Shown here: positions 1 through 42,832 of the stretch, piece after piece
Numbering within the stretch: position 1 is the first letter of the stretch
Layout of the letters: the number at the start of each line of letters is the position of its first letter
IMG/VR virus record: IMGVR_UViG_3300045988_147372
Span: 1 to 42,832 of that record
DNA from: a virus
Length of the DNA: 42,832 nt
Direction: 5' to 3' (one strand)
Notes under the pieces: model-generated
Told to the model about the DNA's origin: nothing
Database searches by the model: none
The model's input: the letters and a program-made list of their open reading frames with translations, nothing else
Made by a program: the position numbers and the translations under genes

Positions 1-40
1 TAACCCGGACGGCCGAGCAATGCGAACATGTTCTTCTTGT
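1..40. repeat. attL core (direct repeat of 42793..42832)
   Basis: TAACCCGGACGGCCGAGCAATGCGAACATGTTCTTCTTGT is 40/40 identical at both ends. The repeat touches the window edges, so its true length may be greater. Confidence 0.85.
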
Positions 41-140
41 TGTGATTTGCTTGAACACTGATTCCATAGGGTTTAAAATCGCCGGTGTAAAAGCAAAAAT
101 AGCTCTATATCAATTTCTTAGGTTTCACAATTTCGGATTC

Positions 141-161
141 ACTTCACCACAACTTCACCAC
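141..161 (+). repeat. Candidate integrase arm-type sites: two ACTTCACCAC copies 11 bp apart
   Basis: ACTTCACCAC at 141..150 and 152..161. The same motif pair with the same spacing and orientation recurs next to attR (42669..42689). Confidence 0.5.
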
Positions 162-440
162 GAATTTCTTATATTTATCGCATTTCATAAATAAGCCGCC
201 GATTCGTAACAGCAAGCCAACGATCATTTTAAAAGTTATCGATTTCTAAGCATACTTACATCATTTATTCTTAACAACATAAAGCTTTTTTGCTCGCTTA
301 TTGAAGATGAATTAATATTCGCGTTCTGCATGGTATAATGTCATAATGACGGCAAATGAAATTAGTGAAACAAAAAGATGCATCATTATGCAATATTCTG
401 CTGATCCATTGGTGACCCATGTGCTATAATTGATTTATAG

Positions 441-468
441 AAAAAGCACCGTGCTTTCACACGATGCT
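441..468 (-). terminator. Intrinsic terminator of the toxin mRNA
   Basis: Minus strand reads AGCAUCGUG-ugaaag-CACGGUGCU (9 bp, one G.U) followed by UUUUU. Confidence 0.6.
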
Positions 469-534
469 TCTGAGATTGGCCGTCTTATCAGCAGCTAGCC
501 TCAGTAACAACTAAAACAACCTTGCAGTTGCTTT

Positions 535-573
535 AACCGTCTTCAGCTGGCCGGCCGGACGGTTATTTTTTTT
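535..573 (+). terminator. Intrinsic terminator (plus strand)
   Basis: AACCGTC / GACGGTT stem around a GGCCGGCC-containing loop, followed by an 8-T run. It overlaps the toxin stop codon. Confidence 0.65.
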
Positions 574-643
574 GGCCTTTAACAATAGTCGCAATCAGAA
601 GCCCGAAAGCAATCATCAACGACAAAGTTTCATACACGCTCAT
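563..643 (-). CDS. 26-aa hydrophobic peptide resembling the putative holin-like toxin family (type I toxin)
   Basis: MSVYETLSLMIAFGLLIATIVKGQKK, preceded by a GGAG RBS (GGCGGAGATATGCGCAatg). One TM helix with a K-rich C-terminus. Below the 60-aa cutoff of the ORF track. Confidence 0.65.
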   Translation of the reverse strand: MSVYETLSLMIAFGLLIATIVKGQKK

Positions 644-876
644 TGCGCATATCTCCGCCTTAAAATTTTCCATAGGCATCACCCCTTAGATGCAGTGCAA
701 AACACCAATCCGCGAGGCTAGCCACCGTGCGACCAACTCAGTTCAAATTATACTATGCATTTTTCTTATATACCATCTTGACAAGCCAACAAAAGTTGAT
801 GTCAAGGCGTTCTGCATCGTTGCAACGATTCTACAATTTTTCTTAGATTTTGCAACTATGTGAACTTTACACAATC

Positions 877-919
877 AAAAAAAGTCCTCCACCCGCGTTA
901 GCGAGCAGAGGACCTTTTT
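877..919. terminator. Bidirectional intrinsic terminator downstream of the endolysin gene
   Basis: GTCCTC / GAGGAC stem with an inner CGC/GCG helix. Flanked by A7 on the left (U-run for the minus strand) and T5 on the right. Confidence 0.6.
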
Positions 920-920
920 G

Positions 921-2102
921 CTATCTGATATACAGGCTTTCGCCAGGGTAGATCAGACTGTAAATTGATTTGCCATTGTTAGCCGCAAGCGTGTACATGC
1001 TGATGCCATACTTGCTGGCAATACTCCAGAAGCTGTCACCAGAGCGGACTGTGTAGTACGTGTGCGAATAGGTTTGCGCATTTGAACTGCGCGAACCATA
1101 GCTCTCACCACCATTTACGCCTAGCGCAACATAGTGATACCTGCCTGAGTAGCTGAGATAACGCGCCCAAACATATGTGCCACGGATATACACGTGATCA
1201 TAAATCACACTTTCACCGGGTGCATAGCTACCAACGGATGCATAGCCGGTGCCGGCACCAGTGCGGATGTTAACAGTCGCGGACGACTTGAAAACACCAG
1301 TTTGCGCATAGTCGGTATTACTGGCTGCATTTGATGTTGCTGGTTGGCTTGGTAACGGTGTTACAGGTGCTGGCGGAGTTTCTGGTTGGCTCGAGTATCC
1401 ACTATCAGTGATACCAAGCAGATCAATGTTACCATCGAGACCTTGCGACAACCCGAATGCACTCGTGTACTGCCAAATAGCCACACCATCCATACTCGGA
1501 AAATAACCGTAGTCTGGTTTGGTAGTTGGTAGATAATCACGGTAAGCAGCAATCCAAAGGCTGTTAGGAAATTCTTTCAAAATACGCTGATAATCGACAT
1601 GTGCCAATGTATATGGCTTGTAACTGTAATACATGGGCGTGTAGCCTTCTGAATGAATGCGCCGCATACCAGCTAAAATTGCATCCGTATTAGCTGCCAT
1701 ATTGCCAGAAGCACCATCTTCGTAATCCAAAGCAACGATGCTTCCCTTTGGTGTCTGTGCTTTGATGCGAGGCATATAACGGTCAAGCGCTTCTAATCCC
1801 AACTGGCTACTTGCGCCAACACCATACCAGATGTAGCTATGCACACGTTTTCTTGCCGCCTTGGCACTGGCAATTTGACTATCGTACGTCCACTGATCGA
1901 TGTAAGTACCACCGTAAGTGCCACCAATCTGAGCGATTACGAACTTATCTTGATCGGTGCCGTATCGTCCACTTGCTCCCTGATACTTTGACCAATCAGG
2001 TCCCTGATCATCCTTTGCCGCATTGACCTGCGATGGCAGGGCAAAAGAAATAGCCGCCAAGAAGGCGACTACCAAAGTAATTAGTTTAGTTTTAAATTTC
2101 AT
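921..2102 (-). CDS. Endolysin: Sec-type signal peptide + GH25 muramidase + SH3-like region + C-terminal LysM
   Basis: Start moved to MKFKTKLITLVVAFLAAISFALPSQVNA-AK behind RBS AAGGAGGG. GH25-like DWSKYQG...FVIAQIGG...ALDYED. C-terminal YTVRSGDSFWSIASKYGISMYTLAANNG matches LysM. Confidence 0.85.
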   Translation of the reverse strand: MKFKTKLITLVVAFLAAISFALPSQVNAAKDDQGPDWSKYQGASGRYGTDQDKFVIAQIGGTYGGTYIDQWTYDSQIASAKAARKRVHSYIWYGVGASSQLGLEALDRYMPRIKAQTPKGSIVALDYEDGASGNMAANTDAILAGMRRIHSEGYTPMYYSYKPYTLAHVDYQRILKEFPNSLWIAAYRDYLPTTKPDYGYFPSMDGVAIWQYTSAFGLSQGLDGNIDLLGITDSGYSSQPETPPAPVTPLPSQPATSNAASNTDYAQTGVFKSSATVNIRTGAGTGYASVGSYAPGESVIYDHVYIRGTYVWARYLSYSGRYHYVALGVNGGESYGSRSSNAQTYSHTYYTVRSGDSFWSIASKYGISMYTLAANNGKSIYSLIYPGESLYIR

Positions 2103-2112
2103 GGTGCCCTCC

Positions 2113-2559
2113 TTATTGCTGTGGAGTAACAGACGCCGGTGCGAGCTGAGCCTTAACTGCATCTGCTGCTGCTTGAGCTGCGGCAGCTACCTTATCTTGA
2201 TTAGATGCTTCCTGATCGACTGTCTTTTTCGGATAGGTTTCTGCTAGGCTGTCTTTCAAATCCGCATAAGATTGTTCAACTGCATTGGCAATTGTCTGAT
2301 CGTCTGTGCTGGTGAAACCAAGCGATTTTAAACCATCTTTCACAGCCTGAATGGCAGTCGATTTCTTAACCGCACCGTCAATCGCCTGTGTCACACCGAG
2401 CTGTTCTGCCGCTGTTACCGCAGCATTTGCCAATGGACCTAATACCTTTGCCAAAGTGAGCGCTTGCTTGTTAGCCAGCAACTGTTTTGAGATCCAAGCC
2501 CCAATGATTGGGACTGCCGCAACTGCAAGTGATACTACAAGATCTGTCAAATTATTCAT
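2113..2559 (-). CDS. Holin, LL-H-like family
   Basis: Start at MNNLTDLVVSLAVAAVPIIGAWISK (N-terminal TM) followed by a long soluble tail. Lies immediately upstream of the endolysin. Confidence 0.6.
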   Translation of the reverse strand: MNNLTDLVVSLAVAAVPIIGAWISKQLLANKQALTLAKVLGPLANAAVTAAEQLGVTQAIDGAVKKSTAIQAVKDGLKSLGFTSTDDQTIANAVEQSYADLKDSLAETYPKKTVDQEASNQDKVAAAAQAAADAVKAQLAPASVTPQQ

Positions 2560-2770
2560 GATTGTTTTCCTTTCTGAGACGCTCATTCTCACGTCTCAAA
2601 CGGTCATTTTCTGTACGTAATCTGTCGTTCATGTCCTCAAGCTCATCATGCCTGTTCTTTCGTTTACCTTCTCTGTAGGTCAGATAAGCAATAAGCGTTG
2701 GAACGATGGTTGCAATGTATGGAGTAGAATCGACAATGATTTTAGTTATCGCTGCTGTCACGGCTGTCAC
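2552..2770 (-). CDS. Small membrane-anchored coiled-coil protein (lysis cassette accessory)
   Basis: One TM segment (PYIATIVPTLIAYL), then DRLRTENDRLRRENERLRKE. A GTG at 2761 has better RBS spacing, so the start is uncertain. Confidence 0.5.
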   Translation of the reverse strand: MTAVTAAITKIIVDSTPYIATIVPTLIAYLTYREGKRKNRHDELEDMNDRLRTENDRLRRENERLRKENNHE

Positions 2771-3137
2771 TCCTTCGTGCCAGAATCAGCACGAAGGCTG
2801 TTATGATCGCATTGCTGATCCAATTTGAGTAGATTCCAGTTGAGATGGATGTCAGGAATTGCAGTATTGTCAAGAACGACATTAAAAAGCTGGTAGTTGT
2901 GAGCAACAGACGATTGGTCACTGCTAACTGTGTTTCCCATAGCACCCAACCCCCAATCCCGAGCCCATCAATGACAAACAAAAACCCCACAATGTCATCG
3001 TTTAACCAGTCAGAGTAATGTGGAGGCCAGATGAAATAATGATCATTGATGATCAGGAACAAGCCGATGGCAACCATGCCAATGGCGAGCGCTGCGTGTG
3101 TCGGGTGATCTCTGATTTTATTTAGCATTGTCATCAC
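2742..3137 (-). CDS. Four-TM membrane protein (possible second holin or antiholin)
   Basis: Four hydrophobic segments. RBS GGAAGGAA. The ATG at 3134 is the likely true start. Confidence 0.5.
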   Translation of the reverse strand: MMTMLNKIRDHPTHAALAIGMVAIGLFLIINDHYFIWPPHYSDWLNDDIVGFLFVIDGLGIGGWVLWETQLAVTNRLLLTTTSFLMSFLTILQFLTSISTGIYSNWISNAIITAFVLILARRSDSRDSSDN

Positions 3138-3147
3138 TTCCTTCCAT

Positions 3148-3174
3148 AAAAATAGCCGCTAGCTTTTGCTGGCG
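3148..3174 (-). terminator. Intrinsic terminator between tail and lysis modules
   Basis: Minus strand: CGCCAGC-aaaa-GCUAGCG stem, then CUAUUUUUAUG. It shares an exact 20-nt repeat (3145..3164) with 17651..17670. Confidence 0.55.
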
Positions 3175-3282
3175 ACATAGTCACTGCCTGTGATTTGTTT
3201 GTATTGATCTTGGGTGATCATTATCGGTACATAAGGTGTTAAATCAATTCGCCAACTGTAAAGTAGTGCACACTGATCATAA

Positions 3283-3573
3283 TTAGTCACTTGATTTCGC
3301 CGCCTTTAGCTTAGCTACTTCAAGAGTAAGCGCGGCAATCATCTGCTGTTCTGGTGACGATCCGGGGAGTGGATGATCATTAGCCGGATCGTAACCCTCA
3401 TCGGCAACGATTTTGCCGTCTACAAGAGATGCGTGACCCTCAAAAAACTGAGACACGTCATCTGCTTCGATGATTTGTTGGCCGTCACCTGTTGGACCCA
3501 CTTTGGCGTCTTCCGCTTCATAGGCCCAGTTGGTCAGGCGGTTTTGCTCATCTAGCCAAATCTTAATCTTCAT
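3283..3573 (-). CDS. Small tail-module protein, function unknown
   Basis: 96-aa ORF abutting the stop of the upstream tail gene. No recognisable motif. Confidence 0.5.
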   Translation of the reverse strand: MKIKIWLDEQNRLTNWAYEAEDAKVGPTGDGQQIIEADDVSQFFEGHASLVDGKIVADEGYDPANDHPLPGSSPEQQMIAALTLEVAKLKAAKSSD

Positions 3574-3574
3574 C

Positions 3575-6010
3575 TTAATTCACCACCGCATCGTTGATTG
3601 GATACGCATCGCGCGTAATAAAGCCTAAGCTGCCAGCATACCCGCCTTGTCCACGCCACGGAATGATATAAATTCCACCCGCTGAAACATACAATTCACA
3701 GGCCGCACCCGTATACGACATGCTACCGAGTAACCTTGCTGCATCATCATTATTAAATGGGCTATATCCTGGTCGAATGTTGGCAATTTTGACCCACCCA
3801 TTGCCAGTTTTCATTTCAAAAGCAATCCCAATGGTGACATTTGGGCCTTTTCTTGAATATCCAATTTTCAGACTTTTAACGTCATTGGTTTCAAGGCCAC
3901 TGTCGATATGCTGATAGAAAACTGAATCAGCCGCCGTAAACGTTGAAGCAAGCGTGACATCTTGTCCAGATGGGTTATACAAAGATTTTAGGGTCAGCAT
4001 GCCTTGGCGTGCATCAACGGAACTAACTTCCTTACCGTTGTACATTGACTTACTAACCAAGCCCAATTGATCAACTTTAGATTGATACGTCTGCTTGCTA
4101 TCGCTATCCAGCGTTGCATTCGTGACCATGCTGCCACCACTAATTTTTGTCGTCCCACTGATCGTATTTGGAAAACCATCCGGTTGGATGTGGTTGAAAG
4201 ATGAGATAAAGGTAGATCCGTTAAAAGTGACCCCATTAAAAGTCATGCCATTAAAGGTTTCGGCATTTAATGCTTTGGCTGCAATTGGTTTTGAATCCCA
4301 ACCACTTGTGGTATCAAATATGGCAAAAGCGGCAAGATTTCCGTCCTCGTCGGTTAACCAGTGCTGGTCCCCAGCCTTTGGTTTAGCAGGATAACTCGGG
4401 CCAACCGTCACAACTGGAACATTATCACTACCGTCTTTACCATTACGGCCATCTTGGCCTTTGAACAACGCCCACAAGTAGCGTGTCGGGTCGGTACTGT
4501 CAGCTTGCGTTTCGTCAACGTACTGCCCGAAGTAAGATCTACCGCTGGCATCTGTAACTGAAAAATCAGTTTTACCATCGATGCTATTAGCATACGCAGT
4601 ATGAAGATAGCTGCTGGTACCGTCGGCACCCTTAGGCCCCGGCTTACCGTCAGCGCCGTCTTCGCCCTGAATCAACTCCCAGCGATTAGCATAATCAGCC
4701 GGATTGTCGCTGGGGACTGACGTCTTGTCTGACCAAACAATTGCTCTATACTTTTTGCCGGCTGGCAGTGCTGACATGTTAGTACCCTTGTCATCATCGG
4801 CATAGCGGGTCCACGGATAAAATTTAAGTGTTTTAGCCATGTTGGCCATCTGGTTGGCAAGATCGCTGAGTCGTTGGTCAAAGCTGACGGTCTCGTGAGC
4901 GAACTCACCCAGAGTCAACTGGACTGAATGGTTAGCACGGCTCCGCTGAATGCTCAATACCTTGGCAGACAAGAATAGTTGCTGGTTTTCATCGGCGATG
5001 TGGACGGTTTGATTCAGTGGTACGTATGGTGAGTTAACCAAATCAATATCGTACGTTTCGTTTGGATGGTTATACTTCTTCAAGTCTGCCAACGCCGCTT
5101 GCAAAAGTGCCGCCTGCGAGTTTGAATCAAACGTTTTAACCCGATTCCAGTCAGACTGTGTTGGGTTAGGGTTGCTGTTGCTTAACAAACGTGAATATTT
5201 CTGCACAGCAATGGTATCGTGCAAGAACCCGTACTGATCAAGCACAAACTGTCCCGTTGGATCAGTCCAGTTGTAGCCGATCAAGTTGATTGGATCCTGA
5301 TTAGTTGATCCATCCGTGCTTTCTGGCACCGCTCCATAAGCCTTGATAGAGGTTTCCATGTCATAGGTATCGAGGTGCGTGACGATATTGTTGATGTCCT
5401 TATTCATTTCAAAGGAAATCAAGCTGTCACCGGCCGTTTCATGTCGAATGTTAATGACATGCTTAACCAAATTCGTTCCAACAAACTCAAATCCAAAGCT
5501 AAGCACTGCATCAAAATCTTTTGCCACGGCAATAATACGAGCCAACGATGATTCTTCACTAGTCCACTCGAGTGTTCGAACATTGTCAGGAAATTCGTTG
5601 ATGCCAATTTCCCAGCCTGAATCATTTGTAAACCTTGTAATGTATTCAGCGATGGTATATGGCTTGTCAGCCTTGAAGGCGCCAACGGTTTCGTTAATCA
5701 AATCATTACCAGCATCACTAGCAACAATTGAGTGAATGTGGCCTAGTGAATCATGGTCAACCGATTCAATCACCATTTGGTGGCCGTTGCCTTCTTCGTC
5801 TTGATACATGATGAAGTTGGTAACTTTGGCCATCTCATTGACGGCTTGTTCCTGGTCAGTCGTGAAGTGAATATCAAGTTTTAGTTCAACCGCAGGACGA
5901 TTATCAACACTTTGTGTTTCTACATCGTTGTCAATCCGCCATTCGCCTTTGCCATCAGTCGATCCAACACCCAAAATGTTTGATTTTCGATCTGCAAAAT
6001 AATACTCCAT
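3575..6010 (-). CDS. Tail-associated lysin / baseplate (Tal-like) protein with collagen-like repeats
   Basis: 811 aa, positioned after Dit. G-X-Y runs GEDGADGKPGPKGADG and GQDGRNGKDGSD. FNG repeats ETFNGMTFNGVTFNGSTF. Confidence 0.6.
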   Translation of the reverse strand: MEYYFADRKSNILGVGSTDGKGEWRIDNDVETQSVDNRPAVELKLDIHFTTDQEQAVNEMAKVTNFIMYQDEEGNGHQMVIESVDHDSLGHIHSIVASDAGNDLINETVGAFKADKPYTIAEYITRFTNDSGWEIGINEFPDNVRTLEWTSEESSLARIIAVAKDFDAVLSFGFEFVGTNLVKHVINIRHETAGDSLISFEMNKDINNIVTHLDTYDMETSIKAYGAVPESTDGSTNQDPINLIGYNWTDPTGQFVLDQYGFLHDTIAVQKYSRLLSNSNPNPTQSDWNRVKTFDSNSQAALLQAALADLKKYNHPNETYDIDLVNSPYVPLNQTVHIADENQQLFLSAKVLSIQRSRANHSVQLTLGEFAHETVSFDQRLSDLANQMANMAKTLKFYPWTRYADDDKGTNMSALPAGKKYRAIVWSDKTSVPSDNPADYANRWELIQGEDGADGKPGPKGADGTSSYLHTAYANSIDGKTDFSVTDASGRSYFGQYVDETQADSTDPTRYLWALFKGQDGRNGKDGSDNVPVVTVGPSYPAKPKAGDQHWLTDEDGNLAAFAIFDTTSGWDSKPIAAKALNAETFNGMTFNGVTFNGSTFISSFNHIQPDGFPNTISGTTKISGGSMVTNATLDSDSKQTYQSKVDQLGLVSKSMYNGKEVSSVDARQGMLTLKSLYNPSGQDVTLASTFTAADSVFYQHIDSGLETNDVKSLKIGYSRKGPNVTIGIAFEMKTGNGWVKIANIRPGYSPFNNDDAARLLGSMSYTGAACELYVSAGGIYIIPWRGQGGYAGSLGFITRDAYPINDAVVN

Positions 6011-8008
6011 TTATAGCCAAGCCTCCCTTACCTCGACTTCACACGCAAATGGTTGTGCCCAGCTCGAAGGTGAAAGATCAATCTTAGTATCACCTGGTGG
6101 TAGCTTGAATTGTTCCCACTGATTGCCAAGTGTGTGCATGGTTAAATCCAACGCCCCGTTCAAGTACGTCTTAGCGTCAGCTACATCAATCTTGAGAACA
6201 TCACCATCGCTAAAACGATTCTTGATATTCGTATACCAGATAACGTTTTGCCATTTGACGGTAGAGGCAATGAGATACATAGTCGATTCGCCCCATGTCT
6301 TGTCACGCATGAACCACGCGGAAAATTGCTTGGTCTCAACATCGTCTGCATCCTCAAACGTAAGTGGAACTGAAATCGTCGTCTCTCGTCCTTGATTGCC
6401 AATCCACGGTGATATGTTGAAAAACACTGACTTGCCGTACTTCTGCAACTCCAACTGAATGAACTTGTCGTTAGTGAAGATACTGCGATCAAGCTTTCTA
6501 TTGACGACTAGTTGGCCTTTGTAGTAGCACATCCACCAAAGTTGATCGGACAATGCGCTATTATCCTTCAGTATCATCTGGAAGATTGGCTTGCCGTCAC
6601 TTTCTAACGTTGTTTCGAGCGCACCTACCTGTGCTACCCCAGTTTGGAAGCGTGTCATAACGTTCCATGTGAGATTGCTCTTGAAGTTACCGTTGTGTGT
6701 CTTGATAAGGTCGTGTTTGATTGAAGGACCACTCCAATACTTATGGTCGCCAGTAATACTGGGCCAATTAGGCTCAACCTTCCAGCCATCGTAGCTGTCC
6801 TGCGTCCAAATCGCATTGCCAATCTGTTCATTAGGCATACTAGGATCACCACCCCAATAGGGATTATTTGTGGCGGCTTGATTATCCATATGTGAGCCTT
6901 GCACGGCTGCCAAATCAAGTGCTACTTCGCTTTCTTCGGTGGTGAAACCATCTATTTCTTGCGTACCGAATTGAAGAATACCCGGGCGATCATTGACGAT
7001 CCCAACCATGCCGTTATCCGCGTGCATAGTTGCCGTAATAACTGGCTCAACAGGATAAGTGCCACCATTGTGCACCGTAATGGTGTTGGTATAGTATTCA
7101 GGATCCGCTGGGTTAGGCGACCATGGAGAAGCAGAAGCACCAGCCTCTAATTTTGGCATGTAAAAATATAGAAAAGTGCCCTTAGTCAAATCAAAAACTT
7201 TCGTGAAATTGTACAAATCGATGGCGCGTAATGTTTTCCCAGCATTTGCAGCTGGCCAAGTAAACGTGCTAACTATCCTATATATGTTCGCGGAAACATT
7301 AACAAGCGAGTCCGATCCTCCCGTATTGTGAGCATATGGTGTATACCACGATACTTGAACAGCATTTCCTGTTACTGGAGCATTAGTGCTAACAAAAATT
7401 GATTGTGTGTACGTATTACCAACCGTTGGTACATATCCAAATCCATTGCCCTGTGGTAAGACTTCTGGGGCGCTGACCGTGACTGGCAATCCTATTCTGG
7501 TCAGCAAGCGACTACTGTCCCAGTTTGTCTCTGGAATGCCTCCACCCATAGTGAATGCATCGTTTGTTCCCGTCAGTAGATTCACCGGCACGTCCTTGTA
7601 TGGCATATTGTCAAACGTCTGCGTGGCTACCGAGTGCGCAATGCCATCGGGAACAGTAAACGTTATGGTCAGCGTGTTGTGAAGATAGGCCTCATCTAAC
7701 GTGATCTGTCCAGTTGAAATGGCATTGTAATAGATATCTGGCTCATCAGCAAATATAAGCTTGGTCGGTGTCGAGGTGGTTAATGCATCAGCTAGCAATC
7801 TTCGCTTTTCATTAACGTTAGTTCTAACAATGGCCGTTACAACAATCGTGCCTTCATCAGCTCGAATGTAAGAGAGCATTTTACCATCAGACTTACCAAC
7901 TTGATCAAGTTGTGGTACACGATTTTGTCCAACATTTCTAGTGACAATTAAAATGCCATCAAGCCATTTAGAAATATTGGTATCTCCAAAAGTAATCGCT
8001 AAAGTCAT
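6011..8008 (-). CDS. Distal tail protein (Dit), long form with inserted domains
   Basis: 665 aa immediately after the tape measure gene. N-terminus MTLAITFGDTNISKWLDGILIV is typical of siphovirus tail-family proteins. Confidence 0.6.
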   Translation of the reverse strand: MTLAITFGDTNISKWLDGILIVTRNVGQNRVPQLDQVGKSDGKMLSYIRADEGTIVVTAIVRTNVNEKRRLLADALTTSTPTKLIFADEPDIYYNAISTGQITLDEAYLHNTLTITFTVPDGIAHSVATQTFDNMPYKDVPVNLLTGTNDAFTMGGGIPETNWDSSRLLTRIGLPVTVSAPEVLPQGNGFGYVPTVGNTYTQSIFVSTNAPVTGNAVQVSWYTPYAHNTGGSDSLVNVSANIYRIVSTFTWPAANAGKTLRAIDLYNFTKVFDLTKGTFLYFYMPKLEAGASASPWSPNPADPEYYTNTITVHNGGTYPVEPVITATMHADNGMVGIVNDRPGILQFGTQEIDGFTTEESEVALDLAAVQGSHMDNQAATNNPYWGGDPSMPNEQIGNAIWTQDSYDGWKVEPNWPSITGDHKYWSGPSIKHDLIKTHNGNFKSNLTWNVMTRFQTGVAQVGALETTLESDGKPIFQMILKDNSALSDQLWWMCYYKGQLVVNRKLDRSIFTNDKFIQLELQKYGKSVFFNISPWIGNQGRETTISVPLTFEDADDVETKQFSAWFMRDKTWGESTMYLIASTVKWQNVIWYTNIKNRFSDGDVLKIDVADAKTYLNGALDLTMHTLGNQWEQFKLPPGDTKIDLSPSSWAQPFACEVEVREAWL

Positions 8009-11000
8009 TGTAGATATGGCACTCCTTTCCTGTACATTTGAATACGGCCATTTCGTTCAATTTTGATGCGTAACGGCTCAGCCATTTCATTAACCATGCT
8101 CTTGCCATTCAACGATACATCGGTTTGAACATTGATTACTTTGGGCTGTACTGTGCCGGTGCTAAAGCTATTGACAGCGTTTTGAACATCAGGAACTGAA
8201 TTAATTGCCTGAATCTGCGATGATTTGAATCCTTGTAATGCTTTGGCAAAGATACTAGAAGAACTAGTCTTGGCACGTTCAGTTATCGCTGCCATGAGCA
8301 ACTGATCAGCGTTATCTTTTGTAACATTGACAACATACTCAGTACCGTCCTCACCGACCACAGCCGATGTAGCTTTGTCAAATCTTCCGCCGTAGGCTAA
8401 ACGCCGACTGCCCTGAGGACCAGAGTGCAACCAATCAGTCTTTGCATGGCCCCAAATGACAGTGTTACCAATACTATTTTGCCAATCTGAATTATTGAAA
8501 AAGGCCAGCAACTGGTCGTAAGGATTCATGATATTAGTATGCCCAGGCATCGCATAATGCATGAAGGTACCAGGAGTATATTGCAAGATGCCTCGTGCTT
8601 CGTTGCCGCCTGAGTTAATATCGTGTATTTGTTGAACAATGTTACGACCGCCGCTTTCAGACTGAATGGTAGCCTGAAGCATGCGGATAAAGCTGTCTGA
8701 TGGGCTCAATCCCATCTCTTTTGCGGCTTTCAGAATCAATTCTGGGTTGTAGTTTCCACCAGACGTTTCATCCTCTTTGGCTTTCTGGAATAGAGACGTA
8801 AACACGTTTAAAAATCCGTCCTTAATCCCTTTAAGAGTCCCGCCACCAAAATCAGACCGCATTGACGACCATTTTTGACCATCACTGGTTGCAAGCTTCT
8901 TAATGCCAGTCTTGTCTTCAATCCAACTCCAAGCACCAGATACACCCTTATCAATGAAATTCATAGCACTACCGAACGCATGTGCAATTTCTGAACCTAC
9001 TCCAGAAGCGATTTTCTTAGCACCATCAAATAAATCAGAGATAGTACCAAAAATACCGGTAGCGTGGTGTGGCAATGCATTAGTCATCTTTAAGAATTCT
9101 TCTGATTGGTTGTGAGGCAAAATGCTCGTGCCGGCTGGTAAGAAAGTGGTTTCCATGCCATGGACGCCTAGTGGAAAAATACCAAGGCTAGGATGATGAG
9201 CCAGCTCAAATCCTTCTTCACCAACAACGGCAACTTGATCTTCCCGTGTACCACCAGTACCAATGGCATAACGATTCCAGTGACCAGAAGGCTTTTTGCC
9301 CCAAAGTTTTCCTACCCAATTCCATGCATCAATCAGGTGATTCCAAACACCGGCAACGCCATCCAAGAATCGATCCCAAATGCTCTTAACATCACCTGTT
9401 TCAGTGTTTACCGCACTCTTATGCTCTCCAGCCTGTTTTGTGGCTTCTGAAACGACTTCATCGTGTTGCTTTCTGGCATGGCTGACGGTGTCATCACGTT
9501 GCTTCTTAGCCGCACTGATTGTATCGTCTCTTTGCCTTGTAGCATCTCCGACGATCTTTTCATACTGAGACTTTGAGATAGAGTGATTAACATAATATTC
9601 TGTTTCAGCGGCAGAAGTTGTTGCCTTGTATTTCTTGTTAGCAGCGTCTTTTGCCTCGTTGTAAGTTTTATTAGCAGCATCCACGATGGCATTAGTCTGC
9701 TTTGCCGAAGTAGAGATGACTTCCTTCAGTTCCGCTTGGCCCATCTTGTGTTTGTCTTCTGACAGCTTCTGAAGAAGATCTTTTTCCTTGCCCGCACTGA
9801 CTTTTAAGCTTTGATAGGTGTTGGCATCTGCTTGCGATTGTAAAGTCTTCATGGTCTTAAGATGGTTGCTTTGAAGCTTTTGAAGATCTTTATCCTCTTG
9901 GTCTTTGAGCTTCTTTTTCTCTGCTGCAACTTTACGCGCAGTTGTGGCGTCAAACCCGGCAAGCTCTTCCTTAGTAGCACCTGCTTTGACAAGCTTTTCA
10001 CGTTCAGCAGCACGATCTTTCAAAATCTTGTTGACGGCATCGGTACTCTTCTTTTCGTACTTGCTCTCGGTATCATTACGATCCTTGAAGTACTTTTCGC
10101 TTTCCTTCTGCATGTCAGCATATGATTTCTTCATTTGTGCGGCCTTAGTGGCATCGTTCTTTTTTTCTTTAGCCAAAGCTTCATCAGCCTGTTTTTGAGT
10201 GATAGAGCCATTTTGGGCCAGCAAATCTAAGTCTTTTTTGGATTTGCTTTCCTTACCCTTGTAATAGTCATCGACGCTTTTTGACATGTGAGCATATGCT
10301 TTGGTCATATCAGCTTCGATTTTGTCAGCTTGTTTACCGGTGGCGCTTCCAAGCATGATGGTGTCACCCATGATCTTGTCCATGTCACCTTGATACGACT
10401 TGACAAATCTTTTGACACTACCATGCAATTTATCAGTAGCCTGTGTCATGCCGTTGCTAAGTTTCGGATGAAAAGTGGATTCAACACCTTTTTGAACTTC
10501 CTGACCAATCTTTTTGCCAACACTAGAACCGGCAACGCCTCCAGCAGCAGCTCCTAAACCAGCACCAATAGCAGTGCCTATAGGACCTGCAAATGTACCG
10601 ACAGCAGCTCCTGCCGCAGCACCACCAGCCCAAGTGCCTAAAGCACCACCAGCAGCACTACCAGCATTCCCACCGATAGTTTTTTTGGTTGATCCTACCA
10701 AATCTCCCAGTGAAGAGATAATGCTGATGGCAGTACCAACTCCCGCTAATCCTTTGGCTGCTCCAGCGGCTTTTGAAAATTTGGACGTGAAACTGGACGC
10801 GCCACTTAAATCTTCAAGTGCGTCCTCTCCAACTTTTGCAGTGCCACCAGAGAAAATACGACTGAATAGGCCACCTCGTTTGCTAGAATTGACAGCCACG
10901 TTTTCGGCCTCTTCAACTGCAGTACCAGTGGCTCCCTTTTTACCCAGACTCGGCAGATTGATACCACCGCCGGAACCATCACCAAATATCTTGGTTGCAA

Positions 11001-12636
11001 TGCCTAGCTCCATGATTGCTTTTCTAGCATCATTAACTGACTTTATCCAACCAGTTATCTTTTTGATAGCAAAGAACGCCAGCCAAACTTTAGTTAGATT
11101 TTCAATTTCAGTTTTATGAGCAACAACCTTTTTCAGAAGATCGTTAATAGTGTTCAGAGGGTCTTCAGCCTTTTTTCCTTTATCGCCTAGTAAACCAAAA
11201 GCAGACGCAATTCCCGTAACAACATCGTAAGCGGTATGCCAAATAGTGCCACCAATAATTTGACCAATCTTATACAGACTGCCAAAAATATCAACAATGT
11301 CATTCTTATGCTCGTTGATATAACCCAAAAGCTTGATTGCGCCGCTTAAAGCAAAAGATAGTGCAGATGATATTCCTGAAGCATATTGCTTGATCATGTC
11401 ATCGGAAAGCAAGCCTTTAATATCATTCATCGAGGATTTAGTCATCGTGAACGCGGAACTCGTGATATCGCCCATTAAAGTCGAAAACTTAGAGTGAATG
11501 AACATACCCATGCCCATAAACGAGGTCATAGCTTCTTGCGTACCACTGGCATATTTCTTTCCCAAATAATCGAGTGTTTCAGTAAACTGCTCTGCAGAAA
11601 GTTTTCCGGCAGCAGACATGGCGTAAAGCTCGGACATGCTTTTGCCCGTGGCTTTTTGTAAAGCTTCACCAAACATTGGGAAACGGTTAATCATGACCGC
11701 CATGTCTTCGGAAGATGCCTTCCCACCAGCAACAATTTTTGCAAATTGTTCACCAGACTCGGCAAGTGCATCATTCGTCATGTGCAGAGTAGAACCTAAC
11801 GCGACAAATGAATCCGTCCACCGTTTGGTTTCATCAACATTAGAATGTACGTGGTAAAAGCTTTGAGCCATTTCATTAATCGTGCCTGTGGAGTAAATGG
11901 TAGACTGGCCCAGTTTGTTAATATAATCAATCAACTGTTGGCCGTCTTGTGGCGCCTCTGTCGTAAGGGATTTCCAAACAGTCCTCATGGTGTCTTGTTC
12001 CTTGTTGTACTCCATACCAGCTTGATAAGCTTCTTTCAAACCCGATGTGAGAGCGCCAATTCCAGAACTAATGAGGTTAGCTGCTAACGATCCAGCAATG
12101 ATTTCCTTAAGATGGCTGAATCCTTTGCCAGTGGTTTCAACCTGCTCATCGACATGTTTCAGTGGTGCTGAGGCCTCATCTTTTGCTTTAACTACAGTTT
12201 CAGTGTTCTTGGGAATATCCTGTTGCTTCTTCTCAATCTTCTCAAGGGGAACTGTGGCTTCATCTTTGACCTTGATTTCGCTCTGGACTTCCTTGGGAAG
12301 TGACTTAATCAATTTCTCAAAATCAATAGCTTTGCCGTCTTCTACCTTGGTCAGCAATTCAACTCGCTGTTCTTTAGGTAGCTTTTTCAGAATGGCACTG
12401 AAGTTCTTAATACCAGCATCTTTGGCTTCTGCAATGAGTTCAGTCTTGACTTCTTTTGGAAAACTAGCCAGAGTCCGCTTAGCCTTATTTGTGTTCTCCT
12501 TGATGGCATTGTCCATCTTATCGCCGGCTTGACTGCCAAAGTCCTTTAGGATTTTGTCTGCTTGCTCAGTATCGCTAATGAGCTGATCCTTGCCCTTCAG
12601 AGCAACTTCGATCGAGATCGTTCCATCTGCTGCCAT
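8005..12636 (-). CDS. Tape measure protein with C-terminal lytic transglycosylase-like domain
   Basis: 1543 aa, the largest ORF. K/E/A-rich coiled coil and a Gly/Ala-rich hydrophobic block. SLT-like motif ESGGRN...ARGILQYTPGTF. Confidence 0.85.
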   Translation of the reverse strand: MAADGTISIEVALKGKDQLISDTEQADKILKDFGSQAGDKMDNAIKENTNKAKRTLASFPKEVKTELIAEAKDAGIKNFSAILKKLPKEQRVELLTKVEDGKAIDFEKLIKSLPKEVQSEIKVKDEATVPLEKIEKKQQDIPKNTETVVKAKDEASAPLKHVDEQVETTGKGFSHLKEIIAGSLAANLISSGIGALTSGLKEAYQAGMEYNKEQDTMRTVWKSLTTEAPQDGQQLIDYINKLGQSTIYSTGTINEMAQSFYHVHSNVDETKRWTDSFVALGSTLHMTNDALAESGEQFAKIVAGGKASSEDMAVMINRFPMFGEALQKATGKSMSELYAMSAAGKLSAEQFTETLDYLGKKYASGTQEAMTSFMGMGMFIHSKFSTLMGDITSSAFTMTKSSMNDIKGLLSDDMIKQYASGISSALSFALSGAIKLLGYINEHKNDIVDIFGSLYKIGQIIGGTIWHTAYDVVTGIASAFGLLGDKGKKAEDPLNTINDLLKKVVAHKTEIENLTKVWLAFFAIKKITGWIKSVNDARKAIMELGIATKIFGDGSGGGINLPSLGKKGATGTAVEEAENVAVNSSKRGGLFSRIFSGGTAKVGEDALEDLSGASSFTSKFSKAAGAAKGLAGVGTAISIISSLGDLVGSTKKTIGGNAGSAAGGALGTWAGGAAAGAAVGTFAGPIGTAIGAGLGAAAGGVAGSSVGKKIGQEVQKGVESTFHPKLSNGMTQATDKLHGSVKRFVKSYQGDMDKIMGDTIMLGSATGKQADKIEADMTKAYAHMSKSVDDYYKGKESKSKKDLDLLAQNGSITQKQADEALAKEKKNDATKAAQMKKSYADMQKESEKYFKDRNDTESKYEKKSTDAVNKILKDRAAEREKLVKAGATKEELAGFDATTARKVAAEKKKLKDQEDKDLQKLQSNHLKTMKTLQSQADANTYQSLKVSAGKEKDLLQKLSEDKHKMGQAELKEVISTSAKQTNAIVDAANKTYNEAKDAANKKYKATTSAAETEYYVNHSISKSQYEKIVGDATRQRDDTISAAKKQRDDTVSHARKQHDEVVSEATKQAGEHKSAVNTETGDVKSIWDRFLDGVAGVWNHLIDAWNWVGKLWGKKPSGHWNRYAIGTGGTREDQVAVVGEEGFELAHHPSLGIFPLGVHGMETTFLPAGTSILPHNQSEEFLKMTNALPHHATGIFGTISDLFDGAKKIASGVGSEIAHAFGSAMNFIDKGVSGAWSWIEDKTGIKKLATSDGQKWSSMRSDFGGGTLKGIKDGFLNVFTSLFQKAKEDETSGGNYNPELILKAAKEMGLSPSDSFIRMLQATIQSESGGRNIVQQIHDINSGGNEARGILQYTPGTFMHYAMPGHTNIMNPYDQLLAFFNNSDWQNSIGNTVIWGHAKTDWLHSGPQGSRRLAYGGRFDKATSAVVGEDGTEYVVNVTKDNADQLLMAAITERAKTSSSSIFAKALQGFKSSQIQAINSVPDVQNAVNSFSTGTVQPKVINVQTDVSLNGKSMVNEMAEPLRIKIERNGRIQMYRKGVPYLQ
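9406..9537 (-). repeat. Four tandem 33-nt (11-aa) repeats inside the tape measure gene
   Basis: RQRDDTISAAK / KQRDDTVSHAR / KQHDEVVSEAT / KQAGEHKSAVN. Confidence 0.6.
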
Positions 12637-12654
12637 TGTGTGTTCCCCCTTTCA

Positions 12655-13284
12655 TCATTTGTTTGCGCTGGACGCCCATGCAGCAAAGAAATCAGCCGCT
12701 TCAGCAGAGTGCTTTGCATTACGGTACTTGTCCAAAATGTAGTAATTCTGTAAATCAACCAAGTTAATCAAATCCTTGCCTTCAAGTCCCTGACGAGACC
12801 GTTGCCGAATATCAATGATGCGCATAAAATAAGACGAACCCGGTAAGCCGTCCAACATGGCACGAAACTTGTGCCAATGTAGCTTTCCAAGCTCGTCTTC
12901 TAAGTCGATGCCATAAAATGCTCGTATGCTTGACCAAATAGCGGGTGCATCCTGAACGTAAGAGAAAAACTCCTCTTGTGCTCCACCAGTTACTGATGAT
13001 TCTTCATCGGCTTCTGTTTGCATTTCCGAATCATGATAGGGCTGCTGACCGATGTACTGATTAATCCACTGAAGTGCATTTAACCGATCTTCTGGCGCGA
13101 CACCATCAGCATTAACAAACATGTGCCAACCAATGACGCCCTTTTGAGCATCGGTCTTGTCCTCGCGATCAAGCAGTTCGAACCATCGCAACACATTATC
13201 AAACGCCAAATTCACGCGATATTTCTTACCTTCACACTGCCAATACCAAGCTAACGGTTGCGTTAGGCTAATCATTGTCCTCAT
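12655..13284 (-). CDS. Gp15-like tail assembly protein (second chaperone ORF)
   Basis: ATG at 13284 (or 13275). Begins MRTMISLTQPLAWYWQCEGKKYRVNLAFDNVLRWFELL. The ORF stays open upstream to 13377, in the +1 frame relative to the preceding gene. Confidence 0.55.
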   Translation of the reverse strand: MRTMISLTQPLAWYWQCEGKKYRVNLAFDNVLRWFELLDREDKTDAQKGVIGWHMFVNADGVAPEDRLNALQWINQYIGQQPYHDSEMQTEADEESSVTGGAQEEFFSYVQDAPAIWSSIRAFYGIDLEDELGKLHWHKFRAMLDGLPGSSYFMRIIDIRQRSRQGLEGKDLINLVDLQNYYILDKYRNAKHSAEAADFFAAWASSANK

Positions 13285-13699
13285 TCCCGTCAAATGCAGG
13301 ATATTCAGCATCTTGAGCGTCCTTAATTGCCTTGTCAGATGCCCGTTTAACCAGACCAAGGACAAAAAACAAGCCATCGGTGCTTTGATCTAAATCGCTG
13401 TAAAGCTTATCGGCTTTTTCTTTTCCGATCGTCTGTACAAAGAAGTCCATAACGATTTCATGTTCTTTATTGAGGGCGTCACGTACAAAAGCAAGCTGAT
13501 CTTCAACTGGCTTTTTGTCGATGTCATCAGCCCCCTCGTCATCACTAGCTAATTGCTTAGCATATGCATTGGCCTTGACCCAAGCATCGCCCAAAGCATG
13601 CCGCGTCTTATCCGAAAAACGGAACGTGTATGTTTCACCTTTATACGTTAAGTCCTGTTTAGTCGCTAATACGTCATCTAAATTAATTACATTGCTCAT
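13268..13699 (-). CDS. Tail assembly chaperone (gpG-like)
   Basis: 143-aa acidic protein between the major tail protein and the tape measure. Confidence 0.55.
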   Translation of the reverse strand: MSNVINLDDVLATKQDLTYKGETYTFRFSDKTRHALGDAWVKANAYAKQLASDDEGADDIDKKPVEDQLAFVRDALNKEHEIVMDFFVQTIGKEKADKLYSDLDQSTDGLFFVLGLVKRASDKAIKDAQDAEYPAFDGNEDND

Positions 13700-13764
13700 G
13701 ATTTCCTCCTAATGGCCGCCTGGGCTTTACCCATACTGTTGATTTCTTTGGCGACCCTGTCCTT

Positions 13765-14025
13765 TTACGCAGCAGTAACAGTTACCGCTGTGCTTGCGGT
13801 TTTACTGCCATCGTGCGTGGTTACGGTAATAGTAGTAGAACCTGCCGAAACACCCGTCACCACGCCGTCAGCGCTGACAGAAGCGACCGCTGTTTTGCTA
13901 GATACATAGCTAACAGCCTTGTCAGTCGCATCGTCCGGGCTCACTGTAGCCCTTAATGCCGTGGTTGCTCCCACTTTTACACTTGCTGTTGCCGGTGCCA
14001 GAGATACCCCAGACACCGTTACGGT
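13765..14025 (-). CDS. Ig-like (Big_2-type) domain reached by -1 frameshift from the major tail protein gene
   Basis: 86 codons open in the -1 frame from the slippery site. The sequence SLAPATASVKVGATTALRATVSPDDATDKAVSYVSS...VTGVSAGSTTITVTT is a bacterial Ig-like fold pattern. No RBS of its own. Confidence 0.65.
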   Translation of the reverse strand, partial: TVTVSGVSLAPATASVKVGATTALRATVSPDDATDKAVSYVSSKTAVASVSADGVVTGVSAGSTTITVTTHDGSKTASTAVTVTAA

Positions 14026-14486
14026 TTTGGGACCGCAGGAGTATAAACGGGTTTGCCGTTGAATGCCAAAATGAAGGACATCGTCTGTTTAGCACCTGGA
14101 GCACCACCAGAAGTAACAATGTTGCTGATAGTAACTAAGCCAACAACTGTAGAACCATCAGCCTGCGTCCAACGTGCCAAAGTCTTGAGATTATCGCCAA
14201 GATCAAGCAAGTGACTTGCGATATAGTCCTGAGCTGGGTCGCCTTCCAAACGGTGCCCGGTATAAGCCAGCTGGAGACGTTTGCCAGTAACATCAGTAGA
14301 ACCATAACCTTCACCGTCGTAATAGACGTCATTAGCCGTTGTTTCATTTAGAGTCGGCGTAAAGTTATTAATGCCGGCTGCCAGTGGTGCAAAGCTAGCA
14401 TTGGTGATATCTGACGGATCTTTACCGCCTTTGGTGTCAATCTCAAACTTGTTTTTAAAGTTCAAGTTAAATTCTTTTGCTGCCAT
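14019..14486 (-). CDS. Major tail protein
   Basis: 155 aa, in the position after the head-tail joining genes and before the chaperones. Confidence 0.7.
   Translation of the reverse strand: MAAKEFNLNFKNKFEIDTKGGKDPSDITNASFAPLAAGINNFTPTLNETTANDVYYDGEGYGSTDVTGKRLQLAYTGHRLEGDPAQDYIASHLLDLGDNLKTLARWTQADGSTVVGLVTISNIVTSGGAPGAKQTMSFILAFNGKPVYTPAVPKP
14025..14031 (-). promoter_or_regulatory. -1 programmed ribosomal frameshift heptamer C_CCA_AAA
   Basis: Zero frame reads GTC CCA AAA CCG TAA. The -1 frame reads CCC AAA ACC GTA ACG GTG. This is a canonical X_XXY_YYZ site one sense codon (CCG) upstream of the stop. Confidence 0.6.
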
Positions 14487-14492
14487 GAAAAA

Positions 14493-14885
14493 TCACTCCT
14501 CGTATTTATTTGCTGTTACGTTCATAGCGATATCAATCGTGTATACAAAAAAGCCACGTGAATCAGCTTGTGTAATGCTGGGTTCAGACGTGGTTTCAAT
14601 TTTTTCAAAGTGGAAATCATCAGACGGAAGTTCCTTCAAGTGCTTAACAAAGTCCGAGACTAGCCACATGATCGTATTACCCAATTGCTGATCCTTGGTA
14701 CGGATAGCAACTTCGTAATATAGCCGAGTTTCTTGATTGCCAGCGAAATCTTCATCAACCACCGATCCGTTTTTTGTTGGATAGATTGAAAGAGATTCAT
14801 CAGCAGAAAGGAAACCCATACTGGCTCTCTGTGGCATATCAGGGATCGTGTTAATTGCATCCGTCAACGTTTTTAAGGCATTCAT
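14493..14885 (-). CDS. Tail terminator / head-tail joining protein
   Basis: 130 aa. Call rests on synteny only. Confidence 0.45.
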   Translation of the reverse strand: MNALKTLTDAINTIPDMPQRASMGFLSADESLSIYPTKNGSVVDEDFAGNQETRLYYEVAIRTKDQQLGNTIMWLVSDFVKHLKELPSDDFHFEKIETTSEPSITQADSRGFFVYTIDIAMNVTANKYEE

Positions 14886-15250
14886 AGGTTCAGTCCCTTC
14901 AGATAGGCCTCACGAATTCGGTTCATCTTTTGATCGTTGTCTTCAATCATTTTGTCCCAGTGGGGGCCGGTTCCTTTTTTTGTCCAGTGCTGGAAGACAA
15001 CCTTGGTTCCGTCCTTTTTGGTGTATCCGCCGTTGAACTGAACCGCTGCATAAGCACTGTCAAAGTCAACGTTTGAACCGTTAGGAGTTGCTGTGCCGCG
15101 CAGGTCACCATTAAGTCTTGGCACAACGCCGGTATTGTAATCAGTCAGTTCCGTACCGAGCTGAGTAGCAGCGGCTGTGAGAGCTTTGCTTTGGGCTTTC
15201 GGTCCAAGTTTACTCATCAAATCAACATCAACTGTTACTTTCACGCCCAT
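14882..15250 (-). CDS. HK97 gp10-like head-tail joining protein
   Basis: Start moved to MGVKVTVDVDL behind RBS GGAGGTG. ATGA-type overlap with the upstream stop. Confidence 0.5.
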   Translation of the reverse strand: MGVKVTVDVDLMSKLGPKAQSKALTAAATQLGTELTDYNTGVVPRLNGDLRGTATPNGSNVDFDSAYAAVQFNGGYTKKDGTKVVFQHWTKKGTGPHWDKMIEDNDQKMNRIREAYLKGLNL

Positions 15251-15600
15251 CACAGCACCTCCAATTCGTACCCCCATATTTCAGGCGTATCAGCATCTTT
15301 TAAAACGTTGACCGTAGTAATGGTGTACTCGCGGTTGTCGAATTCGGCCTGCCCTTGCAGCCAACTATCATCAATTAACGGCATGCCTGAGTTACCAGCA
15401 CATCGAATGTAAATGACGGCTTTAGCAACAATTTCTCGGTCATTATTGGTTCCTGAATATACTGTGCCGCGATCGACTCTAGCGTGCCCAATGACAACCG
15501 GTTCGCTGTAAACGGGCTTCTGCCAATCATCTTTGCCTGTCACTCGATACAACGTGACCGAATCGTTGTATGAAATCAAATCATCGATCTCATCGAACAT
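15250..15600 (-). CDS. Head closure / head-tail adaptor protein
   Basis: Start moved to MFDEIDDLISYND behind RBS GAGGTG. 116 aa. Confidence 0.5.
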   Translation of the reverse strand: MFDEIDDLISYNDSVTLYRVTGKDDWQKPVYSEPVVIGHARVDRGTVYSGTNNDREIVAKAVIYIRCAGNSGMPLIDDSWLQGQAEFDNREYTITTVNVLKDADTPEIWGYELEVL

Positions 15601-16009
15601 AGTCAACACCTCGGTAGAGCAACCCAGTGCCGCTAAGAGCTGCCAGCGCATCAGCACTGATAACCGAGCGCTGTTGGCCATCAGACGAAAACTGGTTATT
15701 ATTCCATGTCTTAGACACCGTAGTACGTCCAATCGTCTTTGAAGCACTTGTTGGCTGACGAATGGCTTGCTCGGTTGTCGTAATACCGGAATCGATCATG
15801 TACGCAATTTGGCGGATGACAGCACGTTTGAATTTGCTAGCCCGTAATGGCCATGGGTCATTGGCAAGATCGTTATCTTGATAGAAGCCGCGTGTTTGCT
15901 CATCTAGATATTCGCTGGCCAAATCTGCCAATTGATCGAAGTTCTTAGGAACATCAGCATCAGTAATATGCATTGCCTGCATGTAATCATCTTTATCTAC
16001 ATAGGCCAT
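15590..16009 (-). CDS. Head-tail connector (gp6-like) protein
   Basis: 139 aa directly after the capsid gene. Call rests on synteny. Confidence 0.5.
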   Translation of the reverse strand: MAYVDKDDYMQAMHITDADVPKNFDQLADLASEYLDEQTRGFYQDNDLANDPWPLRASKFKRAVIRQIAYMIDSGITTTEQAIRQPTSASKTIGRTTVSKTWNNNQFSSDGQQRSVISADALAALSGTGLLYRGVDYVR

Positions 16010-16084
16010 ATAATCACCTCACAAAGCCGCCGGGATTTCCCTATTGTGCATTTCAATGGCGACTAATGTTGTTAATTAAACGTA

Positions 16085-16951
16085 CTATTTACCAGGTGTT
16101 GGAGCTGGATTCGGAGCGTTCACGACAAGTGCCTTGGTGTCGTCTTTAAGCCAAACACCATAGTATTCGTCAACGTTGACCTTGGTTGTCTTATGGTCAA
16201 TATCACGCGCGGTTTCAACTTCCACGCCACGTTTCATGTTAATACCCAGAGCACCAGCCTTAACAGCCAAGTAAGTACCAACAGGGATCTTGCGTGAGGT
16301 AGCAAGCTGCCAGCCGAAGATTTCACCGAGCACACCACTTGTCAGAATCTGATCACCCAGTTCGGAAGCCCGAGTGTAGTCAGATGCTGCAGCCTTACGG
16401 AGCTTGTTGTAGTCCTTCAAGTTCATGTAAAGCACACCACGTACTGGTGAAGAACCTTCGGTGTTGAACTCACTAGTGTCATCTTCAAAAGCGGCTTCGA
16501 TCGCGTCGATCAAATCAAGATCAGGAGCTGCATGAGTCAGTGTTAAACGAGCGTTCAGCAAGGCATCAACGCAATCGTTATCGACCTTAGAACCAATGGC
16601 CATGGACAGCTGGTTAGCAGCTTCCGTCTTTGGATCGCCAAGCCCTACTTGAACAGCAAAGTCAGAGATTTCTACCCCTTTGCCAGCTCGCTTGATCGTC
16701 GAAGTCGTTTTGCCGTTCTGCATTTTGGAATAGTCAATGCTATCTCCTTCGGCAAAATCAACGGCATCACCGATATACTTCCAGTGTGGAACCGTGATAG
16801 TGTCACCTGGAACACCTACAAGAGTGTTATCAACAGTTGCGAGAGGCGAAAAAGTAATTGTCTTAGGAAGCCGTGCCGCGATCATCTGGGCCATAACCTC
16901 AGGAATAATCATTGCGGACTTGTCAGTCGTTTGTGCATTTGGAAAAGCCAT
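16085..16951 (-). CDS. Major capsid protein
   Basis: 288 aa, downstream of the scaffold gene. N-terminus MAFPNAQTTDKSAMIIPEVMAQMI is typical of this capsid family. Confidence 0.75.
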   Translation of the reverse strand: MAFPNAQTTDKSAMIIPEVMAQMIAARLPKTITFSPLATVDNTLVGVPGDTITVPHWKYIGDAVDFAEGDSIDYSKMQNGKTTSTIKRAGKGVEISDFAVQVGLGDPKTEAANQLSMAIGSKVDNDCVDALLNARLTLTHAAPDLDLIDAIEAAFEDDTSEFNTEGSSPVRGVLYMNLKDYNKLRKAAASDYTRASELGDQILTSGVLGEIFGWQLATSRKIPVGTYLAVKAGALGINMKRGVEVETARDIDHKTTKVNVDEYYGVWLKDDTKALVVNAPNPAPTPGK

Positions 16952-16966
16952 TTAAATCATCCTTTC

Positions 16967-17560
16967 TTATTCTTCGTGTGCCATGCTTGCCGCCAACTCT
17001 TCATAGGTGGCAGTGGCTGGATTCAGAGGGCCATTTGCATTTGGATTAGGGTTACCAGGCACTGTAATTGGTGGCGTGTCCTTTGGTTTCTGTGCCTCTT
17101 CAGCTTTGAACAAGAACTTGCTACTGTCATCCGACTTGAGCGCTTCAAGCTGCTCATCTAACCCGGTAACATTGCCTTTCTCGTCCAAGCTAAGCTTGTC
17201 CTTGTCAATCAGGGCTGAGGCCGCTTTGGTGTTCAATGCACCGGCTTTCACCAGAGCAAGCTCAGTCTGATAATTCAGCTTGGTTTCTTTCAGCTGCTTA
17301 GAAGCCTCATCATCCTTCGCCTTATTGTCGGCTTTGAGCTTGTCGATCTCGGCTTGGAAGTCCTTGTCATCCTTGTGCGCTGCTTTAAGCTCATTCAGCT
17401 GCTTATCGGAATCAGTAGCGCGCTGCTTCAAAGCGTCACGTTCAGTAGTTAGCTGAGACACCTGACCCTTTAAATCGTTCACATCGGTACCATGGATTCC
17501 CATAACCCTGTCTACTTGCTCATCAGACAGACCTAATCCTTTTAATTCTTCGTGTTTCAA
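16967..17560 (-). CDS. Scaffolding protein
   Basis: TTG start behind RBS GGGAGAG. Strongly helical, K/D/E-rich, 197 aa, directly upstream of the capsid gene. Confidence 0.65.
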   Translation of the reverse strand: MKHEELKGLGLSDEQVDRVMGIHGTDVNDLKGQVSQLTTERDALKQRATDSDKQLNELKAAHKDDKDFQAEIDKLKADNKAKDDEASKQLKETKLNYQTELALVKAGALNTKAASALIDKDKLSLDEKGNVTGLDEQLEALKSDDSSKFLFKAEEAQKPKDTPPITVPGNPNPNANGPLNPATATYEELAASMAHEE

Positions 17561-17653
17561 TACAATCTCTCCCTTACGTGTTTTTGACGCGGTACGACCG
17601 CGAATTGGGTAAAACAAATAGCAGTTTTACGACATGCTTAGGTCGAGTGGCAT

Positions 17654-17676
17654 AAAAATAGCCGCTAGCTGCGGCT
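17654..17676 (-). terminator. Intrinsic terminator inside the head module
   Basis: Minus strand: AGCCGC-agcua-GCGGCU, then AUUUUUAUG. It carries the same 20-nt sequence as 3145..3164. Confidence 0.55.
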
Positions 17677-17688
17677 TACAACAATCCT

Positions 17689-18039
17689 TTACGGCGTTGC
17701 GCGTCTGGCTTGTTTATCAACCTCGCGTTCGCTCGGCACCGCCAATTTTTCGGCAAGCAATTTACCATCTACCGAAAGCCCAGATGGTTCGTACGTTTCT
17801 TTAAAGATGTCAGGCTTGCACGGATAGAATTCGCCATGAACTCCCTTGATGATGTAATCGCCAACTTGAGCGGTCATAACACCTTCAAGTGTTGGAATCT
17901 TCAAAACTGGGTTATCCGGATCTTCATATGACACGTTAACCGGATCTAATCCAAGGCCATCATTGATCTTAATTAGTGTATCTGGATCGTCAGCAAACTG
18001 AACAGCTTCAATTTCAACCGGTTTCTTACGATATTTCAT
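17689..18039 (-). CDS. Hypothetical protein
   Basis: 116-aa ORF with a 4-nt overlap to the upstream gene. No motif recognised. Confidence 0.5.
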   Translation of the reverse strand: MKYRKKPVEIEAVQFADDPDTLIKINDGLGLDPVNVSYEDPDNPVLKIPTLEGVMTAQVGDYIIKGVHGEFYPCKPDIFKETYEPSGLSVDGKLLAEKLAVPSEREVDKQARRATP

Positions 18040-18359
18040 GACAGTACCTCCTTGATTAGTTCTGGGTTCTGCTTGGCCAACATGCGAATCGCATGCGCTA
18101 TATTATCCACAAGCATCTCATCTTCACACTGGTCATTAAGACCACGTTCAGACAAGATGGCGTGAATGATCTCGTGTAGCAATGTAACTTTGACGTTGCC
18201 TTCATTAATTGAGTCCGAAATTTTAATGGTCTGATTGTTGTAGTTGCAGGCACCAATAATATTGTCTGGTGAAAGTACTTCTTTTTGAAGTTCATCTGAG
18301 CTTGCGGTTGATACTGTATATTCAACGTCATCAATCAATACCGATTTTGGTAATTGCAT
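18036..18359 (-). CDS. Small HEXXH metallopeptidase-like protein
   Basis: 107 aa with LLHEIIHAIL, a zinc-protease HEXXH motif in an ImmA/IrrE-like context. Confidence 0.5.
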   Translation of the reverse strand: MQLPKSVLIDDVEYTVSTASSDELQKEVLSPDNIIGACNYNNQTIKISDSINEGNVKVTLLHEIIHAILSERGLNDQCEDEMLVDNIAHAIRMLAKQNPELIKEVLS

Positions 18360-18368
18360 TTCATCCTC

Positions 18369-19514
18369 CTACGAAAACACTTTTTCTCTTGAATAGTCCC
18401 GAGACAAGAAGTCGTGATCTTTGACGATTTGTCGCAGGGCAGCTTGATTGTTGCTGATTAGTTGCTTGTAATGCTGCTGGCCATCTGTATCACCCAACTT
18501 TTTGGCGAGGTCTGCATCAGCTTTGTACTTGCGCACCCTTCGCTCCAACTCGCGTTGCTTGGCCTGCACATTACCATTACGAATGGCTTCGTTAGGATCA
18601 AATTGCGATTGACTATTAGTGTTTGCGCCGGGTACATAAGCCCATTTTTGGTGATGACAATTAATTCCGAATGTTCCACTTGGTTCCCCATAGCCATGAT
18701 TGAAAAGCGACTCGAACCACTCACCACTAATTTCAGATCGAAACGACTGATAGCGGGTTGTTACTGTCTTTCCTTGAATTGGTGCACATGCAGCGCGACT
18801 AGCTGGGTGGCTAGACATGACAAACGTATCAATCCCATAGTCATCAGCAGCTTGATCTCTGACTGCCTGAAAGGCTCTGCCGCTTGTGTTGGTGATCACC
18901 ATTCGGGCATAGCTTTCAAGTGACCAAGCATGTGTTCCTTTATCTGTTAGCACAGTTTGAATGCCCTGATCTCGCCATTTATAAATGGTGTCGGCTAATG
19001 CTCTAGCTGGCGTTTTAAGTCCGGTAATCACTTGTGCGGTAGTTTCTTTTACAATCTGCTGATAGGTTCTCATAGCGGCATTCTGGCCGTAATTGGTAGT
19101 AATGAGTGTTTGATTGACGTTGTTGTTGAGATCAAGGAAGGTCTGCTTCAAATAACCATTAAGCAACTGATCGACGTCAGTACCAGGCGAAATATCCTTA
19201 CCGGTGTCCTTTGCCAAGCGACTATATTCATCGTTTGCAATCGCAATTCCAAAATCTTTGAACAAGGCCACCAACTTAGCTTGAGCAATCCCTGTAGCTT
19301 TGCTTACTTCCTTGATTGTTGCTTCATTGACCAAATGGAGCTTATTAAGCTGCTCTGCTTGCCATTGGAGCATGTGATCCTCATCAAGCGGAAATGCTCC
19401 GTGGTTGGTTAGCCTGTCAATGAACATCTCGAACAACGTTTGTTCTAGCGATGCGTAGATATCACCAATAGAAGCCTGTGCGATTGTCAATTGATGCGGA
19501 GTCACTTTAGGCAT
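18369..19514 (-). CDS. Minor capsid / head morphogenesis protein (SPP1 gp7-like)
   Basis: 381 aa immediately after the portal gene. Call rests on synteny. Confidence 0.65.
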   Translation of the reverse strand: MPKVTPHQLTIAQASIGDIYASLEQTLFEMFIDRLTNHGAFPLDEDHMLQWQAEQLNKLHLVNEATIKEVSKATGIAQAKLVALFKDFGIAIANDEYSRLAKDTGKDISPGTDVDQLLNGYLKQTFLDLNNNVNQTLITTNYGQNAAMRTYQQIVKETTAQVITGLKTPARALADTIYKWRDQGIQTVLTDKGTHAWSLESYARMVITNTSGRAFQAVRDQAADDYGIDTFVMSSHPASRAACAPIQGKTVTTRYQSFRSEISGEWFESLFNHGYGEPSGTFGINCHHQKWAYVPGANTNSQSQFDPNEAIRNGNVQAKQRELERRVRKYKADADLAKKLGDTDGQQHYKQLISNNQAALRQIVKDHDFLSRDYSREKVFS

Positions 19515-21112
19515 TAGCTATCACCGTCCCCATCAAATAAGCCTGATTGGCTATCTTCAGGAGCAACCGGTTCTGGGCTTTCCTTTGAAACTTCGGCAGC
19601 ATACTGTTCTGCTACCCCATCTGGAACATCAAGCGCTCTAGCAATGGCAACACGCTTTGGCACGAGTCCCGCAGCATTGGCTTTGATCCAGTAATCAAGG
19701 CTTGCAGACTTGTCAGTGAAAACACCATCGTCAAAGTCAACGGTGACTTGGTCGATCGTTGGAATTGGCCCGCTGTATAATGCCGATCCATTAATAACTG
19801 TTCCACTAGCAAGCTCACAGATGGAAACGCACAGCTCTTGTACTGCACGTTCAACCATTGTCAGATGACTATTGCGAGTCTGGTATGTCATACTGTTTTC
19901 GCTAACAACTTCGGTTGCCGTTTTGTTTTGAATGTTACCGGCCGTGTCAAACGAGAACGTACCGGAAGACAAGCCAACTTGCATCTCAAGCGTTTTAAGA
20001 AAGTGGTTTAAAGATGCGACGTAATCCTGCGATCTGATAGGGGTCGTCAAATCTTGAACCGTTTTATCGTCCATGCCACCGCCTTGGACTGATAGAAAGA
20101 CATTCTGATCAGGGTCAAAAACTTGTTTGGGTTCCTTCTGACCTTCCCGCCCGAATGTGATCTCCGTCATGCTATCGGCAACGGCTACTCGTCGTTGGCC
20201 CATCTTAACTTCCCAGTTAAATTGATCATATGCATCATTCAACTGCTTGAGAGTATTCAACGCATTATCGCAAACACCGATGCCCAATGGACTGGTGATA
20301 TTTCGATTGTTGAATCCGGCCGGCTTTAGATAAACGAATAACGGACGTGTAAAAACAGACGTATCCAGATTAACCAATGGTGGCAAGTCGGGGTACAGCA
20401 TGGATAAATCTACCTTGGTGCCAACGTTATCCGATGTCTCTGACCTATAAAGTTCATTTGTAATGGTGTACTCGTTTTCGCTCCATTCGTGGAACTCAAG
20501 CAACGTGTAATACAGCGTTTGCTTTCCTTCAGTTTTTACAGTTCTCGTTGCAATAGCTGCATTGCTAACGTCATTCGTATTAGACCGAAGTGGGTAGAAG
20601 CTGGGAGCCTGCACCCATGCCAGCTTGATTTTCTTCGTGCTGTAGTCAACGTATGGGCGAATGGCAATACCGCCAAGTGCCAAACACGACTCAAGATAGC
20701 GCTCAAAGTTCTTATTGAAGTCGTTGTCTTCTAAAACTTCATGAATAAACGTATCTGCTTCATCTGGAGCTTTATAATCGACCGTATTTCCGGACTCGTC
20801 AGTTTTCTCGGGGCGAGTTTCAATCGTAATCTTGCTTTGCTCATTGTATAAAAGTGAGGCCAACCGTCGACAGATAACTTGCATCATGTTTAAAGTGACA
20901 TAAGGCCGCTTTTTAAGGTCGCCATATGTGTTTCTGAACTCAATCTTACGAAATTTGCCTTCAAAGTAACGTTTATCTAGTGCAATACGGTCATACTCTT
21001 TTGGATCGACACTGATTTTTGGGTGATCGGTAATTTGCCCAAGGCTTTGTACAACTCCCAATGCTGCACCTCCTTTCCTAAACAGATTTTTGATTGTATT
21101 GATTAAGTTCAA
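19514..21112 (-). CDS. Portal protein
   Basis: 532 aa after TerL. TTG start with RBS AAGGTGA. Confidence 0.8.
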   Translation of the reverse strand: MNLINTIKNLFRKGGAALGVVQSLGQITDHPKISVDPKEYDRIALDKRYFEGKFRKIEFRNTYGDLKKRPYVTLNMMQVICRRLASLLYNEQSKITIETRPEKTDESGNTVDYKAPDEADTFIHEVLEDNDFNKNFERYLESCLALGGIAIRPYVDYSTKKIKLAWVQAPSFYPLRSNTNDVSNAAIATRTVKTEGKQTLYYTLLEFHEWSENEYTITNELYRSETSDNVGTKVDLSMLYPDLPPLVNLDTSVFTRPLFVYLKPAGFNNRNITSPLGIGVCDNALNTLKQLNDAYDQFNWEVKMGQRRVAVADSMTEITFGREGQKEPKQVFDPDQNVFLSVQGGGMDDKTVQDLTTPIRSQDYVASLNHFLKTLEMQVGLSSGTFSFDTAGNIQNKTATEVVSENSMTYQTRNSHLTMVERAVQELCVSICELASGTVINGSALYSGPIPTIDQVTVDFDDGVFTDKSASLDYWIKANAAGLVPKRVAIARALDVPDGVAEQYAAEVSKESPEPVAPEDSQSGLFDGDGDS

Positions 21113-21124
21113 AGCATCACCTTC

Positions 21125-22441
21125 TTAGCGTTTCAGCCCAAGAATTCGAGCGTTGTCAAGAACCATGTATTTGAATGCGTCTACTGTATGGTCGTTTTCT
21201 TTGATAACTTTGGGGTCATCTGACTCCATTGACTTTTCGTCCCATTGATACTGTCGATGCTGTTCCATGAATACTTTATTGTTTGGAGTGTCTAAAACAA
21301 AAACCCGCCCTTGTGCGAGCAGGCTTTGAACGTAGTCGATCATATCGGCTTCTTTGAGCTTGTGTACTGGATGCCAAGCAACGTGGTAGTCGCTGTAATA
21401 CTGGTTGCGCATGGCGCCTTCAGCAGAATCAATTGTCATGTTTTTGACTTTCGCGCCGCGGTATTCCTTGGTTACCGAAGTCAAGAACTCATGAATCTCC
21501 TTGGATAAGAGGCTTGGCGGTTTCTTTAACGATTGATTGGCCGGTGAGTAGTAGTAGGTGTCAAGAACGATTACATTTCCCTTCGAGGTAACAGCGGCAA
21601 CAGGCAATGCTGTAGCAGACGATATATGCCCACTATCCATTGCTGGAAATAGATAAATCAAAGGATCATCTTCTGGGACATGTTGAATGAGGTGGAACAG
21701 ATCCATGTTGTAGACGTTGGTTCCAAGGCCGACAATCTCGCCAAGATAAAGCCAACGGTAGTAGTCATAATCGTTGGCTTTATACTTTTCGATCAGTTTT
21801 AGCTGCTGGCCATCAGTGAACCCAAGCTCATCATCGAGATAAGTTGATTTGTCGATGAAGAAATCGTTGTCTCCTCTAACGCTATCAATCCACTCATTAA
21901 TCCAGTCATATGGATTCTTCGGTGGGTTATACGTGTAGAAGACTTGAACCTGATCAACCCATGGTGATTTCTGTCGAATGAAGGTTGGATTAGTTTGGTC
22001 AAACACTTCAGCAGATTTGAAGTTGGCTGCTTCTTCATACCACACAGCAATCACGTTACGAACGGTGTTAGACTTCAGCTTTTCAGGCTTGTCACCGCCA
22101 TAGAAGTAGAATGTGCTACCAGTTCCACGATGCGTTATGCGCATAGGCGATACGTTGAACACAAACTCGTCTGTCATTTTGAGCATGTCAATTGCCCAAC
22201 TGATCTGGCTGTAAACCGAATCACGCAAGTTAACCGTATTCTCTCGAATGATGATGACATTGGCTTTATGACCTTGCTGTGCTTGCCTTTTAAGCATCAT
22301 GAGTAGCTTCAGACTAACTGTCGATGACTTAAACGAGCCACGGCCGCCGTTCAGTATCAGATATGGTGCCTTTGACCGCCAAAACGGATAGAAATGTGGT
22401 TGCACCATCTTACTTAACTTAATCATCTTCTGGGACGTCAT
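21125..22441 (-). CDS. terL: Terminase large subunit
   Basis: Walker-A-like NGGRGSFKSS. ~438 aa. The ATG at 22441 has an RBS (GGTGA); the ORF track starts at the TTG at 22447. Confidence 0.85.
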   Translation of the reverse strand: MTSQKMIKLSKMVQPHFYPFWRSKAPYLILNGGRGSFKSSTVSLKLLMMLKRQAQQGHKANVIIIRENTVNLRDSVYSQISWAIDMLKMTDEFVFNVSPMRITHRGTGSTFYFYGGDKPEKLKSNTVRNVIAVWYEEAANFKSAEVFDQTNPTFIRQKSPWVDQVQVFYTYNPPKNPYDWINEWIDSVRGDNDFFIDKSTYLDDELGFTDGQQLKLIEKYKANDYDYYRWLYLGEIVGLGTNVYNMDLFHLIQHVPEDDPLIYLFPAMDSGHISSATALPVAAVTSKGNVIVLDTYYYSPANQSLKKPPSLLSKEIHEFLTSVTKEYRGAKVKNMTIDSAEGAMRNQYYSDYHVAWHPVHKLKEADMIDYVQSLLAQGRVFVLDTPNNKVFMEQHRQYQWDEKSMESDDPKVIKENDHTVDAFKYMVLDNARILGLKR

Positions 22442-23069
22442 CGACAATCACCGTCCTGTCTTGCGAATCTGCATCAGTAAGCAATTTGGCCTTGGCTTCC
22501 ATGATGTCAGCCTCAGCTTTAGACTTGCGAACTTCTTCGGCCACTTTTTCGGCTTGTGCTTCGTTCAATTGCTTGAATGCTTGATCACGGAACAGCTCCG
22601 GCTTGCGATTCTTCAACCAAAAGATTTGGGCTGAGGTATCCGGTGCCAGTTCGTTCTCATTGACCATTATTGGTATCTTTTCATAAGTAGGAACGTTCTC
22701 AATTGATGCTTGAACAAGTTCCTTCCTAGTGAACTCTGGATGATCAATCTGATGTTCATTTCGCCACCTAGCTCTTTTTGCCTCCAATACGTCATCTCGA
22801 ATAGGGACCATTTTATAAGTCGTATTAGTGATGGTCATACCTAAAGCCCTTTTAACTAGTGAACCAGCAACCATTTGATCAACAACTTCTTTTCCCCTCT
22901 TTAGGGCGTCAGAAATGTCAGAATACTTTTTCTTCCAGTCATAAAGTGTTGGCCTCTTGATACCGATGTTATGGGCTATTTGTTCATCAGTGAGGCCGTC
23001 GCGGGCCCACCCTTCTATGAGAGCCAGTTTTTCTGGTGTCTGCCATTCTTGATATTTCCCTTTAGCCAT
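22419..23069 (-). CDS. terS: Terminase small subunit
   Basis: N-terminal HTH (LTDEQIAHNIGIKRPTLYDWKKKY). 216 aa, directly upstream of TerL. Confidence 0.75.
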   Translation of the reverse strand: MAKGKYQEWQTPEKLALIEGWARDGLTDEQIAHNIGIKRPTLYDWKKKYSDISDALKRGKEVVDQMVAGSLVKRALGMTITNTTYKMVPIRDDVLEAKRARWRNEHQIDHPEFTRKELVQASIENVPTYEKIPIMVNENELAPDTSAQIFWLKNRKPELFRDQAFKQLNEAQAEKVAEEVRKSKAEADIMEAKAKLLTDADSQDRTVIVDDVPEDD

Positions 23070-23207
23070 TACATATCACCACACCTCCCGCGCTTTTTCT
23101 TGTCTTCCTTAGCTTTCTTCTTGGCTTCCTCTTTGGCGAGTTTCCCGATTATTCGAGCCTCAGCCTTCGACATGTAGCCGAACTTGGTCATCACCATTTG
23201 AGCCATG
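23070..23207 (-). CDS. 45-aa lysine-rich small protein
   Basis: MAQMVMTKFGYMSKAEARIIGKLAKEEAKKKAKEDKKKRGRCGDM. RBS AGGTGA. Its stop abuts the terS ATG. Below the ORF-track cutoff. Confidence 0.4.
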
Positions 23208-23215
23208 AAATCACC

Positions 23216-24364
23216 TCACACATAGTAAATGGCACGGGTGTCACGATCGCTGTATTCGACCAGCTCAAACGTTTTGTGAGCAACTACGCCGATATCATCA
23301 GTCCATTTGTCGGTTGGCTTGCGTGTCGATACTTGACGCTGAACGAATCCGCCTAGGTCTTTGCTCATCTCTGAATGCAGATGTCCTGTGAACAGTTCGC
23401 GGTTCTGCGCTGTGCCCAACATGAAACCGAACTCATCGAGATACTTTGCGAGGTAATTGTTCTTGCCCTTGTCACCATGAGTGGCTCCAATGAAGTTGTG
23501 ACCGAGCATAGCGCCTTTGTAATGCTTCAGCGATATATCCCAAGTGATGTTTGTCTGGTTGCTGTAGGCGCGTTTCAATAGACGAGCAAACATATATCCA
23601 ACTGACGGATCATGATTTCCGGCACAATACATAACCTCACACTCATTAGCGTTCTTAATGATCGCTTCAATCAGTGTCTCGAAGTATTGTTCCATTTCGT
23701 TCACAGTCTCGCCTAGGTCAGTTGTTTCGAGCTGTGTGCCCTTTGCTGTGGTTGAGTTGATATTATCCACATGAGCCAGATCACCGCCCAGAATGAGCAA
23801 TATCTTTGCGTAGTGGCCGCGTTGAATAATCTCTAGCTGCCGCTTAAGTGATTCAACATAGATGTCGAATGTATGGCCGTTGAAATGCGTGTCGAAAGCA
23901 GGAATGACTAAATAGCGATCTGATTCCACAAAAATAGGAGCCTTAGCTTGATACGGCTCCTTGTGTGTGATGATGTCATTCATCAATGATTCATATTGTT
24001 CAGCCTCAACTAGCGGCCTAATTTGTATCTTACTCTGGAAGAGCGTTGCTTCAGGCTTCTGCTTCCAGTAGTTGCTTGTGGCACGTACAAGCTCCCACTT
24101 TGTGTAATCGTACCCGTGAGCTTCTAAAACCTCTCTAGGCGTCATTTTGTGACCCCTGATAACCTTTAGGATAGTCTCACTGGACTGTGTGCCGTCTGAA
24201 TCGTATTCATTCTTTAGCGGTTTTTGGAACTCGATGCCAAGCCGTCTTGCTTTTCCTTGAAGCGAATCATAGCTAATCCCTAGCTTGTCTGCCGTCTCAC
24301 GTCTGGTAAAACCTTCAGAGGCGAGCTTCCTAATGTCACCGATCTGTTCATCTGTCCATTGCAT
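23216..24364 (-). CDS. N-terminal HTH + calcineurin-like metallophosphoesterase
   Basis: HTH TRRETADKLGISYDSLQGKARRLG. MPP motifs DTHFNG, GGDLAHVDN, GNHD, THGD and GHLH appear in canonical order. Confidence 0.6.
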   Translation of the reverse strand: MQWTDEQIGDIRKLASEGFTRRETADKLGISYDSLQGKARRLGIEFQKPLKNEYDSDGTQSSETILKVIRGHKMTPREVLEAHGYDYTKWELVRATSNYWKQKPEATLFQSKIQIRPLVEAEQYESLMNDIITHKEPYQAKAPIFVESDRYLVIPAFDTHFNGHTFDIYVESLKRQLEIIQRGHYAKILLILGGDLAHVDNINSTTAKGTQLETTDLGETVNEMEQYFETLIEAIIKNANECEVMYCAGNHDPSVGYMFARLLKRAYSNQTNITWDISLKHYKGAMLGHNFIGATHGDKGKNNYLAKYLDEFGFMLGTAQNRELFTGHLHSEMSKDLGGFVQRQVSTRKPTDKWTDDIGVVAHKTFELVEYSDRDTRAIYYV

Positions 24365-24393
24365 CTACTCGCCTCCCGAAATATAATAGCCGT

Positions 24394-24467
24394 GAGCCAC
24401 ATGCAATCATGCTGCTCTTTTCATTTTTTACTCCTCTGGCTCTCGGCCTTACCCACCGAGAGCTTTT
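24394..24467 (+). ncRNA. Array A unit 1: predicted ~74-nt RNA
   Basis: TTGCAT (24359..24364) -17 nt- TATAAT (24382..24387). Terminator GCTCTCGG/CCGAGAGC + TTTT at 24439..24467. Confidence 0.45.
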
Positions 24468-24505
24468 CTATTGCCTGAAAAGTTCGAGTGAGATAAAATG
24501 AATCT

Positions 24506-24585
24506 GTTCCAAACTATATACTCATTTTCATTCCTCGGTACTACCCTAATCTTCTAGCTCTCGGCCCCCAACCGAGGGCTTTTTT
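24506..24585 (+). ncRNA. Array A unit 2: predicted ~80-nt RNA
   Basis: TTGCCT (24471..24476) -17 nt- TAAAAT (24494..24499). Terminator stem 24557..24579 plus a T6 run. Confidence 0.45.
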
Positions 24586-24620
24586 AGTATCTTCTATAAG
24601 GAGTGTGCTAATATATATGC

Positions 24621-24726
24621 GTGAGTAGTGGCTTTTCTCCTCCAAGTCAATCGCTGCTACTCACTAGTGGATTTCATTTTTTCCATTTCTCCGGCCCTCA
24701 GACACTTCGACCTCTGAGGGCTTTTT
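24621..24726 (+). ncRNA. Array A unit 3: predicted ~106-nt RNA
   Basis: TGcTAATAT at 24606..24614. 5' hairpin GUGAGUAG/CUACUCAC (24621..24664). Terminator GCCCTCAGA/TCTGAGGGC + T5 at 24694..24726. Confidence 0.4.
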
Positions 24727-24763
24727 GAATCCGATTTATTGCTATATGTGTTATACTCTTTTT

Positions 24764-24832
24764 TGGCACTGTCGTTTCACCTCAGCAAACGCCGGTAGCT
24801 AGGCCCTCAGTTAATCGCTCAGAGGGCTTTTT
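24764..24832 (+). ncRNA. Array A unit 4: predicted ~69-nt RNA
   Basis: TGtTATACT at 24749..24757, preceded by a TTGCTATA box at 24739..24746. Terminator GCCCTC/GAGGGC + T5 at 24803..24832. Confidence 0.4.
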
Positions 24833-24884
24833 CTGTGTAATCGGTTTTTAGATCTTCTTTTAATTATAGTGGTATAATTATTTT

Positions 24885-24964
24885 TGCAGGAATAATACTT
24901 CTGCACCTCTTAAAAATCTTCTTCTTTCTTTTCGGGCACCTTCGGTTTATGCCGGAGGTTTTTT
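24885..24964 (+). ncRNA. Array A unit 5: predicted ~80-nt RNA
   Basis: TGgTATAAT at 24870..24878. 5' hairpin UGCAG/CUGCA, then a pyrimidine-rich tract. Terminator 24938..24964 (8 bp + T6). Confidence 0.4.
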
Positions 24965-24971
24965 GTTGCAC

Positions 24972-25003
24972 AAAAATAGCACCTCACCGTTTGGCGGAGT
25001 GCT
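24972..25003 (-). terminator. Second (tandem) intrinsic terminator after the ASCH operon
   Basis: Imperfect hairpin AGCACUCCG...CGGUGAGGUGCU followed by AUUUUUG on the minus strand. Confidence 0.4.
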
Positions 25004-25010
25004 TGGGTAA

Positions 25011-25033
25011 ATAAAAAGACGCCGTGGTGTCTT
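25011..25033 (-). terminator. Intrinsic terminator 10 nt after the ASCH gene stop
   Basis: Minus strand: AAGACAC-cacg-GCGUCUU (7 bp, one wobble), then UUUAUUU. Confidence 0.55.
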
Positions 25034-25042
25034 AGCTAAATG

Positions 25043-25414
25043 TTAAACATAAACAAATGATTGTGGAGCTACTTTTACGTTCGGGAAAAGCTCTTGGATT
25101 TTTTGAGGAAGTTTATATTCTTGGTAATTTTCAATTTCGATTGCATACGCCGTTTCTCGTCCTTCGAAATATGCCTCAAAGAAATCATGTGTGATTCCAG
25201 AAAATTCTGAAGTCTTATTCCAAAGCTTATCTGGAGCGTCTTGGAGAACCCTTTTAACTTTAAATTCCCCAACAACCCTTCCGCAAGGCTCAGTAGAATA
25301 AACAACAACTCGGTCCACCTGTCTTTTAAAAATCCCCTTTCTATATTCGAAAAGTTTTCTGCCGCTACGGATTTCGTCCACAAATTCAGGCTTTATTGAC
25401 AACAAAATTCTCAT
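25043..25414 (-). CDS. ASCH (PUA-like beta-barrel) domain protein
   Basis: MRILLSIKPEFVDEIRSGRKLFEYRK... fits the N-terminal ASCH pattern (SIKP..a..I..G.K..E.R). 123 aa. Local GC is low. Confidence 0.6.
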   Translation of the reverse strand: MRILLSIKPEFVDEIRSGRKLFEYRKGIFKRQVDRVVVYSTEPCGRVVGEFKVKRVLQDAPDKLWNKTSEFSGITHDFFEAYFEGRETAYAIEIENYQEYKLPQKIQELFPNVKVAPQSFVYV

Positions 25415-26459
25415 TTATTTTCCCCGCCCTTAAAATTGCCTTAAATTCTTCATCTGCCATTTTGAAAAAGCCAAAATATTGTGTTCTTCTGTTAGGTCTC
25501 AATATTCCCTCAGTTAAAAGGTCGTGGCGCGTTATTCTCTTATTAAGAGGAAGATTATATAAAAATCGAATCACTTGGCTGTATTGTTTAGACTTCCAAA
25601 ATGCATGAAGCTCATCTGTTGAAAAAATAGACCCTCGCCCGGCAAAACTCATAAAATCTTCTTCGTCAGTAAAACTATTAATATTTCTAACTTCATCAAT
25701 CACACAAACAGAAGTTACCACAGAACTATATTCGGCCGACTTTCCATAGTCCGCAGTTCTATAGATGACCATTTTATCACCATGATTTAACGCAGGAGTT
25801 CCGCTCATACTTGTTAGATAGGACTTTACAACACTATTGGCGGGAGAAATGTCTTCACGAACAAAGCTTTTTTCCGTGTTTAACTTAGAATCGGGAAACA
25901 TTCTTGTATGAAACCGGGGTTTAATACTAAGTAAGAACTTCCCACCATTCAGATCAAACTTAGGAAACTGAGCATATATGTCTCCACGATCATCCTTGTT
26001 GCGTACGAGAACATCTTCCCGTCCAATTCTATTTTGTTTGGTGCCGTATTTTTGAAACCCAAATTTTCTAAAAAGTTCTGGCAAGCCTTTCACGTCAGAA
26101 AACATCGTGACATAAACATCGTCAAAGCCTTCTTCTACGAAAGTCCGAAGAATAATTGCCATGAAACGATTACTGGTTGTGGCCAAATGGGCATTTATTT
26201 TAAAAGTGCCGACCTTTAGGTGCTTGCCATCTTTCAAGTTCGGATCAACATCTTTAACGATCCCTTCCTCCGACTTCAAATAAAGAAAGGCGTTTATCTT
26301 GTTTTCTTCAGAAAGAGAAACATAGGCCATCTCCCCACTAGCCGCTTTTTGTCGGAACCAATCATCAAACCCTTCATAATTCTCCCGTAAAGAGTTAAAA
26401 AAAACGTCAGTAAGGTTTATTTCCTCAAACTTTTCCAGTGCCAGATAATCATCATTCAT
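25386..26459 (-). CDS. Two-domain protein: N-terminal GNAT-like fold + C-terminal ASCH/EVE-like domain
   Basis: Start moved to MNDDYLALEKF behind RBS GAGGTGA. The N-terminal half ends ...VYVTMFSDVKGLPELFRKFGFQKYG (GNAT C-terminal pattern). The C-terminal half begins KFLLSIKPRFHTRMF, paralogous to the start of the downstream ASCH protein. Confidence 0.45.
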   Translation of the reverse strand: MNDDYLALEKFEEINLTDVFFNSLRENYEGFDDWFRQKAASGEMAYVSLSEENKINAFLYLKSEEGIVKDVDPNLKDGKHLKVGTFKINAHLATTSNRFMAIILRTFVEEGFDDVYVTMFSDVKGLPELFRKFGFQKYGTKQNRIGREDVLVRNKDDRGDIYAQFPKFDLNGGKFLLSIKPRFHTRMFPDSKLNTEKSFVREDISPANSVVKSYLTSMSGTPALNHGDKMVIYRTADYGKSAEYSSVVTSVCVIDEVRNINSFTDEEDFMSFAGRGSIFSTDELHAFWKSKQYSQVIRFLYNLPLNKRITRHDLLTEGILRPNRRTQYFGFFKMADEEFKAILRAGKINENFVVNKA

Positions 26460-26992
26460 TTTTATCACCTCACAAAAATAGTACACCAGCATGAACTGGA
26501 ATACTATATTGAGGTGATATCTGATGTTCTTGGAGTGATAGGCTCCAAAGCGAACGGGCGGAGTTGCACCGCCCCGTTTCAGCATTGCTTAACCGGTATC
26601 AATGCCTTCCCTTGTCTGCTGATCGCATAATGCGCACGGCCTCGATCGTTAACCGTACGGCTTCTGGCTGTTCACCCTTGTCAACCAGCGACCAACTTTG
26701 AGTGGCTGGCAGGACTTTCACCCGCTGTATCTTCCATCAGCCACGCTCGCTCTCCCAGTGTCAGATGGGGTCATCGCAAGCTGTGTCCGGTCGCTAAACT
26801 GGACAATGTGGCATGCGGGAATCAAACCCACCTGACTATCTCAGCCAGTCCATTTGCCACGCCTTGCCACAGCTTTATCATCACTGAGGCTCGGAGGAAA
26901 AATGCGGTGTCTCAGGTTTCTCATCTTTGGCACAATACCATAATACTGCCTATAAACGATCTTTTGGGGGCTTTTTCGGGGCCCAAAAGGGG
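26460..26992 (-). ncRNA. ~530-nt ORF-free, GC-rich structured leader / candidate large ncRNA
   Basis: No credible ORF in any frame. Hand counts on 60-nt lines give 52-60% GC at 26581..26760, against 32-35% in the adjacent CDS. Contains a strong hairpin AACGGGGCGG-ugcaacu-CCGCCCGUU, a tRNA-like element (26807..26860), a GGGGCTTTTTCGGGG direct repeat and the RBS-sequestering helix. Confidence 0.45.
26463..26519 (-). promoter_or_regulatory. 10-bp helix sequestering the RBS of the GNAT-like gene
   Basis: TATCACCTCA (26463..26472) and TGAGGTGATA (26510..26519) are perfect reverse complements 37 nt apart. In the minus-strand RNA the 3' arm contains the GAGGUGA SD, 3 nt before the AUG. Confidence 0.55.
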
Positions 26993-27430
26993 CTAATTCG
27001 GGGCTTTTTCGGGGTTTTTGAAAACCAATAGATTTTCTCCTTGATAGGCTTCTGCAAATTCTAACAGCGCTCGGTTCTTAAGCTTCTTGATTGATTCTCT
27101 TGAGTAACCTTGCATGCGATAAGCAATCTGGTCATAAGTCAGTACCTCTTTGTTGCAGTATGAATAAAACAGCGTCCAGAAGCTTGTGGTTGTTAGCGCC
27201 ATCAATGCATTCTCAATCAGTTCAACGCTAATACGAGCACTGACGACTTTTGCCACTTTACCATCTACTGAATTATTTACTGAATGTGTCTTTGGCATAC
27301 CATCTATAACGGGTGATTTAATGTCAGACAAATAGACACCGCCGATACGTGATAGCGTTCGGAAGTCTTTCAATATCTCTCTTGCCTTTGTACGTGTCGA
27401 ATTTTCGTCTATTTCTGGAATTAACGTCAT
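26993..27430 (-). CDS. ArpU-family phage late transcriptional regulator
   Basis: Start moved to MTLIPEIDENSTRTKAREILKDF behind RBS GGGGTGG. The C-terminal sigma-r4-like YDQIAYRMQGYSRESIKKLKNRALLEFAEAY is typical of ArpU. Confidence 0.7.
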   Translation of the reverse strand: MTLIPEIDENSTRTKAREILKDFRTLSRIGGVYLSDIKSPVIDGMPKTHSVNNSVDGKVAKVVSARISVELIENALMALTTTSFWTLFYSYCNKEVLTYDQIAYRMQGYSRESIKKLKNRALLEFAEAYQGENLLVFKNPEKAPN

Positions 27431-27512
27431 CGGTAGGCCACCCCTTATGGTATAATGAATTTGCCTAAAACTCATCGGGAAGGCGTGCCGTAATGGTGCG
27501 CTTTTTTGATGC

Positions 27513-27665
27513 TTAGAGATTAATACTTCGATCGATTAGTTCATCTAATGTATATTTACCGCCCCATCGGTCACGTTCCTTTTGTTGGGCAATCTTTCTC
27601 TCGTTGGCCAAACGCGCGGCTTTCATGCGTCGATGCTTCTTTTTAATGACTGATTTCTTTTTCAT
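27513..27665 (-). CDS. 50-aa highly basic protein
   Basis: MKKKSVIKKKHRRMKAARLANERKIAQQKER... behind RBS GGGAGGG. Confidence 0.45.
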   Translation of the reverse strand: MKKKSVIKKKHRRMKAARLANERKIAQQKERDRWGGKYTLDELIDRSINL

Positions 27666-27693
27666 TTGACCCTCCCAGCGATTTCGACTAAGC

Positions 27694-28047
27694 CTATAAA
27701 TCAAAGACAATGGTTGCTGGCTCTTTAACGTGGCCTTTGAATACTGGCTTCTTGCTGTTGGAGATTTTAGCCAATAACTGGCTCAGCTCAGAGCGGCAGA
27801 TAATTCCGCTTTTCTTCAACCCAGTTGTGGCAATCACAACTCCTCTTGCGTCCGCCGGGGCTGCTAATACCGCCAGTTGCGTTTGATTGTCGTCAATGCC
27901 AAATTGCAAGGCTTTGAAGTCACCCAACGCTGCACGTGCTTTGGAATTAAGAGATAGTCTGTTTTCAGTAACTGACAGTGCTGGGTATGGTAAAGTTGTA
28001 AATCCCGTCTTGGCGCTCAAATCGATTGTTTTAAAGCCTTTGATCAT
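27694..28047 (-). CDS. Hypothetical protein
   Basis: 117-aa ORF with RBS GAAGGAA. No motif recognised. Confidence 0.5.
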   Translation of the reverse strand: MIKGFKTIDLSAKTGFTTLPYPALSVTENRLSLNSKARAALGDFKALQFGIDDNQTQLAVLAAPADARGVVIATTGLKKSGIICRSELSQLLAKISNSKKPVFKGHVKEPATIVFDL

Positions 28048-28081
28048 TTTTAGTTCCTTCTTTCTGTGATATACTTACCTT

Positions 28082-28135
28082 TCAAATAATTCGGTTTGAT
28101 AGACTGAGTCGTCCTGTTAATCCGGGGCGACTTTT
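28082..28135 (+). ncRNA. Array B unit 0: predicted ~54-nt RNA
   Basis: TGaTATACT at 28067..28075. Terminator stem 28107..28132 plus T4. Confidence 0.35.
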
Positions 28136-28149
28136 GCTATACTTTGTTT

Positions 28150-28242
28150 TGGAGGCGCTTTCTTATGCGTATTAACCTTATAAGTTGGGGAATAAATCTG
28201 CTTCAAGCACCTCCCGCGCGTTGCTTATGTAACGCGCTTTTT
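28150..28242 (+). ncRNA. Array B unit 1: predicted ~93-nt RNA
   Basis: TGcTATACT at 28135..28143. 5' GGAGGCGC (28151..28158) pairs with GCACCUCC (28207..28214). Terminator GCGCGTT/AACGCGC + T5 at 28216..28242. Confidence 0.45.
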
Positions 28243-28255
28243 GCTATACTGCTTG

Positions 28256-28346
28256 CGGAGACCAACTCCTTTTATAAAGATTCCATTTGACATCTTATGT
28301 GTGTTTCACTGGCCTCCGGCATGCCACTAATGTGGCGTGCTTTTTT
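28256..28346 (+). ncRNA. Array B unit 2: predicted ~91-nt RNA
   Basis: TGcTATACT at 28242..28250. 5' CGGAGaCC (28256..28263) pairs with GGcCUCCG (28311..28318). Terminator 9 bp + T6 at 28319..28346. Confidence 0.45.
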
Positions 28347-28394
28347 GATGCTTTTAAATGTACTTTCGATATTTGTGTTTGCTATACTGATTAA

Positions 28395-28483
28395 GGAGGC
28401 AGCCTCTATTGTGGCGAAATTCATTACTTACATCTCTTAGCTAAATCTGCCTCCAGCGCGTCCTTCATCAGACGCGCTTTTTT
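28395..28483 (+). ncRNA. Array B unit 3: predicted ~89-nt RNA
   Basis: TGcTATACT at 28380..28388. 5' GGAGGCAG (28395..28402) pairs perfectly with CUGCCUCC (28447..28454). Terminator AGCGCGTC/GACGCGCT + T5 at 28455..28483. Confidence 0.5.
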
Positions 28484-28498
28484 GTGCTACACTTTCCT

Positions 28499-28580
28499 TG
28501 GAGTGTCCCTATAAAAAATCTGATGCTATTGGGGCAATTTGTCTACACTCCAGAGCGTGCTTTCGTCCAGCACGCTTTTT
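28499..28580 (+). ncRNA. Array B unit 4: predicted ~82-nt RNA
   Basis: TGcTACACT at 28485..28493. 5' UGGAGUGU (28499..28506) pairs perfectly with ACACUCCA (28545..28552). Terminator AGCGTGC/GCACGCT + T run at 28554..28580. Confidence 0.5.
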
Positions 28581-28582
28581 GT

Positions 28583-28732
28583 TTACCCAAATGCGGCCTT
28601 CCAGAGCACCCGTACAACCCAGCACCCCACAAGAATGAAAACTGCTGTCGTGAATGCACAGCCTACGAAACAACCACCTAACAATCCGGTTTCCACAAGC
28701 CTTTCTGACTTAGATTGACGATCATCAGTCAT
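28583..28732 (-). CDS. 49-aa single-TM membrane peptide
   Basis: MTDDRQSKSERLVETGLLGGCFVGCAFTTAVFILVGCWVVRVLWKAAFG behind a strong RBS GGAGGG (5-nt spacer). It overlaps the end of the methyltransferase fragment by 8 nt. Below the ORF-track cutoff. Confidence 0.5.
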   Translation of the reverse strand: MTDDRQSKSERLVETGLLGGCFVGCAFTTAVFILVGCWVVRVLWKAAFG

Positions 28733-29045
28733 GGCTTCCCTCCATCATTTCCGGCCAGAGGTCGCGGTCATCTTTCGTGCCTTTTCGCTTCCCGGCAATA
28801 CTGAAAGGTTGGCAAGGGAAGCCTCCGGAAACAATGTCAATTGAGTCAGGGCTGATTCCTGCATTTGTGAGTTCTTCTCGATCAAGTTTTGTCACGTCCT
28901 TAAAAAGTGGCACATCTGGCCAGTGCTTCTGTAAAATCATGCGCGGATATTCTGCGTACTCACACAAACCGGCCACTTCAATTCCAGCCATTTGTTCAGC
29001 CAATGCGATGCCACCAATTCCTGCAAATAACTCTAGCGATCTCAT
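28725..29045 (-). pseudogene. Truncated DNA (cytosine-5)-methyltransferase (N-terminal 106 aa only)
   Basis: Motif I LFAGIGG and motif IV GFPCQPFS are present. The ORF stops after DLWPEM, before motifs VI (ENV), VIII, IX and X that all active C5-MTases carry. Confidence 0.7.
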
Positions 29046-29056
29046 TAATTGGCCTC

Positions 29057-29440
29057 CTAAAGTTGTTCTTCCGTGAATAGCCCTGTGTGATAGTCATATC
29101 TGGCAATCGTGATCGGGATTTTGTAGCGGATCATGAACAGCAGCATTCGCAGTCTGGCATCGGTGGTCAAAGTAGCGTCTCCGCCTTTAACGTCAACAAC
29201 TTTTGTCAAATCTTCACCGTCGTAGAAGCAGTAGTCGGGTGTGTATTTGCGTGCTGAATAACGTTTGCCATTGATCTTGAATGCTGACAAAATCTCAAAC
29301 GATTCTTGGATCGTTACCTTCTGGGGCGTGTTGCGTATCAGCATGTAATAGGCGCCCTCTGCTTTGCTTGCGAATCGAATGCCATCAATCACAACCGGTT
29401 GCGCGTTGTATTTGCCTCTGCGTCTCTTGCGGATAACCAT
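29057..29440 (-). CDS. DUF1064-like (PD-(D/E)XK-type) phage nuclease
   Basis: KYNAQPVVIDGIRFASKAEGAYY...YTPDYCFYDGEDLTKVVDVKGG matches the DUF1064 pattern (KY.N.k..vDGi.FdSk.E...Y ... Y.pDF ... DvKG). Confidence 0.65.
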   Translation of the reverse strand: MVIRKRRRGKYNAQPVVIDGIRFASKAEGAYYMLIRNTPQKVTIQESFEILSAFKINGKRYSARKYTPDYCFYDGEDLTKVVDVKGGDATLTTDARLRMLLFMIRYKIPITIARYDYHTGLFTEEQL

Positions 29441-29442
29441 GG

Positions 29443-29892
29443 CTAACGACTAGCAATCTCTTCATGGCCGTTGTTACGGCTTGGCAACTTGATCTGGAAG
29501 TCTTCAGCGACAGCTAAAATAAATGACCGTGACTTCCCAACACGTTTTGCAACCTCTGTTAGTGTTTTGCTATTGCTTGCCGCCTCAGCAACTTTCACTG
29601 CATACTTCTTACGATTAGCTTCTCCACGTTTGTTGACAGCCTTGATGCTGCTGATCAGTGCCACTGAAGGCATATCTCGATTATCAACACCGGATACCGC
29701 ACGTTTCTCGACAATCGCTTTCTTTGATACAACGATCCGGTTGTTGAACTCTTGCTTCTCGATTTTTGAGAATGCTTTGCTTTTCGAGATGTCTAGCATT
29801 GCTGAGTTTTCATAGCGCTTAAGCAACTTTGCTTTGAAGTCGCGCCACACTTTGTCGCCTTGCTTGTATAAACGCACTGTTATTTGTGTCAT
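29443..29892 (-). CDS. Hypothetical protein with possible C-terminal HTH
   Basis: 149-aa ORF. C-terminal SKTLTEVAKRVGKSRSFILAVAEDF looks HTH-like. Confidence 0.45.
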   Translation of the reverse strand: MTQITVRLYKQGDKVWRDFKAKLLKRYENSAMLDISKSKAFSKIEKQEFNNRIVVSKKAIVEKRAVSGVDNRDMPSVALISSIKAVNKRGEANRKKYAVKVAEAASNSKTLTEVAKRVGKSRSFILAVAEDFQIKLPSRNNGHEEIASR

Positions 29893-30104
29893 GCTTTCTT
29901 CTCTCCCTGCTTATCAGGCCTCAGTTCGTCAAGGCTAACGCCTAGAGCGTCTGCAATTCGTATCATCGTTGAAAATGACGGATCTTTAATGCCGCCGGAT
30001 CTAATCATGTATAAAGTTGATGGGTTGTTATATCCTGCTAAATCAGCTAATTCTGGGATGCTAATTGATCGACCGTCTAAAATATTTTGAACAGAATCCC
30101 ACAT
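29889..30104 (-). CDS. XRE-family HTH regulator
   Basis: SIPELADLAGYNNPSTLYMIRSGG...STMIRIADALGVSLDEL. RBS GAGGTGA. Confidence 0.65.
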   Translation of the reverse strand: MWDSVQNILDGRSISIPELADLAGYNNPSTLYMIRSGGIKDPSFSTMIRIADALGVSLDELRPDKQGEKKA

Positions 30105-30138
30105 GTTGTGTCACCTCAATATGTTTTAATACAGTATG

Positions 30139-30195
30139 TTGTATAAGACATACATTTTTGATATACTAGGTTTACAGGTTACTGTAATGACCTGT
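30139..30195 (+). promoter_or_regulatory. Near-consensus promoter plus palindromic operator-like site
   Basis: TTGTAT (30139..30144) -17 nt- TATACT (30162..30167). ACAGGT-N10-ACCTGT inverted repeat at 30174..30195, between the -10 box and the RBS. Confidence 0.55.
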
Positions 30196-30220
30196 AATAA
30201 ATTAGATGGGAGGACTATTG

Positions 30221-30340
30221 ATGGCAAAAACAAAGTCAAGTGTTCGCGGAACGCAACGGAAGAAAATTGTTGTTGTAAAGCCGTATATCAAGTCTAGCGG
30301 GACTCACGTTGACGGCTATCGGCGTTCCACACCAAACTAG
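30221..30340 (+). CDS. 39-aa highly basic peptide on the strand opposite the replication module
   Basis: MAKTKSSVRGTQRKKIVVVKPYIKSSGTHVDGYRRSTPN. RBS GGGAGG. Has its own promoter and a strong downstream terminator. Confidence 0.5.
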   Translation: MAKTKSSVRGTQRKKIVVVKPYIKSSGTHVDGYRRSTPN

Positions 30341-30362
30341 TTTTAACAGTCATGCTTTAATT

Positions 30363-30401
30363 ACTCCTTTAGGGTCTAAGGTTTCCCTGAGGGAGTTTTT
30401 T
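30363..30401 (+). terminator. Strong intrinsic terminator
   Basis: ~12-bp stem ACTCCTTTAGGG / CCCTGAGGGAGT, 10-nt loop, T6 run. Confidence 0.65.
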
Positions 30402-30411
30402 GTCATTTTCA

Positions 30412-30897
30412 TTAAAATGGCAAATCATCATCGGAAATATCGAGCGGCTGGCCATTATTAGCAAACGGATCCGTGGTATTCGCTCGCGAAGCATTTGGAG
30501 TCGTTTGACTCGCGTTTGTGGTCGCTGCCGCTGATGCATTGGCTGTTTGCTGTGAGTTAGGGCTGTTCTGAGACGTCTGTCGTGACTCAAGCAAAGCAAA
30601 ATTATCAACGATTACCTCGGTCACGAATACTTTCTGTCCTTGCGCGTTATCATACGTACGCGTTTGTATATGGCCTTCGATGCCAACAAGTGCACCCTTG
30701 TGAGTGAAGTTTGCAAAGTTCTCAGCCGACTTGCGCCAGATCTGGCAATTTACGAAATCAGTTTCTCGTTCTCCGTTTTTGCTCTTGAATTTGCGATCAA
30801 CTGCCAGTGTGAATGATCCTACCGCTGTGCCACTTTGCGTGTAACGCAAATCAACATCTCTTGTCAGTCGGCCTGTTAGTGAGACACTGTTTAGCAA
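30412..30897 (-). CDS. ssb: Single-stranded DNA-binding protein
   Basis: OB-fold N-terminus LNSVSLTGRLTRDVDLRYT. Acidic tail DISDDDLPF. TTG start behind GGAGGG. Confidence 0.9.
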   Translation of the reverse strand: MLNSVSLTGRLTRDVDLRYTQSGTAVGSFTLAVDRKFKSKNGERETDFVNCQIWRKSAENFANFTHKGALVGIEGHIQTRTYDNAQGQKVFVTEVIVDNFALLESRQTSQNSPNSQQTANASAAATTNASQTTPNASRANTTDPFANNGQPLDISDDDLPF

Positions 30898-30909
30898 TAT
30901 GCTTCCCTC

Positions 30910-31863
30910 CTAATTCTTTTCGCCGAGTTTATTGAGCTGTTCAAGTTGTTCAGCCAGCTTTGCCCGCTGTTCGGGCGTTACTTCATGCTTTGGTTCCTGA
31001 TATCCAGGCTTTAACCAGTCAGGTTCTTTATCAACGCGCTCTGGCTTGCCGTAACGCTGTGGGCCTGTGTAGTTAGCCCTAGCCGTTTCTTCGTGTTTTT
31101 TTGATTCGGCTTCGGCTTGCTCAACAGTTTTAATTTTTCGCTCTGTGTAGCCGTCAAATACTTTCGCTAAATATCGATCAGCGCCTTTTGCTTTGACATC
31201 TTTACGGGCTGCATACTTAATGACCCAGCAAACCAAATCATCTCCAAAATCACCGATCCACTCTTCCAGATCTTGTGTGGCAATGGCATTGGGGAATCCC
31301 CAAACGTTTTGCCAGAGCAAACGCGCATTCTCGTGTACACGAACGCCCGCCTGACTGTCTGTTTTATTTTTATTTACTTTACTTTCCTTTACTTTACTTT
31401 TTGGATTATCGACACCCGAAACCCTATTTGAGCTGAAGTTATCGGCGCCCACAACTGGGTTATTGACGTCCGAAACCCCATTAATGAGGTCAATATCTTT
31501 TCTTAGTTCGTTTTCTTTACGCTTTCCAGTGATATTCTGGTAGCGCTTCTGAATGCCTCGGCTTGTCAGAATTTTAAGCCCAGAGAATATCTCCGAATCG
31601 AAAAACCCAACTTGAGTGGACTTCTCCACGACTGCTTGTACATACGATTCCTTGACCCCAACATCGTCAGCAATCAAGAACCGAGCATCTTCGTCCCACA
31701 GCATGTAATACCCTTCGTCTCCGTAGATATTACCGAGTAAGCAGATGAGTACAGCAATTGAAGAAGCTCCGTTAGCACGCAAGATCTTACGAACTTTCAT
31801 ATCTCGTAATGAATCAACATCCCACGGAAAATAATCAACACCGTGTTTCAATGGTCTTGCCAA
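30910..31863 (-). CDS. Replication initiation protein (DUF4373-like N-terminus + DnaD-like C-terminus)
   Basis: TTG start behind GGAGGTG gives LARPLKHGVDYFPWDVD... The C-terminal region WIGDFGDDLVCWVIKYAARKDVKAKGADRYLAKVFDGY is DnaD-like. Confidence 0.6.
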   Translation of the reverse strand: MARPLKHGVDYFPWDVDSLRDMKVRKILRANGASSIAVLICLLGNIYGDEGYYMLWDEDARFLIADDVGVKESYVQAVVEKSTQVGFFDSEIFSGLKILTSRGIQKRYQNITGKRKENELRKDIDLINGVSDVNNPVVGADNFSSNRVSGVDNPKSKVKESKVNKNKTDSQAGVRVHENARLLWQNVWGFPNAIATQDLEEWIGDFGDDLVCWVIKYAARKDVKAKGADRYLAKVFDGYTERKIKTVEQAEAESKKHEETARANYTGPQRYGKPERVDKEPDWLKPGYQEPKHEVTPEQRAKLAEQLEQLNKLGEKN

Positions 31864-31874
31864 GCGATCACCTC

Positions 31875-32747
31875 CTATTCGATAAGGTCGTAAAGGCTGA
31901 TGATCTGTGTCAGGTGCTTCGTTGCCCGGCAATAATCGCAGTGTTCGCACCGCTTAGGTTCTTCCTCACCGTTCTTGACGGCTTCGATATGCGGCTGGAG
32001 TTCTTTGACCCGTTCCAGCCAGTAGTCCAAGAGGTCTTGCGGTATTGAAACGGGAGCCTTATCTGGTGGATCTTGCTTCGAAACTGCGATAATCACCGGC
32101 ACCGCCTGCACCCCGTACTGCTGTCGGACTAGCTCTTGGTAAACGGCCATCTGGAGTGAATAGTTATAAGCTTCAATAAATGATCCGTAACGACGTTCAT
32201 CAGGCAAATAGAAGCGCTTGTAGATGTCTTGTGTCGTTTTCAGATCAGCAAAGTATTTGTGATTTGTTGGAAGACAATCAAGTTTGCCTTTCCATGCGAT
32301 TCCACCGATCTTGCCAGTGACAATCACTTCTTTATCTCCTTGATAGAACTCTTGGAACTTGGGATCGTTTTTTAGAGTTGCAATCATTGCATCAGCAACC
32401 TGATACTCTTTCTTTGGGTGGCCTTTGTTCTTACCGCTTGTCGCAATGATTTCAGGATGCTCATTAATAAATTCCCGATGCGCTTCCTGGCTCTCGAAGT
32501 AACTGTGAAGGTAGTTGCCAACCAGCAAGGCTTTTGGATCACCTCGCTCGGTCCAATCACCTTTCAGTTCAGCCAACGCTTCGGCCTCGCAAGCCATGAA
32601 CTTTTTGAACCAAGTAGGTGATTGATATTGCCAGTCTTGATCGGCTGAATAATAGTTCTCATTCGTTAGCGGCTTGGTCGAAGATACTGGTTTCTTCAGG
32701 CTGTTCAGGTTCTGATTTATCTTCTGGTCTTTGGTCTTGATCGTCAT
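31875..32747 (-). CDS. PD-(D/E)XK (Cas4/RecB-like) exonuclease with C-terminal Cys cluster
   Basis: GKLDCL...ADLKTTQD (D...D/E-x-K) and C-terminal CEHCDYC. Sits next to RecT. RBS AGGAGGTGA. Confidence 0.6.
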   Translation of the reverse strand: MTIKTKDQKINQNLNSLKKPVSSTKPLTNENYYSADQDWQYQSPTWFKKFMACEAEALAELKGDWTERGDPKALLVGNYLHSYFESQEAHREFINEHPEIIATSGKNKGHPKKEYQVADAMIATLKNDPKFQEFYQGDKEVIVTGKIGGIAWKGKLDCLPTNHKYFADLKTTQDIYKRFYLPDERRYGSFIEAYNYSLQMAVYQELVRQQYGVQAVPVIIAVSKQDPPDKAPVSIPQDLLDYWLERVKELQPHIEAVKNGEEEPKRCEHCDYCRATKHLTQIISLYDLIE

Positions 32748-33543
32748 GACCGTTCACCTCCTGCTTTGGCTTATCGTCAGGGACGCTAGATTCCTTGCCC
32801 ATCAGATCTGCGAAGCTTGGAGTAACATCTTTGGGCGCGTCATTGTCGAATTCTTGGGCAGCCGTCCGATTGACAGATTCAATCATCAGATCGTTATCGC
32901 CGCTCGTATTGATGACGAACTTTGCTGCGCGATTAAGCACCGTCCGCTTTGCCATTTCTTGCGGGAACTCGTTTTGAACTTGTCCTTTGTTCCTTCGGTG
33001 AGACCATGACTGGTCAATTTCTGCTTTAGTCATCACCGTGTATTCTTTGTGGCCATCATCAAAATCGATGACAGCAAACGCACCAATAATCGGTTTATCT
33101 TGATTAGCAAAGCTAGGCGTGAATTTAGTCACGATCGTTCGTCCATCTTCGTCAGAACCGATCTCGAATTCATCGTCCTGATGAACAACGTTGGCATATG
33201 GTTTTCCTTTCACCTCGGGCTGACGTTCAACAATCGCAACGGCACCAAAATATGATCGTGACCAATCAAGTTGCTGTCCATATTGAATGAAGTATCCTTG
33301 ATTCTTTGCTGGTGAAAGTCCCTGGATCACCATATCCTGCAATGCTCGAACAACAGAAACCTTGGTTATCTGGCCGTTTTCCATCTTGTCTAGATAAGAT
33401 GGGCCCTTGGAACGATCAGCCAGCATGAGATAAGCCGCGTTCAGAGCATTTCCGGCAGAATAGTTTGGAGGTAAGGCCAAGCCATTCTGATTCCGCATTT
33501 CCTGAATCGTTCCATCGACATAGTTAATAATTTCGTTTGCCAT
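32659..33543 (-). CDS. recT: RecT-family single-strand annealing protein
   Basis: ATG behind AGGAGGTGA. NQNGLALPPNYSAGNALNAAYLML is a typical RecT N-terminus. Confidence 0.75.
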   Translation of the reverse strand: MANEIINYVDGTIQEMRNQNGLALPPNYSAGNALNAAYLMLADRSKGPSYLDKMENGQITKVSVVRALQDMVIQGLSPAKNQGYFIQYGQQLDWSRSYFGAVAIVERQPEVKGKPYANVVHQDDEFEIGSDEDGRTIVTKFTPSFANQDKPIIGAFAVIDFDDGHKEYTVMTKAEIDQSWSHRRNKGQVQNEFPQEMAKRTVLNRAAKFVINTSGDNDLMIESVNRTAAQEFDNDAPKDVTPSFADLMGKESSVPDDKPKQEVNGHDDQDQRPEDKSEPEQPEETSIFDQAANE

Positions 33544-33555
33544 GTTTTTCACCTC

Positions 33556-33969
33556 CTATTTCCATTCCCGAAATCCTTGTTTTTCTATGAAATCGATGAC
33601 TTCTAAGCCGTGATCACCGAAGAAAATCTCAACCAGTTCTGCTTTTGGATACGTAGAACTAGCAGCGTCTTTTAAGAATCGCTCAGGGCCGTGAATGTTG
33701 ATCCAATCTTTCAAGTATTCCTTCGCCTTGTCTTTGTTAAAGGCCCCCTCATAACGCGATGTAGCACAGCTTTGATAGAACCAGGGTTTCTTTGTATCAA
33801 CTTCATATTCATCGGCGGTGGCCAAGAACTCCTCCGCTTGTTCGATATCCATATCTTTGGGCAAGACGGTACCGTGATAGGATTCCCAATCAGCGATGGC
33901 TTTATCTTCAAGTGCTTCTCGTCGTTGATACTCGTTCAGGACTGCTGTGTTGTAATCAAGCATGGTCAT
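33556..33969 (-). CDS. Hypothetical early protein
   Basis: Start moved to MTMLDYNTAV behind GGAAGGCGG. 137 aa. Confidence 0.45.
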   Translation of the reverse strand: MTMLDYNTAVLNEYQRREALEDKAIADWESYHGTVLPKDMDIEQAEEFLATADEYEVDTKKPWFYQSCATSRYEGAFNKDKAKEYLKDWINIHGPERFLKDAASSTYPKAELVEIFFGDHGLEVIDFIEKQGFREWK

Positions 33970-34183
33970 CAACCGCCTTCCGTGATAAACTTGAAATATA
34001 ATTGAATGTGCTAAATTCTTGATTTCCCGTAGCTCCAACTACGGGATTTTTTTGTGCGCATTTGTTGAGCATCCGTTGACTAAGCTCGAACATCCAAAGC
34101 CAACCGCTATCTCCATGGCCCTTGTAAATCACGTTCTCGGCTTGATCATGAATGTCTTGCCAATATGCCTTCGTATCACGCAT
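33956..34183 (-). CDS. Hypothetical early protein (75 aa)
   Basis: MRDTKAYWQDIHDQAENVIYKGHGD... behind AGGAGGAAG. This is the credible 3' part of the 152-aa track ORF. Confidence 0.45.
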   Translation of the reverse strand: MRDTKAYWQDIHDQAENVIYKGHGDSGWLWMFELSQRMLNKCAQKNPVVGATGNQEFSTFNYISSLSRKAVDDHA

Positions 34184-34194
34184 AGTTCTTCCTC

Positions 34195-34323
34195 CTATCG
34201 AATCCATTGCTTTCCGCCCCCTACCGCTGTGGCGCCAACCATGATACCGGCTAATGCTACAAGCAGATATTTCCAAAAAGCTGATGTTGGGTCGAACAGC
34301 ACTGACATGATTGCTTCTAGCAT
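34195..34323 (-). CDS. 42-aa hydrophobic peptide
   Basis: MLEAIMSVLFDPTSAFWKYLLVALAGIMVGATAVGGGKQWIR behind AGGAGG. Below the ORF-track cutoff. Confidence 0.4.
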   Translation of the reverse strand: MLEAIMSVLFDPTSAFWKYLLVALAGIMVGATAVGGGKQWIR

Positions 34324-34334
34324 TGTTAGGCCTC

Positions 34335-34556
34335 CTATTGTCGTGCAAACCAACGCTCCATCTTCTCAGGATCAACTCGCTGTGTTTTACCTGGTCCAAC
34401 GAATGGAGCGCCACGCTTCTTCCAACGGCTCACTGTCGCAGCAGAGACATGATAGTGTGCCATGACATCTTTTGGTGTCCAATAGACTGTTGGCTTAAAG
34501 GGCTTGCGTTTCCTTTGCGGCTTACTGGGATCGATCAGTGTGAATCCTTGTTCCAT
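34335..34556 (-). CDS. Small HTH DNA-binding protein (excisionase-like)
   Basis: WTPKDVMAHYHVSAATVSRWKKRGAPF has the pattern of Xis/AlpA/MerR-type phage HTH proteins. Confidence 0.5.
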   Translation of the reverse strand: MEQGFTLIDPSKPQRKRKPFKPTVYWTPKDVMAHYHVSAATVSRWKKRGAPFVGPGKTQRVDPEKMERWFARQ

Positions 34557-35083
34557 GCCTGCTCATCCTTCCTCATATAATGAAGTTTCTGGTAATGTGG
34601 GAGCCTTTCACTGAAAAGATCCATGATTGAGATGTCTAGCATTTCGCAAATAGCATTCAATTCGGTTAGATCTGCGACTGTGCTGTCCAGTTTCTCGAAT
34701 GCGTATGCTTTCAAGTTTTTAGCGTCATCGCGTGTAAAGCTGGGATCGTTAGCGAGGCCCTCAATGTCGTGCTTGATGAAAGCAGCCTTCTCTTCGTCTT
34801 CTTCTCGTTTATCGGTGAATAAAAGCCCCCGTAGATCGTGGTATATTCCATCACCGCTAAACAGCTTTGGAATTCCTAGAAATAAGTTAGCCATTTCATA
34901 ACTTAGTTCGCTGTCATTCATCGAATTGGCAATGTCAGTAGCCTCATTTGCTCTAATGGGAGTTCCATGAAAATAGTTGTTGATCGTTGAGCGCCCTAAT
35001 TTTGCTGCATAAGCGATCACCTTCTGGGGCGTGTTGGTTCTATTAGCGAACCTATTCAAAGGGCTACTAATTGTTGCTTTCAT
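34535..35083 (-). CDS. Hypothetical early regulator-like protein
   Basis: Start moved to MKATISSPLNRF behind AAGGAAGTGG. Possible HTH QKVIAYAAKLGRSTINNYFHG. Confidence 0.45.
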   Translation of the reverse strand: MKATISSPLNRFANRTNTPQKVIAYAAKLGRSTINNYFHGTPIRANEATDIANSMNDSELSYEMANLFLGIPKLFSGDGIYHDLRGLLFTDKREEDEEKAAFIKHDIEGLANDPSFTRDDAKNLKAYAFEKLDSTVADLTELNAICEMLDISIMDLFSERLPHYQKLHYMRKDEQAWNKDSH

Positions 35084-35148
35084 ACGTTCCACTTCCTTTA
35101 AAAGATGAAATATTGGTGGATACTGATTCATGCCATACAACGCTATGA

Positions 35149-35307
35149 TTAACCCATAGCAAGTTGATCAGAGACGTTGCGTTTGACCTCCCGGCGATCT
35201 AGTTCAATGATTTGCATCAAGGTATCGTCATCGAATGCCGTCCAATAGGACGCGGTGTGTTCCGGATGATCGGTAGTCAAATCCTTAATCATGTCCTTGC
35301 GATCCAT
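35149..35307 (-). CDS. 52-aa hypothetical protein
   Basis: MDRKDMIKDLTTDHPEHTASYW... behind GGAGGTGA. Confidence 0.4.
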   Translation of the reverse strand: MDRKDMIKDLTTDHPEHTASYWTAFDDDTLMQIIELDRREVKRNVSDQLAMG

Positions 35308-35350
35308 GTGACTCACCTCCTTAACTTGAAAACTGAATATTGTGTGATTG

Positions 35351-35386
35351 CCTCCCTCCGAGTGCGATAATTGCATCGAAGGGAGG
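35351..35386. promoter_or_regulatory. Hairpin whose 3' arm is the RBS of the plus-strand ORF 35395..35592
   Basis: CCTCCCTCCGA (35351..35361) pairs with TCGAAGGGAGG (35376..35386) at 10 of 11 positions, with a 14-nt loop. Confidence 0.45.
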
Positions 35387-35394
35387 TGAAACAC

Positions 35395-35592
35395 TTGGCC
35401 TATAATTCATCTATTGCAGATACGATCAATTCCTTTATTCAAAGCGAATCATCCAAGCCTGGCAGCTCGATTCGGTTTGAATACGACAAGGTTAAAGATG
35501 TAATTGATACTGTCGATGTTCTGAACATTCAACATCCAAATTGGAATCTAAGAGTTGATCAATACTATGATGGCGTTCACGTCAGCCGTTAG
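35395..35592 (+). CDS. 65-aa hypothetical protein on the opposite strand within the early region
   Basis: TTG start 6 nt after GGGAGGTG. Converges on and overlaps the 3' end of 35582..35815 by 11 nt. Confidence 0.35.
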   Translation: MAYNSSIADTINSFIQSESSKPGSSIRFEYDKVKDVIDTVDVLNIQHPNWNLRVDQYYDGVHVSR

Positions 35593-35815
35593 TTTCCTTT
35601 TCCAGCTTTACTAAAGCATTTACATCAAGGTGCAACTGACCGAGGTCAGCATGGATAATTAGTTCAGGTTTTTCGCCTGCCTCCATGGAGATCTCGATTT
35701 TTTTAACTCCTGTGGGTAACTTATGGCCATCGATCAGGATGTCGTAGTAAGCACTTATAAGCAGCGGATCATTAGCTCTCAGATATTTCTGCTTTGGCTT
35801 AATTGATAGCTTCAT
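35582..35815 (-). CDS. Hypothetical early protein
   Basis: 77 aa with a 4-nt overlap to the Cro-like gene. Confidence 0.5.
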   Translation of the reverse strand: MKLSIKPKQKYLRANDPLLISAYYDILIDGHKLPTGVKKIEISMEAGEKPELIIHADLGQLHLDVNALVKLEKETNG

Positions 35816-36039
35816 TTGACTGCCTCCTGGTTTGGCGACGTTTTGTAGCTAAACGCTGCAAAAAAAATTTCTTCCTTGGGCGCTCCCAAAATATCTTCAA
35901 TATGTTGCATTGCTGCTGGTTTTGGATTTCGATAACCTCGTTCCCATGCATTAACAGTTTTGGGTGAGACGCCCAGCATTTCTGCAAATGAATCGGAAGA
36001 AATATTCTTTTGTTCCCTTAATTGCTTAAGCTTATTCAA
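35812..36039 (-). CDS. Cro-like XRE-family HTH regulator
   Basis: NKLKQLREQKNISSDSFAEMLGVSPKTVNAWERG. The TTG at 36039 has proper spacing from GGGGGTGA; the GTG at 36048 has none. Divergent from the repressor gene. Confidence 0.75.
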   Translation of the reverse strand: MNKLKQLREQKNISSDSFAEMLGVSPKTVNAWERGYRNPKPAAMQHIEDILGAPKEEIFFAAFSYKTSPNQEAVK

Positions 36040-36082
36040 AGTAATCACCCCCTGCTACGTTTCGTAGCCTTTCGATATTCTT

Positions 36083-36111
36083 AATATAAAACTACAAAAC
36101 GTATCTGTCAA
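36083..36111 (-). promoter_or_regulatory. Lytic (Cro-side) promoter
   Basis: Minus strand TTGACA (36111..36106) -17 nt- TATATT (36088..36083). Operator 2 lies in the spacer. Confidence 0.65.
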
Positions 36112-36118
36112 TATAAAT

Positions 36119-36127
36119 TGCTACAAT
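36119..36127 (+). promoter_or_regulatory. Candidate repressor promoter (extended -10 TGcTACAAT)
   Basis: TGCTACAAT with no good -35 box. Overlapped by operator 3. Confidence 0.4.
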
Positions 36128-36185
36128 TTGTGCGTGTCAATTTTTTGCTACTTTTTGTAGCATTTAGTCCATAGGAGGTTACACT

Positions 36186-36614
36186 ATGTTCGGACAACGA
36201 CTACATGATTTGCGAACTGAAAATGGCTACACCCAAGAAACTTTGGGTGAAAAGCTTGGCGTATCTCCTAAGACGATCGGTACTTGGGAGCGTGGCACGA
36301 GAGAGCCACCGATGAAGGCTATTGATAGACTCGCAAAACTTTTCGATGTTTCTGCTGACTACCTAATGGGTCGCTCTGATAAACGACACTACTACTCACT
36401 GAGTGAGAGAGATAATCAACGCATCGATGAGAAGATTAAAGATATTTTAGACGGATTGGATCCAGAAGGCCCCGATTTCTTCAAACAGAATGCTGAACTG
36501 AGTGACGAGGATAAGCACTTGCTTGCTGTGTCACTGCGTCAATCATATGCGCTTGCTCAAGAACTCGCCAAAAAGAAGTACACACCGAAGAAATACCGTG
36601 GATCCGAGAAGTGA
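36186..36614 (+). CDS. CI-like XRE-family repressor
   Basis: HTH YTQETLGEKLGVSPKTIGTWERG. RBS GGAGGT. Followed by the ImmA-like gene. Confidence 0.8.
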   Translation: MFGQRLHDLRTENGYTQETLGEKLGVSPKTIGTWERGTREPPMKAIDRLAKLFDVSADYLMGRSDKRHYYSLSERDNQRIDEKIKDILDGLDPEGPDFFKQNAELSDEDKHLLAVSLRQSYALAQELAKKKYTPKKYRGSEK

Positions 36615-36623
36615 GGTGCGTGC

Positions 36624-37085
36624 ATGGGATACGATGCAGACTGCGCGATCGAAAAAGCAAATGTGATTTTGCGCAATTATAATACCCGCGATCCTTGGAT
36701 AGTCGGTCGCTATCTGCCTAATGTCACGGTGGTCCCAAGTGATCTTGGGCAAAACATTCTAGGCTATACCATCACTGATCGGAGATTTTCAATTATCAAC
36801 ATTAACACACGGACCGATGAAGTCGTCTCAAGGAGCGTCCTAGCACATGAACTTGGCCATGCACTTCTAACACGAAATACCGGTGCCAATTATTTCTATC
36901 GAAATGCGCGTGTTGCTGCTATTGGGTCAGCCGAATATATAGCAAACTGTTTTATGTTCGAGTTTCTATTTGGCAATCGCGGCTTAATTAATCCAATGCA
37001 TTATGATCAAATTCTCGATGAATACGAGCTACCGAAGTGGATGGCTAGGTACTTTGAATTGATAGACCAACAGACATTAAATTAG
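36624..37085 (+). CDS. ImmA/IrrE-family zinc metallopeptidase
   Basis: HEXXH motif LAHELGHALL. Position immediately after the repressor gene. Confidence 0.75.
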   Translation: MGYDADCAIEKANVILRNYNTRDPWIVGRYLPNVTVVPSDLGQNILGYTITDRRFSIININTRTDEVVSRSVLAHELGHALLTRNTGANYFYRNARVAAIGSAEYIANCFMFEFLFGNRGLINPMHYDQILDEYELPKWMARYFELIDQQTLN

Positions 37086-37145
37086 TTTATAAGTAGTCCA
37101 GATACGGAAGACGGTAAAAGCTGAACAACGAGGAGAACTATCGTA

Positions 37146-37655
37146 ATGATTTTACTATTGGTTTTGCTTATAGTCTTTGGCTTGGTGTTCAAAGGCACTG
37201 CAAAGATCAGCAAGATTTTTATGCCTATTTTGATCGGCGCAATGCTTGTTATCGGGATTGAAAACTGGTTAAAAGAAATGGCAAAGATTCTCTTCCCGAT
37301 ATTATATGTAGCCGGTATTTTAGCTCTGATTGTGGGAACCGTTTTCGGAGTTATTTTCCTTATCAAACGGTCACCGTCTGATAAGTTAATGATCTGGCTC
37401 TGTGGATTGCCTTTAGTAACAGCATTGGCAATCACCGCCATTCCAAAAGGAGACGGTGTTTATCCGTTACTGACTTTCTTGGTCTTTATGTTCTCTGGAA
37501 TTTGGGTCGATTCAATACTCATGCTGGCAAAGAATCGAGCAGGCCAAAAGCTTGCCACTACCCATTGGCTACGCGTGGCAACGGCCGGTCCACAACTGGT
37601 GGTAGTTGCTAGCGTTGTTGGATGGGCTTTTGTTAGAGCAATGACATTTTCGTAA
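37146..37655 (+). CDS. Polytopic membrane protein (superinfection-exclusion candidate)
   Basis: 169 aa with about five hydrophobic helices. Sits in the lysogeny-side operon. Confidence 0.55.
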   Translation: MILLLVLLIVFGLVFKGTAKISKIFMPILIGAMLVIGIENWLKEMAKILFPILYVAGILALIVGTVFGVIFLIKRSPSDKLMIWLCGLPLVTALAITAIPKGDGVYPLLTFLVFMFSGIWVDSILMLAKNRAGQKLATTHWLRVATAGPQLVVVASVVGWAFVRAMTFS

Positions 37656-37696
37656 AATTTTCTTAGTCGACAGAGAAAAATGTCTTTCATAGGCAC

Positions 37697-37721
37697 AAAA
37701 ATAGCCCCGGTGGCGAGGGCT
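37697..37721 (-). terminator. Minus-strand-only intrinsic terminator inside the plus-strand lysogeny operon
   Basis: Minus strand: AGCCCUCGCCACCGGGGCU, then AUUUUUGUG. On the plus strand the hairpin is followed by GAGGAGG, with no U-run. Confidence 0.45.
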
Positions 37722-37734
37722 GAGGAGGTGGAAC

Positions 37735-38628
37735 ATGAAAACTGATAGTCACCGTAAGAGCTACACAAATGGTGCAAGTAGTCTAATGCTCCCTGCGCTG
37801 TTATATCAGAAAGGCATAGAGAATATGGCTGAAGGGATTAGCTCAAGCATTAAAGGCGCACTTGATATGGATCAAGCTGCTTTGAGCGGATACACAATGC
37901 TAAAGTCTATGTCTGAGTTTCTTACACCCACAATTGAAGGAATTACGCATCTATACCCTAACATTGACCTGATGAAGAGAACCGCTGATATTATGCCGAC
38001 ATCAGCAATAGTATCGCGGTCCTTTGCTAATCTCTTAAAAACATTAGGAGACAACGCTGATGTTGCTTCTAGGCTTCAGCTAAAAGCTACAAAAAGCCTT
38101 GATTGGATACGAATAAGCATGGCTGTCGGACAAATTGATTTTCGAACGTCAGCATTAATACAAAGCTTTTCAGAGGCGCTCAATAGTAATATGGAAATTG
38201 AGACTCCCCTCACAAGATCTTCAGAAGAAGCATACTCGAAAAAGGCTTCACTCGAAAATTCGTCCCATACTCCCAATAAATCTATACGTATAACGGCGAG
38301 TGCAAGGGATAATGAGAATGGCAATATCAATCGTCATCACAATAACAAGCCCTCCACGCATCGAAAATACACCTTTGTAAATACCGAGTTTGCCGAGAAG
38401 CCAGGCCAGACCCAACAACCAGCCCGTAGTAATACCAATCAAGCAGTTGGAAGCATAGATGAACTTTATAATATGCACAACATAACGCCTTCCTTTTTAT
38501 TTTTATCTTTTATACCCGGAATTTTAGAATATTTGAGCTATTTTGGCATTGACCCCGCATATATTAACAAAGTGTTTACCGGAATTATTAAGTACATTGG
38601 AGATCACTTCAATGAATTTGTGAGATAG
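37735..38628 (+). CDS. Hypothetical 297-aa protein with C-terminal hydrophobic segment
   Basis: RBS GAGGAGGTG. Helical N-terminal half, low-complexity N/S/T/H-rich linker, then ITPSFLFLSFIPGILEYLSYFGI. Confidence 0.55.
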   Translation: MKTDSHRKSYTNGASSLMLPALLYQKGIENMAEGISSSIKGALDMDQAALSGYTMLKSMSEFLTPTIEGITHLYPNIDLMKRTADIMPTSAIVSRSFANLLKTLGDNADVASRLQLKATKSLDWIRISMAVGQIDFRTSALIQSFSEALNSNMEIETPLTRSSEEAYSKKASLENSSHTPNKSIRITASARDNENGNINRHHNNKPSTHRKYTFVNTEFAEKPGQTQQPARSNTNQAVGSIDELYNMHNITPSFLFLSFIPGILEYLSYFGIDPAYINKVFTGIIKYIGDHFNEFVR

Positions 38629-38674
38629 TCTCACTTAATTATAGTAAAGGTGAATTTAGTTCACCTTTGATAAC

Positions 38675-38711
38675 TTGTTTCTAAAAACCAGCAATTTGCA
38701 ATTTAAAACAA
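38675..38711. promoter_or_regulatory. 37-bp imperfect palindrome upstream of bioY (possible operator)
   Basis: TTGTTTCTAAA ... TTTAAAACAA. Half-sites are loosely reminiscent of BirA-type TTGT(T/A)AAC operators. Confidence 0.3.
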
Positions 38712-38733
38712 TGTCTAATTTTAGGAGGATGTT

Positions 38734-39267
38734 TTGACAACTAATAAAGTACATAATTTGAGTCTCTCAGCATTGATGTTAGCAGTATTGATCGTTTGCT
38801 CGCAGCTAACCATTCCGCTTCCCATCGTTCCAATCACGCTTCAAACATTAGCAGTAGGCATTATTGCTACCGTGTTGTCCCCAAGCTATTCAGTTTTAGT
38901 CGTATCAGCATATATCATTCTAGGCGCCATTGGTTTACCCGTCTTTGCTGGCCTTTCCGGCGGAGCACCTGTATTAGCAGGACCAACTGGGGGTTATATA
39001 TGGGGCTTTATAGTTTATGCACTTATAACTTCTCTGCTGTTAAAAGTAACCGATAAATCGGCATTTGCCGTGTTGCTTATGAATGGAATTGGGGCGATTG
39101 TCCAACTGTTCCTTGGAACGCTTTGGATTCAATTGTTCATACATGCCTCAATTTTAAAAGCCTTTTCAATTGGCTTCTTCCCGTTCCTTATTCCCCTAAT
39201 CATAAAAGTGATACTTGTAACGGCAGTATATGAAGGTCTGAAAAAGGCGATTGTTTCGTTCGCTTGA
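38734..39267 (+). CDS. bioY: BioY biotin transporter (ECF S-component)
   Basis: TTG start behind AGGAGGA. Hallmarks PITLQTLAVG and GLPVFAGLSGG...LAGPTGGYIWGF. About six TM helices. Confidence 0.8.
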   Translation: MTTNKVHNLSLSALMLAVLIVCSQLTIPLPIVPITLQTLAVGIIATVLSPSYSVLVVSAYIILGAIGLPVFAGLSGGAPVLAGPTGGYIWGFIVYALITSLLLKVTDKSAFAVLLMNGIGAIVQLFLGTLWIQLFIHASILKAFSIGFFPFLIPLIIKVILVTAVYEGLKKAIVSFA

Positions 39268-39330
39268 CGCCTAGAGCTAACAGCTCTTATTTGAGCCACC
39301 AAATTAATAGTTAAGACAGGAGTCTTACTT

Positions 39331-39756
39331 ATGGCAAATCCAACGATCAGGCAGGCCGACATATTGTTACGAGAGTGTACCGTTATGCAGGTAGCTACGC
39401 TCGATACCGATACCGGTTTCCCTAATATAGTTTCACTGACACCACTTAAATCACACCGATCGCTTAAAGAAATTCTTTTTTACACTGATCGCGACACTAG
39501 CACCATTCACAACGTCCTAGAAAAGCCTGTGATAGCTGTTTACTGTTTCAATGAGCTACATCACTCGTCGTTGTTATTACGTGCAAAAGCAGTTGTACTG
39601 ACTGCTGAGGAGGTCTTACCAAACTTTACAGAGAACCTCAATACTTTTCAAAAATCGTTACAGTATGATCGACCCGTCATCATTCGTTGCACCCCACTAA
39701 CCGTCAAGATTAGATACAACAATGACATCGAGTTCAGCAAGCTTAACGAAATCTAA
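39331..39756 (+). CDS. Pyridoxamine 5'-phosphate oxidase-like (FMN-binding split-barrel) family protein
   Basis: The pattern CTVMQVATLDTDTGFPNIVSL...PVIAVYCF...LLLRAKAVVL resembles general-stress-protein-26/PNPOx-like proteins. Unverified. Confidence 0.45.
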   Translation: MANPTIRQADILLRECTVMQVATLDTDTGFPNIVSLTPLKSHRSLKEILFYTDRDTSTIHNVLEKPVIAVYCFNELHHSSLLLRAKAVVLTAEEVLPNFTENLNTFQKSLQYDRPVIIRCTPLTVKIRYNNDIEFSKLNEI

Positions 39757-39779
39757 GCTCAGTTCTTGGAGATGCACTT

Positions 39780-39983
39780 ATGAACGGTCCAGATACATTA
39801 AGTGAGGCACACTTCATCGGCCTCATCATTGTTCTTATAGGCGTCTACTTCGCCTTATTTGGGAACAGGCACCGTTGGTTACATTGGCTCATTGACCCTG
39901 ACACACCCGGTAACAATCTCTTGTGGGCAGCCATTTTCATCATTATCGGCGCGCTCATGATGATGGTTAGAAGGATGCAATAA
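39780..39983 (+). CDS. 67-aa two-TM membrane protein
   Basis: Two hydrophobic helices (FIGLIIVLIGVYFALF and LLWAAIFIIIGALMMMV). Confidence 0.5.
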   Translation: MNGPDTLSEAHFIGLIIVLIGVYFALFGNRHRWLHWLIDPDTPGNNLLWAAIFIIIGALMMMVRRMQ

Positions 39984-40057
39984 TTCGACCCCATAAAGGG
40001 GGCTAGTTTTCAGACAAAGAAATAGCCTTCCGCGGAAGGCTTGGAGGTGTACAACTT

Positions 40058-40531
40058 TTGGAGGATCTTTTCCTTACACAAGACCAAGCGAATCGATTAA
40101 CTAAAACAGTCAAGTGCTTCTTAAAACGATACTCTGCAATTTTGAGAGAACGGTCAAAAGGAAAAATGGTCGTCGAGGATAAAGACGGGCGAAATTTTTA
40201 TATTCATTACCTTTTCGCTGCTGGAAACAACCATATTCAATTTATGGACGCAAAAACAAAGCTTACGCTCGTTAGAATTAACCTTAATGACAGCTTTCAC
40301 AAGAATGCTGATGGCTCTATCATCACGGGGAACCGCGTTAATGTTTTCTCGGAATCTGAATATTACGAAAAAGCTGACGGAACAACACACACTAGAGCTT
40401 TCCCACTACCTTATTCTAACATTCGAAATTCAGATGATTTTATCGAAGCACTCCATGACCTGTTGGACTATACAGAAGTAAGACAACAAGATAAACTGAA
40501 CCTAACAATTGAAACGGATTTGTTCAAGTAA
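40058..40531 (+). CDS. Hypothetical 157-aa protein, first gene of a two-gene cassette
   Basis: TTG start behind GGAGGTG. Central motif RINLNDSFHKNADGSIITGNRVNVFSESEYY...AFPLP. Confidence 0.55.
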   Translation: MEDLFLTQDQANRLTKTVKCFLKRYSAILRERSKGKMVVEDKDGRNFYIHYLFAAGNNHIQFMDAKTKLTLVRINLNDSFHKNADGSIITGNRVNVFSESEYYEKADGTTHTRAFPLPYSNIRNSDDFIEALHDLLDYTEVRQQDKLNLTIETDLFK

Positions 40532-40546
40532 AGGAGGCGAAACGCA

Positions 40547-41353
40547 ATGGAGTTTACTAACGCTCAAGTTTCTGAGATTGCAAAAGAGTGGTCTACTTTT
40601 ATCAGAAATAGTTCAAAATTCACTTTGCTTCAAAACGACTCCATCCGCGTCTCAACCCCTTTTTCTGATAGTTTTGGCGATGGCATCGTTATAAACATTC
40701 AGGTTAAAAATAATCGCTACACACTATCGGATCAAGGCTATACAATTTGGAACCTTTCAACGAATGGCATAGATGTGACAAAAAAGGATTCAAACAGAAA
40801 TAGAATTTTGCACTCCTTATTAGCTCCATATCACATCAAACTAGCTAAAGATAACGCCATTCAACAGACTGTCTCACGGCACGATGTACCTCAAGCAATA
40901 ACTGATTTAACTCAGGTTTTAATTAACGTTTCCGATTTGGCATTCCTAAACAGAAACAACACTGCCAGTATTTTTTATGATGATGTTCAAACTTATTTTG
41001 GAGAAAACCGCAATCAATATAGTTTCATCGGGCCTATCTATGTTCCGGGAAAATCTGAAATCAAGTACCGATTTGAATATCTTTTTACCCCAACAACCAA
41101 CGACTTCCGCTTAACAAAGTTGTATACAAATTTGAGCAGAAACACTATGGATGTCATTATTGGTATTCTGAGTGACACAGAATCTTTTCTTAATGCCAAT
41201 TATGGCAGTAATGCCACGTTAAATATTTTAATCGATGGTATCTCTGCTCAAAGCAAACCGTTTGCAGATGGATTGCAAGCGCATGGAATTAATGTTTACG
41301 ATTTTAAAAATAAAGACAAGATAAAAGATGATCTTGCCGTGAAAACTGCTTAA
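40547..41353 (+). CDS. DUF1828/DUF1829-like protein
   Basis: The N-terminus ...WSTFIRNSSKFTLLQNDSIRVSTPFSDSFGDGIVINIQV...YTLSDQGYTIWNLSTNGIDV fits the DUF1828 pattern recalled from memory. RBS AAGGAGG 15 nt after the upstream stop. Confidence 0.5.
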   Translation: MEFTNAQVSEIAKEWSTFIRNSSKFTLLQNDSIRVSTPFSDSFGDGIVINIQVKNNRYTLSDQGYTIWNLSTNGIDVTKKDSNRNRILHSLLAPYHIKLAKDNAIQQTVSRHDVPQAITDLTQVLINVSDLAFLNRNNTASIFYDDVQTYFGENRNQYSFIGPIYVPGKSEIKYRFEYLFTPTTNDFRLTKLYTNLSRNTMDVIIGILSDTESFLNANYGSNATLNILIDGISAQSKPFADGLQAHGINVYDFKNKDKIKDDLAVKTA

Positions 41354-41358
41354 ATTCA

Positions 41359-41384
41359 AGTCCCAAGATGGGGCTTTTATTTTA
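41359..41384 (+). terminator. Intrinsic terminator after the two-gene cassette
   Basis: AGTCCC-aagat-GGGGCT (one G.U), then TTTTATTTT. Confidence 0.5.
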
Positions 41385-41445
41385 ATGGCAAAACGAACAT
41401 ACGTTTGAATTACAAGCTCTAAGAGTTCAAAAGGAGTGCGATATC

Positions 41446-42630
41446 ATGGCATCAATTAGCTCATATAAACTAAAAGATGGCAAAAAGGCCTGGGAATTCT
41501 ATATATTCGCCGGTGTTGATCCGCAGACAGGAAAAGAAATAAAGATTCATCGGCGCGGTTTCCCAACCGAAAAAATAGCCCAGCAAGAAGCCACCTTGGC
41601 TGAAGCCGAAATAATCAAAGGCCACTCTCACTATCAAACTGAAAGAATTTTAATGGCTGATTATCTTAATCAGTGGATCACTGAGCTTAAGGTTAATGTC
41701 AAAGAGGGATCCATGATCATCTATCGATATAACCTTAAGAAATACATTATCCCAAAAATTGGCAATATTCGACTAGCCAAGTACACGCTTAAGGAACATC
41801 AGGAGTTCATCAGTAGCCTATTCAATGATGGCTTGTCTCTTAACACGGTAAAGCTCATCAATGGAACCCTACACAACGCTTTAAAAAAGGCCGTTGCAAT
41901 TGGTTACATTGCTAAAAACCCTACCGTTGGTGTCGAGTTCAGTGCGTATGCTAAAGACAATTCCAAGAAACTTCACTTTTGGACTAAAGATCAAGTTGGA
42001 TCTTTTATAGAAGCAGCTGAAGAAGATAAAGAGCCCATGTGGCTATCATTCTTTGTGACGTTGATCGATTGCGGACTTCGTGTCGGTGAAGCTATGGCTC
42101 TTCGCTGGTCAGACATTGACTTCAACAAAAATACCTTATCAGTCAATGCAACACGAATCTATCGTGCTGAAACTGGATCAAACGCTGGCAAAATAGCGCT
42201 TGATCGTCCCAAAACATTAAGTTCTAAGAGAACCGAATACATGACCGCTCGAGTAAACGATCTTCTTCAACAACAATATGAGCGCCATTTCAGTCACGAA
42301 AATGTACAAGGTTTTCGGTTTTCTACTAGTCACAACAACGATTTCGTTTTCACCTATTCGTCTGATGCAAAGTTTGGTCAACCTCTCCGATCTCGGGCAA
42401 CAACTGGCGCTTTTAATCGCATCGCCAATCGAGCTGGTCTCCCTCACATCCGTATCCATGATTTAAGACACACGCACGCCGTTTTAATGCGTGAGGCAGG
42501 TTTAAGCCTTGATGACATAAAAGATGATCTTGGGCATAAAGACATTTCGACCACTCAAATCTATGCTGAAATCTCCCCAGCAAAAAAGAAAGAAAACCAT
42601 CAGCAATTCGAAAAATACCTAAATCAGTGA
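41446..42630 (+). CDS. int: Tyrosine recombinase (phage integrase)
   Basis: 394 aa. C-terminal catalytic pattern HDLRHTHAVLM...LGHKDISTTQIYAE (R..HxxR..Y). Adjacent to attR. Confidence 0.9.
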   Translation: MASISSYKLKDGKKAWEFYIFAGVDPQTGKEIKIHRRGFPTEKIAQQEATLAEAEIIKGHSHYQTERILMADYLNQWITELKVNVKEGSMIIYRYNLKKYIIPKIGNIRLAKYTLKEHQEFISSLFNDGLSLNTVKLINGTLHNALKKAVAIGYIAKNPTVGVEFSAYAKDNSKKLHFWTKDQVGSFIEAAEEDKEPMWLSFFVTLIDCGLRVGEAMALRWSDIDFNKNTLSVNATRIYRAETGSNAGKIALDRPKTLSSKRTEYMTARVNDLLQQQYERHFSHENVQGFRFSTSHNNDFVFTYSSDAKFGQPLRSRATTGAFNRIANRAGLPHIRIHDLRHTHAVLMREAGLSLDDIKDDLGHKDISTTQIYAEISPAKKKENHQQFEKYLNQ

Positions 42631-42639
42631 ACACAAAAA

Positions 42640-42716
42640 AGCTCCAGAACCTGTGGATAAGTCCGAAGTCTTCACCAAAACTTCACCACGGACTTTTCCA
42701 ACATGATTCTGGAGCT
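42640..42716. repeat. 10-bp inverted repeat enclosing the right-arm sites
   Basis: AGCTCCAGAA (42640..42649) and TTCTGGAGCT (42707..42716), followed by CTTTATTT. Confidence 0.45.
42669..42689 (+). repeat. Candidate integrase arm-type sites (right arm)
   Basis: TCTTCACCAA (42669..42678) and ACTTCACCAC (42680..42689). Same 11-bp register and orientation as 141..161. Confidence 0.5.
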
Positions 42717-42792
42717 CTTTATTTACCACATTCTAAATCGCGCAAGTCCTTGATACTAAAGGCGTGCGTTCAATTCCTTGGTCATGTCCTCA

Positions 42793-42832
42793 TAACCCGG
42801 ACGGCCGAGCAATGCGAACATGTTCTTCTTGT
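42793..42832. repeat. attR core (direct repeat of 1..40)
   Basis: 40/40 identity with 1..40. Confidence 0.85.

Follow-up and report, generated by a model that had tools for sequence, protein, structure and literature searches.

Tandem small-RNA genes antisense to phage lytic genes in a Lacticaseibacillus prophage

The gap at 24365-25042 (about 0.6 kb) of a Lacticaseibacillus prophage, analyzed here as a 42,832-nt stretch of DNA that we call the window, holds five autonomous sRNA genes antisense to phage lytic genes, as established for the units themselves or for close orthologues. On the same footing, each unit of this array (array A) consists of a host sigma-A-type promoter and a one-directional intrinsic terminator. 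Five plus-strand promoter-like boxes are each followed, after 50-105 nt, by a hairpin and a T-run; the units are spaced 110-135 nt apart and differ in sequence, and every one has its own promoter and terminator. For A4 and A5, it is the promoters and hairpins conserved in relatives that suggest their status as genes. The coordinates that an earlier sequence-only reading had given for the boxes, the terminators and a shared element all match the sequence. The features are as follows:

A1, 24359..24467, plus strand: -35 TTGCAT at 24359-24364, 17-nt spacer, -10 TATAAT at 24382-24387
A1 predicted RNA, 24394-24467, plus strand, 74 nt: 5' hairpin, linker UUUUCAUUUUUUACUCCUCUG, terminator at 24439-24463 and U-run, from sequence and fold
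A2, 24471..24585, plus strand: -35 TTGCCT at 24471-24476, 17-nt spacer, -10 TAAAAT at 24494-24499; promoter also found in the consensus scan
A2 predicted RNA, 24506-24585, plus strand, 80 nt: no 5' hairpin, AUACUCAUUUUCAYUCCUC segment, terminator at 24557-24579
A3, 24606..24726, plus strand: extended -10 TGCTAATAT at 24606-24614
A3 predicted RNA, 24621-24726, plus strand, 106 nt: long 5' hairpin whose loop carries UUCUCCUCCAAG, U-rich linker (CAU, CUCC), terminator at 24694-24721
A4, 24749..24832, plus strand: extended -10 TGTTATACT at 24749-24757
A4 predicted RNA, about 24764-24832, plus strand, 69 nt: 5' hairpin whose loop carries CACCUCAG, terminator at 24803-24827
A5, 24870..24964, plus strand: extended -10 TGGTATAAT at 24870-24878
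A5 predicted RNA, about 24885-24964, plus strand, 80 nt: 5' hairpin, CCUCUUAAAAAUC linker, terminator at 24939-24958, from the fold
Conserved sense-strand block, 24972..25003, minus strand: hairpin AGCACTCCGCCAAACGGTGAGGTGCT and then ATTTTT; bounds the array distally
382-aa gene with its RBS, 23216..24377, minus strand: GcrA-like N-terminus and metallophosphatase, 'DNA repair exonuclease'; RBS GGGAGG at 24372-24377

A regex scan of 24340-25060 returned exactly these five promoter motifs on the plus strand, and just two poor matches, neither of them credible, on the minus strand. An RNAfold-based scan located five plus-strand hairpin and T-run sites (24439, 24557, 24694, 24803 and 24939), with dG values of -10.2 to -14.8 and T-runs of 4-6. 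A stricter consensus scan flags two of the five terminators, and that of A5 is also picked up by consensus scan. In 300 dinucleotide-preserving shuffles of the gap, plus-strand terminator sites averaged 0.14 and reached a maximum of 2, compared to 5 in the real sequence. The earlier claim that U-runs are found on the plus strand only holds: no A-run precedes any array A hairpin, and because of this the hairpins terminate in the plus direction only. The pairing of promoter and terminator, proposed as a check in relatives, was also observed there, since a sigma-A motif lies 25-130 nt upstream of 78% of the antisense terminators in 78 prophages, compared to a control rate of 18-21%.

The sequence-only reading had proposed five independent plus-strand transcription units, and for A1-A3 this agrees with orthologues mapped as discrete 75-101-nt RNAs in the lysogen L. 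paracasei BL23, for which a catalogue of 307 sRNAs is available (Mickute et al., 2021, PMC8220740; Tables S2, S4, S5, S6 and S8). A1 is 86% identical to BL23 sLCB1266.9-, which starts GAGCCACAUG and whose promoter has the same boxes as A1, with a -35 TTGCAT, a -10 AAATATAAT and the start 6 nt downstream (PMC8220740). A2 is 95% identical to sLCB577.2-, a Northern-verified RNA of 79 nt (PMC8220740), and the reverse complement of the Northern probe covers window positions 24531-24558 except its first 3 nt. A3 is 74% identical to sLCB577.1-, which starts GUGAGCAG, is 101 nt long and reaches about 10,000 CPM (PMC8220740). The promoter boxes of the three orthologues (Table S4) are the same as in array A, and the RNA 3' ends lie within the U-runs of the orthologue terminators (Table S5; PMC8220740). 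These orthologues are expressed in the uninduced lysogen, where sRNA-seq detected their RNAs (PMC8220740). The BL23 relatives of array A comprise sLCB577.1-, sLCB577.2- and sLCB577.3- together with sLCB1266.7- and sLCB1266.9-, in two prophages, and in both prophages they lie between a CsbD or tRNA gene and the homologue of the 382-aa gene. No BL23 counterpart of A4 or A5 was found; because A4 has no such orthologue its expression is only inferred, and that of A5 is likewise suggested by its sequence.

Conservation in relatives supports the same units. The -10 TATAAT of A1 is invariant in every A1-carrying relative. As previously suggested, the A1 promoter sits on the start of the 382-aa gene, with its -35 overlapping the ATG (CAT at 24362-24364) and its spacer covering the RBS (CCTCCC at 24372-24377), and the overlap with the RBS is conserved. 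The A2 promoter and the segment named above are kept in 20 sequence variants, with the segment nearly invariant. In a 14-sequence alignment of A3, compensatory changes occur in 3 of 20 pairs, and few cells are unpaired or gapped. The extended -10 boxes of A4 and A5 are invariant in relatives: TGTTATACT of A4 is unchanged in eight variants, and the single other known variant of A5 (L039) has an identical promoter. One pair of the A4 5' hairpin switches from U-A to C-G, a compensatory change. An TTGCTATA box is present at 24739-24746, upstream of the A4 TATACT, and it cannot serve as a -35 for this hexamer because it is only 7 nt away. The element reported to be shared by the first three units is present at 24418-24439, 24521-24538 and 24671-24693, and its reverse complement reads as a Shine-Dalgarno sequence with an AUG.

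The gap had also been described as ORF-free. Only mechanical ORFs of 30-39 aa exist in it, and the description holds for practical purposes, as no RBS-bearing ORF is conserved in 46 array-bearing relatives. No conserved ORF with an RBS was found on either strand of these loci, where the commonest ORF occurs in 9 of the 46 and has no RBS, and array A is non-coding by this conservation test. ARAGORN found no tRNA or tmRNA genes in the whole window. Rfam gave no matches for the whole window at gathering score, and only weak unrelated matches for array A and a second array, array B, at E values up to 10.

Among 78 related prophages, the number of array units ranges from 0 to 5. The array is absent from 32 of them, and its presence varies even between very close relatives. 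The array is thus an accessory, moron-like insertion of shuffled, mosaic cassettes. In array-bearing relatives it is always inserted between the RBS of the 382-aa gene and the conserved hairpin/T-run block. The A-type terminator pattern matched 125 times in IMG/VR, and 107 of these matches are on the strand opposite the 382-aa gene and no more than 800 nt from its start; of the other 18, 12 were read and all 12 are unrelated sequences. The block at 24972..25003 is the predicted intrinsic terminator of the upstream operon, and it carries an extended -10-like TGCTATTTT at 24981-24973, a motif only. In relatives without the array, 24-26 nt separate the block from the start codon of the first gene downstream (the 382-aa, 84-aa or 288/326-aa gene). 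A CsbD-family protein gene occupies the array slot in the same orientation in some relatives and in BL23. The neighbors of array A are an ASCH-domain gene and the metallophosphatase gene, and the latter, the 382-aa gene, heads a tightly packed run of the 382-aa gene, a 45-aa ORF, terS and terL. There is no intergenic room for a promoter between the 382-aa gene and terS, and array A lies in the sole non-coding route into this operon. As the genes of the run leave no gaps between them, late transcripts would have to cross the array gap.

We propose, with a probability of about 0.45, that the array acts in cis as an antisense gate for RNA that enters the late operon; repression of the late/packaging operon by array A is plausible and indirectly supported. 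The five promoters would fire head-on against any polymerase passing the block, and the first of them directly covers the 382-aa gene's start codon and RBS. The abundant 70-105-nt RNAs, fully complementary to the ~600-nt leader, would pair with it and cause it to be cleaved or degraded. Until late transcription exceeded the supply of antisense RNA, transcripts that read through early or by leakage would thus yield neither packaging nor lysis proteins, and the number of cassettes would set the threshold for late expression. BL23 also contains low-level sense fragments, sLCB577+ and sLCB1266+, which have no promoter or terminator of their own (PMC8220740). Each fragment fills the interval between two antisense sRNAs and shares 21-35 nt with either one, and the fragments could be what cleavage of a paired sense RNA would leave, among other possible origins. 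Several points count against the gate. It cannot be essential, because the 32 array-less relatives presumably have normal late-gene control; lysogens make the RNAs but contain hardly any of the proposed target; and the CsbD-family gene in the same slot would suit a site that serves lysogenic conversion in general (a 'moron' site). An antisense RNA that is fully complementary and acts purely in cis would not need the linker motifs (CAU ... CUCC) or their conservation, which hint at targets in trans. In a wider version of the gate, which we regard as rather improbable, the cassettes would form a copy-number-tunable RNA gate and a second immunity layer independent of the repressor, in which the antisense stock built up during lysogeny sets the late threshold and timing after induction, and the RNAs also work in trans against superinfecting relatives whose leaders contain the same cassettes, driving the shuffling, gain and loss of cassettes.

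It is also quite conceivable, although we hold this tentatively, that the RNAs are trans regulators made in lysogeny ('RNA morons'), whose exposed CU-rich anti-SD segments, with a CAU located 6-9 nt further upstream in A1-A3, would pair with the RBS of mRNAs of the host or of related superinfecting phages and repress their translation in the manner of sibling sRNAs of Firmicutes, the site being only permissive behind a terminator. The high expression in uninduced BL23 is consistent with such a role, as are the accessory nature of the array with its shuffled cassettes and the presence, in relatives and BL23, of a CsbD-family gene at this site with this orientation. CCUC or CUCC lies in the predicted loop or linker of all five units, the A1-A3 motif is the exact complement of SD-N6-9-AUG, and the A2 segment is nearly invariant across its 20 variants. 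However, CCUC is short, the shared element may reflect the common descent of A1-A3, and a trans role does not require a strict positional tie to one gene start. Complementarity within the window is also not beyond chance, the longest match being 12 nt and the number of matches about that estimated for chance. A search for exact complements at k=11 in the window gave isolated matches in about the number estimated for chance, one of them to the A2 segment at 30403, and duplex energies against 97 translation-initiation regions of the window were no better than those of shuffled RNAs, although these energies looked unreliable.

An improbable reading is that the cassettes have no regulatory role, either as neutral or selfish modules spread by recombination at a module boundary or as one-way terminators shielding the early region from late-side transcription. 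The mosaic cassettes, their variable presence among very close relatives and their one-directional terminators agree with it, but one terminator would suffice as a shield, and five with their own conserved strong promoters are not needed. A lack of any role also fits poorly with the conserved promoters, 5' hairpins and linkers, with their compensatory changes, and with the high levels to which the RNAs accumulate.

We consider it very unlikely that the functional strand is the phage (minus) strand, with the repeated hairpin, SD and AUG being either mini-ORFs of a leader or what is left of deleted genes, and with motifs on the plus strand that are incidental: A1-A3 do give GAGGAG-N7-AUG, GAGGA-N6-AUG and GGAGA-N10-AUG with ORFs of 3-6 codons on that strand, but neither frame nor length is conserved, the array-bearing loci have no RBS-bearing ORF in common, and the abundant BL23 RNAs derive from the opposite strand. 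These SD and AUG mini-ORFs were dropped as candidates since an indel changes them in close relatives; the A1 mini-ORF is entirely different in PLE3/BL23 owing to a 2-nt indel. Equally slim is the chance that the array is the RNA part of an anti-defence or toxin-antitoxin system, the candidates being a type I antitoxin, ToxI-like repeats of type III and CRISPR-repeat decoys. Tandem small antisense RNAs on a mobile element bear a superficial likeness to such systems, but no small hydrophobic ORF preceded by an RBS occurs on either strand, the plus-strand ORF of 30 aa at 24409-24501 lacks one and its frame is broken by the PLE3 indel, the units have their own promoters and terminators and are not short direct repeats, the adjacent genes (ASCH-domain and metallophosphatase) include no endoribonuclease-like toxin gene, and Rfam gave no matches.

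Phage morons are autonomous promoter-gene-terminator insertions between conserved phage genes that are expressed from the prophage, a concept that arose from comparisons of HK97 and HK022. Like morons, the array units have their own promoter and terminator, are present or absent between the same flanks and have lysogen-expressed orthologues, and a CsbD-family protein moron is found at the array site in relatives. Unlike morons, the array carries non-coding RNA as cargo, in up to five tandem cassettes that are all antisense to lytic genes. The array encodes no protein that benefits the lysogen, and only the CsbD-family gene qualifies as a moron in the classical sense. LhrC1-5 of Listeria and the CiaR-dependent csRNAs of streptococci are sibling sRNAs of Firmicutes that have CU-rich anti-SD seeds; the LhrC genes stand in tandem, each with a promoter and a terminator, and the csRNAs carry anti-SD and anti-AUG sequences between two stem-loops. 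Array A resembles both in its tandem paralogues (A1-A3), in the two stem-loops flanking an unpaired CAU-N6-9-CUCC and in the RNA length of 70-105 nt, whereas it differs in being prophage-encoded rather than chromosomal and in having no evident two-component-system box. No homology of array A to the LhrC or csRNA families was found in Rfam. The lambda aQ (paQ) and OOP, P22 sar and P1/P7 c4 RNAs are similar in being small untranslated RNAs opposite a regulatory or late transcript, are made from constitutive promoters and have a proposed role in holding back lytic functions (see also PMC12197685), but they are single RNAs over a coding region or a defined target, whereas array A consists of several unrelated cassettes over a non-coding leader. 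The sRNAs AgvB and AsxR of lambdoid prophages in EHEC and the Gifsy-1 IsrK are likewise lysogen-expressed sRNAs at a conserved intergenic prophage position; they differ in host group, sequence and mechanism (anti-sRNA mimicry; dual sRNA/mRNA) and do not form tandem arrays of independent genes (PMC12197685).

The BL23 catalogue is the only literature on phage-encoded sRNA arrays in lactobacilli that we found. In the main text of that paper, only the Table 1 entry for sLCB577.2- was found, and the orthologues are not presented there as prophage arrays or families or with functions (PMC8220740). The array A orthologues are thus catalogued yet undescribed in the literature searched, while prophage-encoded sRNAs as such are already known. 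The temperate phages of the Lacticaseibacillus casei group are relevant to dairy and probiotic strains, and close copies of several window units rank among the more abundant sRNAs in a lysogen. If the RNAs gate the late operon or the ArpU activator, they would constitute an unrecognized RNA layer in the lysis-lysogeny control of Gram-positive siphophages, and a true gate would give a means to stabilize the prophages of industrial strains or to cure the strains of them. Acting in trans, they would instead be lysogenic-conversion RNAs that reprogram the host. In both cases, what were entries in a supplementary table become a family that is defined and open to testing, with known promoters, ends and structures and with natural variants that have or lack the units.

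The window contains at least eleven promoter-terminator units antisense to lytic genes, namely the five of array A, five of array B and a C unit. Arrays A and B had been suggested to be diverged members of one family, and two covariance models contradict this, finding no relationship. The array B model scores B1-B4 at 52-76 bits and the array A units at no more than 12.5 bits (E 0.39 or worse). The A3-type model matches A1 (E 7e-7) and A2 (E 4e-5), A5 being marginal (E 0.03); it does not find A4, and the B units score no more than 12.7 bits (E 0.23 or worse). By this model, A1-A3 are related paralogues. The two arrays also form separate BLAST clusters and differ in architecture, array A having a 5' hairpin, a single-stranded linker and a GCYCUCGG terminator, and array B a covarying 5'/3' closing helix (GGAGGCC/GGCCUCC) and a GCGCGUC terminator. 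We rejected the C unit as an antisense RNA to the arpU start codon, since arpU actually starts at the ATG at 27429, and the C RNA (about 27463-27507) is transcribed away from this codon. The layout of array A at its target recurs at other places in the window, in that only the promoter of the C unit overlaps the RBS of the late activator gene arpU and the opening unit of array B is found immediately upstream of a 117-aa gene's RBS.

A siphophage-type prophage of the Lacticaseibacillus casei/paracasei/rhamnosus group makes up the window. Its lytic genes are read leftwards, on the minus strand, from ~35.1 to 0.9 kb, and its lysogeny module begins on the plus strand at 36.2 kb. Array A occupies a gap of 678 nt between two genes:
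25043-25414: ASCH-domain gene
23216-24364: 382-aa gene, with a GcrA-like N-terminus and a metallophosphatase domain (annotation 'DNA repair exonuclease')
Past the 382-aa gene, the order 45-aa ORF, terS and terL is gapless. DNA matches to the gap come from 44 records, only from Lactobacillus/Lacticaseibacillus phages, and coverage is partial and mosaic in all of them.

A sequence-only reading had proposed five plus-strand mini transcription units in this gap, and all of its array A coordinates are correct. A pattern scan of 24340-25060 shows five plus-strand sigma-A-type promoter motifs exactly at those positions, two of them -35/-10 pairs with 17-nt spacers and three extended -10 boxes, and only two poor matches on the minus strand. 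An RNAfold-based scan shows five plus-strand hairpin and T-run sites in the gap, compared with a mean of 0.14 and a maximum of 2 in 300 dinucleotide-preserving shuffles; a stricter built-in terminator scan flags 2 of the 5. Elsewhere in the window, the RNAfold-based scan finds a second five-site cluster in the gap 28048-28724 (array B) and lone sites at 27483 and 30364. Because no A-run precedes any of the array A hairpins, termination is expected in the plus direction only, and the one-way character ascribed to these terminators is borne out. All five RNAs of the array fold into a 5' hairpin (lacking in A2), a single-stranded linker and the terminator, and no conserved ORF with an RBS was found across 46 array-bearing loci.

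The small-RNA survey of Lacticaseibacillus paracasei BL23, a prophage-bearing strain sampled at six pooled points of uninduced growth, includes RNAs ending in terminators of the array A family (PMC8220740). The orthologues are as follows (PMC8220740), and because their 5' ends are mapped, likely starts can be given in the window:
A1: sLCB1266.9-, 75 nt, 86% identity; -35 TTGCAT, -10 AAATATAAT, start 6 nt downstream; likely window start 24394
A2: sLCB577.2-, 79 nt, 95% identity; -35 TTGCTT, -10 AGCTAAAAT, confirmed by Northern blot; likely window start 24506
A3: sLCB577.1-, 101 nt, 74% identity; -10 TGCTATTAT, ~10,000 CPM; likely window start 24621
The reverse complement of the sLCB577.2- Northern probe equals window 24531-24558 except for its first 3 nt. 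A1-A3 thus have expressed orthologues in this close relative; counterparts of A4 and A5 were not found in BL23. The BL23 RNAs reside in two prophages, beside arpU. According to the context table of the survey, they are flanked by the 382-aa gene homologue on one side and by a CsbD-family or tRNA gene on the other; sLCB577.2- alone among them appears in the main text, in the table of RNAs tested by Northern blot (PMC8220740).

We gathered 95 related loci via the 382-aa protein. In 78 of them, the 6-kb stretches upstream of this gene contain in total 331 antisense terminator-like hairpins versus 160 sense ones, the antisense hairpins being clustered at a spacing of ~100-130 nt. A sigma-A motif lies 25-130 nt upstream of 78% of the unique antisense terminators, compared with 18% of sense terminators and 21% of random windows, which upholds the predicted promoter and terminator pairing. 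The units sort into sequence families. A-type units have in common a -10 box, a start ~6 nt on (usually GUGAG), a 5' hairpin that differs in length between units, and a CUCC-containing, U-rich linker ahead of a GCYCUCGG...CCGAGRGC terminator. The predicted A3-type and A4 structures are kept by compensatory changes: A3-type units show double changes in 3 of 20 pairs with few cells unpaired or gapped, and one hairpin pair of A4 changes from U-A to C-G. Since the A3-type covariance model finds A1 (34 bits, E 7e-7) and A2 (27 bits, E 4e-5), A1-A3 are paralogues; A5 is only marginal (E 0.03), and A4 and all B units are not found. A three-unit A-type array, together with Lacticaseibacillus-phage-like antisense terminators, also occurs in CALNBT010000079.1, labelled as an uncultured Prevotella MAG, where the 382-aa gene homologue is just 37% identical and a binning error is possible.

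The number of units adjoining the 382-aa gene varies among the 78 relatives (none in 32, one in 1, two in 17, three in 24, four in 3 and five in 1), placing the window's five at the upper end of the range. Their position is strict. An IMG/VR search with the A-type terminator pattern gave 125 matches. For 107 of them, a 382-aa homologue begins within 800 nt on the opposite strand; 12 of the remaining 18 were inspected, and each is unrelated (coding region or tRNA terminator). The distal edge of the array is marked by a conserved block:
24972-25003, minus strand: hairpin plus ATTTTTATACA
Nearly all related loci examined carry this block on the sense strand as AGCACTYC...GTGAGGTGCT, then ATTTTT(A/G)T(A/G)CA. 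By the hairpin scan it is a predicted intrinsic terminator for the upstream operon; it also holds an extended -10-like TGCTATTTT, and it may have a further role, such as that of a late promoter or an ArpU site. In phages that lack the array, 24-26 nt separate the block from the start codon with which the packaging-side operon opens, whether that of the 382-aa gene, an 84-aa gene or a 288/326-aa gene; where an array is present, it has been inserted between block and RBS. RNA going into the packaging operon would in every case have to cross the array. In some relatives (L002, at 2984-3202, and also L048, L079 and L012) the array gap houses a gene for a small stress protein of the CsbD family, and BL23 LCABL_RS02850 is a CsbD-family gene in the same slot; because these genes share the slot and orientation of the sRNA units, the gap is a general site for lysogen-expressed cargo. 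Array A units are autonomous, non-coding RNA genes inserted as shuffled cassettes, with expression in a lysogen shown for the orthologues of A1-A3. The core of the sequence-only reading, five antisense mini transcription units, is thereby supported.

Two further plus-strand elements follow:
27448-27507, plus strand: C unit, a single unit whose promoter TGGTATAAT at 27448-27456 abuts the arpU SD
28066-28580, plus strand: array B, five units (B0-B4), all having an extended -10 of the form TGnTAnnCT, which reads TGCTATACT in B1-B3
In contrast to the A-type design, B-type RNAs have a 5'/3' closing helix ahead of the terminator: in B1-B4 a GGAGGCC arm on the 5' side pairs with a GGCCUCC arm on the 3' side, and a GCGCGUC-type terminator follows at once. 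This helix shows strong covariation across relatives, with two-sided changes in 17 cells; its score is reached by none of 500 shuffles, and slid controls are far lower. The B-type covariance model gives 52-76 bits for B1-B4, 26 bits for B0 and at most 12.5 bits for A units. Neither model finds the units of the other array, and the suggestion that both arrays belong to one family is not supported; they have a general plan in common and nothing more. The BL23 orthologues of array B are sLCB573.2-/.5- and sLCB1264.7-/.9-. The true start of arpU, the late activator gene, is ATG 27429, and the C RNA, predicted to be short (~45 nt), is directed away from it. With 46 unique variants, C ranks among the two unit families best represented in relatives. 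Transcripts from the same promoter in BL23, sLCB573.6- and sLCB1264.9-, continue into array B (PMC8220740).

We favour, at a probability of roughly 0.45, a mechanism in which array A acts in cis as a gate. Five promoters would fire head-on, the first of them located on the 382-aa gene's RBS and ATG, and the abundant antisense RNAs would pair with the leader. The strict position of the array gives such a gate indirect support, as do the promoter-on-RBS layout of arpU and the comparable placement of the first array B unit just upstream of the RBS of a 117-aa gene. The BL23 sense fragments sLCB577+ and sLCB1266+ support it indirectly too, being as expected from cleaved paired sense RNA; neither has its own promoter or terminator, and each bridges two antisense RNAs with a 21-35 nt overlap per side (PMC8220740). 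However, the array is absent in 32 of 78 relatives, the proposed target is scarce in lysogens, and a fully complementary antisense RNA would have no need of the conserved CAU...CUCC linkers. In the main rival reading, somewhat less probable, the units are trans-acting anti-RBS RNAs serving lysogenic conversion or the exclusion of related phages. This fits the CCUC/CUCC motif that each of the five units exposes, the near-invariant A2 segment and the CsbD protein gene in the same slot in relatives, although no trans target was found within the window. Type I (no RBS-bearing conserved ORF) and type III toxin-antitoxin RNAs and tRNA were rejected, array A having failed the defining tests of each.

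No Rfam family matches array A, and its closest published counterparts are the entries of the BL23 catalogue. LhrC and the csRNAs are tandem sibling sRNAs of Firmicutes with CU-rich seeds, and array A is alike in kind; it also has the features of phage morons and is similar in kind to phage cis-antisense RNAs such as lambda aQ/OOP. By analogy, array A would combine three known kinds. Lactobacillus phages and tandem arrays both go unmentioned in a 2025 review of phage-derived sRNAs (PMC12197685).

Three other elements of the window were recorded:
26586-26992, minus strand: non-coding stretch past arpU with a tRNA-like end GGGUUUGAUUCCCGCAUGCCACA and a weak tRNA-model match
30150-30401, plus strand: mini-gene with an extended -10 TGATATACT, an RBS, a very basic 39-aa ORF (MAKTKSSVRGTQRKK...) and a strong terminator at 30364-30395
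33984-34053, plus strand: further antisense unit with an extended -10 TGATAAACT and a terminator TCCCGTAGCTCCAACTACGGGA followed by T7
ARAGORN finds no tRNA gene in 26586-26992, and a segment of it, CAGCGGGUGAAAGUCC, weakly matches the group II intron D1-D4 model (E 0.016). The corresponding region holds true tRNA genes (Ile, Met, Leu) in relatives and expresses the sense-strand RNAs sLCB574.1+, 574.4+, 1265.4+ and 1265.7+ in BL23 (PMC8220740). The mini-gene, which has no PHROG match, is divergent from a small minus-strand gene of helix-turn-helix-like type. The unit at 33984-34053 crosses overlapping minus-strand ORFs near 34.0 kb, and its promoter and terminator match those of BL23 sLCB1258- (55 nt, ~240 CPM).

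Follow-up and report, generated by a model that had tools for sequence, protein, structure and literature searches.

The stretch of viral DNA analyzed here, which we call the window, is 42,832 nt long. On its minus strand, an ArpU-like gene (27475..26993) is followed by a gap that extends to the ATG of the next gene (26459), and no ORF between the two exceeds 62 aa. Conserved ORFs are absent from 26992..26460 on this strand, and the gap ORFs have no Pfam match in any frame. The sole PHROG match in the gap, phrog_21820, falls on an unconserved ORF that overlies a tRNA-like element. GC content is 0.51-0.565 across 26500..26899, compared with 0.34-0.41 in adjoining coding sequence, and the 538-nt minus-strand RNA folds to -190.6 kcal/mol, as against -166 +/- 6 for shuffles (z = -4.0). 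A first reading of the DNA, made from its letters only (the sequence-only reading), had described an ORF-free gap with a GC contrast typical of structured RNA; both descriptions are borne out, with GC reaching 56% and a fold z of -4. The same reading had proposed a single large structured RNA, which does not hold: modules swap independently among about 140 related loci, and the gap is therefore a mosaic rather than one large RNA. This mosaic is non-coding and structured. Its parts and borders are collected in Table 1.

Table 1. Features of the gap and its borders, listed in minus-strand order.
Feature	Positions	Strand	Basis
ArpU-family late transcriptional activator gene	26993..27475	-	phrog_248 'transcriptional activator', E = 8.7e-28
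Candidate ArpU operator, (A/G)CCCC x5	26967..27015	-	read from sequence
-10-like box TATTATGGTATTGT, putative late promoter	26932..26945	-	conserved TAT(T/G)AT(G/T)GTATTGT, all related loci
Conserved, unstructured 5' leader segment (module A)	26872..26931	-	conservation, fold
tRNA-like element without D-arm	26807..26871	-	three-way junction is the minimum-energy (MFE) fold; 138 loci
Hairpin GUCCAG-N8-CCGGAC	26785..26804	-	predicted fold
Hairpin with k-turn-like internal loop, GCUUGC-GAU-GA-CCCC...GGG-A-GA-GCGAGC	26745..26781	-	predicted fold
Optional non-coding cassette (B + C5')	26545..26744	-	one block, 94-95% identity, only in L133-L137 and L151
Minihelix tRNA mimic, GUGGCUG-AUGGAAGAUACA-GCGGG-UGAAAGU-CCUGC-CAGCCAC	26702..26744	-	acceptor-plus-T-arm scan; MFE fold
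T-arm-like hairpin GGGCGG-UGCAACU-CCGCCC, then GUUCGCUU	26548..26574	-	fold, RNAalifold, scan
Anti-SD arm UAUCACCUCA	26510..26519	-	perfect 10-bp complement of 26472..26463
Intrinsic-terminator-shaped hairpin, 13 bp, 4-nt loop, then UUUUUG	26473..26507	-	terminator scan
SD UGAGGUGAUA (26472..26463) and ATG (26459..26457) of first late ORF	26457..26472	-	sequence
First late ORF, 357 aa, acetyltransferase-like N-terminus	25386..26459	-	phrog_6345, phrog_13728

The activator gene has as its closest cluster an 'ArpU family phage packaging/lysis transcriptional regulator'. Straddling its stop codon are five repeats that start at 27015, 27004, 26993, 26982, and 26971, with an exact 11-nt period. Duplicated GGGGCTTTTTCGGGG repeats had been reported here; they are real, but they belong to a five-fold GCCCC array (27015..26967) and are not merely a duplication. 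The sequence-only reading had passed over the GGGGC repeats as an ArpU operator, the promoter downstream, and the terminator-shaped core of the SD helix. Across 119 related loci, changes in the repeat motif go with changes in the ArpU C-terminus, which defines at least nine motif/C-terminus groups, and the repeats hold constant positions 34, 45, and 56 nt before a GTATTGTGCC anchor. ArpU-family activators depend on direct repeats, to which they bind, just past their own gene and upstream of the late promoter; the activator C-terminus sets the repeat specificity, and late expression in other phages requires no factor beyond the activator (PMC3753634). Repeat positions in our loci agree with the experimentally defined Ltr/ArpU sites (PMC3753634), and both the layout and the tracking of the activator C-terminus by the repeat sequence are those of an ArpU/Ltr-dependent late promoter. 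ArpU probably binds at the GCCCC repeats, of which the proximal one lies about 27 nt upstream of the -10; transcription is likely to start near 26935-26930. A promoter-scan tool did not call this late promoter because it has no -35. The same layout recurs in a Melissococcus prophage, where repeats precede a similar -10-like box, TATTATTGTAGTAT.

Downstream of the operator, 45 phage records match 26945..26745 at 92-97% identity, and similarity is undetectable on either side. This leader (module A) is about 190 nt long, is common to essentially all Lacticaseibacillus casei-group phages, and is present in six Lacticaseibacillus species; an exact 29-mer from it was found in more than 119 IMG/VR contigs. 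Its 5' segment (26872..26931) contains the pyrimidine tract UUUUUCCUCC and GUGAUGAUAAAGC, and is less structured than its shuffles (MFE -4 kcal/mol, z = +1.8); on inspection, a weak stem within it, AAGGYG/CRCCUU, covaries in a divergent type of the leader. Toward the 3' end, the hairpin at 26785..26804 is part of a 62-nt block left intact by cassette insertions at 26806. The next hairpin (26745..26781) fits the k-turn consensus by eye, with GAUGA and GA invariant and position 3b.3n varying between A and C across loci, and it may form a k-turn. A pseudoknot between CUCAG/CAUGG (26887..26883) and the central loop of the tRNA-like element (CUGAG/CCGUG) is not supported: both allele pairs are perfectly complementary, but the haplotypes are barely associated (~52:14:22:16). 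The leader also contains ACCUGAGAC, apparently the reverse complement of the start of a casei-group type II-A CRISPR repeat; at 9 nt, we take this to be a coincidence.

At the heart of the leader is the tRNA-like element. A tRNA-like structure without a D-arm had been placed at 26807..26860, and it is found exactly there (26860..26807): on its own, the RNA has the three-way junction as its lowest-energy fold (-23 kcal/mol, z = -3.2). The acceptor, GUGGCA(A)/(A)UGCCAC, consists of 6 bp and a conserved A.A, and has two alternative 5' strands, 26870..26864 or 26860..26854; these are the two occurrences of GUGGCAA that the sequence-only reading had correctly seen as a duplicated TTGCCAC. The remaining parts are a linker (AUGGA), a central arm, a T-arm (GUGGG-UUUGAUU-CCCGC), and a discriminator A at 26807. 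A central arm does exist as earlier described, but in a different register: CUGGC/GUCAG (26848..26844 / 26836..26832) is better than GACUG/UAGUC, and we prefer it because natural variants fit it (G.U to A-U; G-C in L087). In 127 of 138 loci, the T-arm reads GCGGG-UUCGAUU-CCCGC, with a canonical UUCGAUU loop and G53-C61 pair. The element therefore carries an acceptor on a 5-bp T-stem, a UUCRANN T-loop, and G53-C61, as a tRNA does. Only 5-6 nt (AAUGGA / AUGAGGA) separate the acceptor from the central arm, so there is no D-arm; a GG-containing linker takes its place in this tRNA mimic. Every allele of the central loop is without U at position 33, so that neither the D-arm nor the U33 anticodon loop of a tRNA is present. 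This loop is the most polymorphic part of an element that is 95% conserved, with the alleles UGAGAUA, CGUGAUA, UGCGAUA, and GGUGAUA. The suggested search with ARAGORN was negative, returning 0 tRNA genes in the window, and the best match to the Rfam tRNA clan was a sub-threshold one to tRNA-Sec (21.1 bits vs a cutoff of 47). A first scan of viral sequences with the window's own T-arm 18-mer recovered 4 unrelated loci only.

The fold is shared by a divergent type 2 (L137, L143, L146, L152, and L147), which forms the same three helices through compensatory changes. Acceptor pairs 2, 3, 4, and 6 and T-stem pairs 2 and 3 are made of different bases in types 1 and 2 but remain paired, and RNAalifold run on type 2 alone arrives independently at the three-way junction, with 2 compensatory pairs. 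The two types could not be aligned with MAFFT, and pairs were counted with a custom parser; covariation support comes from only two or three independent divergent sequences. Within type 1, T-stem pair 2 is C.A in 6 of 37 variants. Mismatches are tolerated in several type-1 helices, and conservation may therefore act in part on the DNA, for example at recombination joints.

Behind the leader is a slot whose content differs between phages. In the window, it is filled by the cassette at 26744..26545, which is about 200 nt long, is absent from most related phages, and is closed in RNAalifold by pairing of GAGCGAGC (26752..26745) with GUUCGCUU (26555..26548). A viral scan with cassette B yielded 5 near-identical copies, and a metagenome scan one chance match inside a coding region; with so few homologues, the internal fold has almost no covariation support. 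The C5' core, which forms the cassette's last ~75 nt, ends several otherwise different cassettes and occurs in 17 sequence variants. Its hairpin shows one G-C to A-U compensatory change, A.C being the commonest state at that pair. This is the strong hairpin with a ugcaacu loop noted previously; it is present at 26574..26556, but the 10/9-nt version requires one bulged G. A scan for an acceptor plus a T-arm found 3 sites in the 486-nt leader, where 0.013 were expected and 0/300 shuffles reached 3; the whole 42.8-kb minus strand has 6 such sites, half of them in the leader. The mean over 84 distinct leaders is 1.76 sites, compared with 0.013 in shuffles. In sister phages, this slot contains genuine tRNA genes (Leu, Ile, Val, Met); among 129 loci, 22 have ARAGORN calls, which are genuine tRNAs or ones with odd loops and all lie on the same strand. 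One sister tRNA-Leu(UAA) begins directly after the leader, and a tRNA-Ile(UAU) stands directly before the terminator. Neither the slot's real tRNAs nor the mimics have an encoded CCA. The shortest leaders (204-280 nt) comprise module A and the terminator hairpin, and nothing else.

The gap closes with a stable hairpin (26473..26507; -14.1 kcal/mol, z = -6) directly before a U-run, the arrangement of an intrinsic terminator; the run is UUUUUG in the window and U5-U7 in related loci. Over 22 distinct sequences, 98.3% of the hairpin's cells are paired, with 3 compensatory pairs. It is nested within a second helix: the 10-bp pairing said to hide the downstream gene's SD is perfect (26519..26510 / 26472..26463) and conserved. 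The SD, UGAGGUGAUA, ends 3 nt upstream of the ATG, the anti-SD arm resembles the 3' end of 16S rRNA, and the 71-nt hairpin that includes the anti-SD/SD helix reaches -30.3 kcal/mol (z = -7.05). The anti-SD arm is kept in 57 loci, a few of them without the SD arm. Downstream of the nested hairpins in 57 loci are at least 12 different, unrelated first genes, and the SD-hiding module is therefore not specific to the GNAT-like/ASCH pair. The first late ORF is a variable accessory (moron-like) gene; other loci have unrelated genes in its place. The module may terminate transcription efficiently and probably occludes the SD. If termination before the late genes is efficient, a read-through or antitermination factor would be needed; we identified none.

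Established RNA families were searched with Rfam in the window at the gathering score, in 26300..27200 at E <= 10, and in 12 related loci. Comparison with ROOL and GOLLD, as the sequence-only reading had advised, gave no match at the gathering score or at E <= 10. T-box and tRNA models likewise had no match in the window at the gathering score (RF00005 included), nor did T-box at E <= 10. We therefore rejected membership in the ROOL, GOLLD, T-box, tRNA, and tmRNA families; the related loci gave only the sister phages' true tRNAs. A match to the group II intron model D1D4-4 (20.9 bits vs a gathering score of 49) is spurious: it is caused by the 43-nt minihelix 26744..26702, in which a 19/19 match, CAGCGGGUGAAAGUCCUGC, spans the linker, T-like arm, and loop. 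No further group II intron domain was found, domain V included, and no reverse-transcriptase ORF. The leader RNA is an undescribed family outside Rfam and is not a giant ornate RNA.

Several other readings of the gap can be weighed against these data. A single ornate RNA of the ROOL/GOLLD kind that fills the gap would suit the context, a prophage with tRNA genes nearby in sister phages (PMC5737381), and the good fold of the whole stretch; yet even the permissive search and the 12 related loci lack a match, the first 60 nt are unstructured, and the parts occur independently, down to leaders with module A and the terminator hairpin alone, all of which makes this reading highly improbable. The earlier alternative was a ligand- or tRNA-sensing cis-regulator, riboswitch- or T-box-like, that controls GNAT-like/ASCH translation through the anti-SD helix. 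That helix is real, very stable, and conserved, with a terminator inside; it could pair differently with a second UAUCAC copy (26540..26535) or a CCUCC tract, and the Melissococcus prophage has an analogous anti-SD/SD pair. However, the hairpin adjoins many different upstream sequences, and follows module A by ~17 nt in the shortest leaders, so that no conserved aptamer is coupled to it; given also the unrelated genes downstream and the lack of an Rfam riboswitch or T-box match, we consider such a regulator very unlikely. The chance that the gap encodes a small protein, be it the 49-aa ORF (phrog_21820) or a frameshifted larger gene, seems negligible to us. The translation of 26831..26721 does match phrog_21820 (E = 1e-19), and ORFs are annotated at the corresponding place in A2, J-1, LJ, and others, the 49-aa one in J-1, PL-1, and A2. 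Against this, a common 1-nt difference in linker length (AUG in 45 loci, UGAG in 79) disrupts the 49-aa ORF, the commonest loop allele introduces an in-frame UGA, cassettes inserted at 26806 break the ORF as well, and in the divergent type the leader is 8 nt longer and the ORF has early stops. The ORF also has no SD, and a Pfam match is missing in every frame. Because of the frame-breaking polymorphism, we rejected the protein-coding readings, small ORFs and phrog_21820 alike.

What the tRNA mimics do is a separate matter. They may be decaying phage tRNA genes without a present RNA function, module A being conserved as a homologous-recombination joint of mosaic genomes and for promoter-proximal DNA signals. 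A CL1 relic, negative in ARAGORN and with an acceptor (GCAACUG) resembling the one in A2 tRNA-Leu, looks like a decay intermediate; ARAGORN tRNAs whose anticodon loops are aberrant, T-arms of chimeric make-up in P7.1 and L122 that suggest recombination inside them, frequent A.C and C.A mismatches, and the almost free reassortment of alleles at three patches point the same way. Even so, we find decay unlikely: types 1 and 2 have diverged at nearly every stem position and have kept the three helices, the GGA of the linker, the A.A 7:66, and the T-loop, which is not expected of neutral debris, and more than 130 loci preserve the element between flanks that have been exchanged. Released mimics could instead be effectors, acting as decoys of or competitors for any host factor that recognizes the elbow or the acceptor end of a tRNA. 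Proposed targets are tRNA-targeting abortive-infection toxins, nucleotidyltransferase toxins, T-box leaders, and CCA-adding or tRNA-modifying enzymes, and the differing cassettes among phages would then be an exchangeable arsenal. Such a role agrees with the retention of acceptor and T-arm helices where D-arm and anticodon loop are lost or remodelled, with the polymorphism of the central loop, with cassette content that varies strongly between otherwise similar phages, as in anti-defence loci, and with a position behind the strongest late promoter. It is nevertheless rather improbable in our view: aminoacylation identity elements and an encoded CCA are absent, and phages of several host species share one and the same universal type-1 element, which speaks against a strain-specific arms race there. 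The computed features fit a pure processing role equally well. A bolder conjecture, which we regard as doubtful, is that the late leader of casei-group phages is an exchangeable array of small-RNA cassettes, each with a tRNA acceptor/T-arm 'handle' at its end, from which host tRNA-processing enzymes free elbow mimics that act in trans. If this were true, the mimics might, for example, titrate tRNA-directed defence toxins or falsely signal uncharged tRNA, and the universal D-arm-less mimic would found a new class of effector RNAs in phages.

We favor, with modest confidence, the reading of the gap as the control region of the late operon of a Lacticaseibacillus prophage, together with the operon's untranslated head: an operator and promoter, a leader, a slot for tRNAs or mimics, and a terminator with a hidden SD. 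It draws on the observed anatomy, conservation, and modularity, on the way the repeat motif follows ArpU type, and on the structural covariation. ArpU would bind the five GCCCC repeats, which run across the 3' end of the ArpU gene itself, and activate a -35-less promoter with its -10 at 26945..26932. The transcript would start with the ~190-nt leader, whose core is the D-arm-less tRNA mimic (acceptor, T-arm, and short central arm). The slot behind it holds real tRNA genes or further acceptor-plus-T-arm mimics, depending on the phage; in the window, it holds the 200-nt cassette with two mimics and no functional tRNA. The smallest substrate shape that suits RNase P, RNase Z, and the CCA-adding enzyme is an acceptor stacked on a canonical T-arm. 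The leader would behave as a tRNA operon precursor, with RNase P and RNase Z recognizing its acceptor/T-arm stacks, and the terminator and hidden SD would act as a gate to the late genes, restricting how much transcription enters the first accessory gene and how far that gene is translated. A 5'-monophosphate end made by RNase Z could destabilize, rather than stabilize, the downstream mRNA in a Firmicute.

Known systems share parts of this arrangement. The mascRNA at the MALAT1 3' end, the tRNA-like domains of tmRNA, and D-arm-less mitochondrial tRNAs keep the acceptor and T-arm with other arms reduced. The mimics described here are co-linear with the real tRNAs of sister phages, as in phage tRNA gene clusters; unlike a tRNA, they have no D-arm, U33, or plausible anticodon loop, and unlike tmRNA, they have no alanine identity pair. 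In Ltr/ArpU/RinA late promoters (Quiles-Puchalt et al. 2013, PMC3753634), short direct repeats likewise lie distal to the 3' end of the activator gene, which they overlap here, and repeat sequence tracks the activator C-terminus in the same way (PMC3753634). The present locus differs in having five 5-nt core repeats with a strict 11-nt period, and in that the promoter is followed by a non-coding leader of 200-3300 nt, accessory genes, and then terS, rather than by terS directly. In the lambdoid pR'-tR' unit (lambda 6S RNA, StxS), the late promoter drives a short non-coding transcript to an intrinsic terminator, and Stx phages have tRNA genes and an accessory gene between the late promoter and the lysis/structural genes (PMC7547250). 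The succession of promoter, non-coding transcript, terminator, and tRNA or accessory genes before the late genes is thus common to both; lambdoid control is by Q antitermination of a constitutive promoter, whereas an activator (ArpU) is expected here, and only here do tRNA mimics make up the leader and does the terminator overlap an SD-hiding helix. ROOL and GOLLD (PMC5737381; PMC12286853) are also non-coding, GC-rich relative to the phage, found in Lactobacillales prophages, and adjoin tRNA genes; the leader is much smaller, modular, and interchangeable, with no single conserved multi-junction fold and no covariance-model match.

Several phage records wrongly list small 'hypothetical proteins' in this gap, which can now be broken down into a candidate ArpU operator, a late promoter, a conserved leader RNA (a family that Rfam lacks and that has more than 130 members), and a terminator/SD-occlusion module that is portable. 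For phages of Lacticaseibacillus, a genus of probiotic and dairy bacteria, these parts are concrete targets for the study and engineering of late-gene control, and at least nine ArpU/operator specificity pairs are predicted. Mimics of the tRNA acceptor and T-arm are kept behind a phage late promoter, in a hotspot that swaps tRNAs and tRNA-like cassettes. If the mimics are more than processing signals, they bear on why phages carry tRNAs at all.

The window is a Lacticaseibacillus casei-group prophage in which all relevant genes lie on the minus strand (see table). The gap between the ArpU-family activator gene and the next gene matches phages A2, iLp84, PLE3, J-1, PL-1, CL1, Lc-Nu, phiAT3, BH1, and others. 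An earlier sequence-only reading described this gap as GC-rich, ORF-free, and structured, and that description holds: GC content reaches 0.565 at 26600..26799 versus 0.34-0.41 in the flanking genes, the longest ORF has at most 62 aa, and the predicted fold of the 538-nt RNA is 4 standard deviations more stable than those of shuffles. The suggested kinship with ROOL or GOLLD RNAs is not borne out, as an Rfam search, permissive settings included, returned no match to either. At the gathering score, Rfam has no match in the window, and ARAGORN calls no tRNA there. The only notable permissive matches are tRNA-Sec (21.1 bits versus a cutoff of 47), on a tRNA-like element, and group-II-D1D4-4 (20.9 bits versus 49, at 26727..26607); the latter is spurious and arises from the loop region of a 43-nt minihelix.

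Features of the late-gene region, in minus-strand order
Feature	Position	Strand	Remarks
ArpU-family activator gene, 160 aa	27475..26993	minus	phrog_248; NCBI cluster name 'ArpU family phage packaging/lysis transcriptional regulator'
Gap, 533 nt	between ArpU gene and 357-aa protein gene	minus	
Conserved TAT(T/G)AT(G/T)GTATTGT	26945..26932	minus	after the repeats; -10-like box
Hairpin	26804..26785	minus	after tRNA-like element
Second hairpin	26781..26745	minus	internal loop fits kink-turn consensus by inspection
Minihelix, 43 nt	26744..26702	minus	from acceptor-plus-T-arm scan
Hairpin	26574..26556	minus	from acceptor-plus-T-arm scan; 3' tail GUUCGCUU
13-bp hairpin, then UUUUUG	26507..26478	minus	
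Gene for 357-aa protein, acetyltransferase-like N-terminus	26459..25386	minus	phrog_6345 / phrog_13728
ASCH protein gene	directly after 357-aa protein gene	minus	
Second ORF-poor stretch, then GcrA/metallophosphatase-like gene	after ASCH gene	minus	
terS, terL, portal, other late genes	after GcrA/metallophosphatase-like gene	minus	

Several neighboring features deserve mention. The ASCH-domain protein start overlaps the acetyltransferase-like gene (25043..26459 for the pair); the two form variable accessory cargo at the first late-gene position, and RNA-related members exist in both domain types. The second ORF-poor stretch (24365..25042, minus; MFE z-score -4.0) carries a pair of terminator-like hairpins at the 5' end and, beyond them, four hairpins of ~35-45 nt; AAAAAGCCCUC or GAAAAGCUCUC precedes each of the four. 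Partial conservation (85-89%) is seen in 19 casei-group phages, where the stretch has no annotation, and Rfam gives no match for it. Within 28048..29045 (minus), the ORF at 28725..29045 resembles a C5 DNA methyltransferase over its N-terminal part only (FAGIGG ... PCQPFS motifs). As ~680 nt of ORF-poor sequence come next, the gene may be disrupted.

By local BLAST against the loci of other phages, the gap divides into modules. Module A, the conserved leader (26945..26745), is 92-97% identical in 45/45 phage records, to which the ArpU gene upstream and the sequence downstream of the module show no detectable nucleotide similarity. An exact 29-mer from it occurs in more than 119 IMG/VR contigs among the matches listed; module A is also found in L. 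chiayiensis and L. zeae, and in divergent form in L. suibinensis, L. parakribbianus, L. hegangensis, and L. kribbianus. The following cassette (26744..26545) is rare: as one block it was found in just five viral contigs and a single genome. Several cassettes of otherwise different sequence end in its last ~75 nt. The terminal 65 nt (26523..26455) are shared by 57 loci. Across 84 distinct loci, leader length ranges from 204 to 3306 nt (median 411 nt), the shortest leaders consisting of module A and the terminal hairpin only.

Upstream of module A, (A/G)CCCC starts at 27015, 27004, 26993, 26982, and 26971 on the minus strand, an array with an exact 11-nt period that spans the ArpU stop codon. 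At this position, each related locus carries a phased repeat of its own sequence (for example TGCAACA, TGAGACC, TGAGGAC, TTGCGGA, TGGGAA, CGGACA, or GCGAAC), starting 34, 45, and 56 nt upstream of a conserved GTATTGTGCC, and the motif changes together with the ArpU C-terminal sequence. Direct repeats are bound and needed by ArpU, RinA, and LtrC, as shown experimentally; they lie immediately distal to the activator's own gene, upstream of the late promoter, and the activator's C-terminus sets specificity (Quiles-Puchalt et al., PMC3753634). The GGGGCTTTTTCGGGG repeats, which the sequence-only reading counted among its RNA elements, are present; given the phasing, the co-change with ArpU, these published family sites, and the same plan in Melissococcus, they are most likely the ArpU operator, with binding predicted. 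The proximal repeat occupies the place expected of a -35, and transcription most likely begins near 26935.

The first ~60 nt of the leader (26931..26872) are conserved and predicted to be unstructured (z = +1.8). Next comes the 54-nt tRNA-like element (26860..26807), whose minimum-energy structure is the three-way junction originally described (-23 kcal/mol, z = -3.2). Across 138 loci, the element keeps a 6-bp acceptor with an invariant A.A, a 5-6-nt linker with a GGA end, a 5-bp arm CUGRC/GYCAG, a canonical T-arm (GCGGG-UUCGAUU-CCCGC), and a discriminator A; G.U, A-U, and G-C variants back the register of the 5-bp arm. Type 1, the common form, tolerates some mismatches, such as C.A at T-stem pair 2 in 6/37 variants. 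Type 2 comes from four other species, and L. zeae has an intermediate form. Its sequence is different at almost all stem positions (acceptor CCCCG/CGGGG or UCCCG/CGGGA; arm AGCC/GGCU; T-stem GCCGG/CCGGC or GUUGG/CCAGC), and its architecture is the same, AUGGA linker and A.A included. RNAalifold on type 2 alone returns the three-way junction with two compensatory pairs. Since such different stems preserve one architecture, comparative analysis indicates that the tRNA-like fold is conserved, across few independent lineages. The element is not a true tRNA: it lacks a D-arm and U33 and matches no model. Separately, sites 26887..26883 and 26843..26839 each have two multi-nucleotide alleles (CUCAG/CAUGG and CUGAG/CCGUG) that are mutually complementary in both states and reassort almost freely among the 138 loci.

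In sister phages, a slot behind or inside module A contains real tRNA genes on the same strand: in A2, tRNA-Leu(UAA) begins 1-2 nt past it; in iLp84 and PLE3, tRNA-Ile(UAU) directly precedes the terminal hairpin; elsewhere there are tRNAs for Val and Met, and several tRNAs whose anticodon loops are odd. ARAGORN calls tRNAs in 22/129 loci; in CL1, a relic that it does not call still shows a good T-arm and an acceptor of 7 bp. Non-coding inserts of 155-200 nt sit immediately behind the tRNA-like element (26806-equivalent) in loci L003, L009, L133, L138, L147, and L153; they form at least five families, each with its own terminal T-arm, acceptor 3' strand, and AUUG, and none matches Rfam. We scanned for acceptor-plus-T-arm sites, defined as a 5-bp stem with a G-C closing pair and a U..A 7-nt loop, followed directly by a 7-nt strand pairing upstream. 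The window's 486-nt leader has three sites versus 0.013 expected (0/300 dinucleotide shuffles had three), with only six on the whole 42.8-kb minus strand; 84 distinct leaders average 1.76 versus 0.013 in shuffles. The window's three sites are the tRNA-like element, the 43-nt minihelix, and the hairpin 26574..26556. Pairing of this hairpin's tail, GUUCGCUU, with GAGCGAGC at the module A end is possible and would close the 200-nt cassette. With no more than five copies, all near-identical, covariation gives essentially no support for the cassette's internal fold.

The terminal hairpin is flanked by an anti-SD arm, UAUCACCUCA, resembling the 16S rRNA 3' end, and the SD arm UGAGGUGAUA. These form the perfect 10-bp helix noticed at the outset (26519..26510 / 26472..26463), its 3' arm being the SD of the next gene; hairpin and arms fold at -30.3 kcal/mol (z = -7). 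Over 22 distinct sequences, pairing amounts to 98.3% in the inner hairpin, which shows three compensatory pairs, and to 82% in the outer helix, where the exceptions are loci without the SD arm; in one locus, the top of the inner stem has been exchanged for another sequence that is again complementary.

Specific tests contradict three other readings: a single ornate RNA, a riboswitch, and a small protein. The idea of a riboswitch-like regulator of the GNAT-like/ASCH pair fails because the terminal module precedes at least 12 unrelated first genes; by its distribution, the module is instead a putative general gate at the non-coding unit's end. A protein reading has database precedent: phrog_21820 ('unknown function', 49 aa; 26721..26831, minus) translates the tRNA-like element and the following hairpins, and ORFs are annotated at the same site in A2 (ORF51), J-1 (J1_56), and LJ (LJ_27). 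Three kinds of variation interrupt this ORF: a common 1-nt indel, an in-frame UGA carried by the commonest loop allele, and cassette insertions. It is broken in most loci, so these database proteins look like annotation artefacts. As for the mimics, they may act in trans as decoys, or may be neutral tRNA debris retained as recombination joints.

Operator/promoter logic and tRNAs near phage late promoters are already known. No description was found, in Rfam or the searchable literature, of a universally conserved late leader with a D-arm-less tRNA-mimic core, of the cassette hotspot, or of a portable terminator/anti-SD module. In a Melissococcus plutonius prophage (L154:3400-3720) with a 42%-identical ArpU, three TAGGG copies at 11-nt spacing precede TTATTATTGTAGTAT, the same kind of -10 box, then a promoter-proximal terminator and an anti-SD (CUAUCACUUCC) / SD (UGAGGUGAUA) pair; no tRNA mimic was found in this locus. 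The operator/promoter/SD-occlusion plan thus appears to be present in a second genus, with one locus examined.

The acceptor/T-arm stack is the minimal shape for RNase P, RNase Z, and the CCA-adding enzyme. The primary transcript at this locus would open with a tRNA-operon-like precursor; encoded CCA is absent from both the slot's real tRNAs and the mimics, and RNase Z would therefore process all of them. In function, the nearest counterpart is the lambdoid pR'-tR' leader, whose short RNA ends at a terminator; Stx phages have tRNA genes and an accessory gene ahead of the late genes (PMC7547250). In the casei-group phages, the terminator would hold down expression of the variable accessory gene that comes first, and in read-through transcripts the hidden SD would do so as well.

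Follow-up and report, generated by a model that had tools for sequence, protein, structure and literature searches.

The stretch of DNA analysed here, called the window throughout, comprises 42,832 nucleotides of a viral record (IMG/VR IMGVR_UViG_3300045988_147372). It contains, within a Lacticaseibacillus prophage, a tandem set of five small non-coding RNA genes, array B. The five units are arranged head to tail on the plus strand (28067-28581), i.e., opposite to the lytic genes and on the same strand as those of lysogeny. With the addition of a further unit, unit 0, the small RNA genes total six (Table 1). Two inserted genes lie between unit 0 and unit 1, and five other loci (L009, L012, L026, L044 and L066) show the same arrangement. 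The box of unit 1 lies 19 nt upstream of the start codon of one of the two, the 117-aa gene on the opposite strand. In array A, a unit at 24621-24726 carries CUCCUCC in a hairpin loop.

Table 1. Features at the array B locus; positions are those of the window, and helices are given as 5′ arm/3′ arm.
Feature	Position	Strand	Extended -10 box	Closing helix	Terminator	Covariance-model match	Remarks
ArpU-family late transcriptional activator gene	26993-27430	-					faced by array and unit 0
Unit 0	27448-27508	+	TGGTATAAT, 27448-27456		GGCGTGCC-GTAAT-GGTGCGC-T6		predicted RNA ~45 nt
65-aa ORF	27513-27710						inserted, with 117-aa gene, between units 0 and 1
117-aa gene	27694-28047	-					no family found; inserted between units 0 and 1
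Unit 1	28067-28135	+	TGATATACT, 28067-28075	none	28107-28135		RNA body ~53 nt
Unit 2	28135-28242	+	TGCTATACT, 28135-28143	GGAGGCGCTT (28151-28160)/AAGCACCTCC (28205-28214), one C.A mismatch	28216-28242	from 28151, 81.7 bits	predicted +1 at 28151; predicted RNA 92 nt
Unit 3	28242-28346	+	TGCTATACT, 28242-28250	CGGAGACCA (28256-28264)/TGGCCTCCG (28310-28318)	28319-28346	from 28257, 75.3 bits	loop opens with ACUCCUUUU
Spacer	28347-28379	+					33 nt, GATGCTTTTAAATGTACTTTCGATATTTGTGTT; conserved between arrays
Unit 4	28380-28483	+	TGCTATACT, 28380-28388 (unconfirmed as promoter)	GGAGGCAG (28395-28402)/CTGCCTCC (28447-28454)	28455-28483	from 28395, 71.9 bits	fold z-score -4.5
Unit 5	28485-28581	+	TGCTACACT, 28485-28493	TGGAGTGT (28499-28506)/ACACTCCA (28545-28552)	28553-28580	from 28500, 38.5 bits, E = 1.3e-6	terminator abuts stop codon of 49-aa gene
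49-aa hydrophobic protein gene	28583-28732	-					phrog_15069, E = 2.7e-28

The gene that the array faces encodes an ArpU-family protein, whose likely true start is M16 of a 160-aa ORF. Residues 16-155 match phrog_248, “transcriptional activator” (E = 8.7e-28), and by tblastn the protein is 27-41% identical to annotated ArpU-family regulators over 94-99% of its length; Pfam gave no match to this gene at E < 0.01. A scan of genome contigs for ArpU found two loci only. The small terminase gene is at 22419-23069. At the other end of the array, the ORF of the 49-aa protein ends 2 nt from the terminator of unit 5. The 3′ untranslated continuation of this gene is complementary to unit 5; the two transcripts would overlap only if the mRNA reads into the array.

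The motif TGNTAYACT occurs seven times in the whole window, exclusively on the plus strand; the mean in dinucleotide shuffles was 1.7, and seven copies were reached in none of 100. Five of the seven are the boxes of array B. A scan for terminators on the plus strand identified those of units 2-5 (28216-28237, 28318-28341, 28455-28478 and 28552-28578). The hairpin of unit 1 folds with -20 kcal/mol on the plus strand versus -9.9 on the minus strand, being stronger on the plus strand because G.U pairs are used. At three junctions the U-tract runs directly into the next box; at the fourth, the 33-nt spacer intervenes. A promoter of the extended -10 type, independent of a -35 element, and an intrinsic terminator are present in every unit, with the reservation that the box of unit 4 is unconfirmed as a promoter.

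Four of the units begin with GGAG at +1, which pairs with CUCC immediately before the terminator; the 5′ end is therefore clamped in a helix, and a loop of 38-46 nt is left open. Units 2-5 fold into this closing helix, an open core and the terminator, unit 1 folds into a small 5′ hairpin and the terminator, and the fold z-scores of all five lie between -3.7 and -4.8. The one mismatch in the helix of unit 2 is absent from its homologue in R29.1, which has a perfect helix (GGAGAUGCUU/AAGCAUCUCC). Units 2-5 have unrelated cores, their common parts being the promoter, the GGAG/CUCC clamp and the terminator. Across the array as a whole only the box, CCTCC and the terminators are shared, and the spacings are irregular (68-138 nt).

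The closing helix covaries. Over 19 unit variants, 85.3% of cells are paired, versus 33-48% when slid; the observed value was reached in none of 500 shuffles, and changes on both sides were seen in 12 pairs. Helix pair 7-68 alone occurs as CG (8), GC (5), AU (3), GU, UA and UG (1 each). In orthologous units conservation sets in exactly at the first G of GGAG, the most variable stretch is the 6 nt between the box and +1, and the cores are conserved within each unit type (the alignment of the unit 3 family held 21 variants). No conserved ORF was found on either strand of the 535-nt array (28048-28582), the minus-strand frames of the unit variants have stop codons in nearly all cases, with none open across any family, and homologous arrays have no conserved intact minus-strand ORF across units. 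The minus-strand ORFs annotated there in other phages (PLE3_55, phiAT3 ORF46) were rejected on account of stops in nearly every unit-variant frame. Plus-strand mini-ORFs following GGAGG were likewise rejected: that of unit 2 reads through the terminator, and its frame differs between the window and R29.1 due to a 1-nt indel.

Searches for known classes of RNA were negative. At gathering scores Rfam 15 gave no match in the whole window; the best sub-threshold match in 27900-28800 was GcvB, at 20.6 bits versus a gathering score of 42, and was driven by the terminators. ARAGORN found no tRNA. An examination for type III antitoxin (ToxI) or CRISPR-like structure found no near-identical repeats of fixed period and no partner gene nearby. 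Inference of the strand from G.U versus A.C in the closing helix was tried and was uninformative, the deviations being balanced between strands; the helix cannot tell the strand, because GGAG/CUCC reads identically on both. The assignment of the strand rests on terminators, promoters and transcript data.

Such transcript data exist for L. paracasei BL23, in which Northern blotting and RNA-seq from the lysogen detect homologues of the array units (PMC8220740). Small-RNA-seq of uninduced BL23 lists sLCB573.6-, 573.5-, 573.2-, 1264.9- and 1264.7- (PMC8220740, supplementary tables), at 50-2300 counts per million (PMC8220740); for these homologues, constitutive production in an uninduced lysogen has been shown. 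The BL23 RNAs are 90-97% identical to units 1, 2 and 4 of the window (unit 1, 89.6% to the 3′ part of sLCB573.6-; unit 4, 97.2% to sLCB1264.7-), and they share with the window units the RNA families, the strand relative to the prophage genes and the ends. Nucleotide 1 of sLCB573.5- aligns to 28151, the first G of the GGAG of unit 2, and its short isoform, at 196 - 104 = 92 nt, extends to the first terminator; the 3′ ends of the BL23 homologues coincide with the terminators. Several of the BL23 RNAs had been called as read-through dimers, of 196 and 244 nt. The BL23 homologues of unit 0, sLCB1264.9- and sLCB573.6-, start 6-7 nt after the same box, and a weak lytic-sense RNA, sLCB1264+, stops 25 nt short of the start site of unit 0 and does not reach arpU.

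These data have limits. The mapped 5′ end of the unit 4 homologue corresponds to 28374, inside the spacer and upstream of the box at 28380-28388, for which reason this box is unconfirmed as the unit 4 promoter; inspection by eye of the 33-nt spacer for a second promoter that would explain this end gave no convincing consensus. As the libraries were RppH-treated, the BL23 5′ ends may be processed rather than primary. There are no transcript data for the unit 5 type, and the E. faecalis RNA-map papers and their supplements yielded no usable sequence match as independent transcript evidence. In BL23 the RNAs were catalogued merely as “antisense” or “intergenic” candidates with no function proposed (PMC8220740); their prophage origin, their grouping in an array and their closeness to a late activator went unrecognised (PMC8220740).

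Homologous arrays are present in at least 20 phage records and in many IMG/VR prophages. In Lacticaseibacillus phages they comprise one to six units, which have been shuffled between phages; they are always upstream of the ArpU gene, and the far boundary is variable, with other arrays abutting a helix-turn-helix gene or unrelated sequence at that end. A first pattern scan of IMG/VR was too generic, about half of its 63 loci being chance matches. Covariance model R1 found units only in Lacticaseibacillus loci and missed Enterococcus RNAs of the same architecture. In these Enterococcus phage RNAs ACUCCUUUU directly follows the 5′ arm, as it does in Lacticaseibacillus unit 3; they have a different helix (GGUAGCA or GACAGCA) and a different genomic place.

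The box of unit 0 directs transcription away from arpU and is located ~18 nt before the likely start codon of that gene (27430); the unit folds with -20.2 kcal/mol (z -4.5) on the plus strand versus -4.9 (z +0.6) on the minus strand. The unit 0 RNA would start ~35 nt upstream of the arpU start codon, run away from it and span roughly -35 to -80, without overlapping the Shine-Dalgarno sequence or coding region of arpU. Reduced to its minimum, unit 0 is an antisense TGNTATAAT 14-27 nt before the arpU start followed by a terminator. An automatic box-plus-terminator test for it was passed by 33 of the 37 distinct regions upstream of arpU in IMG/VR viral contigs; outside Lacticaseibacillus, the ArpU proteins there are only 36-46% identical to the window protein. 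Unit 0 was also seen in named phages of Enterococcus, Listeria, Streptococcus and Lactobacillaceae. Of 124 other ORF starts, 15 passed the same test; five were arpU itself at other coordinates and ten lay ~1.2 kb downstream of the arpU start, nine of the ten, on examination, having a recognisable second antisense unit. The interior of unit 0 is not conserved, and its distance from arpU is fixed across genera. The virulent phage J-1 retains unit 0, which therefore cannot be solely a device of lysogeny. We infer that the array is a lineage-specific expansion of a single conserved anti-arpU mini-gene.

The first-pass annotation of the window had described five tandem promoter and terminator units on the plus strand, and this held, as judged from boxes, terminators and strand-specific folds, as did its five box coordinates (28067, 28135, 28242, 28380 and 28485) and its statement that the U-run leads directly into the next box at three junctions. 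Its co-varying closing helix and its argument against decayed coding sequence were upheld, by the counts across 19 variants and by the inspection of homologues, respectively. It assigned GGAG and the closing helix to units 1-4, which failed on numbering: they belong to units 2-5, because the unit at 28067 has no closing helix. The absence of a credible ORF, claimed for a 0.65-kb interval, held in part, i.e., only for the 535-nt array, because the 49-aa ORF (28583-28732) matches a known family. Its five units were an incomplete set, the sixth (27448-27508) lying outside the region it had delimited. Transcripts have been found for the BL23 homologues of units 1, 2 and 4 (PMC8220740), with 3′ ends at the terminators and, for unit 2, a 5′ end on the first G of GGAG, and the Infernal-type search that it suggested was run, with the result given above. 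The overall reading, that of small RNAs arranged in tandem on the strand opposing the lytic genes, each with a promoter and terminator of its own, is supported by covariation, stop codons, homologous arrays and published transcripts, the promoter of unit 4 remaining unconfirmed. What is new is the position of the Lacticaseibacillus arrays upstream of arpU and the conservation of unit 0 across Gram-positive phage genera, both of which are shown as arrangements of sequence.

What these RNAs do can only be inferred, since no experiment links them to arpU. The reading we put forward, with slightly more doubt than confidence, is that of a guard on the late switch: base-pairing RNAs expressed in the lysogen, together with convergent promoters, would keep ArpU silent and thereby prevent lysis. 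ArpU, the late activator, is in this phage group encoded by the last gene of the long early transcript and can by itself switch on the packaging and lysis genes; an ArpU-type product alone is enough for turn-on of the late operon (PMC3753634), and an ArpU-like protein, when expressed ectopically, is lethal to a Listeria lysogen via holin and lysin (PMC7397523). The array would span the sole route of early transcription to arpU, and from the early genes to arpU no terminator is predicted on the minus strand. Its promoters would fire head-on into early transcription, and its RNAs would be perfectly complementary to the read-through transcript, several of their loops opening with a pyrimidine-rich putative anti-Shine-Dalgarno motif. 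Leaky early transcripts are thus predicted to be blocked, cleaved or left untranslated in the lysogen, and ArpU to appear only after induction, once early transcription outruns the antisense pool.

Several observations count against the guard model. In the window two genes lie between units 1-5 and arpU, whose Shine-Dalgarno sequence and coding region both lie outside the RNAs. If cis-antisense pairing or collision were the whole mechanism, no particular core sequence would be required; the cores are conserved within types and ACUCCUUUU is shared with the differently placed Enterococcus RNAs, so that sequence-specific targets in trans are favoured. A serious rival is that the units are trans-acting regulatory small RNAs, whose anti-Shine-Dalgarno loop seeds would repress host or phage mRNAs as a form of lysogenic conversion, the position near arpU being merely permissive. 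In its favour, the loops open with CUCC, CCUC, CCCU or UCCCU in five of seven helix types, ACUCCUUUU is common to RNAs with differing helices, the untranscribed spacer is variable while the cores are conserved, the BL23 homologues are highly expressed in the uninduced lysogen, the array A unit also has a C-rich hairpin loop, and the units, one to six in number, shuffle like accessory cassettes. Against it, no translation-initiation region of the window exceeds shuffled controls or other genes: RNA duplex energies against ~100 such regions gave none beyond shuffled controls (arpU ranked 4th to 44th), blastn-short of the units against the masked window gave only chance matches of 11-12 nt, and distant blastn in other phages found syntenic arrays only, with no long complementarity outside the syntenic site. 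Nor does it explain the fixed distance of unit 0 from arpU across genera while the interior is not conserved. We regard it as less likely than the guard model, and well short of an even chance. The first-pass annotation had offered three roles: small RNAs expressed in lysogeny and aimed at Shine-Dalgarno regions, which gain support, by inference, from the loop motif shared with Enterococcus phage RNAs; a fence against read-through, which gains support, also by inference, from the conserved position beside the late activator gene; and decoys, for which there is no support.

The remaining rivals fare less well. Superinfection exclusion, in which prophage RNAs would pair with the identical region of related phages entering the cell and prevent ArpU from being expressed by them, an arms race accounting for the diversity and shuffling of units, has in its favour that the homologues are made in the lysogen, that unit sets are mosaic between phages and that an antisense RNA of the Salmonella BTP1 prophage, STnc6030, excludes superinfecting phage (PMC12197685). 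We consider it unlikely: the lytic strand has no coding sequence in the target region, the prophage's own transcript would be struck just as much on induction, and the cores, instead of being diversified, are well conserved in many phages. Less likely still is a type I toxin-antitoxin system similar to txpA/RatA or bsrG/SR4, with unit 5 (elsewhere the last unit) as antitoxin of the adjacent hydrophobic peptide gene. The 49-aa ORF is indeed convergent with unit 5, and many related arrays abut a hydrophobic ORF of 23-25 aa (flanks read by eye), but RNA and peptide gene are not co-inherited, other arrays having a helix-turn-helix gene or other sequence in that place; the peptide gene is within the early operon without an evident promoter of its own; and at most one of five units would be explained. 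Finally, the region might have no RNA function, its transcripts being by-products either of coding sequence in decay or of an element that works at the level of DNA (a replication origin or recombination hot spot). Recombination does occur in the region, since units are shuffled at the conserved junctions of terminator, T-tract and box, and a truncated methyltransferase is nearby. This view is nevertheless largely excluded, as the helix covaries, conservation starts at +1, the hairpins are strand-asymmetric, the BL23 homologues are discrete, abundant RNAs with ends that fit the predicted signals, and no homologue has a conserved intact minus-strand ORF across units.

Among the closest counterparts are lambda aQ and OOP and P22 sar, which, like the array RNAs, are short, have their own promoter and are directed against lytic genes; aQ reduces the expression of Q, which regulates the late genes (PMC12197685), and an equivalent effect on arpU is proposed here. 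Those are single RNAs of Gram-negative phages that overlap the coding region of their target, whereas the array has up to six units upstream of its target, without overlap of coding region or ribosome-binding site. Measured against aQ, a promoter of their own opposite the regulator's transcript is met (by geometry, BL23 ends and the 33 of 37 arpU regions), and overlap with the regulator's coding region or ribosome-binding site is not. STnc6030, too, is produced from a prophage in the lysogenic state, is directed against a lytic gene as an antisense RNA and acts on phage transcripts, but it is a single RNA with a structural-gene coding target and a demonstrated role in superinfection exclusion. 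In the phiNM2 region of S. aureus Newman, srn_9342-9346 are several small RNA genes in ~650 nt of a Gram-positive prophage, of unknown function (PMC5496865); unlike array B, they are at the prophage end beside the lysin gene, lie on both strands, include one that encodes a peptide, and have neither a shared unit architecture nor a link to a late activator. LhrC1-5 of Listeria, with which the first-pass annotation had compared the array, are also small RNA genes in tandem that are separately promoted and terminated. In both sets C/U-rich motifs might pair with Shine-Dalgarno regions, but in array B, where such motifs open most loops, no target stands out. The LhrC genes, however, are chromosomal, near-identical siblings, whereas array B is phage-borne with unrelated cores; no sequence or Rfam match indicates a relationship, and the comparison holds as an analogy of layout only. 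The literature searched agrees with the earlier statement that no such phage module had been described, individual RNAs having already been catalogued in BL23 without comment.

A bolder reading, which we consider rather improbable, is that ArpU-controlled temperate phages of Firmicutes share a hitherto unrecognised RNA lock on the lysis decision, namely a convergent antisense mini-gene at a fixed distance from the start codon of the late activator, which in Lacticaseibacillus may have been expanded into exchangeable arrays that might also serve as cassette-like immunity. The variable loops of the 5′-clamped RNAs might then set the threshold and timing of late-gene expression and act on incoming related phages. 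Arrays A and B together make up ~1.1 kb of these phage genomes, the abundant RNA products of which are at present either overlooked in annotation or wrongly labelled as small “hypothetical proteins”, and some of the most abundant small RNAs of BL23, a probiotic strain, are products of prophages. It is not understood how Gram-positive lysogens keep ArpU silent or what sets its timing once they are induced; the conserved antisense unit is a concrete candidate.

Array B is a row of small RNA genes, units 1 to 5, on the plus strand, opposite to the lytic genes; homologues of these units are expressed in a lysogen. The first-pass annotation had read the array as tandem small-RNA units; this reading is real and supported, whereas their roles remain inferred. 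The window is a Lacticaseibacillus prophage (casei/paracasei/rhamnosus group), in which the lytic genes lie on the minus strand and the lysogeny genes, integrase included, on the plus strand. The array occupies a 535-nt gap (28048–28582), upstream, in the lytic direction, of the gene for an ArpU-family late activator, whose identity to annotated ArpU regulators from phages of Enterococcus, Listeria and Streptococcus is 27–41%. The surrounding 0.65 kb had been described as lacking any credible ORF. This is correct in part: a 49-aa gene is credible there, but the 535-nt array itself contains no conserved ORF. In the truncated methyltransferase beyond, only the first ~100 residues are encoded (Pfam DNA_methylase profile positions 1–94 of 324); the rest was probably lost by a deletion adjoining the array.

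Coordinates of the array, its neighbours and its homologues (window positions unless a comparison locus, L, is named)
Feature	Position	Strand	Remarks
ArpU-family late activator gene	26993–27430	−	phrog_248, E = 8.7e-28
Unit 0	27448–27508	+	antisense TGGTATAAT and terminator immediately before ArpU start
117-aa gene	27694–28047	−	one flank of 535-nt gap
Unit 2, RNA body	28151–28242	+	covariance-model hit
Unit 3, RNA body	28257–28345	+	covariance-model hit
Unit 4, RNA body	28395–28482	+	covariance-model hit
Unit 5, RNA body	28500–28580	+	covariance-model hit
49-aa hydrophobic ORF	28583–28732	−	phrog_15069, E = 2.7e-28; other flank of gap
C5 cytosine methyltransferase	28725–29045	−	N-terminal third only; follows 49-aa ORF
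sLCB1264.9- (nt 12–50)	27477–27513		unit 0, 87.2% identity
sLCB573.6- (3′ part)	28061–28137		unit 1, 89.6% identity
sLCB573.5- (nt 1–138)	28151–28289		units 2–3, 89.9% identity
sLCB1264.7-	28374–28482		unit 4, 97.2% identity
Enterococcus-type antisense RNA gene	L105 2590–2690	−	likewise L098, L109, L110, L117, L124, L136, L144, L145

Each unit comprises an extended −10 box, an RNA body and an intrinsic terminator. The window contains seven copies of the box consensus, TGNTAYACT, all of them plus-strand (shuffles: mean 1.7, 0/100 reaching seven), and five of these copies are the boxes that the first-pass annotation had placed in array B. Its claim of a terminator in every unit also held: four were found on the plus strand by a terminator scan, and the fifth (28107–28135), which contains G.U pairs, by G.U-aware folding (−20 kcal/mol for the plus strand versus −9.9 for the minus strand). 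Its assignment of GGAG and a closing helix to units 1–4 failed, as these features belong to the last four units. Units 2–5 fold into a closing helix, an open core and the terminator, and unit 1 into a small 5′ hairpin and the terminator, with z-scores of −3.7 to −4.8 for the five units. The layout was amended in that one junction holds a conserved 33-nt spacer, and the extent in that a sixth unit, unit 0, lies outside the array as first delimited. The folding energy of unit 0 is −20.2 kcal/mol on the plus strand versus −4.9 on the minus strand; the terminators, unit 0 above all, are clearly plus-strand structures. Deviations in the closing helix (G.U versus A.C) are balanced and hence uninformative as to strand.

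Small RNAs of L. paracasei BL23 have been sequenced (50–500-nt RNA, RppH treatment, pooled growth phases, uninduced) [PMC8220740], and the supplementary tables of that study contain homologues of the array units, under sLCB names, at 50–2300 counts per million. Prophages are named there in one figure legend only, and the unit homologues are not discussed. sLCB573.5- begins at the equivalent of 28151, where the GGAGG of unit 2 starts, 7 nt past the box; one library has a form that ends 104 nt earlier, at the first terminator, and is 92 nt long. By the authors' own promoter call, sLCB573.6- and sLCB1264.9- start 6–7 nt past TGGTATGAT and TGGTATAAT, respectively. The 5′ end of the unit-4-type RNA lies 21 nt upstream of GGAG, so that the box is included in the RNA and is therefore unconfirmed as the unit-4 promoter; possibly, a different promoter is used or the RNA is processed from read-through. 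Small plus-strand RNAs, as claimed at first pass for array B, are thus supported for homologues of units 1, 2 and 4, and also for unit 0; unit 3 is covered in part, by the sLCB573.5- alignment, and the data cover no unit-5-type RNA. A weak 163-nt RNA in the lytic direction, sLCB1264+ (BL23 1263693–1263855, plus strand; phage PLE3, L002 2796–2958, minus strand), has its promoter within one array unit and stops inside the hairpin of unit 0; its end, 25 nt from the start site of that unit, falls short of arpU.

No Rfam family matches the units. Homologous arrays are present in 20 phage records (including R29.1, R3.1, PLE3, iLp84, P7.1, Lrm1, Lc-Nu and phiAT3) and in many IMG/VR prophages, at a constant location and with a varying number and set of units. 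Among 19 unit variants, the GGAG/CUCC base of the closing helix is kept, and the inner helix varies (ATGCTT, GCAG, GCCA, TGT, GTAT) with its partner arm changing in step. Helix cells are paired in 85.3% of cases, versus 33–48% with the 3′ partner slid, and 12 pairs are altered on both sides, values reached in 0/500 shuffles. Compensatory changes in the 5′/3′ helix were thus found, with the caveat that the 19 sequences are kin and that the structure was derived from those same sequences. Intact minus-strand ORFs in homologues, which would have refuted the RNA reading, were not found among the frames of the unit variants: nearly all contain stops, and none is open throughout any family. As conservation of plus-strand mini-ORFs was not found either, gene decay and hidden ORFs are excluded. 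Orthologous units vary most in the 6 nt that separate the box from GGAG; their conservation starts at the first G, which independently marks this G as +1. Deposited minus-strand ‘hypothetical protein’ ORFs over RNA units (PLE3_55, phiAT3 ORF46; L002 2952–3092, L076 1416–1622) are unconserved between variants and are probable mis-calls.

In R29.1, PLE3, R24.1, Lc-Nu, phiAT3 and C3.1 the array directly adjoins the ArpU gene, and its first element is a tiny unit of the unit-0 type: TGGTATAAT, lying within a few nucleotides of the arpU Shine-Dalgarno sequence and directed away from arpU, and then a terminator. In the window, genes of 65 and 117 aa are inserted between units 0 and 1. The far boundary is variable (a 23–25-aa hydrophobic ORF, the 49-aa ORF, a helix-turn-helix gene, or other); hence the side facing arpU is the one that stays constant. 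The 23–25-aa ORF (e.g. MIAVMLLISGAAMWMWANWKRGK) often adjoins related arrays.

Unit 0 lies upstream of arpU in Enterococcus phiFL1C, a Listeria phage, a Latilactobacillus phage, Streptococcus Javan427 and L. brevis LBR48, and is absent there in Oenococcus phiOE33PA and an Atopostipes MAG. An IMG/VR survey by ArpU alignment yielded 80 loci with 37 distinct upstream regions, 33 of which passed an automatic box-plus-terminator test; the box is present in three of the four failures. It starts 14–27 nt from the arpU start codon, and the unit interior is unrelated between groups. As a control, 15/124 other ORF starts in these loci passed: five were arpU itself at other coordinates, and the remaining ten lie ~1.2 kb downstream of the arpU start, where a second antisense unit was recognised in nine on examination. 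Relatives carry between 1 and 6 units; in the virulent phage J-1, unit 0 stands alone between a helix-turn-helix gene and ArpU, without any GGAG-type unit (L166 2379–2450).

This second antisense site is an RNA gene built like unit 3 of the window: TG[C/A/T]TATACT (box TGNTATACT), 6 nt, GGUAGCA, a loop beginning ACUCCUUUUUG, UGCUACC and a terminator. The closing helix covaries, one variant having GACAGCA/UGCUGUC with the loop start unchanged; the Lacticaseibacillus unit 3 has GGAGGCCA followed by ACUCCUUUU. Unit-3-type RNAs thus keep an anti-Shine-Dalgarno-like loop motif across genera while the helix covaries. CUCC, CCUC or CCCU opens the loop in most other unit types. The array-unit covariance model did not detect the Enterococcus-type RNA.

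Other elements in the window were also observed. Array A (24400–24970, plus strand), a second row of ~5 promoter/terminator small-RNA units, lies between an ASCH-domain gene and a 382-aa gene upstream of the small terminase gene. Within it, 24506–24585 is 95% identical to BL23 sLCB577.2-, verified by Northern blot, and 24621–24726, which folds with a 12-bp 5′ hairpin with CUCCUCC in the loop (z = −6.9), matches sLCB577.1- (~10,000 counts per million) at 73% identity. Downstream of arpU, on the lytic strand, is a tRNA-like remnant (26807–26871, minus strand) with acceptor and T arms only (Rfam tRNA-clan model 21 bits, E = 0.59; ARAGORN no match). Transcription of the BL23 homologue is on record (sLCB574.1+). 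A real tRNA-Ile occupies the corresponding place in PLE3, and a tRNA follows arpU in Enterococcus locus L105 as well. A plus-strand mini-gene among the early lytic genes (30159–30395; TGATATACT at 30159, terminator 30383–30395) contains a 44-aa lysine/arginine-rich ORF (30206–30340) with the ribosome-binding site GGGAGG.

Listeria LhrC1-5 has a similar layout but no homology to the array units, whose cores are unrelated to one another. The lambda aQ RNA, acting on Q, resembles the array in proposed role, but the array RNAs do not overlap the regulator coding region. The condensed small-RNA cluster of the S. aureus phiNM2 region differs in place and make-up [PMC5496865]. For ArpU and antisense RNA together, the literature searched gave only a 2013 Ltr paper, without such an RNA. 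Individual RNAs have already been catalogued, without interpretation; that literature apparently describes neither the array as a module of phages, nor its tie to arpU, nor how widely the minimal antisense unit is conserved.

The favoured reading, that the array is a guard on the late switch, is inferred and is slightly more likely to prove wrong than right. Its main rival, which we consider rather the weaker, is that units 2–5 are trans-acting anti-Shine-Dalgarno RNAs with targets of their own. The conserved cores and the loop motif shared across genera are better accounted for by this rival than by the guard reading, but no target was found in the phage (the search was limited to phage sequence, host genomes lying outside it). 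Below both stand superinfection exclusion and the possibility that the last unit acts as a type I antitoxin, each unlikely; the 49-aa ORF does meet unit 5 from the opposite side in a toxin-antitoxin-like geometry, and this pairing is inconstant among related arrays. A non-RNA explanation is lower still, and very improbable.

The guard reading is favoured because early transcription must cross the array and is complementary to its RNAs, and because sLCB1264+ stops before arpU. The crossing follows from the window, in which the stretch from the early genes to arpU has no predicted minus-strand terminator. In this phage group arpU comes at the end of the long early transcript, and its product by itself is sufficient to activate the late operon [PMC3753634]. 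An ArpU-like protein, when ectopically expressed, kills a Listeria lysogen via holin and lysin [PMC7397523]. As a guard, the array would confront early transcription head-on with up to six promoters, and the read-through RNA would be fully complementary to abundant small RNAs. Convergent transcription and antisense pairing would together hold ArpU off in the lysogen and, after induction, would set a threshold.
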